Shown here: piece by piece, positions 1 to 64,000 of the stretch | Layout of the letters: every line of letters starts with the position of its first letter | Position numbering within the stretch: position 1 is the stretch's first letter | Origin: Histomonas meleagridis 2922-C6/04-290x | Lineage: Eukaryota; Protista; Parabasalia | Direction: 5' to 3' | DNA: 64,000 nucleotides | Assembly: GCA_020184695.1 (NCBI GenBank) | Contig: JAANOX010000280.1 | Span: 765,592 to 829,591, forward strand | Translations under genes and position numbers: made by a program | Notes under the pieces: model-generated | What the model saw: only the letters and a program-made list of their open reading frames with translations | Database searches by the model: none | Told to the model about the DNA's origin: nothing

Positions 1-2
1 TT

Positions 3-1765
3 GTTCATAATACATTCCAACTCAGTTTTGATGAAACAACTAAAACATTAACAATTTCTAATAATGTTGATTTTAACAATAAAGAATTCAAAGAAAGAGC
101 TATTAATGTTATTATACAAGATGGAGTTAGTTATATTCCATATGAAGCATTTGAATCATATTCTTTATTACAAAATATTACAATATCAAATACAGTCACA
201 TCAATTGGTGAATCAGCATTTCGTTCATGTATTTCATTACAAAATATTACAATTCCAAATACAGTTAAAACAATTCGTAGTTATACATTTCGAGAATGTT
301 ATAATTTGACGTCAATTACTATTGAAGAAGGAGTTGAAGAAATTTGTGATTCTGCATTTCGATCATGTATTTCATTACCAAATATTACAATTCCAAATTC
401 AATTATAATAATTTCTAACACATCATTTTCAGGATGTATAAAACTTCGAATGATAATCGTATCATTAAATAATTCGAAATATTCTAATTATGATAATGAT
501 GGAATTCTTTATAACAAAAAAACATCACAGAACTTCATTGTTATCCAAATGGTAAAGAAACAATATCAATTCCAAACACTGTGACAACAATTCAATCATC
601 AGCATTTGAAGGATCTTCAATACGAAATATTACAATTCCAAATACTATTAAAACGATTAGAACAAGAGCATTTTATTTATGTTCTAATTTGATTACAGTT
701 AATATTGAAGAAGGCGTTGAAGAAATTGGAGAATTAGCATTTTCAACATGTACTTCATTACAAAATATTACAATTCCAAATACAATTAAAACAATTGGAA
801 CAATGGCATTTTACACATCTTCTAATTTAATTACAGTTAATATTGAAGAAGGCGTTGAAACAATTGGAACAATGGCATTTGAATCATGTACTTCATTACA
901 AAATATCACAATTCCAAGAACAATTAAAACAATTGAATCAAGAGCATTTTATTTATGTTCTAATATGATTACAGTTAATATTGAAGAAGGCGTTGAAACA
1001 ATTGGCGAATTAGCATTTTCAAAGTGTAATAAACTCAAATGCATTTATTATTATGGTGAAACAGAACCAAATATCAGTTTAAATTCATTTGATTCAGTTG
1101 AAGCTATTGTAATTACATCAAATGCATATGAATCAAACACATTTGGGACATTAAATGTTTCACGAGGTACAACTATTGAAGGGTGTCGTCCATGGCCCAC
1201 GAATTCATTCACATCATCGCACTCATTCTCTAATACATTCACAAAATCAATGACTTACATAAATACAAACACATTCACAAATACAAATACATTTACCAAA
1301 TCAACCACATTCACATCATACGATGCCAACATCACTTTCGCACTTACTCTTACACATACATTATCGCGCGTCCCGTCACTATTGAACTCATTCACGATGA
1401 CTATGATTGTTTCTGAATACGTTTACATCACAACAGATTTTGTTTACTATGAATACACAATGATAACATACACATTCTACATAAGTTTTCCCAACAACTT
1501 CATTACATTAATTTCCACAACATTACAAGCTAAGAATGGAATATCGAACGAAGCAATCATTGCAATTGTATGCGCTTCGATCGCTGTCGTATTACTTACC
1601 ATTGGTATTGTTATTTTTATAGTCAAGCGCAGTAAAAGCAATAAGCCAATAGAGGAAAGAAGTGAAAATGGTATTGCGACTTCTTCAAATACTGAAACTA
1701 AAGTCGAGGTAATAAATCAGGACGTGAGACAATTGATAAATGACGAGGAAGATAAATGGATTTAA
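3..1765 (+). CDS. BspA-like LRR surface protein (5'-truncated by window edge), S/T stalk, TM helix, acidic tail ending DEEDKWI; one frameshift
   Basis: Frame from nt 3 is open through ORF 306-584 and continues in ORF 581-1765. It contains TpLRR repeats (IxxxAFxxCxxLxxIxIP). The frameshift is in an A7 run at 516-522 that is A5 in the paralogue near 7526. Confidence 0.85.
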
Positions 1766-2312
1766 TATTAAGAAAATTTGCGTAATAAAAAAAAAATAAT
1801 TAATTGTAAATTTAAAGAGTTTAATTGTGTATAAGTTGTTTCAAATATATGTGAATAAGTATAACATTACGTGTTGAATAATGAGATTTAAGTGTTTAAA
1901 GTCAAGAAGATATAACAGAGAACGGTTTAAAACTTAAGTAAGTGACGATAATTTCACCATGTTACATTTGAGTACATAATCGAAAGAAATATCAAATTGA
2001 CATTTTTAAATTGGATTAAAAAAAATGAAAATAACTCCAAACATTTAGATAATTTCCATGTTTCAGGCATCATATAGTCTTAATCTTTATACGTAAAAAA
2101 GAAATATGTATATTATATAACGTATTCTTTAACGAAAAAAAAAATTAATAAATAAATAAAATTCTGAAAAATGAAGGATGATTGTTTTAATATTCCTCGT
2201 GATAATTTTCATCTAACATACATATTAGGAATTTGTACAATTTAATCGCAGAACATGAGATGTTATTTTTGACAGTTAGTGTAGGAACTACACTTCATTG
2301 GTTCAAGAATTA

Positions 2313-2361
2313 CAGTTAGGGATTTAAACGTGTCCCATGAATTAAAGTTGTCCCATACGTT
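2313..2361 (+). repeat. Left terminal inverted repeat of pogo-like element
   Basis: CAGTTAGGGATTTAAACGTGTCCCATGAATTAAAGTTGTCCCATACGTT. Confidence 0.88.
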
Positions 2362-2527
2362 TACACTTAGATGTCAGAAATTTTTGAAACAAACATAAAT
2401 ATCTCATTTATTTATTGGTTTTAATAATTTATATTTATAAAAATAATTTAAATTATTCTTTTGAGTATAAATATTCATTTGAACTATGATATCTCATATA
2501 GATAAGAAAAAAAGTGCAATTTAATTT

Positions 2528-3717
2528 TTATTGCAAAAGTTGATTTATTTCATCTTCATCTTCATATTTTGGAGTTTCGTTGCTAATTAAAGTACAACCA
2601 GGTGGAAGGTATTCAGAATTCACGATGCCGAATTTGTGTTGCCTATTCTTTTTGACTTCATCGATATTTATATTAAAATTCCAAAGTTCATGAAAACCCG
2701 GATTCGAAACCAGCTCTTTGGCAACAAATTCGACAACTCTCTTACCAGCAACAGTTTTAGTACTTATTCCTGCCCTTCTGAAAGCCCCACGAATGTTAAA
2801 TGATGTTGTGGTCTGCTCGTATGCCTTTAATATGACAATAATTGCATTTTCTACCATTTTTTGGCTTTCTTCATCTTCAACAGTATTTTTGATTTTGTAA
2901 AAACGCCAAATAATGACAAATCAAATGCTTGTGGTATGGGAAGGAAAACATAAAACAATAATTTTATTTTCTCCTAGAACTTTTAGAATATCAAAGTTAC
3001 AATGCGCACCAAATGAATCCATTAATAAAATTGCTTCATACTCTTTAACTTCATATTTTTCTTCTACACATTTGACATATGGAATCAATACATCATTAAT
3101 ATATTCATTAAATAACTCAGAATCAACGTAAGGTGAATTTCGAATACAGATCATTACATATTCATCTTGTCGTAAACCGTTTATCCATAAATCATCACTA
3201 TATATATGTTTGGTTATTAATATGGGAGTAAGAGCATCACCTGCTGCTGAAACACATGTAAGGAGTGTCATATGAGTTACTTTTCTTGTTGAATAATGAT
3301 GAACATTGTTTGAGTTAATTTTAGCATCAACAAAAACTTTCTTCGGTTTTCAATCTTCCCAAGATGATATTCCTACTTCATCTAAATTAAAAACTAATTC
3401 TGTTAACCTTCCATCCACATGTTTATGCATGTATTGAAAGTGTTCTCTTAAATGCCCTTCAGGAACTGTCATTCTTGTGTCTTCTTGAGGAAGTGATGCA
3501 CATTTTTTGATTTTATCTATATTTCGAAGATAAAATTGATTTATCCATCCCTTTGTTAAAGATAAATCAAATATTTTTTTGATAAAATATAATATCTGCC
3601 TTTGGGTCATTGCATGATTTTTATTGAATGAATCAATAATTGCTTGAACAATTATTTCTTCTTTATCTTCATCTAATGCTCTATGTCGACCTAAAGGTTT
3701 TGGATCTTGTGGGCATA
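2528..3717 (-). pseudogene. DDE_1 (pogo/CENP-B-like) transposase pseudogene
   Basis: Fragments LGRHRAL...GWINQF, FNLDEVG, TLLTCVSAAGDALTP, LLMDSFGAH, FPSHTT, QAFDLSLFG. In-frame TGA at about 3350 (ED*KPKK) and frameshifts near 2920-2890. Confidence 0.85.
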
Positions 3718-3782
3718 TCTGGTGTTAATGTTGACATTGTGGAAAATGAGGTTTTATTGAAGATTATTTATTGACGTATTTT

Positions 3783-3831
3783 AACGTATGCGACCACTTT
3801 GATTCCTGGGACACGTTTTGATCCCTAACTG
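3783..3831 (-). repeat. Right terminal inverted repeat of pogo-like element
   Basis: Reverse complement reads CAGTTAGGGATCAAAACGTGTCCCAGGAATCAAAGTGGTCGCATACGTT. Confidence 0.88.
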
Positions 3832-4110
3832 TATGAAAGAATTTGGTGGAAAATTAAATTTTTTTGAGATAGCACAAGTTTTAATAATAAGTCAGAATAA
3901 TGAAGAAGAAGCTATAAATATCCTTCGCACAATGATATAAAATAACGATTAAATAAAATAATAATTTTAACATAAGTTTTTTTTAAATAAATTTTTAATA
4001 ATTTTAGTTTTTTTTTTTTGTAAAGACGTTAAATGACTTCACATGTTTTGTTTATAGACATGTGACATGAAATATTATTAAAAAAAAAAATTAAATTTAA
4101 AAATAATTAA

Positions 4111-5781
<1,671 letters not shown>

Positions 5782-6118
5782 ATAAATAAATAAATAATAA
5801 ATGAAAAAAATTTTAATAATTTTGATTCAAAGTTAAATGTAACAAGAGTAACTCCCATGAGACATTATTGTTTTTCAAGGGATTTGATCTGATTTCATGA
5901 TCATAGGAGAACGTTAGATGCATGCCAAGTAAGCAAAAGTGCATCTTCACTTTTTCTGTCAAAAACTTCCTCGATAGACACTTTTCTGGATGACTTTTTG
6001 TGAAGAAATAAATTGACTTTTCGGTTGTGAAAAGTAATTTCACTCAAAATTGACACGTTTATTTTTTATTGTTTAACTCAATTAAACTTGAAAAAATCAT
6101 TTTGAAAACAATATCTTA

Positions 6119-8678
6119 ATGCTGCTGTCTCAGATCATTTTAAATGTAATATACATTGGATGCAATATTATGATATCATCAATTAATAAATTGAGAAAAA
6201 AAAAATTCTTATGGATTAAATTTAATACAAAAATTTATCGGCCTTTAAATATTAATTACAATTTGTTCAATTATGTAATATGTGCATGTCTTATATATCA
6301 TATTTTTACTGATTTTATGGAACTATTTTTAACATTTTTCAAATATTTTTTTTGCTTTAACCATTTTATTTCAAATATACACATAAACTTTAATATTTTA
6401 TTACATTATAGAACTATTTTAGATGATATAAACCTCTTATATTTTATTGATATAAAAAAATTTCATTCATTTCAAGAATTTTTCCCAAAAAAACTTCAAA
6501 TCAAATATAAAAATAAAAACAAATTATTTTCATTCATATTTTTAATATTTTTTGTTCATAATACATTCCAACTCAGTTTTGATGAAACAACTCAAACATT
6601 AACAATTTCTACTGATCTCGATTTTAACAATAAAGAATTCAAAGAAAGAGCTATTAATGTTATTATACAAGATGGAGTTAGTTATATTCCATATGAAGCA
6701 TTTGAATCATATTCTTTATTACAAAATATTACAATATCAAATACAGTCACATCAATTGGTGAATCAGCATTTCATTCATGTACATCACTGCAAGATATTA
6801 CAATTAATAACGTCACATCAATTGGTGAATCAGCATTTCGTTCATGTATTTCATTGCAAAATATTACAATTAATAACGTCACATCAATTGGTGAATCAGC
6901 ATTTCGTTCATGTATTTCATTGCAAAATACAATTAATAACGTCACATCAATTGGTGAATCAGCATTTCGTTCATGTATTTCATTGCAAGATATTACAATT
7001 AATAACGTCACATCAATTGGTGAATCAGCATTTCGTTCATGTATTTCATTGCAAAATATTACAATTAATAACGTCACATCAATTGGTGAATCAGCATTTC
7101 GTTCATGTATTTCATTGCAAAATATTACAATTAATAACGTCACATCAATTGGTGAATCAGCATTTCGTTCATGTATTTCATTGCAAGATATTACAATTAA
7201 TAACGTCACATCAATTGGTGAATCAGCATTTCGTTCATGTATTTCATTGCAAAATATTACAATTCCAAATACAGTTAAAACAATTCGTAGTTATACATTT
7301 CGAGAATGTTATAATTTGACGTCAATTACTATTGAAGAAGGAGTTGAAGAAATTTGTGATTCTGCATTTCGATCATGTATTTCATTACCAAATATTACAA
7401 TTCCAAATTCAATTATAATAATTTCTAACACATCATTTTCAGGATGTATAAAACTTCGAATGATAATCGTATCATTAAATAATTCGAAATATTCTAATTA
7501 TGATAATGATGGAATTCTTTATAACAAAAACATCACAGAACTTCATTGTTATCCAAATGGTAAAGAAACAATATCAATTCCAAACACTGTGACAACAATT
7601 CAATCATCAGCATTTGAAGGATCTTCAATACGAAATATTACAATTCCAAATACTATTAAAACGATTAGAACAAGAGCATTTTATTTATGTTCTAATTTGA
7701 CCACAGTTAATATTGAAGAAGGCGTTGAAGAAATTGGAGAATTAGCATTTTCAACATGTACTTCATTACGAAATATTACAATTCCAAGAACAATTAAAAC
7801 AATTGGAACAATGACATTTTACTCATGTTCTAATTTGTTTGCAATTAATATTGAAGAAGGCGTTGAAACAATTGGCGAATTAGCATTTTCAGGGTGTAAT
7901 AATCTCAAATGCATTTATTATTATGGTGAAACAGAACCAAATATCAGTTTAAATTCATTTGAGTCAGTTGAAACTATTGTAATTACATCAAATGCATATG
8001 AATCAAACACATTTGGGACATTAAATGTTTCACGAGGTACAACTATTGAAGGGTGTCGTCCATTGCCCACGAATTCATTCGCATCATCGCACTCATTCTC
8101 TAATACATTCACAAAATCAATGACATACGCAAATACAACCACATTCACATCATACGATGCCAACATCACTTTATCTGTTTCTAGTAATATAAATGTTACA
8201 GAAACATTTTCATTAACATTTACATTAATACTAACAAAAACAAATTCAATTTACACTTTAATTTCGAATTCATTTTTAGTTTCATTTGGATCCACAGATA
8301 ATATTTACATTCCGACATTAATAATATATTATGATTATACAATTGTTATGTATTCATATTATCTTAGTTTTTATTCCAATTTCTTTTTCAATTTTTAATT
8401 CAATCAGAAACAATTCCAAATAATAATAATAATAACAAAACACTTATCATATCGATTTGCACAGTAATTGCTGCAATTATTATCATCATTTTACTTATAA
8501 TTTTAATAATTAAAAATCAAGAATAAAAATTTAACAATGAAGAAATAACAAAAAAAGTTTTGAAGAGCAAAATGAATTTACTAATACTGAAACATTGGAA
8601 GCAATAATGAAAATATCTAATGTTAAAGAGGATCCATTTGCAACAGCTTTGCAAGAAGACAATAAATTCGCTTTATAA
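6119..8678 (+). CDS. BspA-like LRR surface protein with expanded 22-aa LRR array; 3' TM and EDPF tail disrupted (ORF stops at 8398)
   Basis: ORF 6119-8398 is near-identical to the copy at 3-1336. TM (KTLIISICTVIAAIIIIILL) and EDPFATALQEDNKFAL* are read in shifted frames at 8400-8678. The true start is uncertain. Confidence 0.8.
6742..7265 (+). repeat. Tandem 66-nt repeat, 8 near-identical units (one of 63 nt), encoding VTSIGESAFRSCISLQ[N/D]ITINN
   Basis: Read directly. The offset to the paralogue changes from 6551 to 7010 nt across the array (459 nt gain). Confidence 0.95.
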
Positions 8679-8843
8679 AAAATTATAAATAACATGGAAT
8701 TTTATAAATAAAACCATTATAAAATATGGATTCATAAAAGTTTAATGTTTTTGACTTTGGAAATTGACAAAGTATGTTTGCTTTTCGTATTGGCAAATTT
8801 TGGATTTTTCACATTTTTTGAAATGCTGCTCCAAGATCATATA

Positions 8844-9119
8844 ATGGATGAACATCTGAAGAATTACCCCAAAGGAATTAAAGTGATAATAATTTAAGGC
8901 CCATATCAAACTGGAAAATCCTCATTTTTGAATTCGATAACTAAAAATGACTCAAAAGAAAACACTATAAAGATAAGAGGTCCATACACTGAACCTTTAG
9001 AGAATATTTTCTCAGATTCAGAAGATTCTTCAAAAACTCAAAACTATTTCCCAATAACTGATTATGGTGATGGAATTATTTTGGATATAGAATATTCATC
9101 TGATTATTTATTTAGATAA
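8844..9119 (+). pseudogene. Guanylate-binding-protein/atlastin-like GTPase N-terminal fragment
   Basis: MDEHLKNYPKGIKVIII*GPYQTGKSSFLN (Walker A-like, with an in-frame TAA before it) and GDGIILDIE. Truncated. Confidence 0.55.
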
Positions 9120-9513
9120 TATGAAGTAAAATTTATATATTTTAAAATTTTCCAAGTAATTCAAATTGTTTCTGTGTTGTGCAGTTCATGCATTATATTA
9201 AAATTTAAAACATTTGTTGAATACGTAACTTAATTGGAATTATTGAAAAGTGTTTATAACTGAGAAAAAAATATATAAAATAAAACATTTATTAATATTA
9301 TTATTTAGTGCTTATTCATAATGCTCATACCACTAAATAAATTGGAGTTACTTAACGTTTGTGAATTTTGTTGATTTGTATTTTCATTTTGTGAATTATT
9401 TACATTTACATTATTATTAACGTTTCGATTCGTTGCCAAATTACGTTTTGGATTTCGTTGAATTGTTTTCGAAAGCCATTGCGCGCTTTGTGTTTCTGAT
9501 GTTCGACTTCGAT
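8901..9513 (+). repeat. 613-bp direct duplication, copy 1 (copy 2 at 12234-12846)
   Basis: Virtually identical by eye (2 differences seen). It contains the GBP-like fragment and the 3' end of the SCYL gene. Confidence 0.93.
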
Positions 9514-9567
9514 CGAAAAAGAGGTTATACGCGACACTTTTTATTACAGCAACGAAAAAGTGGCTAG

Positions 9568-11062
9568 ATGGGGAGGAAAGCAAAAAAAGTTCCTCAAACA
9601 AGACCGAATGCATTTGGCGGACTTGCTTTCCAAGCTACCCGTAACCCCCACTTTGTGTTTAAGCATCACCCAGCTGCGAAACCTCATCCAAAACCATCAA
9701 AAGTATTTTCAGTTTGGGTTAAGTATTACCAACCCCCATGGCTATGCTTTGTTGAAATCATTATCTTTGCATTATTTTTCTTATTAGCTATTACTGTTCA
9801 AAACACAACTTTAATTTTTCCAATATTTTGGAAAAGCTGTTAATATTTTCTTTCTCGAAGGATATGATGTTTACACAGATGATCAAGTTGATTCGCTTGG
9901 TGACAAGAGGATTTTTACCAAGCCAGATTTCAGATTTGTTTTTAATTCATCGCTATACAAGTTTTTTGCTTTTGATACTGATTTTGCTTGTTCCTACAAA
10001 ATTGATAGAACAACTGATCTCACACTTTATTTCTTAACACTTGATGGGGAAGAACTTTCATTCCATTTCGAAGATGATAACAAAACTCTTGCAAATGAAA
10101 TTATCGAACCTTACCTTTCAAACTTTTCATTAGTTCGTCTTTCGGTTTACTATGCAATTGAAACAACAAAATATGGGCAAATAATCGAGTCAGGAGTTAT
10201 TTCAAATTTTTACAATTTTGAAGAAACAGGAATCATCCTATGGAACCTTGACCGTGATCGCGTTGTCCGTAACTCCGATAATGCGAGTTCTTTGTTTCCA
10301 TCAATTCTTTATTTCTTCCTTTTAGCCTTTCTTGTGGTTGCTATCTTACTCCAATCACTTTCTATCTTGTCCTTGTATAAAATTTCCAGGGTCAAAGCAG
10401 TAAACGAGCGAATTTCCCCATTCACAATATTTAAACAGAAACTTGATAAATGGGAGCCATTAACACTACTTTTTAATATCATCTCTCTTGCCTCGGTGAT
10501 TATTTATATGTCATCAGGGCAAATTCTTCATGATACTGCACCATGGCCACTTTTCGTATTAGCATTAGCATCATTTCTTCAATCAATTTTACTGATTCGA
10601 TATCTCCAACTTCGCCCAGCAACGCTTGTTGTCGTTCGAATGATTTCTAGTGCAATTGTCACGTATTGTTACAATTTATTGTTGGATGTATGCCATTTTT
10701 CCTTGGTTTTTGTAATTTTTGGCGTTTCTTGGTTTGGTTGGTATTCACCGCTTATGTCATCGTCAAGGCAAGTTGCGAAATTACTCGTTGCTGCTTCTTA
10801 TGGCGATTACTTACTTGACGGTTATGACGGTTTAACCGACGGTTCTGACAAACCGAAAATTATTCCATCAGCTTATTTAACTGTGTGGATTTTTAATGGC
10901 TTAGGAATTTGGTTTTATATTGTGTTGGCTATTTTACATGCTGCTTTGTTTAAAGAAGTTCATATCGCAAGAGACGAAATGATTGAGGAAGGTGAGGTGA
11001 ATGAGGAAGATATGGACGCAGAAGACCCTCTTCCTTGGCTGCAATACGTCGCTGATCGTTAG
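9568..11062 (+). CDS. Mucolipin/PKD-type multi-TM cation channel-like protein (~497 aa) with one homopolymer frameshift
   Basis: ORF 9568 joins the frame of ORF 10292-11062 if one T is removed from the T-run near 9817 (TLIFQYFGKAVN...). Topology is TM1, a large luminal loop, then further TMs. Confidence 0.55.
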
Positions 11063-11495
11063 TGGAATGCGTAATTTTATAATAAACTTTTTTGTATTTT
11101 TCAATTAAATAGGGTGTTTTTCTTAGAAAATAATTATAAGTTGATTTCCAGCTTTGTCGAACCATTCACAAATTTCTTTTGTATAATGGATGACTTGTTT
11201 TTGGCTATTGAAATACACAAATGTCATACAAATCAGGAAAAATAAATTTTCGTTATTTTTTTAACTTTCACTCCAATCGCCCGGTTGATAACAAATCGAA
11301 ACGTGTCCAATAATTAAAATTAGATCATCATGTTGAGACTCATATTTAACGCTGGTAACCAAACGAACAGGTTGTAAAAAAATGACACTTTTTGAAAGGA
11401 ATAAACCGTCGTTATAAAATGAAAATTTGTATTCAAAAAGTTATAATGATATTGAAAATTGAAAAAAGATTTTCTAAATTTTTCACCATGTCAAA

Positions 11496-11921
11496 TTGAC
11501 ATTTTTTTATATGCTCTTTTTCCTTTTTTTGGCTAAATATGATATTTATACACAGCAATCAAGCAAATTTATTAGTGTAGTTGGAGAAGATGATCTAAAA
11601 AGAAAATTTCAAAAATTACAAAAACAAACTAGAGGATTAAAAATGCATGATAAGATATTAATTTCAACTCATTACAGACCAATTCGAGGCAGAATCAGTC
11701 AAAATAGTTATACAAGTCTTATTCATCCAGAAAGGGATTTAATTTCTAGTGGTAAATCTTTTGAGAATTTGAGGAATATATTCATGAAGAATTATGATCA
11801 TGATTTAAAAAATGTAGAAAACTTCAGAAAGAAATGTTCCAGTGTTTTTTCTGTACCATGTATAATTATCGATTTTGAGAAAGGTGAAGATTTTTCCAAA
11901 TATAGGGAACGACATCCATAA
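11496..11921 (+). CDS. Hypothetical protein
   Basis: 141-codon open frame in very AT-rich DNA with no recognised motif; start uncertain. Confidence 0.3.
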   Translation: MTFFYMLFFLFLAKYDIYTQQSSKFISVVGEDDLKRKFQKLQKQTRGLKMHDKILISTHYRPIRGRISQNSYTSLIHPERDLISSGKSFENLRNIFMKNYDHDLKNVENFRKKCSSVFSVPCIIIDFEKGEDFSKYRERHP

Positions 11922-12179
11922 AATTCATAATTTAAAGAATTTTATAATTTATAAAGTTATTTTCACTTTTTGTTTTTAAGTTGAAAATATTGGTTTGCAT
12001 AATAATTCAACATGAGTTGGAACAAAATAAAGTATTTCATGTTTTAAATTTTGTAGGGCCATGACTATCTTAATAATTTTAGATAATAACAGATAATTGT
12101 TAATGTTGCAAATTTGCTTTAAACTAAAATGAAATATATTATTAATACTAAGCTTGCTGCTACATGATAATCATGATAA

Positions 12180-12452
12180 TTGAATGGAATAAAGAAATAC
12201 TCTAAAGGACTTAAAATGTTAATAATTTTTTGTCCATATCAAACTGGAAAATCCTCATTTTTGAATTCGATAACTAAAAATGACTCAAAAGAAAACGCTG
12301 TAAAGATAAGAGGTCCATACACTGAACCTTTAGAGAATATTTTCTCAGATTCAGAAGATTCTTCAAAAACTCAAAACTATTTCCCAATAACTGATTATGG
12401 TGATGGAATTATTTTGGATATAGAATATTCATCTGATTATTTATTTAGATAA
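12180..12452 (+). pseudogene. GBP/atlastin-like GTPase N-terminal fragment, copy 2
   Basis: LKMLIIFCPYQTGKSSFLN...GDGIILDIE; stops after 90 aa. Confidence 0.55.
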
Positions 12453-12846
12453 TATGAAGTAAAATTTATATATTTTAAAATTTTCCAAGTAATTCAAATT
12501 GTTTCTGTGTTGTGCAGTTCATGCATTATATTAAAATTTAAAACATTTGTTGAATACGTAACTTAATTGGAATTATTGAAAAGTGTTTATAACTGAGAAA
12601 AAAATATATAAAATAAAACATTTATTAATATTATTATTTAGTGCTTATTCATAATGCTCATACCACTAAATAAATTGGAGTTACTTAACGTTTGTGAATT
12701 TTGTTGATTTGTATTTTCATTTTGTGAATTATTTACATTTACATTATTATTAACGTTTCGATTCGTTGCCAAATTACGTTTTGGATTTCGTTGAATTGTT
12801 TTCGAAAGCCATTGCGCGCTTTGTGTTTCTGATGTTCGACTTCGAT
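12234..12846 (+). repeat. 613-bp direct duplication, copy 2
   Basis: Matches 8901-9513. Confidence 0.93.
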
Positions 12847-14484
12847 TTCGATACATTTCAATCGATATTTTAATAATATTACAAAGTTCGATTTGTGTTT
12901 TTGGTGAACAAATTTTATTTGAAACAATTTCTGATGCAATTGGAACAATATATTTCATACGTAATGTGATCGTAGGCTGAAGGTTTCGAAGAATTTCGGT
13001 GATAATTTCGGATAATTCGATACTATTTTGGCGATTCCATGACGCTGAAATGCGCGGAATGATTTCTTCAGTAAATTTATTGTGATTTACTTTAGGTAAA
13101 CATTCTTTTAATAATGAAATACTACAATTAATAATATTATTGTTAGTCGATGTAGAAAGATATTCGACAAGTGACGGAACAATTTCTTCTTCGATCTTTT
13201 GTCCTGTTAATTTGTTGACTAATATTTGAAATTCTTGTGCACTTTCTTTTTGTAATTGTTCTTGTTCACTTTTAATCGATGTTTCAATAATTGGATAACA
13301 AATTTCATAAATTCGTTCTTCTGAAATATTTTCGACAATAACAGAAAAATATCGTAAAAAGATCAAATTGATTTCATATGGTTTAACAATCGTAAACATT
13401 GGATAAAGTGGTAATACAATTAACTCATAAAAATCTCGTTTATCAAACGTTTTACCAATTTCAAATATAATCGGAATTAATATATTCGAATAAAGAATTT
13501 CATTCTTAATTTCTTGAATGAAAAATTCTAAAAATTTGTTTTGTAAAATTCGAATAGAGAATTCGTTAAGCGTTTTCGATATTCCACAATAAAAATTATA
13601 TTTGTCTTCTTGCGTTTTAGTTAATATCACTTCGAAATATCGTAACGACTTAATATAAACATTATCAAATAACGGTGAATGAAGTATAAAATTAAATGAC
13701 GGACGCTTTTCGGAGTTAACATTCAAGCATGCAATAACCATGTCGCGTAATATCTTGGGAATATTGCTTTGATAAAGATTTGGTGTGCGAACCGATTCTT
13801 CAATGCGCTTCGGAGTCGGCTCTTCCAATACATTCGATCCTTTGATGAGCGTGCCGATGATACAGCCATAACTAAAGACATCTGTCTTAAATGTGCATTG
13901 CGAATTATTATAATATTCTGGTGAAATATAATTAATCGGCGGTTGGAAGTATGTAACAGATTTCCAGTCGCCCATACGCGGAAGTGATTCCCCATTCTCA
14001 TGAATAAAACGATTACTAAATGTAAATAAACAAATCTTAGTATCCATACTTTTCGTTAAACAAATATCACTAATAGATAAGCCAAACATTACAATGTGCG
14101 CTGAACTATGTAAAAATCTAATGTTTTACATAATTGATATGAAATATAAATAATGTCATTAGTAGATAAATAACTATCATATTCTAAACACGTTTCAATA
14201 GGCTCTGCTGCAAAATTTAAAGCTTTAATTGAATCTGAAAGCTCAAGAATTTTTAAAACACCTGGATGAAAAATTCGACGAACAGAGTATATAGATGAAA
14301 GTGTTTCTGTTAAAAATCGTTCTTGATCTGCTTTAGTTCCGATACTTTGAATAATATCGTAATCAATTTCCCAAAGACTAACTTCTTCTAATGTAGTTTT
14401 ATGCTTAGCACGACTAACTTTCCAACATGATGTTTTAAATAATGGTACTTGATCTATATAATTTACTGAAATTCCTGCTCCCAT
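12638..14484 (-). CDS. SCYL: SCY1-like pseudokinase with HEAT-like region; one homopolymer frameshift near 14112
   Basis: Starts MGAGIS (myristoylation-like). ORFs 14089-14589 and 12638-14089 join as LDFLHSSAHIVMFGLS if one T is added. Motifs HPGVLKI, YISPE, KTDVFSYG. Confidence 0.75.
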
Positions 14485-14877
14485 TCTTGTAACGGTTTGG
14501 TGGAGGACGTTTATATGTATCTTCTGTTTGACGATAAATTCACTATGTGTTTGCACAAAACCATTAATAAATATTAGAGTAAAACTCAAAGAATTGATTT
14601 GTTACCTATTCGAAATAAGTATCTTCAATTAATGATAACTATTAAATAATTTCAAATTTGAATTAATTTTTTATATAACTTAAATATACTCAAACGACCT
14701 ATGTTTATGTATCGACATTAAAACATTAAGCAATAATTATTAAATAAGTTCATATTTTTTATGATACTTTTTACTTTGGTTTTAGTGGATGTTAACAGGT
14801 GATCATTTTATTGTAATTTGAATGATTTACGTCATTCAAAAAATTCACTGCTGTGTTAAAATGGTGACCATTTTCAA

Positions 14878-16389
14878 ATGCCGAAATTCGACGAAGTTAC
14901 CAAACAGCACGTCGATGCAGTAACTCGCGACTACATTGTTCAGCCTCGTATTGAGTACAGAACTGTCACCAGTGTTAATGGTCCATTAGTTATTTGCGAT
15001 AAGGTTAAATTCCCAAAATATGCAGAAATTGTTCGTATTACTCTTGGTGATGGAACTGAACGTCGTGGCAAGGTCCTTGAAGTGCAAGGAGATAAAGCTG
15101 TTGTTCAAGTTTTCGAAGGTACAACAGATATTGATGTCAAAAGAACCAGAATCGAATTCACTGGTCAAACACAACATACACCAGTTAGCACAGATATGCT
15201 TGGACGTGTATTTAGTGGTAGTGGTACACCTTTAGATCATGGTCCTCCAGTTCTTGCTGATGATTTCCTTGATATTGAAGGTCAACCAATCAATCCATAC
15301 AACCGTGAGTACCCAAGAGAAATGATTCAGACAGGTCTTTCAGCCATTGATGTAATGAACTCCATTGCCCGTGGTCAAAAGATTCCAATTTTCTCAGCCT
15401 CCGGTCTTCCACACAACCAAATTGCCGCCCAAATCTGCCGTCAAGCCGGTCTTGTTCAACACCGTGGTAAAGATGTCTATGATACATCACCAGATAATTT
15501 TGCCATTGTTTTCGGAGCTATGGGTGTCAACAAGAGCACTGCCCAATTCTTCCAACAAGATTTCGAGCAAAGTGGTTCTATGGAGCGTGTTGTTCTCTTT
15601 TTGAATCATGCCAATGATCCCACCATTGAACGTCTTATTACGCCACGTATTGCCTTAACCACTGCCGAGTATCTTGCGTATGACCAAGGCATGCACATCT
15701 TAGCCATATTGACTGATATGACATCTTATGCAAATGCGTTACGTGAAGTTTCTACTGCCCGTAGTGAAGTTCCAGGGCGTCGATCATATCCAGGTTACAT
15801 GTACACCGACTTTGCCTCCATCTATGAGCGAGCCGGACGTGTTAAAGGGCGTCCAGGCAGTATCACGCAAATTCCAATTCTCACTATGCCATCTGATGAT
15901 ATCACTCATCCAATTCCAGATTTAACGGGCTATATCACTGAGGGCCAAATTTATGTTGATCGTCAACTTGATAACAAACAAATTTATCCACCGATTAACT
16001 TGTTGCCATCGTTATCGCGTTTGATGAAGAGCGCTATTGGCGAAGGATTGACACGTAAAGACCACAGCAGTGTCTCAAACCAAATGTACGCGTCATACGC
16101 ACACGGTAAAGATGTCCTCGCAATGAAGGCAGTCGTCGGTGAGGAATCATTGAGCGAAGATGATAAGAAACATATCGAGTTCTTGCATAGATTCGAAACA
16201 CAGTTCTTGCAACAGGGACCGTACGAAAGTAGAAACGTGTTCGAGTCGCTGGACTTGGCTTGGGAAATATTGAGGACACTGCCAAAGGAGTCGCTAAAGA
16301 GAATCGACCAGCAGACATTGAACGAGTTCTACGCAAGAGACAGAGGGCAGACAGAAAATGAGGCAAACGAAGACGAAGAAGATGAATAA
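14878..16389 (+). CDS. ATP6V1B: V-type proton ATPase subunit B
   Basis: [40 protein letters not shown]-like [29 protein letters not shown]. Confidence 0.98.
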
Positions 16390-16904
16390 ATGATTAATTG
16401 CTCTTAACGAATACGTTTGTGAAAATTTTATTGTTTATGGCGAAAAATGTTACATAAGGAACTCGTCAGTATGATGGAAACAGCATAAATTGAGGAGAAC
16501 TTCATATGGTTTAAATAATATTTGTAATTTGTTAATTTATTGTTTGTTCAAATGTGATTGATTTTTGTTTCATGTTTTGAATATCCGTTTATTAAATGTC
16601 AGTATTTTTATTTTGAAATATTTGATTTAATATCATAATGAACACCCTGAAATATAATACAAAACAGACAACATCATCATGATCCGTAAATTCATTGAAA
16701 ATAGAAAGGTTTGTATACATTAAATAGATTGTGTACTAAATATATTTGTTAAAAGCAATGATTCTGTACAACATGTAATTCATTTCTAAGTTTTCACTTG
16801 AAATTATTAACATATAATGAACAAAGTTACGTAAGTTATTACATATCACAATGCATAATTCCAAAGACTTAACACGCTTTTTATTAATAATAAAAAATGT
16901 TTTG

Positions 16905-18437
16905 CTAAATTGTAACATTGTCGAGTGCTTCTTCATTTTGGTGAAGCGTCGACGTATGTTTCAGGTCAACAACAGTTTTTTCGTGAACATACTCCGACGA
17001 AGAGCTTTCTTTAGCTTTCTTGTGCTTCACGACAAAGACAACAATTCCAATCAAAACGAATATATTTACAATTGCTCCGCACGAAAGGCCAATCAAAAGC
17101 GACTGTGAAATTTTATGGTTATCTGTTGGCTGAGTTGATTGGACATGAAATGTATAATAAAACGGAGAATAAATCGAATATTTTATAACTGTGTAATCAT
17201 AAAATATGAAGAACGAGTTCGTATACGTGAATGTGGTTTCGTATGCTGAGAGCACAAAAGAGTTAGAAGAATAAGAATAAGCAGAAACAGATTGCGTGTA
17301 CGTAAGAACCATTGAGGGAGAATAAGATACCTCCAAGTGAATGTTTGAAGGCGTAAATGTATTCGAATTCGGAAATGCATTTGATTTGGTTAATGTACTT
17401 GATTTTGCGAATGTATTTGATTTTGCGAATGTATTTGATTTTGTAAATGTATTTGATTCTGTGAATGTATTTGATTTTGTAAATGTATTTGTTTGCAAGT
17501 CTTTAAATTTAGTTATGGATAAACCATTAAATGTCGTTCCATTATAATCATTACTTACAATGACCTTTGCGTTGATATTATTCGGAAAAACTTCATCCCC
17601 TATATAAGGCTCTTCTGTTCCATAAAAATATATTTCCGAAATATTATCGCAATAATAAAATGCGTGGTAGCAAATTTCTGTTACTTTTCCTCCTATAATG
17701 ATTGTTGATAAGCTTGTACATTCATAAAATAAATATTCATCGATGATGGTGATATTGTTTCCAATAGTAACTTTTTGTAAACTTGTACAATAGCTGAATG
17801 CTCGTTCTCCAATTTCAGTAGTAGAATCAGGAATGATAACATCAATTAAACTATAACAATGACGAAATGCTTCATCTCCAATAGATCTAATATTTTCTCC
17901 CATAATAACTGTTGCCATTTTTGAACAATTTCGAAATGCTCCCGAACCAATTGTATTAACTCCACTTCCAATTACTACTTTTGTCAAACCTGTACAATAG
18001 CTGAATGCTTGTTCTCCAATTTCAGTAGTAGAATTAGGAATGATAACCTCAATTAAACTATAACAATAACGAAATGCTTTTTCTCCAATGGTTTTAACAT
18101 TTCCCATAATAACTGTTGTCATTTTTGAACAATTTCGAAATGCTTCTGAACCAATTATCACAAGTCCACTTCCAATTACAACTTTTGTTAGATTATAACA
18201 ATAACTGAATGCTTGTTCACCAATTTCTTTAACATTATTGCCAATTTCAACTGTTTTAAGATTAGGGTAAGAACTAAATTCGAAATTTTTATAAATTATT
18301 TCAAGTCGATCAATAAAAATATGAAATGTTTTTTCCTTGGTATTATCATCAATGTCGTTGTCCCCCATGATTTCGAGAGTACCGTTGATGAGAGTATACT
18401 CCTGGAATGCAGCAGCAAAGAATATTGCGCAAAGCAT
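16905..18437 (-). CDS. BspA-like LRR type I membrane protein
   Basis: Likely start MLCAIFFAAAF (signal-like) at 18437, TpLRR repeats, SNTF(T/A)K stalk, TM LLIGLSCGAIVNIFVLIGIVVFVV. Confidence 0.9.
   Translation of the reverse strand: MLCAIFFAAAFQEYTLINGTLEIMGDNDIDDNTKEKTFHIFIDRLEIIYKNFEFSSYPNLKTVEIGNNVKEIGEQAFSYCYNLTKVVIGSGLVIIGSEAFRNCSKMTTVIMGNVKTIGEKAFRYCYSLIEVIIPNSTTEIGEQAFSYCTGLTKVVIGSGVNTIGSGAFRNCSKMATVIMGENIRSIGDEAFRHCYSLIDVIIPDSTTEIGERAFSYCTSLQKVTIGNNITIIDEYLFYECTSLSTIIIGGKVTEICYHAFYYCDNISEIYFYGTEEPYIGDEVFPNNINAKVIVSNDYNGTTFNGLSITKFKDLQTNTFTKSNTFTESNTFTKSNTFAKSNTFAKSSTLTKSNAFPNSNTFTPSNIHLEVSYSPSMVLTYTQSVSAYSYSSNSFVLSAYETTFTYTNSFFIFYDYTVIKYSIYSPFYYTFHVQSTQPTDNHKISQSLLIGLSCGAIVNIFVLIGIVVFVVKHKKAKESSSSEYVHEKTVVDLKHTSTLHQNEEALDNVTI
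17380..17495 (-). repeat. 18-nt tandem repeat encoding SNTF[TA][KE] stalk
   Basis: GTATTTGATTTTG(C/T)(G/A)AAT repeated about 6 times. Confidence 0.85.
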
Positions 18438-18625
18438 TCCCCGAAGCAAAATCCCTTTGAAAAACAGAAATTTTGAACTTTTAACAGAAAAATCAGCGGC
18501 TATATTGAAAAGATTGGTGAAATTTGCGTGTGTGAAAAATCGGTTAAATAACCGATAATTAAAGAAATTTGTGGAAATTTGATCCAAATCACAGGGCACC
18601 CCAAAATAAAAGTGACTCATAATTC

Positions 18626-18632
18626 AACCGTT
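18626..18632 (+). promoter_or_regulatory. M3-like (Myb-type) core-promoter motif AACCGTT; similar motifs at 31374, 38652, 47604, 55331
   Basis: AAC[C/G]GT[T/C] lies within about 5-15 nt of the ATG of five genes. It resembles the trichomonad M3 element. Confidence 0.5.
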
Positions 18633-18646
18633 TAGATAAACTCTGG

Positions 18647-21244
18647 ATGAATCAACAACAACTCCACCAATATCTCGCGCAACTAAAATTTGCATCAAAT
18701 TTAAACACCGGCACATTTTCAAACACCAAAGAAATTGACGATGCGAGTGGTGTCCAGATCAAAAACATCCAACCACAACCGATTGCGTTTCCATATCCAT
18801 TAAATAGCCCAACTTTTTGGGAGAAATGTCCCCCGTGTCCGCATCACCAACGCGTCCAATGTGATGTCGGCAATTTTCAAGATCAGCAAATTCCAATTTC
18901 TTTACTGGCGCAAGAGCGCGACAACTTCATACAGCAGAAGATGCAAACGCATTTGCGGCAGCTCCGAAACTTCAACAAAAAGGGCAATATACCGGAGGAA
19001 GATAAGGACTTGTATGAGTACATAGTCCATAGTTTATTTCTGAATTCACGTCAGCGCTATGTCCGCGACATCATTTACAATTCGTACGTTGCCAGTTCCA
19101 AAGGTAAACCATATTCGCAACGAAAATTGGGCGAAATAGTTCGTATGAAACCACTTTCACAAAAAGAGAAGGCGAAAAACTATGTCATTCGTGGGATTAG
19201 TTGCAGTGGTTTCTATTTTCCAGTTGGTCCAGAATTTCATCCAGAGACTCCATTTTCACCACTTCCACGTTATGTTATTCGAGATCGCCAAAAGAACAAT
19301 CCGAATGTCGATCTCAAGCAAACGTTACCAGTTGTTAAGTCAGTTCTTTCAGTATCTGCATCTTTAGTTGTTGCATCACATGGCTATGAATTCTATTCAC
19401 AGTTTCGAAACAAGTACCAAAAGAATCGTCTTATCAACCATAACTTACAGAAACATTTCATCGCCATTCGAGCGGAACATCAAAATCAAATGATGTCACT
19501 TTTCCAGAGCAAAATTGAATCGCTTGCTTCACTTGACGAAAAAGAGTTCTATGAATTTTGGAAACCTCCGACGTTTACACACGGCATCAAAATCTATCGT
19601 CAACCGTCGATTTTAGATTCGTGTAAACTACATCAACATCAGATTGAAGGGATGTCATGGTTAATTCACTTGTACGATCACAAAACCAATTGCATCTTAG
19701 CGGATGACGTAGGTCTAGGGAAGTCATTACAGATCATATCGTTTTTCGCATTTCTAAGAGAACAACGTCACATTTCAGGGCCACACTTAATAGCAATGCC
19801 CGGAGCAGTATTAGCGACATGGAAAGACGAGTTTTCGAAATGGTTACCATCAGCTAATGTCGTTACATACATTGGTAAGAAACAAGCGCGACGTCATATG
19901 TTTGAGAACATTGTCTTCCGATCAGATTTTGATGTAATGTTAACTACGTATAGTCTGTTAGAAGTCGACAAAGATTTGTTGACTAAAATCCCTTGGAGAG
20001 TTATAGTGTTCGATGAAGGACATATGTTGAAGAACTCCAAATCAAATATGTTTAAGACAATTGATGAATCATTTTACTCCGAATTTAGAATTATTGCAAC
20101 TGCTACACCATTCCAAAATGAAATTGATGAGTTATGGTCATTGTTATATTTAATTAATCCATATGAGTTTTGTTCATTAGAAATATTCCATAAGTTTTTC
20201 AGAGAATTAAATGATTTACATGACGTAGATCATGAATTAGTAATGCGAAGATTACATTCTGTAATTCGTCCATATTTATTACGAAGAAATAAAGAAGAAT
20301 TAAACTTCGATATACCAAACAAACTTGAAATTACAATTAAAGTATCGCCAACTGATTTACAGAAAGATATTTTGATGAATTCATTACAAGGTAATCCTTC
20401 AATGCAAAAGAAATTAGTGTTAATTCGAAGAGTATCAAATTCACCTGTTTTGTTCTTAAATAGAAAAACTTTTAATAGTATTCCAATAGAATATATAATT
20501 GCAAGAACACCAAAAATTAGGATTTTGGATAAAATTTTGGAGAAATTAATTATGACGCAACATCGATTTTTAATATATTCACAATGGACTTCAATGATGG
20601 ATTTACTTCAATTGTTTTTGAATTATAAATCTTATAAATGTTTAAGAATCGATGGCTATGTTAAAACTAATGAAAGAATTAAAATGATTAATGAGTTCAT
20701 AAAGCCTGGATCCGAATATTCGGGTATGTTATTGTCAACAAGATCTTCTGCTTTTGGTTTGAATCTTCAAGTGGCAGATACGGTCATTTTGTTCGATTCA
20801 GATTATAATCCTTTTGTGGAATTACAAGCTTCAGCTAGAGTACATAGATTAGGACAAACAAATATTGTAGTTGTAATTAGATTAATGACAAATGAAACTG
20901 GTGAAGAAAAGATTTTAAGGGTTTCAAGGAAGAAATTCATTTTAGGACATCAAATCATTGAGGCTGGAAAATTTAATGTGAATAAGAATGAAAATGAAAG
21001 TGAAGCACAACTAATTAATGACCAAAGTAAAGTGCCGGAAATTTTGGACCCAACGAATGAACAATTAAATAGTATAATAGCAAGGTCTGATGGGGAATTA
21101 GGAATATTACAATGCTCAAATAGAGATTGTTATTACCAAGAAAAAGAGGAATATAAGGATATAGACGCTGAGATAATGGATAAGATGGATGAGAACGTCT
21201 TCGAGTTCGCTGATGCTGATTCTGATTTTGTTGATGCTGAATAA
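18647..21244 (+). CDS. SNF2-family chromatin-remodelling ATPase
   Basis: LHQHQIEGMSWL, ILADDVGLGKS, DEGH, TATPFQN, LLSTRSSAFGLNLQVADTVILFDSDYNP, QASARVHRLGQ. Confidence 0.95.
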   Translation: MNQQQLHQYLAQLKFASNLNTGTFSNTKEIDDASGVQIKNIQPQPIAFPYPLNSPTFWEKCPPCPHHQRVQCDVGNFQDQQIPISLLAQERDNFIQQKMQTHLRQLRNFNKKGNIPEEDKDLYEYIVHSLFLNSRQRYVRDIIYNSYVASSKGKPYSQRKLGEIVRMKPLSQKEKAKNYVIRGISCSGFYFPVGPEFHPETPFSPLPRYVIRDRQKNNPNVDLKQTLPVVKSVLSVSASLVVASHGYEFYSQFRNKYQKNRLINHNLQKHFIAIRAEHQNQMMSLFQSKIESLASLDEKEFYEFWKPPTFTHGIKIYRQPSILDSCKLHQHQIEGMSWLIHLYDHKTNCILADDVGLGKSLQIISFFAFLREQRHISGPHLIAMPGAVLATWKDEFSKWLPSANVVTYIGKKQARRHMFENIVFRSDFDVMLTTYSLLEVDKDLLTKIPWRVIVFDEGHMLKNSKSNMFKTIDESFYSEFRIIATATPFQNEIDELWSLLYLINPYEFCSLEIFHKFFRELNDLHDVDHELVMRRLHSVIRPYLLRRNKEELNFDIPNKLEITIKVSPTDLQKDILMNSLQGNPSMQKKLVLIRRVSNSPVLFLNRKTFNSIPIEYIIARTPKIRILDKILEKLIMTQHRFLIYSQWTSMMDLLQLFLNYKSYKCLRIDGYVKTNERIKMINEFIKPGSEYSGMLLSTRSSAFGLNLQVADTVILFDSDYNPFVELQASARVHRLGQTNIVVVIRLMTNETGEEKILRVSRKKFILGHQIIEAGKFNVNKNENESEAQLINDQSKVPEILDPTNEQLNSIIARSDGELGILQCSNRDCYYQEKEEYKDIDAEIMDKMDENVFEFADADSDFVDAE

Positions 21245-21481
21245 ATTTATTTTGATGTTGTGTCAAATTTTTTTAATGTTGTTGAAATAACGAGTTTTTA
21301 ACGTTCGCCATTTCTTCGTTTTAATAATTATTTACTTAGAAACACAACTAAATGCAACGCATATTTGCTCATTTAGGCATTATTAAGTTCGATTTTGTGA
21401 ATTTAATTGCGATTTTGTTGTTGGCGGTCGTTTATTTTGAGGGGTCTGTTCGCATTGGAAATATTAAACGGTTCAAGATTG

Positions 21482-23656
21482 ATGACCTACCAAATTAGTG
21501 AAGAAACAGCTAATTTGATTAATTCATCAGTTAATATTGATGGTACACTTGACGAAAAAATTAGGGCTGCTTTCGATGATTTAATGCATGCACAAGAACT
21601 TGGAGAAACAACACTTCAATTAGTTGATGCTTATAATAAAACAGTAGAAGATAGTAAAAAAGAACTTGAAGAAAAAAGAAGAATGTATGGCGCAATTACA
21701 GCAGCGGCAATTGATGAATTACAAAATGCTTATAATCAACCACAAAGTTCTCCTTTTCCTGTTAATAATATTACAAACAAAATCAAACAAGCCGATGAAG
21801 GTTTTACAAGGGCTTTAAGTGATTTTTCAAATAATGTAAATTCAAAATTATATCAAGCAAATGAACATTTTGCTCAAATTTCAAATAAAATCAAAATTGC
21901 TATTCAGTCCAAGTCAAAACAATCTGTTGATACGTCACAATTCGATCCAGTTTGTCAATATTTCAAATGTACAATACAAGAAATCCCAAACATTATGGGC
22001 AAACTATACCAAGCAAACCAAAATTTTGAATCCTTTGTTAAACAACTCTCCGAAAAACTTCATTGTACCTATGATGAAGTCCCAAATACTTTAAATCAGA
22101 AACTTACAATTTTCGAGTCATTACTTCAAACACTTAATACTGAAGAACCCAATGCGAAAAACAAATTAGAAACCACAACATCAGTCATAAACCAACTCAC
22201 GACGATGTTTAACACAAATGAAACCGATTTAATTCCGACAATTTCAAATTTAATTTCTGAAAAACAAAACAATAACAATGAAACAAATGAAGCGCAACTT
22301 AAACAACTTAAAACGTCAGCAATACAATTACAAAAGGAAAGAGATGAACTTCAACAACAACTTCAAATCATTACAAATCAATTACAACATAATCGAAACA
22401 ATATAACATATCAACGCTTTGATCATTTGATTGATATCATTCCATTAAACATTAACATGAACATTGAAAACGCCCCGAACAAAGATGAAACGATTTGGAA
22501 GTTACAAAACGAGTTAAACAAATTACTCGAAAGTCTTAACACAATTCAAGAAACGAAAAACAATCAAATTAAATCATTAACAAATCAATTGGAGCAAACG
22601 GAACTTAATAAAATCAGTGCAGAAACAGAGAAACAAAACTTAGAAATCGAAATGCAGAAACTTAAGATGCAAATTTCGAACAATAATTATAAAAACGTAA
22701 TCGATAACTTAATGTATACATTAAATTGTACAAACGAAAACGAATTAATACAAAAAATTAATGACTTGAAAACAGAGATAATGATATTAAAGGCGGGAAA
22801 CACAACAAATTCAAATGCGAACGAAAATGAACAAATAAAAAAATCATTCGAACAACTATCAGATGAATTCTCAAAGTTACAAAATGAAACAATTAAAATG
22901 AACACCGAATTAAACACTTTGTTGACGCAGAAGAAACAATTCGAAAAGCAAATTAAAAATTATAAAAATCAAATAGAGTCCCAAAATGAAATGTTATCAA
23001 ATGAAAAGGCTAAAACTATAGAACTACAACAAAGTAATGAAATGATTAAATCAGATCTTGAAATTGCACAACAAAAAATTTTAAATCTTCAAGAAAACAT
23101 AAATTCGTATGTAAACTTGTCAAATCAGTTCTCAGAAAAACTGAACCACTTTTCAATGAAAAACAATAGCAATTCAAAAATTGTTAACAGTTTGAGTAAT
23201 ATATTCACTCAATTTTCTTTCGGAATATTTTCAAATCAAAATTTTGACGAATTCATCAACTTAATCTCAAAAATTGAAAACAAGCCGGTTTTGAACACAA
23301 ATTACATAAATTCTGTACATCGAAATCTGACAAGAATTGAAAGCATATTTGGCGACTTTTTGAGCAGGGTTCTGAATTATGTGGCGGCCATTCAAAATTC
23401 AATGACAAGTTTAAACGAAAAAATTTTTGATGTGTTCGACCAAAATAGAGAAATGAAAGAACAAATAAATGAAATGCTAAACGATGATTTGGCACCTAGG
23501 TTATCATTTTATATGGAAAGGCTTAAGGGTGCTGAAGAAGAGATTAGAGCATTGAGAGCGGAGATGAACGGGAGAAGGAGAGGGCAAAGCTTTGACGGAT
23601 ATAGTCCATCAACAGAAGAAGTGTTTGAAAATATTATACAAAGCAGATTTACATAA
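21482..23656 (+). CDS. Coiled-coil hypothetical protein
   Basis: Long N/E/Q/K-rich heptad ORF; first ATG at 21482. Confidence 0.8.
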   Translation: MTYQISEETANLINSSVNIDGTLDEKIRAAFDDLMHAQELGETTLQLVDAYNKTVEDSKKELEEKRRMYGAITAAAIDELQNAYNQPQSSPFPVNNITNKIKQADEGFTRALSDFSNNVNSKLYQANEHFAQISNKIKIAIQSKSKQSVDTSQFDPVCQYFKCTIQEIPNIMGKLYQANQNFESFVKQLSEKLHCTYDEVPNTLNQKLTIFESLLQTLNTEEPNAKNKLETTTSVINQLTTMFNTNETDLIPTISNLISEKQNNNNETNEAQLKQLKTSAIQLQKERDELQQQLQIITNQLQHNRNNITYQRFDHLIDIIPLNINMNIENAPNKDETIWKLQNELNKLLESLNTIQETKNNQIKSLTNQLEQTELNKISAETEKQNLEIEMQKLKMQISNNNYKNVIDNLMYTLNCTNENELIQKINDLKTEIMILKAGNTTNSNANENEQIKKSFEQLSDEFSKLQNETIKMNTELNTLLTQKKQFEKQIKNYKNQIESQNEMLSNEKAKTIELQQSNEMIKSDLEIAQQKILNLQENINSYVNLSNQFSEKLNHFSMKNNSNSKIVNSLSNIFTQFSFGIFSNQNFDEFINLISKIENKPVLNTNYINSVHRNLTRIESIFGDFLSRVLNYVAAIQNSMTSLNEKIFDVFDQNREMKEQINEMLNDDLAPRLSFYMERLKGAEEEIRALRAEMNGRRRGQSFDGYSPSTEEVFENIIQSRFT

Positions 23657-23925
23657 TGTGTTTATATATAAATGTGTTGAAATTTAATTTTTGTTATTGC
23701 TATAACTTGGTCTTCCGCTTATAGATATAATGCTAATTAATGTTAGCAGAAATAATATTTTAAAGAAATATTTGGAAATTCAAATCTATTTTTTGAATGA
23801 AACTTTATTATAATTTTTGTGTACATTCTTTTAAATCTCTACATTTTATCGAAATACTTGGAAAAATCAATGTATGAATTAGAGAATTGCTTTATTTTGT
23901 GCGATAAAAAAAGTTTTTAGTGTTA

Positions 23926-24888
23926 ATGAAATGTGATATGAAAATTCAGATGCAGGAATTCTTCCAATCTGTGCATTTTGGGACAAGATTCCTTATAATT
24001 TTCATGGTGATTATTTATATAATCCAACTTGGATTTTTCGATTCAACAATTACATCATATCTTACATTTTCTCCTACGAAAATTATTCATGGGGAAGTTT
24101 GGCGAATGTTTACAGCAGTTTTCATGCATGGTGGAATACTCCACCTTATAATGAACATGATGAGCTTTGTATCTCTTGGTATTTCATTAGAATCAAAAAT
24201 TGGTACTCTTTCATTTTTTTATCATATATTCCTTTTTTGTATTCTCACGAGTCTTATTCACATAGCCATTGCTGCCTTTATGAAACTTGGTGGTGAACCA
24301 TCAGAATTTCAATCTCATGCCCTTGGCTTTTCAGGTATTTTGTTTGCACTCATTGTCATTGACATATACATTGAAGGTGGACCATATCGTTCATTTTTCA
24401 GCCTATTTCTCATTCCATCATATTTATATCCATGGGTTATGTTACTTTTCATGCAACTTATTTTAGGAAATGTTTCCTTCCTAGGCCACCTTTCTGGCCT
24501 TCTTGTTGGTTATTTGTACCAATTCGGAATTGTCAAAATTTTGACTCCTCCGAAAAGTGCCTTTTTATGGCTCGAAAATCGAATTTGCCACTGCTGCATT
24601 GACAGGCTTGGGTATGTTCCTGTTGAGGGCGTTCGTAACTTTGTTTATCGCCCATATGCTGTGTTTCAGCACACTTGGGGCGATGAAGAAGAAGAAAATA
24701 ATAACAATAATGGGAACCAGCAAAACAATAATAACAACAATGCATTCACTGGTCAACCACATACTATTGGCGATGCAAATACAGATACAAACGGAATGAA
24801 TAACAACGTGGATGATTTGAATATCGAAGACGATGATGGACTTGAGAATTTAGAGATAGGCGGAAGCGATAGAGATAGCCCAAAATGA
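23926..24888 (+). CDS. Rhomboid-family intramembrane protease (RHBDD1-like)
   Basis: EVWR..TA.FMHGGILHLIMNM, catalytic GFSG, HLSGLLVG; acidic/Asn-rich tail. Confidence 0.88.
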   Translation: MKCDMKIQMQEFFQSVHFGTRFLIIFMVIIYIIQLGFFDSTITSYLTFSPTKIIHGEVWRMFTAVFMHGGILHLIMNMMSFVSLGISLESKIGTLSFFYHIFLFCILTSLIHIAIAAFMKLGGEPSEFQSHALGFSGILFALIVIDIYIEGGPYRSFFSLFLIPSYLYPWVMLLFMQLILGNVSFLGHLSGLLVGYLYQFGIVKILTPPKSAFLWLENRICHCCIDRLGYVPVEGVRNFVYRPYAVFQHTWGDEEEENNNNNGNQQNNNNNNAFTGQPHTIGDANTDTNGMNNNVDDLNIEDDDGLENLEIGGSDRDSPK

Positions 24889-25151
24889 CTTTTTATTTTA
24901 AATTTGTTCCAAAGAATTAAAAAATTAATGTTATTTTATTTTTATATCTTTCGTTGAACTCATTTACATAATTTATTTAATTCGAATGTTCTTCAACATT
25001 ACGAATGAATACTTTACATTGCATATTGAAATTTCTGTTAAAAACGAATAAAAATTGGGCCCCATAAAATTGAATCAAGAATGATCGCATTAGAACCCTC
25101 GAACAAAGGGTAATTTTGAATCGTCAAATTGAACGATACAGAAAAAATATT

Positions 25152-25158
25152 TCATTTT
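25152..25158 (+). promoter_or_regulatory. Inr-like element TCATTTT
   Basis: Starts 12 nt upstream of ATG 25164 and matches the trichomonad TCA(+1)Y(T/A) initiator. Confidence 0.5.
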
Positions 25159-25163
25159 CTTTA

Positions 25164-27806
25164 ATGCAAAACTTACTCACTTTGGAAAAGGAAATTTTTC
25201 AACTGGATGAAAATAATCTAGAGACATGCGTTGAATCAGTTATCCAATTATTTGGCTCATTTTCTGAAAATCCATATTCTTATAATCTAATCATTTGTCA
25301 ACTTGTTTATTATTCTTTTGTTTCAAAAACACAAGACGCCCAAGTTTATATCAGTTTTTTGAATGAAATTGACAAACAAGAAGAAAAATGTTCAACAGTT
25401 GAACATAAGATCATCACCATTTTTTCGCAATTTCTTCTTCGTATTAAATCCAAAGAATCTATTTATCTTCTTGAGAAAATGCTTGAAAATAAACTAATAG
25501 ATCCCGAATTAATCAAAAACAAAGCTACGTTATACTTTTCGCATTATAAAACTAAAGATGATATACCAAAAGAAAATTTACAATACAGTAATCAATTCTT
25601 TACAAACAAAGAAGAACTTGAAAAAGATGATTGGAAACTTCATAAAAAGCTTGTAGAAGATGGAGTTAATCCATTAGATATTGCACAAGCACTTCGTAAT
25701 GATGACATTGATAAACTTCAAGAAATTGCAACACAAAGTAACTTTAATTTTAATCAATCAATTGAACCATCACTTTATGAAAGGTTTTCATATGTAAGTA
25801 GATATAATGTTACACTTATTGATTATGCAGCATTTTTCGGATCAATTAAATGTTTCAAATATTTAATGTTAAATGGCGCGAATTTACAAAGCACTGGAAA
25901 ATATGCAGTATTAGGTGGAAATCATGAAATTATACATTTATGTGAGCAAAGCAATGCTTCTTTTGTCGGATCTTATGAAGCTGCAATTGAATTACATCGA
26001 AATGAAATATTTTATTATCTTTATGATCAAAAATTAATCGAAATTAATTTAATCGATTTGGGTATTAAATGTATCCAATTTTCTAATTTTGAAATTCTTT
26101 CGTTCCTTATGAATGAAGGATTAACTATTAATGAGAAAATTATTGAAGAAGCTGCTAAAGTTGGAAATATTTATCTCTTCAATATGTTTAATAAAGAAAA
26201 TAAAGTAATTAATGAACTTTTGCAATTTTCGGTTCAATCAGGTAATATTGAACTTGTTCAACAAATTATAAAAATGGACGGAATTAAAATAAATGAAATT
26301 TATTATCATTTATTGATGTTAAAATTTATATTTCTGGTGTTTATATTAGATTTAAAATATAGCACTTATAATCGCTTGCGAAAATGAATGTACTGATGTT
26401 GTTAAATTACTTCTTAAACAAGAAGGAATTGATATCAATTTCAAAAATGTTTTTTTAAATTAATTTGAAATTTGTTTATAATTTTTGAAATTTATTTTTT
26501 ATATTTGATAATTCACCTCTTATTATTGCATGTAAGAATGGATATTATGATGTTATGCAAATTCTTCTTGAACAAGATGGAATTGATGTAAATATTAAAA
26601 ATATTTTTATCATTTTATTTAAAGTTTATATTAAGAAATCGAAGTTTTATATTATTATTCGGAATTAATTTGTGTTACATAAAACAGCGCTAATTATATC
26701 ATCTGAAAGTGGTTATTCTAACATTGTGAAATTACTTCTTATGCATAAAGGAATTGATATTAATGCACAAGATAATTTTTATATGAAAAAATTGAAGTTA
26801 ACATTTAATATTTGGAATTTAATCAAATAATTTTGTACTTCTTTAATGTTTGCATGTGATAATGGATATACCGAAGTTGTTAAATTACTTCTTGCTGAAC
26901 CTGCATTAGATGTTAATCTTAAAGATATATATTTTTATTACTTCAAATTTGCTTCTTTTATTTGATGATTTTTTGAGTTATGTAATAATTATTTTCTTTA
27001 TTTTGGGTAGCATTTACTTATGCATGTAGAAGAAATAATGATCAAATTATTAAATTACTTCTTGGAAAAGAAGGAATTGATATTAATGTAAAAGATATTA
27101 ATTTAATAATTTCATAGTTTGATCAATATTTTTACTTTTTCATTTTTAATTTTGGAGTTAATTTATTTTGTTGCTAACACCATTTATTTGTGCTTGTCGT
27201 GATGGAAATATTGAAACTGTAAAAATACTTCTTGAGCAAAAGGAAATTGATATAATGGCTAAAAATGTTTATTTATTTCTTTTAATATTTCTTGGATTTT
27301 TATAACGTTTAAATTATGCTTTTGGTATTTATTTAAATGATTTTGGACAGGAATTGTTTATGCATGCAGAAATAAACATAATGAAATTGTTAAATTGTTA
27401 CTTGAACAAGAAGGTTTCGATGTAAATATGAAAGATATTTATGTTGATAATTTAACGTTTATTTTAATTTTTTAATGTTTTATTGGAATTTTTGGAGTTT
27501 GTTTAAAGGATTTTATACTTTGCTAATTCATGCATGTGATATCGGAAATTTGGAAGTTGTTAAAATACTTGTTGAACAAGATAAAATTGATATTAATATT
27601 AAAGATGTTATTTTATTTAGTTTGAAGTTTTAATCAAAGATTTGCTATTTGAATCATTAATTTGAAATTTATATTTAATGTTTCTTACAGCAATTACACA
27701 TGCATTTGAAAAAGGTCACATAGACATTGTAAAGTTCCTCATCCAACAAAAAGGAATAGAAGTAGAGGAACGCATTAGAGCAAACATTGAAAACCAAAAT
27801 AATTAA
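25164..27806 (+). CDS. DUF3447-type ankyrin-repeat protein whose nine C-terminal ankyrin cores are separated by non-coding-like spacers (~690 aa if spacers are removed)
   Basis: N-terminal part has LRNDDIDKLQ...TLIDYAAFFGSIKCFKYL. Ankyrin cores start at 26359, 26513, 26684, 26837, 27007, 27177, 27347, 27517 and 27687 (e.g. TSLMFACDNGYTEVVKLLLAEPALDVNLKD). Final stop at 27804-27806. Confidence 0.8.
26304..27686 (+). other. Array of nine U-rich intervening spacers in the ankyrin loops (KD-to-T gaps of 55, 64, 81, 63, 80, 80, 80, 80, 80 nt)
   Basis: Gaps are 26304-26358, 26449-26512, 26603-26683, 26774-26836, 26927-27006, 27097-27176, 27267-27346, 27437-27516 and 27607-27686. Each breaks the frame or contains an in-frame stop. 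Confidence 0.85.
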
Positions 27807-27897
27807 AAAGCTCATCAAAACTATCTTTGTATTTTTATTTATCATATGATCATATAACGAATATTATTGATTTTGATTGTTGAGTATTTTCCTTATG

Positions 27898-27900
<3 letters not shown>

Positions 27901-27926
<26 letters not shown>
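27901..27926. repeat. (AT)n microsatellite
   Basis: 13 AT units. Confidence 0.9.
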
Positions 27927-27933
<7 letters not shown>

Positions 27934-28139
27934 TATAATATTACATTATATTATGTTATTCGATATTCATAATGAAAAAGGCTTGACAAAATGTTTTTCG
28001 ATTGTTTTTTTGAAAATTATTCCTATATTTCATAATGAAATTTTAAGCAATATATTGGCCATTTTATTGTATGCCTTGTAATTTTGCTAATTTTTTGAAT
28101 TGCTCAGTATATCTTGATAAAGTCAATAATGGGTTTTTC

Positions 28140-28640
28140 TTCTTTGTAAACATCAAATTTTTGAATTAACCGTCAATGAGTGGACCGTTAAAAAATATCT
28201 TGAAAAAGTGTTTTTATTTCAATACTTTATGTGGATACGATTGAAATATACTGATTTTTTAAATAAAATAGATCAGAAATATTTTTTTTAAAAAATTAAT
28301 ATATAAATCAATATATGCTATTAAAAAATATAACTATTTATGCATATCATAATTTCTAATTATTTATAGAAATTATAAGAAAAATCAATCCGAGCATATC
28401 ATGGTTGAAAATGAAATAATTGATTCAGAAATATGTAAATTGAAAAAAACTTTATAAAAAGAAATTATAAATCTAAATTCAACGAATTCTCAGATAACTT
28501 TTTTCAAAACATTAATGAACTATCAAAGAATGATTGGGAACTTCATAAAAATATAATAAAGAAGGACATAACCCAATTAAAAATAATTCGTAATGATGAA
28601 ATAGAACAACTTCAAGAAATATCATCACAAATTCCGAATA
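28140..28640 (+). pseudogene. Relic of the N-terminal half of a DUF3447-ankyrin paralogue
   Basis: KYTDFLNKIDQ, MVENEIIDSEI, NELSKNDWELHKNII, IRNDEIEQLQEISSQ match segments of the 25164 protein. Contains stops and frameshifts. Confidence 0.65.
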
Positions 28641-28649
28641 TAAAAACAT

Positions 28650-29766
28650 TTAGAAACACTTACGATGAACAATTCCCGGTCCTGATTCTTCGTATTCTTC
28701 ACGTGTTATAACCATCTGTGGGAATGTAGAGAGTGACGCAAGTTTACATCCTCCAATCCACGCAGAATATTTGCGTTCTGGTGGTGAAACAACATTGATC
28801 TTCATCGTAGTTGGTGCAAGATTAAGCATTTCGTTCTGCAAATCCTTCAAACATCGTGTTGCCTCCTGATAGAAGAATGTTCCCAAAGAGATCCTTGCGG
28901 ACATCAGCGCCGCATTCCATAATGGATGCAAAAAGATATTGATCAATGCCGTCGAAGTCAAATCCTCCAAAATATGGTCTAAAAAGAAGTTCCGTACATC
29001 TGAAGCGCTCATTTCCAATGCTGATGACGTCACCATTTGGAAGTGCGTATGAGATATCACATTCGGATGTTGTGTCTGCTTTTGCAAGTTCTTCATCATA
29101 ATCAAGTGCAACGTATGCAATGATTTCTTTGATGTCACGAACAATTTTCCTTTCATTGAATGTGGTAAGAAGATAGCCACGTTGGATAAGGATCTTTTGG
29201 AGATATGACGTAATGTCACGACCGGCAAGATTGAAACCCTTAATGGCGTGCGGGAAAGAGTAACCTTCGTAAATTGGAACTGCGAAAGAAGCACCATCAC
29301 CTGACTCTAAAACAACACCAGTGACACAATCTGTTGAATAAAGGGAAAGAACAGGTTGCGTACAAATGTAGCATGCTGGAACATTGAATGTTTCGAAATG
29401 AATTTGAAGCATCTTTTCACGCATCCCTTTTGGACTCGTTGGAGCTTCTGTAAGAAGAACTGCATACTCTGCTGGATCAACACGTAATTCGTTGTAGAAG
29501 GCATGGCACCATATCTTTTCCATTTTGTCCCAGTTTGTAACAAAACCATGTTCAATCGGGTACTTGAGGATAAGAAGACCTGCCTTATCGAAAGCTTCAT
29601 TACCAATATATGAATCGCGTAAATTGGAATTCCAATATGTTGCAACATATTTTGGGAAGCCAACAACAGAAGGGAAAATTGCGCGTGGTGCTTCTTCATT
29701 AGAAAAACCGACCTTACACGTATCAGAACCATTGTCAATAATTATTGTTTGATTGTTTTCATCCAT
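28650..29766 (-). CDS. ACT: Divergent actin with an 11-nt deletion frameshift at about 28833-28843
   Basis: [56 protein letters not shown]. The reading switches frame at GFAER/LQNEM. Confidence 0.9.
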
Positions 29767-29871
29767 GACAAATTGCTGTTTTTTTTTATTTGTAATTTCT
29801 CAAAATTTTTAGTTCTGAAAAAAAAGTTCTTATTATGTCACTTTTATGTAATATATCGGACCATTTCTCCA

Positions 29872-30420
29872 ATGAGCGGTAAAATCATTCGCCCAAAAAC
29901 ATTTTTTGATATAAAGATAGATGACAAAGACATTGGAAGGATTGTTTTTGAATTGTTTGCTGATTGGGTTCCAAAGACAACTGAAAATTTCCGTGCAATA
30001 TGTACTGGAGAAAAAGGAGAAGGTAAATCAAAGAAACCTCTCCATTACAAAGGCTCAAAATTCCACCGTATTATTCCACAATTTATGATTCAAGGAGGAG
30101 ATTTCACAAGAGGAAATGGAACTGGTGGTGAATCAATATATGGAGAAAGATTTGAGGATGAGAATTTTGAAATTCCACATCAAATTCCTGGGCTTGTATC
30201 AATGGCGAATGCTGGACCAAATACAAATGGAAGTCAATTCTTCATCACAACAGTTCCTTGCCCTTGGCTTGATGGACACCATGTTGTGTTTGGACGAGTA
30301 ATAGAAGGAATGGATATTGTCAAGGAAATTGAAAAACAAGGTTCACCAAGTGGAATTCCAAAAGCAGTTTGTGAAATTTATAACTGTGGAGAAATCCAAC
30401 CAGAAGTAAAGAAAATATGA
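29872..30420 (+). CDS. CYP: Cyclophilin-type peptidyl-prolyl isomerase
   Basis: [58 protein letters not shown]. Confidence 0.97.
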
Positions 30421-30781
30421 ATTTGACATTCAAATCATTGGTTTTATTACTATTCTTTTTTTAAAATTGATTATTATAAATATCAAAACTGGGTAAAGGA
30501 TATTTGAGTGTACACCTGTTTGATGACATAATACCAGAGTATTTTTTTGATATTTCAAAATTTGATTTGAAAAAAAGTTAGATTGATCCTTTGATTTATT
30601 AGCTCACCAATTGAATAAAAGTTACATATGCATTTCTAATTGTTTATAATTTAACTTTTGAGCAGGCTAACGATTTTTTGCAGCGCATTTTGTAAACGGC
30701 TTACCTTTTATGTTTTGAACCGAATTTGCCGGCAAGGCGCACAAAACAAGATTTTGAAAATAGCCGGCCATTTATAGGAAA

Positions 30782-31294
30782 ATGTCCAACGAGCTTCCAT
30801 ACACTTGGGAACAAACTTTAGAAGATGTCACTGTGTCTGTTATTGTTGAGGCCGGGATACCAGGAAAAATGGTTAATTGCCAAATTAAAAAAAATCACTT
30901 GATCGTAGGAATCAAAGGAAAAACACCAATAATTGATGGTGATCTTTCAGAAGAAGTGAAGCCTGGTGATTCATCATGGACAATTGCTGATGTTAAAGAT
31001 GGACGTGAAATTCAAGTTTATCTTGTTAAAAAGACTGGAATGCATTGGTGGAAAAACGTGATTGTTGGTGATCCAGAGATTGACGTATCTAAGATCGAAC
31101 CAGAGAATAGCAAACTTTCTGATCTCGATCCAGAAACACGTCAGACTGTCGAAAAGATGATGTATGATCAACGCGCAAAAGCTGCCGGCTTACCAACAAC
31201 TGAAGAAATCAAGAATCGTGAAATGATTGAAAAGCTTACACGCGAGCACCCAGAGTTTGCACAACAACTTGCAAAAGCACAATCAGGTAAGTAA
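30782..31294 (+). CDS. nudC: NudC-like CS-domain protein
   Basis: YTWEQTLEDV, WWKNVIVGDPEID, SKLSDLDPETRQTVEKMMYDQRAKAAGLPT. Confidence 0.93.
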   Translation: MSNELPYTWEQTLEDVTVSVIVEAGIPGKMVNCQIKKNHLIVGIKGKTPIIDGDLSEEVKPGDSSWTIADVKDGREIQVYLVKKTGMHWWKNVIVGDPEIDVSKIEPENSKLSDLDPETRQTVEKMMYDQRAKAAGLPTTEEIKNREMIEKLTREHPEFAQQLAKAQSGK

Positions 31295-31394
31295 AGTTTT
31301 GAAAATATTGAATAGTCACTTTTTGGTTCAAAGTAAACGTAATCCTCATAAACGTATTTTGGTGAATTGAGTTAACGGTTGAAATTCTGGTAAA

Positions 31395-32018
31395 ATGAAA
31401 GGAACTGATCCAAAGAAGCTCACTAAAGATGAGCTAATTAAAAGCCTTAAACAAGAAGGCGTAGAGGTGCCAAATAATGCTACAAGATTACAGCTTTTAT
31501 CAATTTATTTAAAAAATCAAAAATCAAAAATTGAGTCAAGTAACAAGAATCCTAAACAAAGACAAACATCTCCTGTGCCACAAAATATATTCGAAACTCA
31601 CATATCACGAAATTCGTCTAGGTCAAGTCGATCTCAAACGCCAACTCCAATAACAAAAAAATTGGAATTTAAAGTCAAATATAAAATTGCTAGTCATATT
31701 ACATCTATGCTTTCTGTTGTCTTCTTTGTTTTTGGATTGCTTTCGAGCCCATTGTTTTTTATTTTCTCAGGAATCTTTTGTACTGCATGGTATTTCATTC
31801 GCGTTGCAAATGCAAATTCGATTGTTCAACAATCTAACATCTTACAACAGCATGTTGAAACATTGTTATACAAAAGAGGAAGTATTTCCATGGATGAATT
31901 AAAAAGACGTTTCGTTATTGACCCATCAATTCTCTCATATCTAAAAAAGAAGCTTATTAAAGCATCAAAAATAGAAGTCACACAAAAAAACAAAATTGAA
32001 ATATGGTGTATTAAATAA
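31395..32018 (+). CDS. Small membrane protein with N-terminal HeH/LEM/SAP-like motif, two TM helices and a winged-helix-like C-terminus
   Basis: KLTKDELIKSLKQEGVEVPNNATRLQLLSIY; S/R-rich linker; hydrophobic hairpin; basic C-terminus. Confidence 0.55.
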   Translation: MKGTDPKKLTKDELIKSLKQEGVEVPNNATRLQLLSIYLKNQKSKIESSNKNPKQRQTSPVPQNIFETHISRNSSRSSRSQTPTPITKKLEFKVKYKIASHITSMLSVVFFVFGLLSSPLFFIFSGIFCTAWYFIRVANANSIVQQSNILQQHVETLLYKRGSISMDELKRRFVIDPSILSYLKKKLIKASKIEVTQKNKIEIWCIK

Positions 32019-32169
32019 AATAATTACTTTTTGTTCTAAAAATACTAAACTACAAATTGTCAAACAAGATGGCCAATATGTTTAAAGTAAATATAATCTT
32101 ATTTTTAACGCAATATTGTGGATAAGTTTGTTTTTGCTGTTTCTTGAGATATTTTAAACGTATTCTGAT

Positions 32170-34596
32170 ATGGATGATTTCGAAAATTCTTTAACTCATT
32201 CTCATTCAGGATCTTCTAGTGATCTAGAAAAGCTAGTGAATTGCATGACAGAAGTAAGGTCGTTTGCAGAAAGCAGATCTGCAAAAAGCACGCTTTTAGA
32301 ATCTTTAGAAAATAAAATAAAAAAATTGCTTCATTACAGAGAAGAATCAATAACGCTTAGATCAAAACTTAAATTATCTGATGAATCACAGAAAATTCTT
32401 ATAGCTGAATTTGCATTTCAAAAAAAACAATACGAACAAGAAATTCAGCAATTAAAAAATATTGTGAAAGAATTAAGAGAAGCTCTCCTTAAAGAAGCCC
32501 CAACAGCCGAGCCTATGGATGATGACAAGAAAAAGATAACGGAATCAAATAATGAAAAAATTACAAACAAAGATCTCACAGACAAAATACTAGAACTAGA
32601 ACAACAGAATAATAATTACAAAGACAAAATAAAAGAATTAGATGAACAAAACAAAAACCTTATTATCAAAGTACAACAATTAGAACAACAAAACCAAATA
32701 CTTAAAAACAAAATTCATGAATTAGTAAATCAGAATAAAGAATATAACAATAAAATAAATGAATTAAAACAAAGCAAAAACAATGATAACAAAGCGCAAA
32801 CATTAGAAAGTCAAATGCAAAGTCTTAACAATAAAATACATGAATTAAAACAACAAAACAAAAAGCTCAAAACCAGAATTCAAGAATTAGAAAATCAAAG
32901 CAATGAAAGCAACCAAAAAATGCGAAAACTAGAAGATCAAAATCATAATTACAATAATAAAATACAAAAGTTAAAACATCAAAACGATAGTTACATCAAC
33001 AAAATAAATGAATTCCAACAGAAAGACAAAGACCACAACAACAAAATGCAAATATTGGAAAGTCAAAACAATGATAACATTAATATAATAAATGAATTAA
33101 AGCAACAAAATCAAAAACTCAACAACAAAATGCAAATATTGGAAAGTCAAAACGATGATAACATTAATATAATAAATGAATTAAAGCAACAAAATCAAAA
33201 ACTCAACAACAAAATCCAAGAATTAGAACATCAAAATAAAGTCTTCAACAATGCAATTCAACAAAACGAAAGCAAAGACGACAATTCCAAACTCATTCAC
33301 CATTTGCAGAACAAAATCAACAGGCGGAACATTGCTATTAACATCTTAAGGAAAGAGAACCACAGCATTTCGCTCGAGCTCCAAAAGCGCATCAACGCCT
33401 CAAAGCGTATTCGCGAAATTATTACAGAACAAACGCAACAGCACAAAACGCATGTACAGCAAATTGAATCAATTTTACATCATTACGAATCAGAATTTCA
33501 AGTCCTCGAAGACATATTACATGTGGAAGATGATCCTTTACATGAATGGGTTAACATTCGTAAAAAAGCTCGTGAAGCATTTGATGCGATTACATTAGCA
33601 GAAGAAAATAAAATACTTCTTTCTTCAGCAAAAAAGGAAATAGATGAACTCCAGCAAAAAATCCAAACATTTCCAGAAAAATTGGATAAAACGAATGAAT
33701 ATTCGCAGCTATTAATGGAATTCGAAAGTTATAAAAAAGAAAATGAAATAATTCAAAGGTTTACACAGCAAAACCGTCTCAGGAATTTATTTTCAAGAAA
33801 AATTGCACAATGTTACAAAGAAGCTATAGACTTTATTAATGAACTATATGAAAGTATAATCGGAAAGAAAGAACAAAGTTTAAGAACTGTTGTGTTAACA
33901 GTAATTTTTACATGTCGATGGAACAAAATTAAAAATTTAAAGAATCAAATATTTGATGAAAATTCTTTACATAACTTAACAATTCCAACAAAATATTCAT
34001 TTGATTTTAAACTTAAAGAAATTAGTAATACATTTTTAGAGTTAACAAATGAATTAATTAATGTGAAAAGAGAAATACAAAAGAAAAACGAAGAATTTAA
34101 TAACTTAAAATTATATTACGAAGAACGAACAGAAAACATTGAAAACGCACAAAAAATCATTGATAAATATAAAGAAAGAATACAATGTATAGCTGAAGAA
34201 AACTCGAAATTAATACATCCATCAAAATTAGAAAAAATAATTTCGAAATTAAATGAAATAGAAAATGAAAATCAAAAGTTAAATATTAAAATAAATGAGT
34301 TAAACTGTGAAATAGAAAAGAAAAAAGATGAAATTTCTGTGAGCAATAATGAGATAATGAAATATAAAGTGAAGCAAAATGAGGTTTTAGAGGAAATGAA
34401 AGCAATAAAAAATGAGCTAAATAGTAAAAAAGATGAAATTGATGTCCTAAAAACAAAGTTGTGTGAAAGAAATAAAGAAATTTTGGCGTTGGAAAGAATA
34501 GTAAATTTGTCTTCATGTAGAGTTGTGAATGCAGATTACAAACAGAAAGAGAATAGCATCGAGATTTACAGGATAAATCAAAGCTTCCTTCCATAG
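32170..34596 (+). CDS. Long coiled-coil protein
   Basis: 808-aa N/Q/K/E-rich heptad ORF. Confidence 0.85.
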   Translation: MDDFENSLTHSHSGSSSDLEKLVNCMTEVRSFAESRSAKSTLLESLENKIKKLLHYREESITLRSKLKLSDESQKILIAEFAFQKKQYEQEIQQLKNIVKELREALLKEAPTAEPMDDDKKKITESNNEKITNKDLTDKILELEQQNNNYKDKIKELDEQNKNLIIKVQQLEQQNQILKNKIHELVNQNKEYNNKINELKQSKNNDNKAQTLESQMQSLNNKIHELKQQNKKLKTRIQELENQSNESNQKMRKLEDQNHNYNNKIQKLKHQNDSYINKINEFQQKDKDHNNKMQILESQNNDNINIINELKQQNQKLNNKMQILESQNDDNINIINELKQQNQKLNNKIQELEHQNKVFNNAIQQNESKDDNSKLIHHLQNKINRRNIAINILRKENHSISLELQKRINASKRIREIITEQTQQHKTHVQQIESILHHYESEFQVLEDILHVEDDPLHEWVNIRKKAREAFDAITLAEENKILLSSAKKEIDELQQKIQTFPEKLDKTNEYSQLLMEFESYKKENEIIQRFTQQNRLRNLFSRKIAQCYKEAIDFINELYESIIGKKEQSLRTVVLTVIFTCRWNKIKNLKNQIFDENSLHNLTIPTKYSFDFKLKEISNTFLELTNELINVKREIQKKNEEFNNLKLYYEERTENIENAQKIIDKYKERIQCIAEENSKLIHPSKLEKIISKLNEIENENQKLNIKINELNCEIEKKKDEISVSNNEIMKYKVKQNEVLEEMKAIKNELNSKKDEIDVLKTKLCERNKEILALERIVNLSSCRVVNADYKQKENSIEIYRINQSFLP
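33037..33215 (+). repeat. 84-nt (28-aa, four-heptad) tandem duplication
   Basis: AACAACAAAATGCAAATATTGGAAAGTCAAAAC... recurs at 33037 and 33121, with a partial copy at 33205. Confidence 0.9.
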
Positions 34597-34732
34597 TGTT
34601 TCAATAAAATGTTAAATATTTTAGATAAGTATCATATTAAATAATATTGTACAATATGTAAAAAAAACAACAGAATAAATTTTCTTCTTAAAATTATTTA
34701 CTTCATATAATTGATCCTTTAAAGGAAATGAA

Positions 34733-34814
34733 GGCACGATGGCCGAGTGGTTAAGGCGTGGGATTTGAGTCCCCATGGGTTTATCCCTCATCAGTTCGAA
34801 TCTGGTTCGTGTCG
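34733..34814 (+). tRNA. tRNA-Ser(TGA)
   Basis: Acceptor GGCACGA/TCGTGTC, discriminator G, D-loop AGTGGTTAA, anticodon TGA at 34766-34768, long variable arm, GTTCGAAT T-loop. Confidence 0.9.
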
Positions 34815-34821
34815 TTTTTTT
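34815..34821 (+). terminator. Pol III oligo-T terminator
   Basis: T7 immediately 3' of the tRNA. Confidence 0.8.
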
Positions 34822-34978
34822 GATTTTTCATCACTCCAAATCAATATTTTTTAATCTTGAAAATTTCAATAAAACCAATTGTGATGAGCCAGTGTTAAAG
34901 TCGCAGAAGGAGTTTTAACACTGTTAGGATCAGCAAAAATGATTTTTTTCTTTGCCATTCTTTGTGATTTCACATAAC

Positions 34979-35860
34979 ATGTCTCAGATGGAGCAAGAAG
35001 AAAAAGAAAGTTTTATAAAACTGGCCCAAATTCCAACATGGAAAGATTATGGACCACGTGTGACACCACTAATACGTAAGCCTTCTCCTGAATCAGTTAT
35101 TTTTCAGCCAAATTCAGAAATTAATTCTCTAATTTCTTTTTTACCAAATGGTGATTCCACTGAACTTGAAGTTGATGCTATTGTAAATGCTGCAAACTCT
35201 GATTTACTTCCAGGTGGTGGTATCTGCGGTGCAATTCATTCAGCTGCTGGTAAAGAATTAGCACATGAATGCAAAAAGATCGGACACACTCCAACAGGCA
35301 AAGCTGCGTTGACTCCTGGCTTTAAGCTCCCATCTAAATATGTTATTCATGCTGTTGGACCAGTTGGTGAGCATCCAGATAAACTTGAAGAAGTATATAA
35401 GTCAACTCTTGCATTTATTGATGGTGATAAGATTCGTAGTGTTGCACTTTGTTGCATTTCCACAGGCATTTACGGATATCCAATACAACCCGCCACAAAA
35501 ATTGCGTTACGCGTTGTCAGAGAATATCTCGAAATCCCCGAAAATAGACCTAAAGTTGACAGAATCATTTTTGTTGTCTTCCTCAGACGCGATGTCGCTG
35601 TTTACTGTCGACTTCTTCCATTATATTTCCCATTGGAAGGCGACGTGAAATATTACGAAGAGGAAGAAATCGAAGAAGAGGAAGAAAATCAAAGCAATGA
35701 CTTCCTTAGTAGCGATGAAGAGAAAGAAGAACAAAATGAACAAAAAGATGAAAACGAAAATGAAAATGATAAATGTACGGAAGAAGAGAACAGAGAAGAA
35801 GAAGTTGAACAGAATGAAGATGCAGAAAAGAAAGAGCTTGAAGCAAAGCCTGACCAGTAA
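34979..35860 (+). CDS. MacroD-type macrodomain protein (ADP-ribose/O-acetyl-ADP-ribose hydrolase-like) with acidic tail
   Basis: DAIVNAANSDLLPGGGICGAIHSAAG, VIHAVGP, CCISTGIYGYP. Confidence 0.93.
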   Translation: MSQMEQEEKESFIKLAQIPTWKDYGPRVTPLIRKPSPESVIFQPNSEINSLISFLPNGDSTELEVDAIVNAANSDLLPGGGICGAIHSAAGKELAHECKKIGHTPTGKAALTPGFKLPSKYVIHAVGPVGEHPDKLEEVYKSTLAFIDGDKIRSVALCCISTGIYGYPIQPATKIALRVVREYLEIPENRPKVDRIIFVVFLRRDVAVYCRLLPLYFPLEGDVKYYEEEEIEEEEENQSNDFLSSDEEKEEQNEQKDENENENDKCTEEENREEEVEQNEDAEKKELEAKPDQ

Positions 35861-35968
35861 CTTTTATGTCTTTTTTTAATAAAAATAAAGTCATTAATTA
35901 ACTTGATTTTTTTTAATGTGTTCAAATTCACATAGAAATGAAGAAAACGAAAATAATGTCAAATTTTC

Positions 35969-38480
35969 TTTTTAAGTTTTCTATCATTTCATTTTAATAA
36001 GAAATTCTGAATTTTGAAGATGTATAACTGTTATTAATGACTTTAGATATAACAAAATAATTATTGTTGAACAACGAAAAATAATTTTAAATTATGCTTA
36101 CATTTACATTGAATATTGAATGTTTTTGAATGAAATGTGATAAACTTTACTTGGATTCATTATTCTTTAAATCAAAAAATAATATTTAAATAAAAGATAC
36201 AATGAAAAAGGATTTTTGTATATCAAGAACTCTTTATATTGTGCTTATTTTTATATAAAAATAATGAACTTAAAAAAATCAAAAATAGAAGAATTTCTAA
36301 TGTTTCAAAAAAAAAGATGAATTTCATGATGATGAAAACAATTTAAATGAATAAACGACATATCATTTTAAAGCATAAACTCAACACTATAACATATATT
36401 CATTATATTATTTAAAAGTGTCTTTATAATGATTTAAAGTCGTTTCTTTTAATTTACATTTTCAAATATTCAAAGAAATTTTAACCTTTTGAGACGGCCG
36501 ATGTTTATTTAGTGAAGGTCTTAAAATATATTGCAAGTTGAAACATGAAAATCCTTCATTTGTTCATCATTTTAGATACAGTTGAACGTTTTAAAGACGA
36601 TACAAATCTTATTACACCTTCTGTTATTCAAGAAGAAATGTTACAAATACAAACCCACGAAAACAAGGAAGGAGTGACTTACAAATGTGATAGGGAAGTA
36701 TCAATTAATGAAATTATGAACAAAAAATTCAAAAGATTTCATAATAATTATAATTTTTTGATAAACAAAATATTTTTAAATTTGACACAAAACATTGAAT
36801 ATACAACAATTGTACGTCAAGATTTTAATAACAAACAAAAATTTCGAAGAACATATTTTTCAAACATTTTGAAAAAAGACTTCGAAATTGATATATTTGA
36901 CAAAGATATCACATTTGAGGAAACGTTACACAAATATTATGAAGATATATCTTCTCTAAAAGGCGAATTTTCACGTTTTTTTATGATGCTAAACGATAAC
37001 GAAGAAGGGCCAAACGTTTTGAATGATTTACTTCATTTAACTGTCATTTTTTCAATTATATTTTCGGTTATTTATATCAAATTTTATCAGAAAAATACGG
37101 TTTCCGTTCAGAAAATATTGACGACCAAATATATATTGAAAGTAAAAGAAAAGAAAAAAATTGAAACTATTTTTGTATTTTTTCTGTTTTTCATGAATTC
37201 TTATGAAATATTTCATGAAGATGATTCAACACTATCAATCATGAATTCAAATGAATTTGAAGATATTGATAAATATCAAAACATAACAAAATGTATAATT
37301 ATCAGTGAAAATATTTATTCAATTCCAAACAGTGTATTTTCAGAATGGCCTTCAGTTGTTTCAGTTAATTTTGGTAACTCAGTCACAAATATTGGAATTA
37401 ATGTGTTTTTTTCATGTTTTAATTTAGAAACGATTATATTTGGAGGAAATGTTATAACAATTGGTGGTTCATCATTTTCATTGTGTTCATCAATCAAAAA
37501 CATTACAATTCCAAATTCAGTTACAACAATTGGAAGTTATGCATTTTCATCATGTTCTAATTTAATGATATTAACACTTGGAAATGGAATAATAGAAATT
37601 GGAGGTTCAGCATTTGGGAATTGTTATAATCTTGAATGCATTTATTATTATGGAGATTCAGAACCAAATATTGGTGAAGGTGCATTTTATAATGTTTCAA
37701 CAAGTGTTATCACATATCCAACATATGTAGAGGATCATTTTGGAAGTTTGGGTGTTGTTAGCGAATCTGCAGAAGGAATATGCGAACCACTTCCAACACA
37801 TTCATTTAGTCAATCAAATACACTCACAAAATCAAATACTTTTTCTAATTCAAATACATTTACTGCTTCGTTACAAAGTGATATTTCATTATCATTTTCA
37901 TATACATTAACAGTTACATTATCAATTACACATTCATTAACTATTTATGAAACAAAAACGAAAACATTTTCATTATATATAAATAATTGGACATTTTCAT
38001 ATATTGAAACAGAATTTATTTATTACAGTTACACAATTGTTATTTATTCGACTTATTATAATTATTATTCCAATTTCTTTACAATGTTTTACACTAATGA
38101 TAATGATAATAATAATCAAAACAATGATAATCAAACAACGATTATTATCGTTTCAGTTTGTGTAATTGTTTTAGTCATATTGATTATCATCTTATTAATT
38201 ATATTAATGAAACATATTCGAAATAAAAAAGAAGAAATATATGAAAATGATAAATCAGAAGAAAATGAAAATGAAAATGAAACTATGAATACATTTACTA
38301 CAGGAATAAGTAACATAAATATTGAAGAAGATCCATTCGCCGAAGATTTTCAAGAAGAAAAGTTTATTGAACAAATATAATATAATTATCAATAAAATAC
38401 AGTTTTTATTAATATTTGATATTTGTATTTTGTTTTTTAATCATAGTTACAATATGTAATACAAATTCAACAGTTAAATG
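35969..38480 (+). repeat. ~2.5-kb segment repeated inverted at 42245-44882 and partially direct at ~60710-62290
   Basis: Near-identical upstream non-coding DNA, fused ORF, BspA and 3' flank; boundaries approximate. Confidence 0.9.
36545..38380 (+). CDS. Chimeric BspA-like protein: ~197-aa unknown N-terminal region, LRR, stalk, TM, EDPF tail
   Basis: Single intact 611-aa ORF. LRR region starts after IETIFVFFLFF; tail EEDPFAEDFQEEKFIEQI. Confidence 0.8.
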   Translation: MKILHLFIILDTVERFKDDTNLITPSVIQEEMLQIQTHENKEGVTYKCDREVSINEIMNKKFKRFHNNYNFLINKIFLNLTQNIEYTTIVRQDFNNKQKFRRTYFSNILKKDFEIDIFDKDITFEETLHKYYEDISSLKGEFSRFFMMLNDNEEGPNVLNDLLHLTVIFSIIFSVIYIKFYQKNTVSVQKILTTKYILKVKEKKKIETIFVFFLFFMNSYEIFHEDDSTLSIMNSNEFEDIDKYQNITKCIIISENIYSIPNSVFSEWPSVVSVNFGNSVTNIGINVFFSCFNLETIIFGGNVITIGGSSFSLCSSIKNITIPNSVTTIGSYAFSSCSNLMILTLGNGIIEIGGSAFGNCYNLECIYYYGDSEPNIGEGAFYNVSTSVITYPTYVEDHFGSLGVVSESAEGICEPLPTHSFSQSNTLTKSNTFSNSNTFTASLQSDISLSFSYTLTVTLSITHSLTIYETKTKTFSLYINNWTFSYIETEFIYYSYTIVIYSTYYNYYSNFFTMFYTNDNDNNNQNNDNQTTIIIVSVCVIVLVILIIILLIILMKHIRNKKEEIYENDKSEENENENETMNTFTTGISNINIEEDPFAEDFQEEKFIEQI

Positions 38481-38672
38481 AGTATTGTGCTTGCATGAAA
38501 AGAATCAAAAATGAGAATATTAAATATTTTTTTTATTCTCCATATTTCTTTACTGCTGTTTTATGTGAATATCAAATACACAAAATGTGTGTACGTTGAT
38601 GCAATGAAAGTTTCCATGTTATGCGTACGTTAAGTTGGCTCACAGAATGTTAACGGTCAACAAAAGGTCAAC

Positions 38673-40889
38673 ATGGACGATTCGCTCGACGATATCCTTC
38701 ATGAAACAGAAGCCATTGAAAGAAATTATAAGAACGACTCTTCGATGACAATTGGGATATCACAACTTAGCGATTTCTTCAAGCGAATTGAAAAAGATCA
38801 AACGTCAAATTTAAATGGTCAATTTTTATTAGCACAGCAAGGCATTGATTCTGCCAAAACAGAGCGTGTAATAAAAGAGATGGAGGAGTCCTTAAGGTCA
38901 GAACAATCTGAACCCAATTTAATGCAATCAAAAGAAGCAATTCAATCTACAAAGATACCTAGAACAGCTCTTGAGCTTTTTGAGCGTTCCACACGAAATG
39001 AACTTGATGATGAATGGGATAGCATTACTCAAGATTTAATGAACATGGCCGAAAACACAATACCTAATTACAAAATTCCCAGTTCTCATTTCTTCCCAAC
39101 CCAAGGTTCTCTTTATTCCAGCTATTCTGAAGAGGCTGTTATTTTTGCACGTAATGTTCAATCCACTCCTTTACCAACAGCGCCCGAAATTTTAGAGCGA
39201 TCCATTCAGTCTCTTGACGAATATTCCAAGCTCCATCCTCTTAGTGGTAATAACCAAGTTAAACTTGATTATTTTATTGCACTTCGCTACATCCTTCAAA
39301 ATGTCATTGATGACCTCTCCGATCTTTCTCTTAAGACACACTTAATGATAATTGGTTCATTAGACTTTCTTCATCATCAATTTATGACAATCAATTTTCC
39401 ATCCAAAACCGAACTCACTGAAAGCGACATTGATTTATACGTTTCCAAGAATTTCCCCAATGCGAAAGCGCCATGGGCCAACATTTGGATTGCTATTCGC
39501 TCTGGTAATTTTGAAGTTGTCAAACAGATCTGTCGGAATTATCCTGAAACCAATGAATTTCTTGAGCATTTCGAAAATTTTGTTCTTGAAGGTAATGCTC
39601 CGACGTCATCAGCTAAGAATTGTTCAGTTCTTAATGACACACTTCAATCGACACCCGAAGAACAGTTCAAACTTCAATGTTATTCATTTGCAGTTGGCTT
39701 TGAGTTACAGCATCCACAAACGTCAGCGATGGATACAATTGAAGATTATTTGTTCTGTGTTTTATCACCGTTACGTTTTGGCTGTGATTCAGGATCACTT
39801 GTTGACATCCAAAACATTATACGTGAAGAAGCATCGAAACATTTTAGTCAAGGGAACTCACGTTTTATATATTCGATGATATTATTAATATGTTTACAAT
39901 TCCAAGAATCAGTAGATCAATTATTTTCCTCGAGGATCTTTCCGATTGAAACATTACATATTTGTATGATATTAAAGTCATTAAATTTATGGGAAGGAGA
40001 TGAATTATTATCAATGATCATTAATGAGTTTGTAAATTTATTACCGAATTCAATGTATTTAGAAGCGATTGATTATTTATCATTTGTGAATGATGAAAAT
40101 ATATTTATTTCATATTTAAATACATTAGATCCAAAGAAACAACAATTTGTCGACATAAATGTCCACGGACAAAAATCAGCAATTAATATGATACAAAATT
40201 ATATCTTAAAGAATCAGATTTCTTATTCATCGTTAAAGTTATTAATTATTTGTTCTGATTTCGAAAAAGCGTTTAATATGTTTTTAAATATTGAAAGTGA
40301 TTTCACATTATTAACATTTGAAGAGTTTGTTAATTCTATTTCTTTATGTACAACTTTAATATTACATTTATTAAATGAACAAAATATCGAAAAAATTAAA
40401 ATGATTGGAATTAATATATCATTATATGTGTTAAATAGAGCTGATCAAATAAATCAAAATGATCGACAAATATTAAAGGAAAACATGAATGAGTTCTTGT
40501 TACAATTTGATGAATCTTCGAATTATGATGAATTCGTAGTTGCTAAATTAACAAATATTCGAATTTTATTAAACGTTTTGGCGGTGTTAAACTTGTTCGA
40601 TATCGGAAATAACATCGAAGCAATGAAGAAAGTGAAAAATTTGTCGAAAGTTTTCCCGATGAGTTTGGACGAAGTCGATAACGCAGTGAATTGGGTGATG
40701 ACGAATTTGGATGTTTCTACACTCATCGGGACTGTGTCCTTGAGAATCATTGAGTACTTGTCGCTGAACTTGAAGGAAAACTTGAGCGAAATTAAGGCAA
40801 TGCTAAAGTTCACAAGTAGAATAAGTTTAACCGATAATATAAATAGAAAATTGATGGAAATTCACGATAGGCTAAACGCATATTTATGA
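38673..40889 (+). CDS. NUP93: Nucleoporin Nup93/Nic96-like
   Basis: WANIWIAIRSGN, TIEDYLFCVL, QFQESVDQL...IETLHICMIL match the Nic96 pattern; alpha-solenoid length. Confidence 0.7.
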   Translation: MDDSLDDILHETEAIERNYKNDSSMTIGISQLSDFFKRIEKDQTSNLNGQFLLAQQGIDSAKTERVIKEMEESLRSEQSEPNLMQSKEAIQSTKIPRTALELFERSTRNELDDEWDSITQDLMNMAENTIPNYKIPSSHFFPTQGSLYSSYSEEAVIFARNVQSTPLPTAPEILERSIQSLDEYSKLHPLSGNNQVKLDYFIALRYILQNVIDDLSDLSLKTHLMIIGSLDFLHHQFMTINFPSKTELTESDIDLYVSKNFPNAKAPWANIWIAIRSGNFEVVKQICRNYPETNEFLEHFENFVLEGNAPTSSAKNCSVLNDTLQSTPEEQFKLQCYSFAVGFELQHPQTSAMDTIEDYLFCVLSPLRFGCDSGSLVDIQNIIREEASKHFSQGNSRFIYSMILLICLQFQESVDQLFSSRIFPIETLHICMILKSLNLWEGDELLSMIINEFVNLLPNSMYLEAIDYLSFVNDENIFISYLNTLDPKKQQFVDINVHGQKSAINMIQNYILKNQISYSSLKLLIICSDFEKAFNMFLNIESDFTLLTFEEFVNSISLCTTLILHLLNEQNIEKIKMIGINISLYVLNRADQINQNDRQILKENMNEFLLQFDESSNYDEFVVAKLTNIRILLNVLAVLNLFDIGNNIEAMKKVKNLSKVFPMSLDEVDNAVNWVMTNLDVSTLIGTVSLRIIEYLSLNLKENLSEIKAMLKFTSRISLTDNINRKLMEIHDRLNAYL

Positions 40890-41350
40890 GAGAAGAAATT
40901 AATAAATAATTTATATTTTGTATTTGTTGATCAAATTGTGTGAACGAAAAATGGCTTTGATGTGTTGCGTAGAATGATTTACATAATGTTTTGAAGTGTT
41001 TAAATTAAAAATCACAACTGTTATTTATATATAGAGGCATTATCATGATTTTTGAAAATTTGAGTAGAGTTTGCCCTTTTTAAGGGAATTCTATTTTTAT
41101 GATATATTATGTATGAATGCAGATAAATTAGATAAATTAGAAAAATCGAAAATATCAAATTCTTATTTAAGTAAAGATAAATAAAAAATAACAAAAAAAA
41201 TATGTTCATTCTTTACATGAATAAATGCCTCAAAAAAATTACTTTGATATACATATAAGTAATAATTAAATTTAAACATATAAAAGATGAAACTCAAAAA
41301 GAAGAATAATATTAAATATACATTTTACTAACACAAAAATATTGTTGTAT

Positions 41351-42139
41351 CTATTGGAAATGGGGAATCCACATTTTCCCATAGTATGGGATAAAGAATC
41401 CGCCGATTTTCTCAAACGCATTCCATGCCTTTGCATAGTAAATATCTTTCACAAAAAGCCTCAGCAAACTCAAAAAAGTAATTGTTGCAATGGAAATCGC
41501 AGCAACTTTTTGCTTGTCGAAGGTAAACAAAGGGATAAAAGCTCCGTAATCAGTAAAAAAGTAATATACTGATGACGCAACTGAATGTTCAAACAAAATT
41601 GGGCCAAAACTTCGCGGATTTTGTCGGACAATACATCCAAATACTGTCATTAAGATGTATTTCGTTGTCCCAAATAAGGTAGAAAAAACTATGTTAAATA
41701 TCCATAGATCATATAACTTGAAATGAAGTGCTAGATCCATTGAAAGAATTATATCTCGACCGGCTAAATATCCCCTAATAATGGAAAGAAGAGGTGAAAA
41801 AAATCGAGATATCAGCCTAACAATATCAAATGGTGAATAATTAAATAAAAGCCAGATTATTAAAAATGTTGGAAAAAGTGAATCATTTGTAAATATGGCA
41901 AGTTGGTGATTAACTATTAATGAAGCAATGTTATCGCTACTAGTTGTCATTAAAAAAGTGAGAATAAGTGAGAAAATTGGAGTCTTAATTTTTAGAGAAG
42001 ATCGAACAAGATGACAGCTGCAAATGCAATCTAAAATATATAAAAAAGGATACCTTGGAAAGCAATTGGTAAGTGAAATCCAGGAATCAATTGATGTTTT
42101 CTTGAAATTATCAAAACAGAACCCTTCCCCACAAAACAT
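41351..42139 (-). CDS. TRIC/TMEM38-like trimeric cation channel
   Basis: PIFSLILTFLMTT...FLIIWLLFNYSPFDIV and multiple TMs; first ATG at 42139. Confidence 0.65.
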   Translation of the reverse strand: MFCGEGFCFDNFKKTSIDSWISLTNCFPRYPFLYILDCICSCHLVRSSLKIKTPIFSLILTFLMTTSSDNIASLIVNHQLAIFTNDSLFPTFLIIWLLFNYSPFDIVRLISRFFSPLLSIIRGYLAGRDIILSMDLALHFKLYDLWIFNIVFSTLFGTTKYILMTVFGCIVRQNPRSFGPILFEHSVASSVYYFFTDYGAFIPLFTFDKQKVAAISIATITFLSLLRLFVKDIYYAKAWNAFEKIGGFFIPYYGKMWIPHFQ

Positions 42140-42352
42140 TGAAGAACGTTTAACGATACACATCTTTTTTATGAATTAACAAAATATATTTCAAAAAATT
42201 TAACGAAAATATTTTTAAACATTGAAAAGTTTCATTTAACTATATAACTGAGTTTAATTTGTATTATATATTGAAACTTTGATTAAAAAACAAAATACAA
42301 ATATCAAATATTAATAAAAACTATATTTTATTGATAATCATATTATATTATA

Positions 42353-44246
42353 TTATATTTGTTCAATAAATTTTTCTTCTTGAAAATCTTCCGCAAATGG
42401 ATCTTCTTCAATATTTATGTTACTTATTCCTGTAGTAAATGTGTTAGTAGTCTCATTTTCATTTTCTTCTGATTTATCATTTTCATATATTTCTTCTTTT
42501 TTATTTCGAATATGTTTCATTAATATAATTAATAAGATGATAATCAATATGACTAAAACAATTACACAAACTGAAATGATAATAATCGTTGTTTGATTAT
42601 CATTGTTTTGATTATTATTATCATTATCATTAGTGTAAAACATTGTAAAGAAATTGGAATAATAATTATAATAAGTCGAATAAATAACAATTGTGTAACT
42701 GTAATAAATAAATTCTGTTTCAATATATGAAAATGTCCAATTATTGATATATAATGAAAATGTTTTCGTTTTTGTTTCATAAATAGTTAATGAATGTGTA
42801 ATTGATAATGTAACTGTTAATGTATATGAAAATGATAATGAAACATCACTTTGTAACGACGCAGTAAATGCATTTGAATTAGAAAATGTATTAGATTGAC
42901 TAAATGAATATAATTCTGAGAATGAAATTGGGTCTGACTGTGCATAGGTATTTGATTTTGTGAGTGTATTTGATTGACTAAATGAATGTGTTGGAAGTGG
43001 TTCGCATATTCCTTCTGCAGATTCGCTAACAACACCCAAACTTCCAAAATGATCCTCTACATATGTTGAATATGTGATAACACTTGTTGAAACATTATAA
43101 AATGCACCTTCACCAATATTTGGTTCTTTATCTCCATAATAATAAATGCATTCAAGATTATAACAATTCCCAAATGCTGAACCTCCAATTTCTATTATTC
43201 CATTTCCAAGTGTTAATATCCTTAAATTAGAACATAATGCAAATGCTGAATTTCCAATTGTTGTAACTGAATTTGGAATTGTAATGTTTTTGATTGATGA
43301 ACACAATGAAAATGATGAACCACCAATTTCTGTAACATTTCCTCCAAATATAATCGTTTCTAAATTAAAACATGAAAAAAACACATTAATTCCAATATTT
43401 GTGACTGAGTTACCAAAATTAACTGAAACAACTGAAGGCCATTCTGAAAATACACTGTTTGGAATTGAATAAATATTTTTCACTGATAATTATACATTTT
43501 GTTATGTTTTGATATTTATCAATATCTTCAAATTCATTTGAATTCATGATTGAAAGTGTTGAATTATCATAGTTAAATATTTGCAATGAATTTGCAAAAA
43601 ACAGAACAAATACAAAAATAGTTTCAATTTTTTTCTTTTCTTTTACTTTCAATATATATTTGGTCGTCAATATTTTCTGAACGGAAACCGTGTTTTTTTC
43701 TGATAAAATTTGATATAAATAACCGAAAATATAATTGAAAAAATGACAGTTAAATGAAGTAAATCATTCAAAACGTTTGGCCCTTCTTCGTTATCGTTTA
43801 GCATCATAAAAAAACGTGAAAATTCGCCTTTTAGAGAAGATATATCTTCATAATATTTGTGTAACGTTTCCTCAAATGTGATATCTTTGTCAAATATATC
43901 AATTTCGAAGTCTTTTTTCAAAATGTTTGAAAAATATGTTCTTCGAAATTTTTGTTTGTTATTAAAATCTTGACGTACAATTGTTGTATATTCAATGTTT
44001 TGTGTCAAATTTAAAAATATTTTTGTTTATCAAAAAATTATAATTATTATGAAATCTTTTGAATTTTTTGTTCATAATTTCATTAATTGATACTTCCCTA
44101 TCATATTTGTAAGTCATTCCTTCCTTGTTTTCGTGGGTTCGTATTTGGAACATTTCTTCTTGAATAACAGAAGGTGTAATAAGATTTGTATCGTCTTTAA
44201 AACGTTCAACTGTATCTAAAATGATGAACAAATGAAGGATTTTCAT
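42353..44246 (-). CDS. Inverted copy of the chimeric BspA gene with three homopolymer frameshifts
   Basis: ORFs 43992-44246, 43667-44008, 43419-43670 and 42353-43483 are collinear with 36545-38380. Breaks are at mononucleotide runs near 44025, 43695 and 43477. Confidence 0.75.
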
Positions 44247-44987
44247 GTTTCAACTTGCAATATATTTTAAGACCTTCACTAAATAAACATCGGCCGTCTC
44301 AAAAGGTTAAAATCTCACGGTTAAACTTTAAAAAACTTGTTGTTTATTTGTAGTTTTTCTATTTAATTTTCAAACATTTCTTTGAATATTTGAAAATGTA
44401 AATTAAAGAAACGACTTTAAATCATTATAAAGACACTTTTAAATAATATAATGAATATATGTTATAGTGTTGAGTTTATGCTTTAAAATGATATGTCGTT
44501 TATTCATTTAAATTGTTTTCATCATCATGAAATTCATCTTTTTTTTTGAAACATTAGAAATTCTTCTATTTTTTGATTTTTAAGTTCATTATTTTATATA
44601 AAATAAGCACAATATAAAGAGTTCTTGATATACAAAATCCTTTTCATTGTATCTTTTATTTAAATATTATTTTTTGATTTAAAGAATAATGAATCCAAGT
44701 AAAGTTTATCACATTTCATTCAAAAACATTCAATATTCAATGTAAATGTAAGCATAATTTAAAATTATTTTTCGTTGTTCAACAATATTTATTTTGTTAT
44801 ATCTAAAGTCATTAATAACAGTTATACATCTTCAAAATTCAGAATTTCTTATTAAAATGAAATGATAGAAAACTTTAAAAAGTCAAAACGATATTATCGT
44901 TAATATGATTTCATTTTATTTTATATGACAACACATAATTTTTGAATATACATTGAATCAAAAAATTTTCATTATTACACATTTTAT

Positions 44988-46194
44988 TCATAACCAATTG
45001 TCTTCATCTTCTTTCACAATATCTTCAACTAAACTATTTACTTCTTCGATTTGCTTTGTACTTGACGTTGTCGTGTCCTTAAATTGTAACTTTGATTTCG
45101 ATTTTTCTTTCTTGTTATTACTTCTCACTAAAAATATAACAATTCCAACAATGACCAAAACAAATGCAAATGATCCGCAAATAATTCCAATCAAAGCATT
45201 TGTCGTAATTCCATTTGGTGAATTTTCATTCGAAGTATGAAACATTGTAAAGAAATTGGAATAATAATTATAATAAGTCGAATAAATAACAATTGTGTAA
45301 CTGTAATAAATAAATTCTGTTTCAATATATGAAAATGTTGAATTATTTATATATAATGAAAATGTTTTCGTTTTTTGTTTCATAAACAGTTAATGAATGT
45401 GTAATTGATAATGTAACTGTTAATGTATATGAAAATGATAATGAAATATCACTTTGTAACGACGCAGTAAATGTATTTGAATTAGAAAAAGTATTTGATT
45501 TTGTGAGTGTATTTGATTGACTAAATGAATGTGTTGGAAGTGGTTCGCATATTCCTTCTGCAGATTCGCTAACAACACCCAAACTTCCAAAATGATCCTC
45601 TACATATGTTGAATATGTGATAACACTTGTTGAAACATTATAAAATGCACCTTCACCAATATTTGGTTCTTTATCTCCATAATAATAAATGCATTCAAGA
45701 TTATAACAATTCCCAAATGCTGAACCTCCAATTTCTATTATTCCATTTCCAAGTGTTAATATCCTTAAATTAGAACATAATGCAAATGCTGAATTTCCAA
45801 TTGTTGTAACTGAATTTGGAATTGTAATGTTTTTGATTGATGAACACAATGAAAATGATGAACCACCAATTTCTGTAACATTTCCTCCAAATATAATCGT
45901 TTCTAAATTAAAACATGAAAAAAACACATTAATTCCAATATTTGTGACTGAGTTACCAAAATTAACTGAAACAACTGAAGGCCATTCTGAAAATACACTG
46001 TTTGGAATTGAATAAATATTTTCACTGATAATTATACATTTTGTTATGTTTTGATATTTATCAATATCTTCAAATTCATTTGAATTCATGATTGAAAGTG
46101 TTGAATTATCATAGTTAAATATTTGCAATGAATTTGCAAAAAACAGAACAAATACAAAAATAGTTTCAATTTTTTTCTTTTCTTTTACTTTCAT
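44988..46194 (-). CDS. BspA-like protein with native ATG and signal peptide (MKVKEKKKIETIFVFVLFFANS), tail ending EDEDNWL; one homopolymer frameshift near 45375
   Basis: ORFs 45343-46689 and 44988-45383. The A6 run (A5 in the paralogue) causes the shift. Confidence 0.8.
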
Positions 46195-47615
46195 TTCATT
46201 AGATAGAAATTTAGGTTCAAAAATTACTTTATTTTTTAAATACAAAAAAAATCCCAAAATAAACATTAGGACCTGAAACATTTCATTTAGCTTAAGCATT
46301 TCTTTTTTAAAATTATTTTTCATTGATATTGAGGCATTTTCTTTCTGTGTAAAATTATCAAATGCCAAAGAAAAGAATTTAAAATTATGCTTACCAAATG
46401 GAATTAACAGTGGTGGCAAAGGGAAATTGTAACGATGCATTACTGCATTAAAGTAAAATCGATTTGATTTATTATTTCTTAACATAAAAAAATTTGTTGT
46501 TTGAAGGAAAGATCGGTTGTTTCTATTAGAATATGAGTCTCTTTTGGAATCAAATGCAAGGTAAGTTTTTCTTTTTGGTGTTTGAAAAATAGATAATTGA
46601 TGGTTAAAAATCGCCGAGTCTGAATTTATTGGTAAAAATTGAAATGAGCAAAAGAGTAGTACAGGGCAAATCACGAAGAGGTACCACATTTTTGGTGAAT
46701 GTTCAGAGACTTAACAATAAATCAGTGAAAAACGGAACAGGGAGCCTCAACCGTCTAATCTTTGGTTCGCATCGTTTGTAATACTTTTGATGACGTGAGT
46801 TTCAGTGTTTTTGCAATCGGAAGATGAACACGAATGGAAATGAGCCAAACCTGTATTGAAAAGTGACAGCAAATACCCTCATTTAACTGACAAAATGAGC
46901 AAAAAACGAAATAAAGAATATAATATCGGCGATGATGCGCTTGAAGGAACTCAAAAAGTTTCAAATACAATCAGAAAAAATTATATTGAATTTTGAATGT
47001 ATGAAAACCGGTAATATTTCGAACCGCCATCGTTATTTCAATACTGCTTCAATGAAATATGTTATTTGACACGCAGAAGCAAATTTCACTTGACTTTCCT
47101 GTTAAAAATATATCAAACACCAAAAACAGAAAACAAATGTAGTGTATAATTAATACATATATTATGATTTATGCATTATTTAATCAAAAAATCTATACTT
47201 ACAAAAATAAAAGAGCAAATAATAATTTCATTAAATAACTGCAAAATGAATATATATTTATTGCAATATCAAATGTATTTTCTCATCGTTAATTCTTGAT
47301 TTTCATCAGCTCATAATATTTTAAAATGTGTATCAAAAAATGATAAAATTAAAACTTGTAAAAATTGTACGTTAACAGACCGTTTATTTATCTGGAACAG
47401 CAGAATTAAAAAAAATGATTCAAATTGAATAGTTAGAGAGTTTCAACTAAATAAAAATTAATATTCGAATCACAACTCAATGTTTTACATAATGTTCATA
47501 TGAAATTAATGAAAAATTTAGAGTATCACCGGATATTGTTGTTTAACATTGTCTGAAAAAGAAATATTGAACACAAATTGAAATTATGAACTTTTTGTGA
47601 ACAAACCGTTGTTAG

Positions 47616-48890
47616 ATGAAGCAACGGAATGCCCTTCTAAATACTGACGAAATTTTCGCAGTAGCAGTCGCAAATAAAACAAAATATGCAACAGAGTCTA
47701 GGTTGACAGAAGCCGTTGATCAAAATGCACAATACGAAGAAGAAGAATATATTTATGAAGATGAACCAATCGGAAATTCGTTAGAACACCCAATCCCAAA
47801 GGCAATTGGACCATATGAAATCAGAGGAACAGTTGGTGAAGGCGCCTTCAGCGTTGTTAAACTTGCATACCATCCAAAATCAAAAGAGTTTTTTGCTTGT
47901 AAAGTTATTGAAAAACAAAGACTCAAGCAGAAAAAATTAGAAGCAAAATTTGAATGTGAAATTATGGTACATCAACAAATGCATCATCCATCAATTGTCG
48001 GATTAGTTGATATTTTAGCAGATGATTACTATTACTATGTCTTACTTGAGTTCTGTCCTGGTGGCGAATTATTCCAACATATTGTTGATAACAAAAGGCT
48101 TCAAGATCAACAAGCTCGTCCAATTCTCAAACAAATTCTCCAAGGAGTCAGTTATATTCATTCCATGGGTGTTTCTCATCGTGACCTTAAACCAGAAAAT
48201 ATTCTTCTTGATAATGTTGGTCATATCAAGATATCAGATTTTGGATTATCACGTTTTATGGATGCCAATGGTATGGTTGATACTCCATGTGGTTCTCCAT
48301 GTTATGCCTCTCCTCAATGTATTTCTGGTCATCGTTATGATGGCAGGAAAAGTGATTGTTGGAGTGTTGGGGTTATCTTTTATGCGATGATGACAGGTCA
48401 ACTTCCTTGGACCAAACGAAAACAAGCACAGCTTTTCGAGCAAATCAAACGTGGCGAATACACCATTCCACCATATTTATCGCCGCAATGCCAGGACTTA
48501 ATATCAAAGTTGATGTGTGTTGACGATAGAAAGCGGTTATCGGCCGATGAGGCTTTGGAGCACCCCTATTTAGCGGGAACCGTTATACCACTCGAAGGAA
48601 TGATGAGTGCTTCAGGATATATAATTAGCTTGAGAAGAGTAGATAAATTCTTCCAAAGAGATTATTCTTTATCTGAAGTGAACTTGACAGAAGAACCAAC
48701 AGAAATCCCTATGACATTTGAGAAAGTGGTGAAAATGATTCGAGTGAAACAAAGAAAACAGAATGACAGACTTACAAAACCTGAACGTAAATCGTTAGGT
48801 TTGAAAGAATCACCTGTGGTTGTGAAAAAGCCACGAGTGTCAGCACCACCAAAAGTTATACCAAAGCCAAAAAAACAAATATTATTTTAA
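47616..48890 (+). CDS. CAMK-group (SNF1/AMPK-like) Ser/Thr kinase
   Basis: GEGAFSVV, ACK, HRDLKPEN, DFG, TPCGSPCYASP, SDCWSVGV. Confidence 0.95.
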   Translation: MKQRNALLNTDEIFAVAVANKTKYATESRLTEAVDQNAQYEEEEYIYEDEPIGNSLEHPIPKAIGPYEIRGTVGEGAFSVVKLAYHPKSKEFFACKVIEKQRLKQKKLEAKFECEIMVHQQMHHPSIVGLVDILADDYYYYVLLEFCPGGELFQHIVDNKRLQDQQARPILKQILQGVSYIHSMGVSHRDLKPENILLDNVGHIKISDFGLSRFMDANGMVDTPCGSPCYASPQCISGHRYDGRKSDCWSVGVIFYAMMTGQLPWTKRKQAQLFEQIKRGEYTIPPYLSPQCQDLISKLMCVDDRKRLSADEALEHPYLAGTVIPLEGMMSASGYIISLRRVDKFFQRDYSLSEVNLTEEPTEIPMTFEKVVKMIRVKQRKQNDRLTKPERKSLGLKESPVVVKKPRVSAPPKVIPKPKKQILF

Positions 48891-49078
48891 AATAAAGATA
48901 ACATAAAGGCATAAATTGTTATAAACAAATTATTTTTTTTTTTTTTTGACTTAAAAAAAATACTTTTTCTTGTCCAAAAGTGGAACGAAATCACCAAAAA
49001 ATCACTTAACAAATATTATGTAAACCATCCAAAAATTGAGTGGACCGCTTTGGTCATTCCACTAAAATCTCGAAACCA

Positions 49079-50329
49079 ATGTCTTCACACCAAAGAAGGA
49101 ATCAGAAATTCTCCCGACGCAGGGGACAACCCGCAGAAGAAAACCCTAACTTTGTAGCAAATTGGGATCAACGTATTGATGATTTTGAACAAATGGGACT
49201 TAAACAACAACTCCTTCATGGTATCTATAGTTATGGATTTAAACATCCATCCGATATCCAGGCACTTGCAATTCAACCGGTTATTGAAAAAAGACAAGTA
49301 ATTGCGCAAGCCCAATCAGGAACTGGTAAAACCGGTGCTTTCAGCATAGGTATATTAAATAACATTGATCTTGATCTTGACGAGACTCAAGCCCTTGTTC
49401 TTTCACCTACACGAGAACTTGCAACACAAACATATACATTTATGAAAGTAATTGGATTTAAGATGGACAATCTTACAATTGAGTTATTCACAGGAGGTCA
49501 TAGTGAGTCTGCTGATCAAGCTAAAGCCATTGAGAAGCCTAAAATCGCTGTTGGTACCCCTGGTCGTATCTTATCTTTAATTCAAACAGGCCATTTACGT
49601 TGTGAGGGCATTACAATGATTTGTCTTGATGAAGCAGATGAAATGTTATCACAAGGATTCATTCAACAAATCCAAGAAATTTTCCAATACTTACAACCGA
49701 CCATCCAAATCCTATTATTCTCAGCCACTGTTCCCCCCGAGATATTTAACATCACAGAGCAACTTATGGTTGATCCCATCAAGATATTAGTCAAAGCCGA
49801 ACAATTAACACTTGATGGTATTCGCCAATTTTATGTCAATGTTGGCCGCGAAGACAAAAAACTCATCACATTAGACGACTTATTTGGGCTCTTTAGCATC
49901 CAGAAGGCCGTCATTTTTGCAAACACTAAAGATGCTGTTGATTACATCAAACAACAACTTGTGAATAAGAACCATATGGTTTCTGCAATCCATTCTGGAC
50001 TCTCGCAAGCAGAACGTGACAACATTATGCAACAATTCCGACTCGGCGCGACACGAATTCTCGTCGGCACTGATTTGATCGCACGTGGTATCGACGTACA
50101 ACAGGTTACACTTGTGATTAACTTCGAAATGCCGAATAATTACGAGAGTTACTTACATAGAATAGGAAGAAGTGGTCGATACGGTAGAAAAGGTATAGCA
50201 ATTAACATATGTTGTAATAGGGAAATGAAAATGATCTCCGGATTGGAAAGATTTTATAATACTAAAATAGAACAATTGCCTGCAAATATCGCAGATATGG
50301 TAAAGGAGGCAAATGATCAATTTGAATAA
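49079..50329 (+). CDS. eIF4A: DEAD-box helicase eIF4A
   Basis: AQSGTGKT, PTRELA, TPGR, DEAD, SAT, ARGIDVQQV, HRIGRSGRYGRKG. Confidence 0.93.
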   Translation: MSSHQRRNQKFSRRRGQPAEENPNFVANWDQRIDDFEQMGLKQQLLHGIYSYGFKHPSDIQALAIQPVIEKRQVIAQAQSGTGKTGAFSIGILNNIDLDLDETQALVLSPTRELATQTYTFMKVIGFKMDNLTIELFTGGHSESADQAKAIEKPKIAVGTPGRILSLIQTGHLRCEGITMICLDEADEMLSQGFIQQIQEIFQYLQPTIQILLFSATVPPEIFNITEQLMVDPIKILVKAEQLTLDGIRQFYVNVGREDKKLITLDDLFGLFSIQKAVIFANTKDAVDYIKQQLVNKNHMVSAIHSGLSQAERDNIMQQFRLGATRILVGTDLIARGIDVQQVTLVINFEMPNNYESYLHRIGRSGRYGRKGIAINICCNREMKMISGLERFYNTKIEQLPANIADMVKEANDQFE

Positions 50330-50792
50330 TTTCTTTGACAAATTATCTAAGATAAAAAATAATATCTGAAATTAACTTTTGTTTAAAACTTAACGTTTCT
50401 CATTAAACTTTTTTACTGTTAACGGACAAACAATAGTTCTTATGCGGAAATTAGAGGCGATGCAAAATGCTTTTTTATGCTTTTTAATTCCATGAGTTAT
50501 ATAATGGTTTATGTTTTATATCAAAAAAATTTATGAACTCTTGAAATGTAATTTTTAATCTATTTCTTTCATAAATTTATTTTTTCCATCAGTGAATCAT
50601 GATGAATTTTATAAATAGATGAGAATATGAAACCTACAAGGAAAAAAATTCATTTTTTTATTGGTGGTGCAAAATTATATATAAAGTGCCGATCTGGTTA
50701 ATTTTAGATATTTATTTTTAGTAAAACTAAAGTTGTTTTATAAATGATGTAAATATACATTTTGATTTTTCCCTTATATTAAAAATGAATTT

Positions 50793-52139
50793 CTATGTGA
50801 TGAAGTGCCCGAGTATTGTGAGCGATGTGATGCGAAGTAAATTACATAAGTCATTAAAATGAGATTGCCGTATGCATAACTTTTTGGCATTTAACGGAGG
50901 ACGGAATTGTCTTGTGAATGATGGAGTTGTTAATGAAATTTCATCTGAAAGAGATTGATCATCAAATTCAATTACCAAATTTGGTGGAGGAGGGCGTTGT
51001 TTATTATGTTCAGAAAAGTTAATGGTAAGCGAAGAAATACTAATAAAAGTATCAAATGAAATCGAAAAAAATGGAAGAATTGATTTCGGAGCAGTTGTAA
51101 AATAATGGCCATGTCTGATTTGCAAAGCATACTTTGCTTGGAAATCAGAAGAAATTGGTGTGGAAGAATTGATAGTAATGAGGCCATATGCTTCTGGGTC
51201 AATTTTAAGATTGGGAATTCCGAGATTAAAAACAAAGTTGGTAATATCAAAATCTTCATTTAAGGGAGATAGAGATGATGAACCAATTTTGTATAACGAA
51301 TGTAGTGCATTTAATCTGCCAATTGGTTTATTTATATCTAAAAGTTGAGAATTGAGTTCACTAAGAGTGTTTTTCCTATTGTCAAGTATTTGACTTAAAA
51401 ATTTCCTTTGCGTTGACAAAGTTACCCAGTTGCAATCATGAAGAAGAAAATGCGAAATCGAATCAGGGGTGTTCCAATTAATAAGTGAGGTGAAATCAAC
51501 TTTTTCTGAATCTGAAATTTTGCCAGAAAAATGTGATGAAAATGCTTCAATCAAAGCAACCTTCTGTTGATCATCAAACTTGCTAAATTCATTTCTCTTT
51601 AAAATATTAAAAAGAAGCTTTGGATTAATGGAAGTGAAAACATTAATATCATTTTTCTTATTTTTGATAATATTCAATATGATTCTAGTAATGTTATCAG
51701 AAACAACATTAATGGCTAAGTCAGTAAGGTTATATTCAACCAATTGTGAAGAAAAAGACATTGTGTTTTTCAATGAGAGAAAATCTTGAAGTTGAATTAT
51801 TGCTAGTTTTTCAAGATCAGATATACCATAAAACTTGGAAGAAGCAATAAGTGGAACAACATTTCTTTTAGTAAAATGAATTTTATTAGTGTAAAGAAAT
51901 TCGATTATAGATGAAAATAAATTATCAGGATCAAATGGTAAAACCACCTCGTAACTATCGTGTGATTGAAAGTATTTGAAGAACCATTTAGAATGCTTTG
52001 CAAGAAGGATTTTATGACAACTAATTGCTTTATTGTTTGAACTTAAAATTGTACAATCAACAAACAAGCCAGAAAGAAAAAATGAGTAAAAAGAATTTGG
52101 AATACATGAGCAAAGTCCGAAATTCTGTTTTTCACTCAT
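50793..52139 (-). CDS. BTB/POZ-domain protein
   Basis: FVDCTI...CHKILLAKHSKWF...IIEFLYTNKI. Confidence 0.85.
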   Translation of the reverse strand: MSEKQNFGLCSCIPNSFYSFFLSGLFVDCTILSSNNKAISCHKILLAKHSKWFFKYFQSHDSYEVVLPFDPDNLFSSIIEFLYTNKIHFTKRNVVPLIASSKFYGISDLEKLAIIQLQDFLSLKNTMSFSSQLVEYNLTDLAINVVSDNITRIILNIIKNKKNDINVFTSINPKLLFNILKRNEFSKFDDQQKVALIEAFSSHFSGKISDSEKVDFTSLINWNTPDSISHFLLHDCNWVTLSTQRKFLSQILDNRKNTLSELNSQLLDINKPIGRLNALHSLYKIGSSSLSPLNEDFDITNFVFNLGIPNLKIDPEAYGLITINSSTPISSDFQAKYALQIRHGHYFTTAPKSILPFFSISFDTFISISSLTINFSEHNKQRPPPPNLVIEFDDQSLSDEISLTTPSFTRQFRPPLNAKKLCIRQSHFNDLCNLLRITSLTILGHFIT

Positions 52140-52501
52140 CAAGTAATTTAACGTCTTTTTACTTTTGAAGCAAATTTGATCGTTTCCAGTTCACTTATTT
52201 TTGGACAATAAGGAGAATTATTATTCTGCAGTAATAGTATTTATACCAAATATATTCTTTATCTTTTTTTACTAATGTACTATAAAGCTCCATATGTAGT
52301 GTAAATTTTGGTATTAATTTTTTTTTTTTTTTTCAATTTAAAATTTAGAAGAATAAAATATCTCTATTGCTATTTCAAACGATAATAAGGCAATAAATCA
52401 TGTAAAAAACAGTATGTTAAGGAAATATCATATGCATAAAAAGAATATGAAAAAGATTTTAAATTTGTACATAAAAATTTTTTTATTTAAAACATTTTAA
52501 T

Positions 52502-53323
52502 TCAAGTAAGCTGTGCAATCTTTTGGAGCGCAGCTTCTAATGCGTTTTTCTTTTCTTGACTCATTTGTGGAACATTTTTTATGGGAGTTACACTATTAAA
52601 TTGAAATTGAGGTGGATATGGTTGTTTTACTACCGAAGATGGATACATATTATTATAGTTATTACTAGGTGGGATGTTCTGTAATGATGGATTTTGGATC
52701 TGCTGATAATTAGGATTATAATATACATTTTGAAAAGAATTATTTAAAACATAATTTTCACATTTTATATCAAAGTTTACACCATTAACGTTTACAGTTG
52801 GCCCGTTCTGGATTAGAGATTTCGCATATCGTGAATCAAAAAATGAGACATTAAAAGAAAGAGTAGGTGACTCCTTGATTGACTGGACCACACCAAAAGT
52901 TTCTAAGCTTTTGGCAAGTTTGTTTTTATCATATGGTTGATGGATATAAAATGGTGTAAAAATTACTAATGGGTTTATCAAAAATGGATCTACTCTCACT
53001 TCGTTTGGGATACGAACTGCAAAATCGACAATAGCCCTTCTCCCTTTGATGATCAAATTTTGAAGATTTTCAACAGCTGATTTAGCTGAACGTGAGTCAT
53101 AGTAAACTATAAGTGCCAATCCTCTATCTTTAATTTGAGGATAGCATGTTGCTATAGCACCATATTGCTCAAAAATTCGAAGAAATTCTTCATATGATAA
53201 ATCAAAAGATAAATTTTTAATAAACAAAGTATGAGAGTTTCTTGTATCGACCTCTTGCAAAGCAGGAGGCTGCACTTTAGGATAAAAACTTTGGAACGCG
53301 ATATTGGCCGCCGGAGCAAACAT
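52502..53323 (-). CDS. RRM RNA-binding protein (Mei2-like)
   Basis: TLFIKNL, GLALIVYYDSRSA; second degenerate RRM. Confidence 0.8.
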   Translation of the reverse strand: MFAPAANIAFQSFYPKVQPPALQEVDTRNSHTLFIKNLSFDLSYEEFLRIFEQYGAIATCYPQIKDRGLALIVYYDSRSAKSAVENLQNLIIKGRRAIVDFAVRIPNEVRVDPFLINPLVIFTPFYIHQPYDKNKLAKSLETFGVVQSIKESPTLSFNVSFFDSRYAKSLIQNGPTVNVNGVNFDIKCENYVLNNSFQNVYYNPNYQQIQNPSLQNIPPSNNYNNMYPSSVVKQPYPPQFQFNSVTPIKNVPQMSQEKKNALEAALQKIAQLT

Positions 53324-54285
53324 AAAATTTTATGACCAGAGGTCACTTTTCTGTCAAACTTTTTGATGTGAATTTGGTCAAATCACGGGGCACCCTGTTT
53401 TACGATAAGATTTTATGATTCGATTTTTTTTTTGATTTCCTAGAATCAAGAAATTGTTTATGAATCATTTCGACTATAAACAAAACAATAAAGAAAATAT
53501 ATTCTTTAAATGCTGTTTAATGGCATATGAAAATCAAATTTAGAAATTATTAGTCTAAATGTAATATGTTTTTATTGCACAAAATTAACGTGTAGCGCTT
53601 TCCTAAAGACCTTTGAAAGAAATTAGTTCCAGTAAACTTAACATTGAAGACACTGAAATTATTTGTAAAATATATTGTGATCACAAAATGATGAGGATAT
53701 CACTTCAATGCAACTAGCATAAATAAAAATGTTGAAATTTTAATTTTTGCTATAAATAATTATTGAACTACACAGTATGAATATGTAAATTCATTCGATT
53801 TTTTTGATGAAATTTGTAAAAAGTGTATTTTATAATCATCTGGATTTTATAAACGTAAAATGATTAAAAAACAATTTTCACAAATCCAAATGATAGAGGA
53901 AAGCTACAGATAATTCAAAAAATAATTTTTAACGTAAATAATAAAAATGTTGCTAAAAGAGTATGAACAGTCAATTATTGATATATTTGATACAAATTAT
54001 TCATACTCTTTCACCTTAATTTCTGATAAAACTGCACGCATACCAACTGCTATAAATGACAGTTTCATAAAAACGACAATAAAAACAAATTTATTAATTT
54101 TAAGAAAACGAAATTGATCAACATTATAAAATTCAATTTTTTTTTTCCTTCAAATTATTGATTCAACTAAACTTTTTTGCGTAAATACAAGTTATGTTAT
54201 TTAAAAGAAATGAACTTTTTTACAAAAAAATTTTTATTTATCTGTTTTATAAGATCCACATGATTTACTATATCTGTTGCAATTT

Positions 54286-55320
54286 CTAGTTTGCAAATCC
54301 TTCCCAATCGATATTAAATATATCATTTTGTTGTTGCGAAAACAAATCGACGGTCATGTCATTCTCGAACGAGAACATGCACTGTGCTCTTGCTACTTCG
54401 TTTTCCAACACATCAGATGACAATGCAATTTGCGAAGGTTCGATTATTTCGTTACAAATTGGACATCGCCAATTATCTGTACTAACCGCTTTCGACAAAA
54501 ACATGCCCAATGGAAAAGGTAGCTGTCTCGTACAGCTAAGGTGTATAACTGTTGGTTTTTCGGTCGAAAGGTTTACATGACGATGACATATTTGATCAGC
54601 GATAAATTGTATCCCGTTGTATTGGTACCGATTAAGACAAATCATCATAGAGGAGGATGTTTGGATACGGACTTCAAGGACATTTTGCGCGGTTATGCTT
54701 CCTGTTATGTCAATTGGTTGAGGATATGGATCATCTGGGAAAACTTCAAATGGAGCGCCATTAATGTTACCATTCAAGGAAAACGCATGTGGCTTGCCTT
54801 CGTTGAAGTAGAATGTGAGGCACATCATTGAATTTGATAACAAATTATTAACAAATGTAAATTTACCACTGCTTTGGCCTGGAGAAACTAGAATAGGGCC
54901 AAAGAAAGGAGGCTCATTAAGATATTCATATAAAGGATTTGTTATCGGTAAATAATTTGGGTCAAGATTACCAATAACCAAATTGTTAGAAAATGAATTT
55001 AGAGGAGAGGATGCAAGTGGATCTTGTTGATCGACTAATAGTCGATTAACTTCATTAAAAACATCAATTAAACTTTTATCATATCTAAGGCCATGGAATA
55101 TTTTTATTACAAGGCTCAACAACTTTGTTTTATTCCCACTTGCAGGGATCGAAAACTTTTGTACGATATAACGAAGTTGTGAAATTCGTAGTAATTGAAT
55201 GGATTTTATGAGAGTATCGAATTGCTCTGGTGACAAAGAAGGAGCACCCTCATTTCCTACCATTCTATTTGTCTGAAATTGATTGATGTTAGGTTGGCCA
55301 AAGTTGTAATTGTTCTCCAT
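54286..55320 (-). CDS. SAP plus SP-RING/MIZ-like (PIAS/Siz-like) protein
   Basis: LRISQLRYIVQKFSIPASGNKTKL (SAP) and HLSC...WRCPIC. Confidence 0.7.
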   Translation of the reverse strand: MENNYNFGQPNINQFQTNRMVGNEGAPSLSPEQFDTLIKSIQLLRISQLRYIVQKFSIPASGNKTKLLSLVIKIFHGLRYDKSLIDVFNEVNRLLVDQQDPLASSPLNSFSNNLVIGNLDPNYLPITNPLYEYLNEPPFFGPILVSPGQSSGKFTFVNNLLSNSMMCLTFYFNEGKPHAFSLNGNINGAPFEVFPDDPYPQPIDITGSITAQNVLEVRIQTSSSMMICLNRYQYNGIQFIADQICHRHVNLSTEKPTVIHLSCTRQLPFPLGMFLSKAVSTDNWRCPICNEIIEPSQIALSSDVLENEVARAQCMFSFENDMTVDLFSQQQNDIFNIDWEGFAN

Positions 55321-55663
55321 TTTGTTTGAGAACCGTTTTTCTGTTCCGAGATTTTACAACATTGAATTTATGACATAATTACGAATAAGATTATTTAATT
55401 AAATCATAAAATTCCGCAACTAACAAATGTGTTTTTATTTTAACAATAATATTTTATACATAAATACAAAAATATTTTAATGAAAGTGAACTATACATTT
55501 GATGAATGATAAAACAAATCAAAAGTCCAACGGTTTTGTAACATTCCTCATTGAAACTGCGCGGCTTGGTTGTATTTTCAATGGGGCACTCAATATTTCA
55601 TAGCAAAAAAAATGACACAAATAAAAAAGATTGCCTGCATAATCAGTTTTTATGGTTAGATGA

Positions 55664-56743
55664 TCAGATTAAGCCCATTTCCAAGTCACTGTTTTTCTCG
55701 ATTTCTTGGGTTTCTTCCATTGTTTTGTTATTTTGCATCTTCTTTCTGACAACTAAAACGACAATAACAACAATAATGGCAACAACTACTATGACAACAA
55801 CAGCGATCACAGCTGCTTTGGTGGTGCTGTCCATGCCTTTGTTAGCATTCTCATCGGATGAAAAATCATATGAATGCTCAGTAATGGATGTTGTGGCATA
55901 TGTAGTGTTTGGAGATGAAGTAGGAGCGTAAGTGTAGTTGGCTGTCTGTGTGTACGAAAGAGTGTTTGTGTAATTGGTTGTGGGAGTAAGAGTAGAGTTG
56001 GATGTGTAGCTGTATGTTGGAGTGTACGTGTAGTTGTACGTTTCGGTGTAATTGTATGTTGGAGTGTATGTGTAGTTGTACGTTTCGGTGTAATTGTATG
56101 TTGGAGTGTATGTGTAGTTGTATGTCTCAGTGTAATTGTATGTTGGAGTGTACGTGTAGTTATATGTCTCAGTGTAATTATAAGTTGGAGTGTACGTGTA
56201 GTTGTACGTTTCGGTGTAATTGTATGTTGGAGTGTACGTGTAGTTATATGTCTCAGTGTAATTATAAGTTGGAGTGTACGTGTAGTTGTACGTTTCGGTG
56301 TAATTGTATGTTGGAGTGTAAGTATAATTGTACGTTTCGGTGTAATTATAAGTTGGAGTGTATGTGTAGTTATATGTTTCAGTGTAATTATAAGTTGGAG
56401 TGTATGTATAGTTGTATGTCTCCGTGTAATTGTATGTTGGAGTGTGTGTATAGTTGTATGTCTCCGTGTAATTATAAGTTGGAGTATATGTGTAGTTATA
56501 TGTTTCAGTGTAATTATAAGTTGGAGTGTAAGTATAATTGTATGTTTCGGTGTAATTATATGTTGAAGTGTATGTGTAGTTGTACGTTTCTGTATAATTA
56601 TATGTTTCAGTGTAATTATAGGTTGGTGCATATGTATAGTTAGTAGTATAATTATATGTTGGAGTATAGGTATAATTCGAAGTATAATTATCTAATGGAG
56701 CTTGATATGATGTAAAAATGAAAGCAGAAAAAAGAACGGCCAT
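55664..56743 (-). CDS. Type I membrane protein with a T/Y/N-rich tandem-repeat ectodomain
   Basis: Signal-like MAVLFSAFIF, about 14 copies of YNYTETYNYTYTPT, TM AAVIAVVVIVVVAIIVVIVVLVV, short tail. Confidence 0.85.
   Translation of the reverse strand: MAVLFSAFIFTSYQAPLDNYTSNYTYTPTYNYTTNYTYAPTYNYTETYNYTETYNYTYTSTYNYTETYNYTYTPTYNYTETYNYTYTPTYNYTETYNYTHTPTYNYTETYNYTYTPTYNYTETYNYTYTPTYNYTETYNYTYTPTYNYTETYNYTYTPTYNYTETYNYTYTPTYNYTETYNYTYTPTYNYTETYNYTYTPTYNYTETYNYTYTPTYNYTETYNYTYTPTYNYTETYNYTYTPTYSYTSNSTLTPTTNYTNTLSYTQTANYTYAPTSSPNTTYATTSITEHSYDFSSDENANKGMDSTTKAAVIAVVVIVVVAIIVVIVVLVVRKKMQNNKTMEETQEIEKNSDLEMGLI
56005..56690 (-). repeat. 42-nt tandem repeat (14 aa) with synonymous variation
   Basis: GTGTAATT(G/A)TA(T/A)GTTGGAGTGTA... 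recurs with 42-nt period. Confidence 0.92.
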
Positions 56744-57543
56744 AAAAAAAATGTTCTGAGTTAGCCAACAAAAGTTTCCGTTCAATTAACCGTAAAAAGG
56801 AAAATGACAATTATTTGAAACAAAAATATTATGATATTTCTAATTAAAAATATTTAAATTTTTTGTATTAATGCTTACACATTTAAATATATTTATATAT
56901 TTCATTTGTATAGAATTATGATGATTTGTTTCCTGTAAAATGAAGTTTTAAGCATGGTGGTAGTTTTGAAGATATTTGAAAGGGGTTTTTGGTCGTTTCA
57001 TTTCAATGTCTGGTCGGGGTTTTTGAACGCGTTTAATGACCTTCATAAACATGATGCTGTCACTTTTTTCTCCAAAAAAAATATACAACAAATCACCACT
57101 GTTTGCACCAAGTGCATTTATTATTTCATTATATTTATCAATGATAAAGACCCACGTGTATGTTAACCATTTTGGTTGCGGTTTTCTCAGATCGTAGATA
57201 GAATTCAATCATTTCAAACTACATTATTTTGAAGCTTTTGTTCTGTCTTTACAAATTCAACCTTCCTATTGAGGAAAGAATGTTTCAGGGGTTTAATGTC
57301 CATATGTTCAATATTTTAGATAAAATGATTTGATTTTGTTTTGTTTTGAGGTTTCATCAAGAACCGCTGTCGGAAAAATTGAATACCATATGTACAATTT
57401 TGTCGGTTTAACACAAATTTTGAGAAGCAAAAGCACGTTAACACACGTTTTTTCTTAACGGTTTTGAATGAAGCGCCTGGTTCAAAAAAATGACTCAGTT
57501 TACCTTTTTTGGAAACAAGTAACTTTTACTTGAATAAAACAAA

Positions 57544-58509
57544 CTATGCTTCATTTGCTTCAGTGGATACTAGTGATTGTACAATCACTGTGCTTTTTTT
57601 TTCTTCTTCTTCTAATCCATCTGTTGTCTTTTTTTCTGATAAAGTGAATATTAAAATTGCTACTGGTATACAAAAGAATCCGAGTAGGTATATCCATGAA
57701 GCCATTTGTCCAAATGCTAGGATTGAGATAGCCAAAGAATAAAAATTAGATGTGAGAAGAGAAAGGTTCATTGTAGTTGCATCTGAGTATTGCATTATAT
57801 AAGGAGCCATTACGTCATAAAGCATAAGTAATATTGAGTATGCAATTATGAGTAAAATTGATTCCCAATTCCAATTGAAATCGCGAATCGTTTTCCATTC
57901 AACAATACCAGAACATACTGATGTAATTGGTGCTGCAAATGCTGAGAACCTGAATAAGTAAACTTGAAATGAATCATTATGAACAAGATATTCTTGAAGA
58001 ACTGTAGCAACAGAATAACAGATAGCAGAAACAATAGCAAGGACATTACCTAACCAACGACTTCCACTTGTTCCATCTGCAATAAAAATAAGAGCACCTC
58101 CACCTACCCCAAGAATTATTGCAAAAAATTGTTTCAGATTAATTTTCCTTCCAAAAACAAAATACGAAAGGGGAACGACCCAAAAAATAGTTGTAGTACA
58201 TAAGGTAAGTGCAGATGATAGAGATGTGCTCGAATATGCACGAACTCCTGTATAATCACCGCATATTGTTGCAATAGCAACAACTAAAAATCTCCACCAT
58301 GATGTCTCAGCCTTAGGAAGCTTCCAGCATGATGAAATTAAAAGGAATACGTAGGTGATGAATACCATTAAAAATGGAATTGTCGTTCCAAATTTAATAG
58401 AGATGTAAGTACACATAGTTCCTGCACTACAAAGTACAACGGATGTAAGTTGCCATGCAATAAGCACACACCACTTTTTTTCCAGGAAATTCGAAAGACT
58501 GAAGGACAT
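57544..58509 (-). CDS. SLC35F/EamA-type drug-metabolite transporter
   Basis: About 10 TMs; AYSSTSLSSA, GNVLAIVSAICYSVATVLQEYLV, SDATTMNLSLLTSNFYSL. Confidence 0.88.
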   Translation of the reverse strand: MSFSLSNFLEKKWCVLIAWQLTSVVLCSAGTMCTYISIKFGTTIPFLMVFITYVFLLISSCWKLPKAETSWWRFLVVAIATICGDYTGVRAYSSTSLSSALTLCTTTIFWVVPLSYFVFGRKINLKQFFAIILGVGGGALIFIADGTSGSRWLGNVLAIVSAICYSVATVLQEYLVHNDSFQVYLFRFSAFAAPITSVCSGIVEWKTIRDFNWNWESILLIIAYSILLMLYDVMAPYIMQYSDATTMNLSLLTSNFYSLAISILAFGQMASWIYLLGFFCIPVAILIFTLSEKKTTDGLEEEEKKSTVIVQSLVSTEANEA

Positions 58510-59175
58510 GTTTAAAAATGAATTTAACCGTAGCCACTTATTTGAATGCAATTGTCACTTCACATAACAAACCAGTAAAAAACAATAAATTCAGAACATA
58601 GTGGAATTTTCAAATTTCAAACCAGTAAAACAAGATTTCAATGTAACAGGAAAAAAGTTAATTTTTTTGTAATTCATTGTTTATGATTTTTTGATATTGA
58701 TTCTTTTTCTAAAACCAATTGGTGCTTAAAGACACAATTTTCATCAATGATAAAATTAAAAACCATATGAAAACATCTAATTAAACATAGATCTTTTAAA
58801 AAATAGATCGTAAATTTCACTTGATCACCACCTATAGCCACCAAAAACTTTCTAAATGAAATGATTGGAATTTAAGATGATATAAATTAATTGATTATAA
58901 TAAATTTCTATGCGAACAGTTATAAAAAATTTGGCTTTGTAAACATTTCTCACTAAAAGATTCTGGTTTCAAAAAAGGAACAACCATACATACCAATCAT
59001 GAAAATAATATTTCAGCACTTATAATTCATATGGAGCGCAAACATTTTCCAAAATATTCACCAAACGAATTTTCCTCATTTCTCGTTCATTAACAAATAA
59101 CATTTGAACGTATTCCAAAATAATGTAATTGTAAATGAATATATTTATTGAGTCTTAATATGATCAAAAATGCCT

Positions 59176-60597
59176 CTAAATATTTTTCACAACGAAATTA
59201 AGCCATTCATCGAATCGTTTGACGTCTTCTTCAGTGTTTGCCCACCCGACGGACACTCTCAGCGCCCCAACGCTTGATACGTTCACAGTATCAATGTTTT
59301 CTGCAAGTTCTTCTTCGCTAACACCGAGTGCCTTAAAGCACGTTCCTGGTGTTGCATGGCATCCGCCAGCAATTTCTATGTTATTCTTTAACGCCGATTT
59401 TAGGTACCTTTCGAATGGTTTCACTTTATTTTCTGAATCAATAAAATTAAAAGTCAAAATTGAATTTTGATTATTTCCATATAAAACAGTTGCTTTCGTG
59501 CCATCGGTGTTGTTAAGGTTTTCTATTTTCTCCTTAAACAATTTTGTCATATTAGAGATGTGACTTCTTATGTTATCTTCGCCTAACTGCGCTCGAAGAT
59601 CAAAACCGTTAGCAACCGCTACGATGCTTAAAAACGGTAACGAACCGTCCTCAAACCGCTCCGATGGCCTCGTTCTGTACTTTACATAATCGCTGCCAGG
59701 AAGTGCGTAAACAAGTGTTCCGCCACCAAAATAGGGTTTATCCAGAAGAGAGATTAACCTGTTGTTTAAAATAAGTGCGCCAAGCTTGGGGAAGCCAAGT
59801 AACTTTTCAAAGCTGATTGCAATTGCAGAAAATGGAGTTTCGGTTAAGTTGAGTTTGTTTGTGGCTAAATAAAGTGAAGCATCAACAAGAGAAAATACAT
59901 TTTGATTGGAAGCACTGAGCTTTAAAACAGCATCAACTTGTTCCTTAGTAACTACGGTTCCATCAAATTGGTCAACAAGTGGAAATGTAATTAAATGAAA
60001 AGATTTGTTGTCAAATTCTGGGACTTTAAAATCATTAAAATCAAACACCTGAAGGTGGGACTTGCCATGGAGCCCTCTTAAGCCAAGGATGTTATAATTG
60101 CTTGATTTACTATAGAGGAATTGTGATGTATCATTGAACTCGAAGGCTTCTATAAATGTTTTAATGGCTTGCCCTTCATTTTGTGTGAACACAACTGTGT
60201 AATTGGTAAGCGTCGTTCCAAAATATTTGGTTAAAAAGTATCTTAAGCTATTAACAGCTTCTGTTGAATTTTCGGAGCTTGGTGATTCAGAATGTGTATT
60301 TCCAAATAGGTTAGATTTGAGTGTTGCTGAAAAGTTGTTGATTTGAGAATCAGCATACAAACCTGATGTCGCATAATCAAGGAAAGTAACAGACTTCTTT
60401 CGATATAGATTATAAAGGCGATGGTCTTGGATCATCTGAGAATAGCTTAATCCATTTAATGCTTCGAGATTAATAGAGATTTGATAAGGCTTTGTTTCTG
60501 GCACTGGGCAATAAAACGTTCCAAAGATAATTAAAAATATAAGAGAAAACATTAAAAGTCCAACAAGGAGGTTAATAATAGAGAAATTACGAACCAT
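59176..60597 (-). CDS. PLP-dependent class-V aminotransferase, molybdenum-cofactor-sulfurase-like, with N-terminal signal anchor and no MOSC domain
   Basis: FLDYATSG, FGNTHS, VDASLY, SFEKLLGFPKLGAL, GGGT, RFEDGSLPF, GCHATPGTC, GALRVSVG. Confidence 0.8.
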   Translation of the reverse strand: MVRNFSIINLLVGLLMFSLIFLIIFGTFYCPVPETKPYQISINLEALNGLSYSQMIQDHRLYNLYRKKSVTFLDYATSGLYADSQINNFSATLKSNLFGNTHSESPSSENSTEAVNSLRYFLTKYFGTTLTNYTVVFTQNEGQAIKTFIEAFEFNDTSQFLYSKSSNYNILGLRGLHGKSHLQVFDFNDFKVPEFDNKSFHLITFPLVDQFDGTVVTKEQVDAVLKLSASNQNVFSLVDASLYLATNKLNLTETPFSAIAISFEKLLGFPKLGALILNNRLISLLDKPYFGGGTLVYALPGSDYVKYRTRPSERFEDGSLPFLSIVAVANGFDLRAQLGEDNIRSHISNMTKLFKEKIENLNNTDGTKATVLYGNNQNSILTFNFIDSENKVKPFERYLKSALKNNIEIAGGCHATPGTCFKALGVSEEELAENIDTVNVSSVGALRVSVGWANTEEDVKRFDEWLNFVVKNI

Positions 60598-60930
60598 TCC
60601 ACCAGGTGAAAAAGTGACGTTCTACCTGATTTTAAACGTTCTCGAAAATCTTGATTTTGTTGAAATTCTTTTCGAGTTTTATATTTATCTATTTTTCCAT
60701 TTTTCAACTTTAACACATGTATTCATTATATTATTTAAAAGTGTCTTTATAATGATTTAAAGTCGTTTCTTTAATTTACATTTTCAAATATTCAAAGAAA
60801 TGTTTCAAAATTAAATAGAAAAACTACAATTAAACAACAAGTTTTTTAAAGTTTAACCGTGAGATTTTAACCTTTTGAGACGGCCGATGTTTATTTAGTG
60901 AAGGTCTTAAAATATATTGCAAGTTGAAAC

Positions 60931-62506
60931 ATGAAAATCCTTCATTTGTTCATCATTTTAGATACAGTTGAACGTTTTAAAGACGATACAAATCTTATTA
61001 CACCTTCTGTCTATTCAAGAAGAAATGTTCCAAATACGAACCCACGAAAACAAGGAAGGAATGACTTACAAATATGATAGGGAAGTATCAATTAATGAAA
61101 TTATGAACAAAAAATTCAAAAGATTTCATAATAATTATAATTTTTTGATAAACAAAATATTTTTAAATTTGACACAAAACATTGAATATACAACAATTGT
61201 ACGTCAAGATTTTAATAACAAACAAAAATTTCGAAGAACATATTTTTCAAAAAAAAAAAAAAAAGACTTCGAAATTGATATATTTGACAAAGATATCACA
61301 TTTGAGGAAACGTTACACAAATATTATGAAGATATATCTTCTCTAAAAGGCGAATTTTCACGTTTTTTTATGATGCTAAACGATAACGAAGAAGGGCCAA
61401 ACGTTTTGAATGATTTACTTCATTTAACTGTCATTTTTTCAATTATATTTTCGGTTATTTATATCAAATTTTATCAGAAAAACACGGTTTCCGTTCAGAA
61501 AATATTGACGACCAAATATATATTGAAAGTAAAAGAAAAGAAAAAAATTGAAACTATTTTTGTATTTGTTCTGTTTTTTGCAAATTCATTGCAAATATTT
61601 AACTATGATAATTCAACACTTTCAATCATGAATTCAAATGAATTTGAAGATATTGATAAATATCAAAACATAACAAAATGTATAATTATCAGTGAAAATA
61701 TTTATTCAATTCCAAACAGTGTATTTTCAGAATGGCCTTCAGTTGTTTCAGTTAATTTTGGTAACTCAGTCACAAATATTGGAATTAATGTGTTTTTTTC
61801 ATGTTTTAATTTAGAAACGATTATATTTGGAGGAAATGTTACAACAATTGGTGGTTCATCATTTTCATTGTGTTCATCAATCAAAAACATTACAATTCCA
61901 AATTCAGTTACAACAATTGGAAATTCAGCATTTGCATTATGTTCTAATTTAAGGATATTAACACTTGGAAATGGAATAATAGAAATTGGAGGTTCAGCAT
62001 TTGGGAATTGTTATAATCTTGAATGCATTTATTATTATGGAGATAAAGAACCAAAAATTGGTGAAGGTGCATTTTATAATGTTTCAACAAGTGTTATCAC
62101 ATATTCAACATATGTAGAGGATCATTTTGGACAATTAGATGTTGTTAGCGAATCCGAAAAACGAAAACATTTTCATTATATATAAATAATTCAACATTTT
62201 CATATATTGAAACAGAATTTATTTATTACAGTTACACAATTGTTATTTATTCGACTTATTATAATTATTATTCCAATTTCTTTACAATGTTTTACACTTC
62301 GAATGAAAATTCGCCAAATGGAATTACGACGAATGCTTTGATTGGAATTATTTGCGGATCATTTGCATTTGTTTTGGTCATTGTTGGAATTGTTATATTT
62401 TTAGTGAGAAGTAATAATAAGAAAGAAAAATGACAAAAGCAAAATCGAAGAAGTAAATAGTTTAGTTGAAGATATTGTGAAAGAAGATGAAGACAATTGG
62501 TTATGA
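60931..62506 (+). pseudogene. Decayed chimeric BspA copy (unknown N-terminal region, LRR, NWL-type tail) with internal deletions
   Basis: 1-nt insertion near 61011, ~180-nt stalk deletion at about 62155 with frameshift, further small indels and a deletion in the tail near 62430. Confidence 0.8.
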
Positions 62507-62749
62507 ATAAAACTATATAATAAAATTTTTTAAATTTAATTTTTATAAACGAATATAAAATTATTTTGTTGTAAAAATACCGAATCCAAGTAAGGCACAT
62601 TACATTGTGTTGAACACTAATCAATAAATTTGATTGATTAGATGCCTCATATACCTCCTTAATGATAAATTTAGTAGAAGTAATAGTGGGAATCCCACAC
62701 AATGATCATTATTGTAATTATTTTTAATTATCAAATTATTAAAATAAAT

Positions 62750-63000
62750 ATTTTGAATGATTTTTGATTCAAATAAATTATACTTAATCATATGTTTAAG
62801 TAAATGAAATGATTTTTGTGTGTTTTCTTTTAGTGAAAATTGAGAAATAAATTTATTCTTTTCTTCATATTTTTCAATTTCTTCTAATTCCCAAATATTA
62901 TTTTGAATTACCAATTCATTAAAACAAATCATAATTGATATATAAACATCAGCACATATTTTGTTATTTTTCAAACAAAACATTAATGAAAGTAATGAAA
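62750..63000 (-). pseudogene. Second relic of the DUF3447-ankyrin N-terminal region
   Basis: ADVYIS and ISQFSLKENTQKSFHLLKHMIKYNLFESKII resemble AQVYIS and FSQFLLRIKSKESIYLLEKMLENKLIDPELI of the 25164 protein. Confidence 0.5.
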
Positions 63001-64000
63001 TGTCTATTTAAGTTATTCTAATTTATTATTACCAATGACAAGATATTTTCATGTCACCAACTTGCTGCTGATAATATTACATGGAATTTATGTGAATAGG
63101 AAAGAAGATATAAACGGTATGCATTCAAATACTATCGTTCTCATAAGAAATCCACACAATTCCTCTATCGTTGTTTCGAAGGTCATATAAAATATTCAAA
63201 ATCCATATAGTTCTTTATATTTCCTGCGTTTCTCTATTCAAGATTTCAGCATTCTTAAATGCTTTGCTTCAATTCAAGAATCAAAATAGCGGGAAGGTGC
63301 CTGATTTTACAATTTCTGCTGAAGGAAGTTGTGTGGTTGGACATCATTTGGATCCATCAGCGACCAGGTCAAGTTTCGCATATATGAAACTCGAAATGTT
63401 CAAAATCAGCATTAGCTGGAAGTTGTGTGCAGTCGGCCCAAACCGAAAAGCTAGAGCAATTCTAGCTGAAGCACTTGTGGACGAGCCACGATTAAGTGTT
63501 GCGATGTGTTGATAATATTTTTAACATTTCCATCCTCACAACAACTCTCTGAATTTATGTTGACTCGTCTTATGAAACATTATCTGTTCAAGCTTATGAT
63601 TCTGACTCATAACATTTTCAGCAGACTATTAGAAGGACTTGACATTTAAATGGTCTCCTTGACAGCACCCACCTTAAATCGGTTTCAGCCGATGAAGTTG
63701 TTCTTCCAGGAATAACCACCAAATCTTCATCATTAATTGGATCCAGAAACAAAAGTTGGTCAAACATGGGTCTCAGTTGAGCTTCTACATTTATATTCTC
63801 AGTTGATTTTGTTGTTGAACCTAGTTGCATTATCTCACCAATGATCGTATTCTCATATTCCGAAGTTCATTTTCAACTTTGTTCCACTGTGGTAATTTAC
63901 TAGCTGGGGGAGGTTCTGAGCTACGTGTGTTTGAACCCACTTCCATCTAATCGGCTGATAAAAATCATCAGACCCTTCAATTCTCGAAATGAATCCAAAG

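What the first reader, a model, noticed from the sequence alone, without database searches (positions are those of the whole stretch)
26304..27806. Ankyrin gene interrupted in every repeat by non-GT-AG spacers: candidate non-canonical splicing or recoding system
Seen in the sequence: nine consecutive ankyrin units (eight 30-codon cores T/S-x-L...G-I-D-I-N-x-K-D/N plus the final unit) have no internal stop or indel. Each is preceded by a U-rich gap at the same beta-hairpin position. Gap lengths are 55, 64, 81, 63, 80, 80, 80, 80 and 80 nt, against about 12 nt expected for a 34-aa repeat. Seven gaps shift the frame, and the two in-frame gaps (81 and 63 nt) carry an in-frame TAA. Two gaps (26449-26512, 27267-27346) contain no AG, and none has the ACTAAC branch motif. 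Established: parabasalid spliceosomal introns are rare and carry GT...ACTAAC-N-CAG signals. Inference: intact, diverged cores next to stop-ridden spacers imply the cores are translated, so about 43-69 nt per gap must be removed or skipped by an uncharacterised mechanism (non-canonical intron excision, RNA processing, or ribosome bypass). I do not know of a description of this, but I cannot search the literature.
Basis: partly seen in the sequence, partly recalled or inferred. Interest (0 to 1): 0.93.

Follow-up and report, generated by a model that had tools for sequence, protein, structure and literature searches.

The report
Single codons between 17-base removable inserts
In this parabasalid ankyrin gene, each loop between repeats is written one codon at a time, with the codons separated by 17-base U-rich inserts that lack normal splice signals, and public RNA data show all the inserts are cut out to give one clean reading frame, which matches no described kind of intron.

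Summary
In detail: nine stop-free ankyrin cores are separated by 61-81-nt T-rich gaps that break the frame and lack GT-AG and ACTAAC signals.

RNA-derived contigs from three runs in two studies carry the cores joined, while DNA contigs keep the gaps.

Each gap is not one spacer. It is three or four 17-nt elements (two are 18 nt), each followed by a single codon of the beta-hairpin. This layout was first proposed in unchecked first-stage notes on other pieces of the same genome, so the scan had found it before.

I tested the layout here. It predicts exactly the left end, the number of unplaced letters and the right start of the RNA pieces at all eight testable gaps. It also predicts the one junction whose letters were shown, CAAGATAA.

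Removing 33 elements gives one 692-aa ORF with nine 34-aa repeats. Element consensus is RTTTATTT-N5-ATTT. None of the 30 elements can be written with an AG end.

The same arrays occur in Histomonas meleagridis paralogues and in a metagenomic relative. I found no description in the literature. The excising machinery is unknown.

The parts
25164..26297 (+). First long exon: N-terminal region with DUF3447 and degenerate ankyrin units, ending ...K-I-N-E
   Evidence: ORF. Pfam DUF3447 (E = 2e-11) and Ank_3. RNA contigs X4 record 9 and X5 record 15 cover 26100-26297 and stop matching the genome exactly at 26297.
26298..26358 (+). Gap 0, layout inferred only: element 26298-26314, codon GAT 26315-17, element 26318-26335 (18 nt), codon GGT 26336-38, element 26339-26355, codon AAT 26356-58
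   Evidence: RNA pieces end at 26297, so the next RNA letter is not A. That fits GAT and rules out the alternative ATG reading. The right side of this joint was not shown. This layout keeps the frame.
26359..26448 (+). Ankyrin core 1 (IALIIAC...DINFKN)
   Evidence: X9 record 19 covers 26401-26449.
26449..26506 (+). Gap 1: element 26449-26466 (18 nt), GAA 26467-69, element 26470-26486, GAA 26487-89, element 26490-26506. GATAAT 26507-12 is continuous with core 2. Hairpin EEDN.
   Evidence: The model predicts left end 26449, 5 unplaced letters and right start 26507. The RNA pieces show the same.
26507..26602 (+). Two hairpin codons plus ankyrin core 2 (SPLIIAC...DVNIKN)
   Evidence: RNA pieces cover 26507-26603 in X4, X5 and X9 with 0 other letters.
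26603..26683 (+). Gap 2: element 26603-26620 (18 nt), AAA 26621-23, element 26624-40, GAA 26641-43, element 26644-60, GGA 26661-63, element 26664-80, AAA 26681-83. Hairpin KEGK.
   Evidence: Predicted 26603 / 8 letters / 26681 equals observed. X4 record 11 (26574-26710) is an unprocessed contig across this gap, at depth 11.9 against 33-43 for the processed pieces beside it.
26684..26776 (+). Ankyrin core 3 (TALIISS...DINAQD) plus the first hairpin codon AAT
   Evidence: RNA piece 26681-26776 in X9 record 19.
26777..26836 (+). Gap 3: element 26777-93, GAA 26794-96, element 26797-26813, GGA 26814-16, element 26817-33, TGT 26834-36. Hairpin NEGC, three elements only.
   Evidence: Predicted 26776 / 6 letters / 26834 equals observed.
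26837..26926 (+). Ankyrin core 4 (TSLMFAC...DVNLKD)
   Evidence: RNA pieces cover 26834-26926 in X4, X5 and X9.
26927..27006 (+). Gap 4: element 26927-43, CAA 26944-46, element 26947-63, GAT 26964-66, element 26967-83, AAT 26984-86, element 26987-27003, TGG 27004-06. Hairpin QDNW.
   Evidence: Letter-level proof. The RNA contig has CAAGATAA between 26926 and 27003 (table 5c). That equals CAA+GAT+AA of the three isolated codons, followed by T+TGG.
27007..27096 (+). Ankyrin core 5 (VAFTYAC...DINVKD)
27097..27176 (+). Gap 5: element 27097-27113, ATA 27114-16, element 27117-33, ACT 27134-36, element 27137-53, GGA 27154-56, element 27157-73, CTA 27174-76. Hairpin ITGL.
   Evidence: Predicted 27098 / 7 letters / 27174 equals observed. 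The joint is seen in X4 and X5 and in no contig of DNA run X1.
27177..27266 (+). Ankyrin core 6 (TPFICAC...DIMAKN)
   Evidence: RNA pieces cover 27174-27266.
27267..27346 (+). Gap 6: element 27267-83, AAT 27284-86, element 27287-27303, AAC 27304-06, element 27307-23, GGT 27324-26, element 27327-43, TGG 27344-46. Hairpin NNGW.
   Evidence: Predicted 27266 / 8 letters / 27343 equals observed.
27347..27436 (+). Ankyrin core 7 (TGIVYAC...DVNMKD)
   Evidence: RNA pieces cover 27343-27437 in X4, X5 and X9.
27437..27516 (+). Gap 7: element 27437-53, AAC 27454-56, element 27457-73, AAT 27474-76, element 27477-93, GGA 27494-96, element 27497-27513, TAT 27514-16. Hairpin NNGY.
   Evidence: The joint 27437 to 27514 with 8 letters between is seen in X4, X5 and X9, and in 0 contigs of DNA run X1. 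The prediction is identical.
27517..27606 (+). Ankyrin core 8 (TLLIHAC...DINIKD)
   Evidence: RNA pieces cover 27514-27607.
27607..27686 (+). Gap 8: element 27607-23, GAA 27624-26, element 27627-43, GCT 27644-46, element 27647-63, GAA 27664-66, element 27667-83, CTT 27684-86. Hairpin EAEL.
   Evidence: Predicted 27607 / 8 letters / 27684 equals observed.
27687..27823 (+). Last ankyrin unit and C-terminus (TAITHAF...ENQNN), stop at 27804-27806, and at least 17 nt of 3' UTR
   Evidence: RNA pieces cover 27684-27823 (X5) and 27684-27814 (X9), on the same contigs as exons 6-8.

Best explanation
Shown: the spacers are not single units. Each is an array of three or four 17-nt elements (2 of the 30 RNA-checked elements are 18 nt). 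The elements are U-rich with consensus RUUUAUUU-N5-AUUU, all sit between codons (phase 0), and each is followed by one codon of the four-residue ankyrin beta-hairpin.

The genomic DNA carries the elements. The transcripts lack them and keep the isolated codons. The mature message is therefore one 692-codon ORF encoding a DUF3447 domain followed by nine 34-residue ankyrin repeats.

Inferred: the elements are cut out of the pre-mRNA and the flanks rejoined, one element at a time, by a machinery that measures length. It reads a weak 5' RUUU and 3' UUU signal rather than GU...AG and a branch motif.

My best guess for the agent (about 45%) is a divergent or specialised spliceosome working in intron-definition mode, as it does for the 15-17-nt introns of Stentor and Mikrocytos. 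A dedicated non-spliceosomal cut-and-join system is nearly as likely (about 35%).

The arrangement is inherited. An ancestral repeat with four elements in its hairpin was amplified by repeat and gene duplication in the Histomonas lineage.
For:: RNA-derived contigs of X4 and X5 (2023) and X9 (2013, another study) hold consecutive cores with 0 mismatches, separated by 5-8 letters that do not lie beside the joint. The period in the RNA is 102 nt. DNA contigs of X1 run straight through the gaps, and no X1 contig shows the RNA-supported joints.

the 17-nt/single-codon layout predicts the left end, number of unplaced letters and right start at 8 of 8 gaps. It reproduces the only junction letters shown (CAAGATAA).

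removing the elements gives one ORF with a single terminal stop and perfect 34-aa repeats. Five of the eight RNA-checked hairpins have Gly at the consensus position. Retained codons are 21% T against 62% in the elements (p = 1e-13).

the termini are GT/AT...TT. None of the 30 elements can be written with an AG end under any equivalent cut.

arrays occur only in this gene within the window and in no shuffle. They are also found in H. meleagridis paralogues (L002, L004) and in a metagenomic relative (L001), with hairpins such as KYGK, KSGK, KDGL and NNGK.

X4 record 11 is an unprocessed copy at lower depth, as expected for a precursor.
Against: The RNA evidence comes from assembled Logan contigs, not raw reads, and the runs are only guessed to be RNA.

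Junction letters were displayed for one gap only. The other seven rest on coordinates and letter counts.

Gap 0 is not verified on its right side.

For a spliceosome: half the elements start with A, about 77% end in TT, there is no branch motif, and the exons are only 3 nt long. No spliceosome is known to accept this.

For any mechanism: the elements carry very little sequence information, so how the sites are chosen is unexplained.

Element-free DNA at low abundance cannot be formally excluded, because contigs drop rare variants.
Confidence: 0.85

Rival explanations
1. A dedicated non-spliceosomal RNA excision-ligation system removes the elements. This would be an endonuclease plus ligase, perhaps with a length-measuring protein or a small guide RNA. 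The reading shares the anatomy of the best explanation and differs only in the agent.
For: None of the 30 elements has a GT..AG form, and A starts as many elements as G. No parabasalid branch motif is present. Known parabasalid introns are at least 23 nt and keep GT, (A/T)CTAAC and AG (PMC12316389). The length is strictly 17 nt. The elements are confined to one gene family in this window.
Against: No candidate enzyme or guide has been identified. The elements have no stable fold that could serve as an endonuclease substrate (z from -0.8 to +1.0). About 43% of the elements begin with GU, and 17 nt lies within the range of the shortest spliceosomal introns (PMC10245619).
Confidence: 0.35
2. The transcripts come from element-free DNA. 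This could be a second, processed copy of the gene or somatic DNA elimination in part of the population, so no RNA processing would be needed.
For: Contig data show presence, not absence, and DNA contigs drop rare variants (tool notes).
Against: DNA run X1 gives single contigs through five successive gaps (27071-27890) and no contig with the RNA-supported joints. The RNA contigs continue into this locus's own 3' UTR and upstream exon. An unprocessed form is present in the RNA library. Hundreds of such genes would each need a twin copy (notes; paralogues).
Confidence: 0.04
3. The RNA is made without the elements. RNA polymerase would skip each 17-nt A-rich template stretch (programmed transcriptional skipping) rather than the elements being cut out afterwards.
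For: The elements are U-rich, so the RNA-DNA hybrid would be weak. Length and period are fixed.
Against: There are no direct repeats at the element borders to allow realignment, since the equivalent-cut ambiguity is only 0-2 nt. An element-containing RNA-library contig exists (X4 record 11). There is no precedent for skips of this length.
Confidence: 0.04
4. The gene is a decaying pseudogene, or each gap is a single degenerate intron, or the spacers stay in the mRNA and ribosomes bypass them.
For: From sequence alone the gaps look like non-coding junk full of stops.
Against: The RNA contigs lack the elements and keep four templated codons per gap. A single excision cannot produce CAAGATAA at gap 4. 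The cores, the hairpin codons and the 17-nt length are conserved in another species.
Confidence: 0.02

Closest known systems
Ultra-short spliceosomal introns of Mikrocytos mackini (16-17 nt) and Stentor coeruleus (15 nt)
   Same: The length is extremely short and almost invariant, which suggests length itself is part of recognition. They are removed from the RNA. Source: PMC10245619; the Stentor length is as cited in PMC12316389.
   Different: From my own knowledge, those introns have canonical GT-AG ends. PMC10245619 says only that they share highly conserved sequences. They sit singly in ordinary exons. Here the ends are GT/AT...TT, the sequence is weakly conserved, and three or four elements stand in tandem with only 3 nt between them.
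Trichomonas vaginalis type B introns (23-25 nt)
   Same: The phylum is the same (Parabasalia). They are short and T-rich, and some lie in repeat-protein genes (PMC12316389).
   Different: They keep GT, a TCTAAC branch motif and AG. There is at most one or two per gene and only about 63 in the genome. The elements here are shorter, lack all three signals, and number 33 in one gene.
3-nt micro-exons of animals and plants
   Same: A single codon is kept as an exon between two removed segments.
   Different: From my own knowledge, those are isolated, flanked by long canonical introns, and usually regulated. Here four single-codon exons stand in a row, each 17 nt apart, in every repeat.
Euglenid nonconventional introns and Fritillaria non-canonical introns
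   Same: They are intervening sequences without GT-AG that are removed efficiently from nuclear mRNA (PMC12501133, PMC11170887 for Euglena; Fritillaria from my own knowledge).
   Different: From my own knowledge, the Euglena ones vary in length and depend on pairing between the intron ends, and the Fritillaria ones are of ordinary length with AG-AC and similar ends. Here the length is fixed at 17 nt and there is no detectable fold.
Translational bypass elements (T4 gene 60; mitochondrial byps of Magnusiomyces)
   Same: Many short frame-breaking inserts interrupt coding sequence and are ignored during expression (my own knowledge).
   Different: Those stay in the mRNA and are skipped by the ribosome. 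Here the RNA itself lacks the inserts.
Kinetoplastid U-deletion RNA editing
   Same: U-rich sequence present in the DNA is missing from the mature mRNA.
   Different: From my own knowledge, that editing removes only U residues in mitochondrial transcripts under guide RNAs. Here 38% of the removed bases are not U, and the gene sits among ordinary nuclear-type eukaryotic genes.

Membership tests
U2-type spliceosomal intron | GT (GC) at the 5' end and AG at the 3' end | tested here: not met
   13 of 30 elements start GT and none ends AG under any equivalent cut. The nine elements with unambiguous cuts are AT..TT x5, GT..TT x3 and GT..TG x1.
U2-type spliceosomal intron | Branch-point motif (in parabasalids ACTAAC or TCTAAC close to the 3' end) | tested here: not met
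   No ACTAAC in any gap. One search finds nothing in the region. Only an enriched A at position 14 is seen: 16 of 28 and 21 of 36 in other loci.
U2-type spliceosomal intron | Removed from the transcript with exact joining of the flanks | tested here: met
   8 of 8 gaps fit, and one junction is confirmed at letter level.
U2-type spliceosomal intron | Lariat intermediate and dependence on snRNPs | not testable with these tools
   Needs branch mapping or splicing inhibition in culture.
U12-type (AT-AC) intron | ATATCCTT at the 5' site, TCCTTAAC branch site, AC or AG end | tested here: not met
   The element matrix shows ATTT/GTTT starts, almost no C (3.6%), and TT ends.
tRNA/HAC1-type endonuclease-ligase intron | Bulge-helix-bulge or paired stem-loops presenting both cut sites | tested here: not met
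   five gaps with flanks fold no better than shuffles (z -0.76, +1.04, -0.57, +0.13, -0.27). A 17-nt element that is 62% U cannot form such a structure alone.
Euglenid nonconventional intron | Variable length, with the ends brought together by base pairing | tested here: not met
   Length is fixed at 17 nt (28 of 30). No significant structure was found.
Translational bypass element | Insert retained in the mature mRNA | tested here: not met
   RNA contigs lack the elements.
Kinetoplastid-type U-deletion editing | Only U residues removed | tested here: not met
   The removed elements are 27% A, 8% G and 3.5% C.
Internal eliminated sequence (DNA-level removal) | Absent from the DNA that is transcribed | tested here: inconclusive
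   DNA contigs hold the elements and no joined form, and an unprocessed RNA-library contig exists. Contigs cannot exclude a rare element-free DNA.
Ankyrin-repeat protein with DUF3447 (parabasalid family) | DUF3447 domain plus tandem ankyrin repeats of about 33 residues with the hairpin consensus D-x-x-G-x-T-x-L | tested here: met
   Pfam DUF3447 and Ank hits on the first exon. The processed ORF has nine 34-residue repeats, and five of the eight RNA-checked hairpins have G at the consensus position. Homologues are named from H. meleagridis and Tritrichomonas foetus.

The most novel reading that the evidence does not exclude
Histomonas and its relatives possess a previously unknown, length-measuring RNA excision-ligation system that is either non-spliceosomal or a second, radically altered spliceosome. 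It decodes genes in which loop codons are interleaved one by one with 17-nt U-rich inserts. Because every micro-exon is one codon, skipping any of them stays in frame. The system could therefore also generate combinatorial variants of the ankyrin target-binding loops.
Probability: 0.35. Interest if true: 0.97.

Novelty: categorically new. Interest (0 to 1): 0.94.

Why it matters
If confirmed on raw reads and at the bench, this would be a new way of writing a eukaryotic gene. Runs of single-codon exons are separated by fixed 17-nt inserts that carry none of the signals used by any known intron class, yet they are removed accurately many times per transcript.

It bears on three questions:
- What is the minimal information and geometry needed for RNA cut-and-join reactions?
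- Can a spliceosome work without GU-AG and with 3-nt exons?
- How do such elements spread through a repeat family?

It also has a practical consequence. The published H. meleagridis annotation reports at most one intron per gene (PMC8529796), and the family members I retrieved are annotated only as N-terminal ORFs of roughly 420-530 aa. A large protein family of a poultry pathogen, and probably of its relatives, is therefore likely mis-annotated. Standard splice-aware aligners and gene finders will miss it.

Tried and rejected
1. A single non-canonical intron per gap. Rejected because the RNA keeps 5-8 letters that do not lie next to either side.

2. A contiguous micro-exon within the gap, centred on the conserved TTTGGARTT motif. 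Rejected because CAAGATAA is not contiguous in gap 4 and the motif-based exon contradicts the observed left ends. The motif turned out to be the end of element 3, the Gly codon and the start of element 4.

3. Junction letters copied from the end of core 3, where a 10-nt match lies at 26768. This is a coincidence of hairpin codons.

4. Fetching the RNA-contig proteins from the protein collections to read more junctions. Nothing usable came back, and one search was swamped by generic ankyrin proteins.

5. A stable RNA fold of the gaps. None found.

6. Isolated 17-nt elements interrupting other long ORFs of the window in phase 0. None found.

7. Other ankyrin-core genes in the window. None found.

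8. The canonical parabasalid 3' intron motif in the window. Only one weak match, below chance expectation.

9. Literature searches for 17-nt introns, Histomonas introns or ankyrin, ultra-short introns, single-codon exons and non-canonical introns in parabasalids. No description of this found.

10. The frame break in the neighbouring actin-like gene as another element. It is a 1-nt shift with no insert.
Full report
**What is in the sequence**

The window is AT-rich (about 30% GC) and densely packed with long intron-free ORFs. An ORF at 25116-26387 encodes a DUF3447/ankyrin N-terminal region.

Downstream of it, three-frame translation shows nine further ankyrin cores without stops, in changing frames. 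The gaps between them are T-rich and measure 61, 64, 81, 63 and 5 x 80 nt, counted from the K-D/N codon to the T/S-position codon.

Both in-frame gaps carry an in-frame TAA. Two gaps have no AG. No gap has ACTAAC.

**Organism**

The closest named homologues are Histomonas meleagridis proteins (34-57% identity, paralogues) and a Tritrichomonas foetus protein. The H. meleagridis genome paper describes two strains sequenced in 2021, 28% GC and megabase contigs (PMC8529796). That fits the two 2021 DNA samples that hold this stretch.

The window is therefore most likely H. meleagridis.

**RNA evidence**

RNA-labelled runs hold only 0.38 of the sampled words of 26300-27810, about what the cores alone would give.

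I laid contigs of two 2023 runs (X4, X5), one 2013 run from another study (X9) and one DNA run (X1) on 26100-27890.
- The DNA contigs run uninterrupted through the gaps. One contig spans 27071-27890.
- The RNA contigs consist of the cores only, with 0 mismatches, in order and on single contigs. For example, X5 record 18 holds 27174-27266, 27343-27437, 27514-27607 and 27684-27823.
- The distance between successive core ends in the RNA is 102 nt, which is 34 codons.
- Between neighbouring pieces each contig has 5-8 letters that do not lie beside the joint.
- Neither of the two RNA-supported joints listed in the table (27098 to 27174 and 27437 to 27514) is seen in a DNA contig.
- One X4 contig (26574-26710, depth 11.9) is unprocessed, as expected for a precursor or a little DNA.

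**Solving the extra letters**

I first tried a single micro-exon. It failed. The eight letters shown for gap 4, CAAGATAA, are not contiguous anywhere nearby.

First-stage notes on other pieces of the same genome (for example s1-309504) propose single codons separated by 17-nt inserts. I tested that idea here.

Gap 4 reads 17 nt, CAA, 17 nt, GAT, 17 nt, AAT, 17 nt, TGG. That gives CAAGATAA followed by TTGG, exactly the RNA letters and the start of the next RNA piece at 27003.

A script then derived, for all eight gaps with RNA on both sides, three values that a maximal-extension aligner should report: the left end, the number of unplaced letters and the right start. All eight triples equal the observed ones.

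The layout comprises 30 elements, 28 of 17 nt and 2 of 18 nt (the 18-nt ones are the first elements of gaps 1 and 2). The retained hairpins are EEDN, KEGK, NEGC, QDNW, ITGL, NNGW, NNGY and EAEL.

Gap 0 is supported only on its left side. Its layout (17, GAT, 18, GGT, 17, AAT) is inferred.

**Consequences of the layout**

Removing the 33 elements gives one ORF from the ATG at 25164 to the stop at 27804-27806. It has 692 codons and nine exact 34-residue repeats. This is the organism's own processed message as far as the RNA data show, not a repair.

The TTTGGARTT motif, also noted in s1-298730, is simply the end of element 3, the Gly codon and the start of element 4.

**Anatomy of the elements**

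- Consensus: R1 T2 T3 T4 A5 T6 T7 T8 N9-13 A14 T15 T16 T17, with 61% T and 3.6% C.
- All elements lie between codons (phase 0).
- Termini: GT or AT (13 each) at the start and TT (23 of 30) at the end. None can be written with AG under any equivalent cut. Only 5 contain AG at all.
- Retaining an element would give a stop within 19 codons in 24 of 30 cases.
- Retained codons are purine-rich, 21% T against 62% in the elements (p = 1e-13).
- The gaps have no RNA fold better than shuffles.

**Distribution**

A matrix built from this gene finds period-20 arrays only here in the window, and none in 20 shuffles. No isolated element interrupts another long ORF in the window.

The same arrays occur downstream of the N-terminal ORFs of two H. 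meleagridis paralogues (L002, L004). They also occur on a metagenome scaffold from a relative whose N-terminal region is about 50% identical (L001). Hairpins there include YNGM, KSGK, KYGK, KDGL, NNGK and KHEQ, each followed directly by the T/S-x-L core, and the element consensus is the same.

The T. foetus homologue has contiguous repeats. The architecture is therefore inherited within the Histomonas lineage and maintained, including its 17-nt length.

Many first-stage notes report it elsewhere in this genome. Those notes are unchecked.

**Mechanism**

Shown: the elements are in the DNA, are absent from the RNA, and the flanks are joined exactly.

Inferred: post-transcriptional excision, one element at a time, by a machinery that measures 17 nt. 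A single excision cannot leave four separated codons.

A divergent spliceosome is my first guess (about 45%). Spliceosomes do handle introns of 15-17 nt in Stentor and Mikrocytos (PMC10245619), and about 43% of the elements start with GU.

The arguments against it are strong. Half the elements start with A, most end in UU, there is no branch motif, the exons are 3 nt, and known parabasalid introns are at least 23 nt with GT, (A/T)CTAAC and AG (PMC12316389). A dedicated non-spliceosomal system is therefore almost as likely (about 35%).

The other readings fare worse:
- Transcriptional skipping and element-free DNA are each given about 4%.
- Bypass, pseudogene and one-intron-per-gap readings are contradicted.

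**Comparison and novelty**

The elements work like introns but fail the defining tests of every class I could check. These are U2-type, U12-type, tRNA/HAC1-type and Euglena nonconventional introns, U-deletion editing, bypass elements and eliminated DNA (this last one inconclusive).

Nine literature searches found no description. The genome paper reports at most one intron per gene. I rate the finding categorically new in architecture, with the caveat that the enzyme may prove to be a modified spliceosome.

**Caveats**

- The RNA evidence is from assembled contigs of runs only guessed to be RNA.
- Junction letters were shown for one gap only.
- Raw reads, long cDNA and bench tests are needed.

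Noticed in passing
window 28650-29766 (- strand): An actin-family gene (Pfam Actin E = 9e-86 for the first 314 codons) changes frame by one base near 28835-28860, so its conserved C-terminus lies in another frame. There is no insert and no 17-nt element. It could be an assembly indel, a pseudogene or a real frameshift.
   Followed up: partly
L002 about 5300-6600 (H. meleagridis WSYJ01000186.1): A paralogue has what looks from its translation like a transposase ORF, not checked against any family library, between the N-terminal ORF and its ankyrin repeats. It also has a stop inside one core, so it is probably a disrupted copy that still keeps 17-nt arrays.
   Followed up: no
window 26574-26710, RNA run X4: One RNA-library contig runs unprocessed through gap 2 at about a third of the depth of the processed pieces. 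It is either a precursor RNA or a little genomic DNA. Partly processed forms could reveal the order of removal.
   Followed up: no
L003 (protein P0003, ENA metagenome contig): In this relative the first hairpin after the N-terminal region is contiguous (..SKN-VMFES-ALMKAC..) and the ORF only breaks at the next hairpin. Elements can therefore be absent from individual hairpins, as at the first site of gap 3 and the last site of gap 1 here.
   Followed up: no
window 12638-14589 (-) and 44988-46689 (-): These are pairs of adjacent or overlapping ORFs on one strand in different frames. They could be separate genes, frameshifts or other interruptions.
   Followed up: no
window 34733-34814 (+): A tRNA gene, the only Rfam match in the window at the gathering threshold.
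   Followed up: no
window 27901-27954: An (AT)n / ATATAATATT microsatellite lies about 100 nt downstream of the ankyrin gene's stop codon.
   Followed up: no
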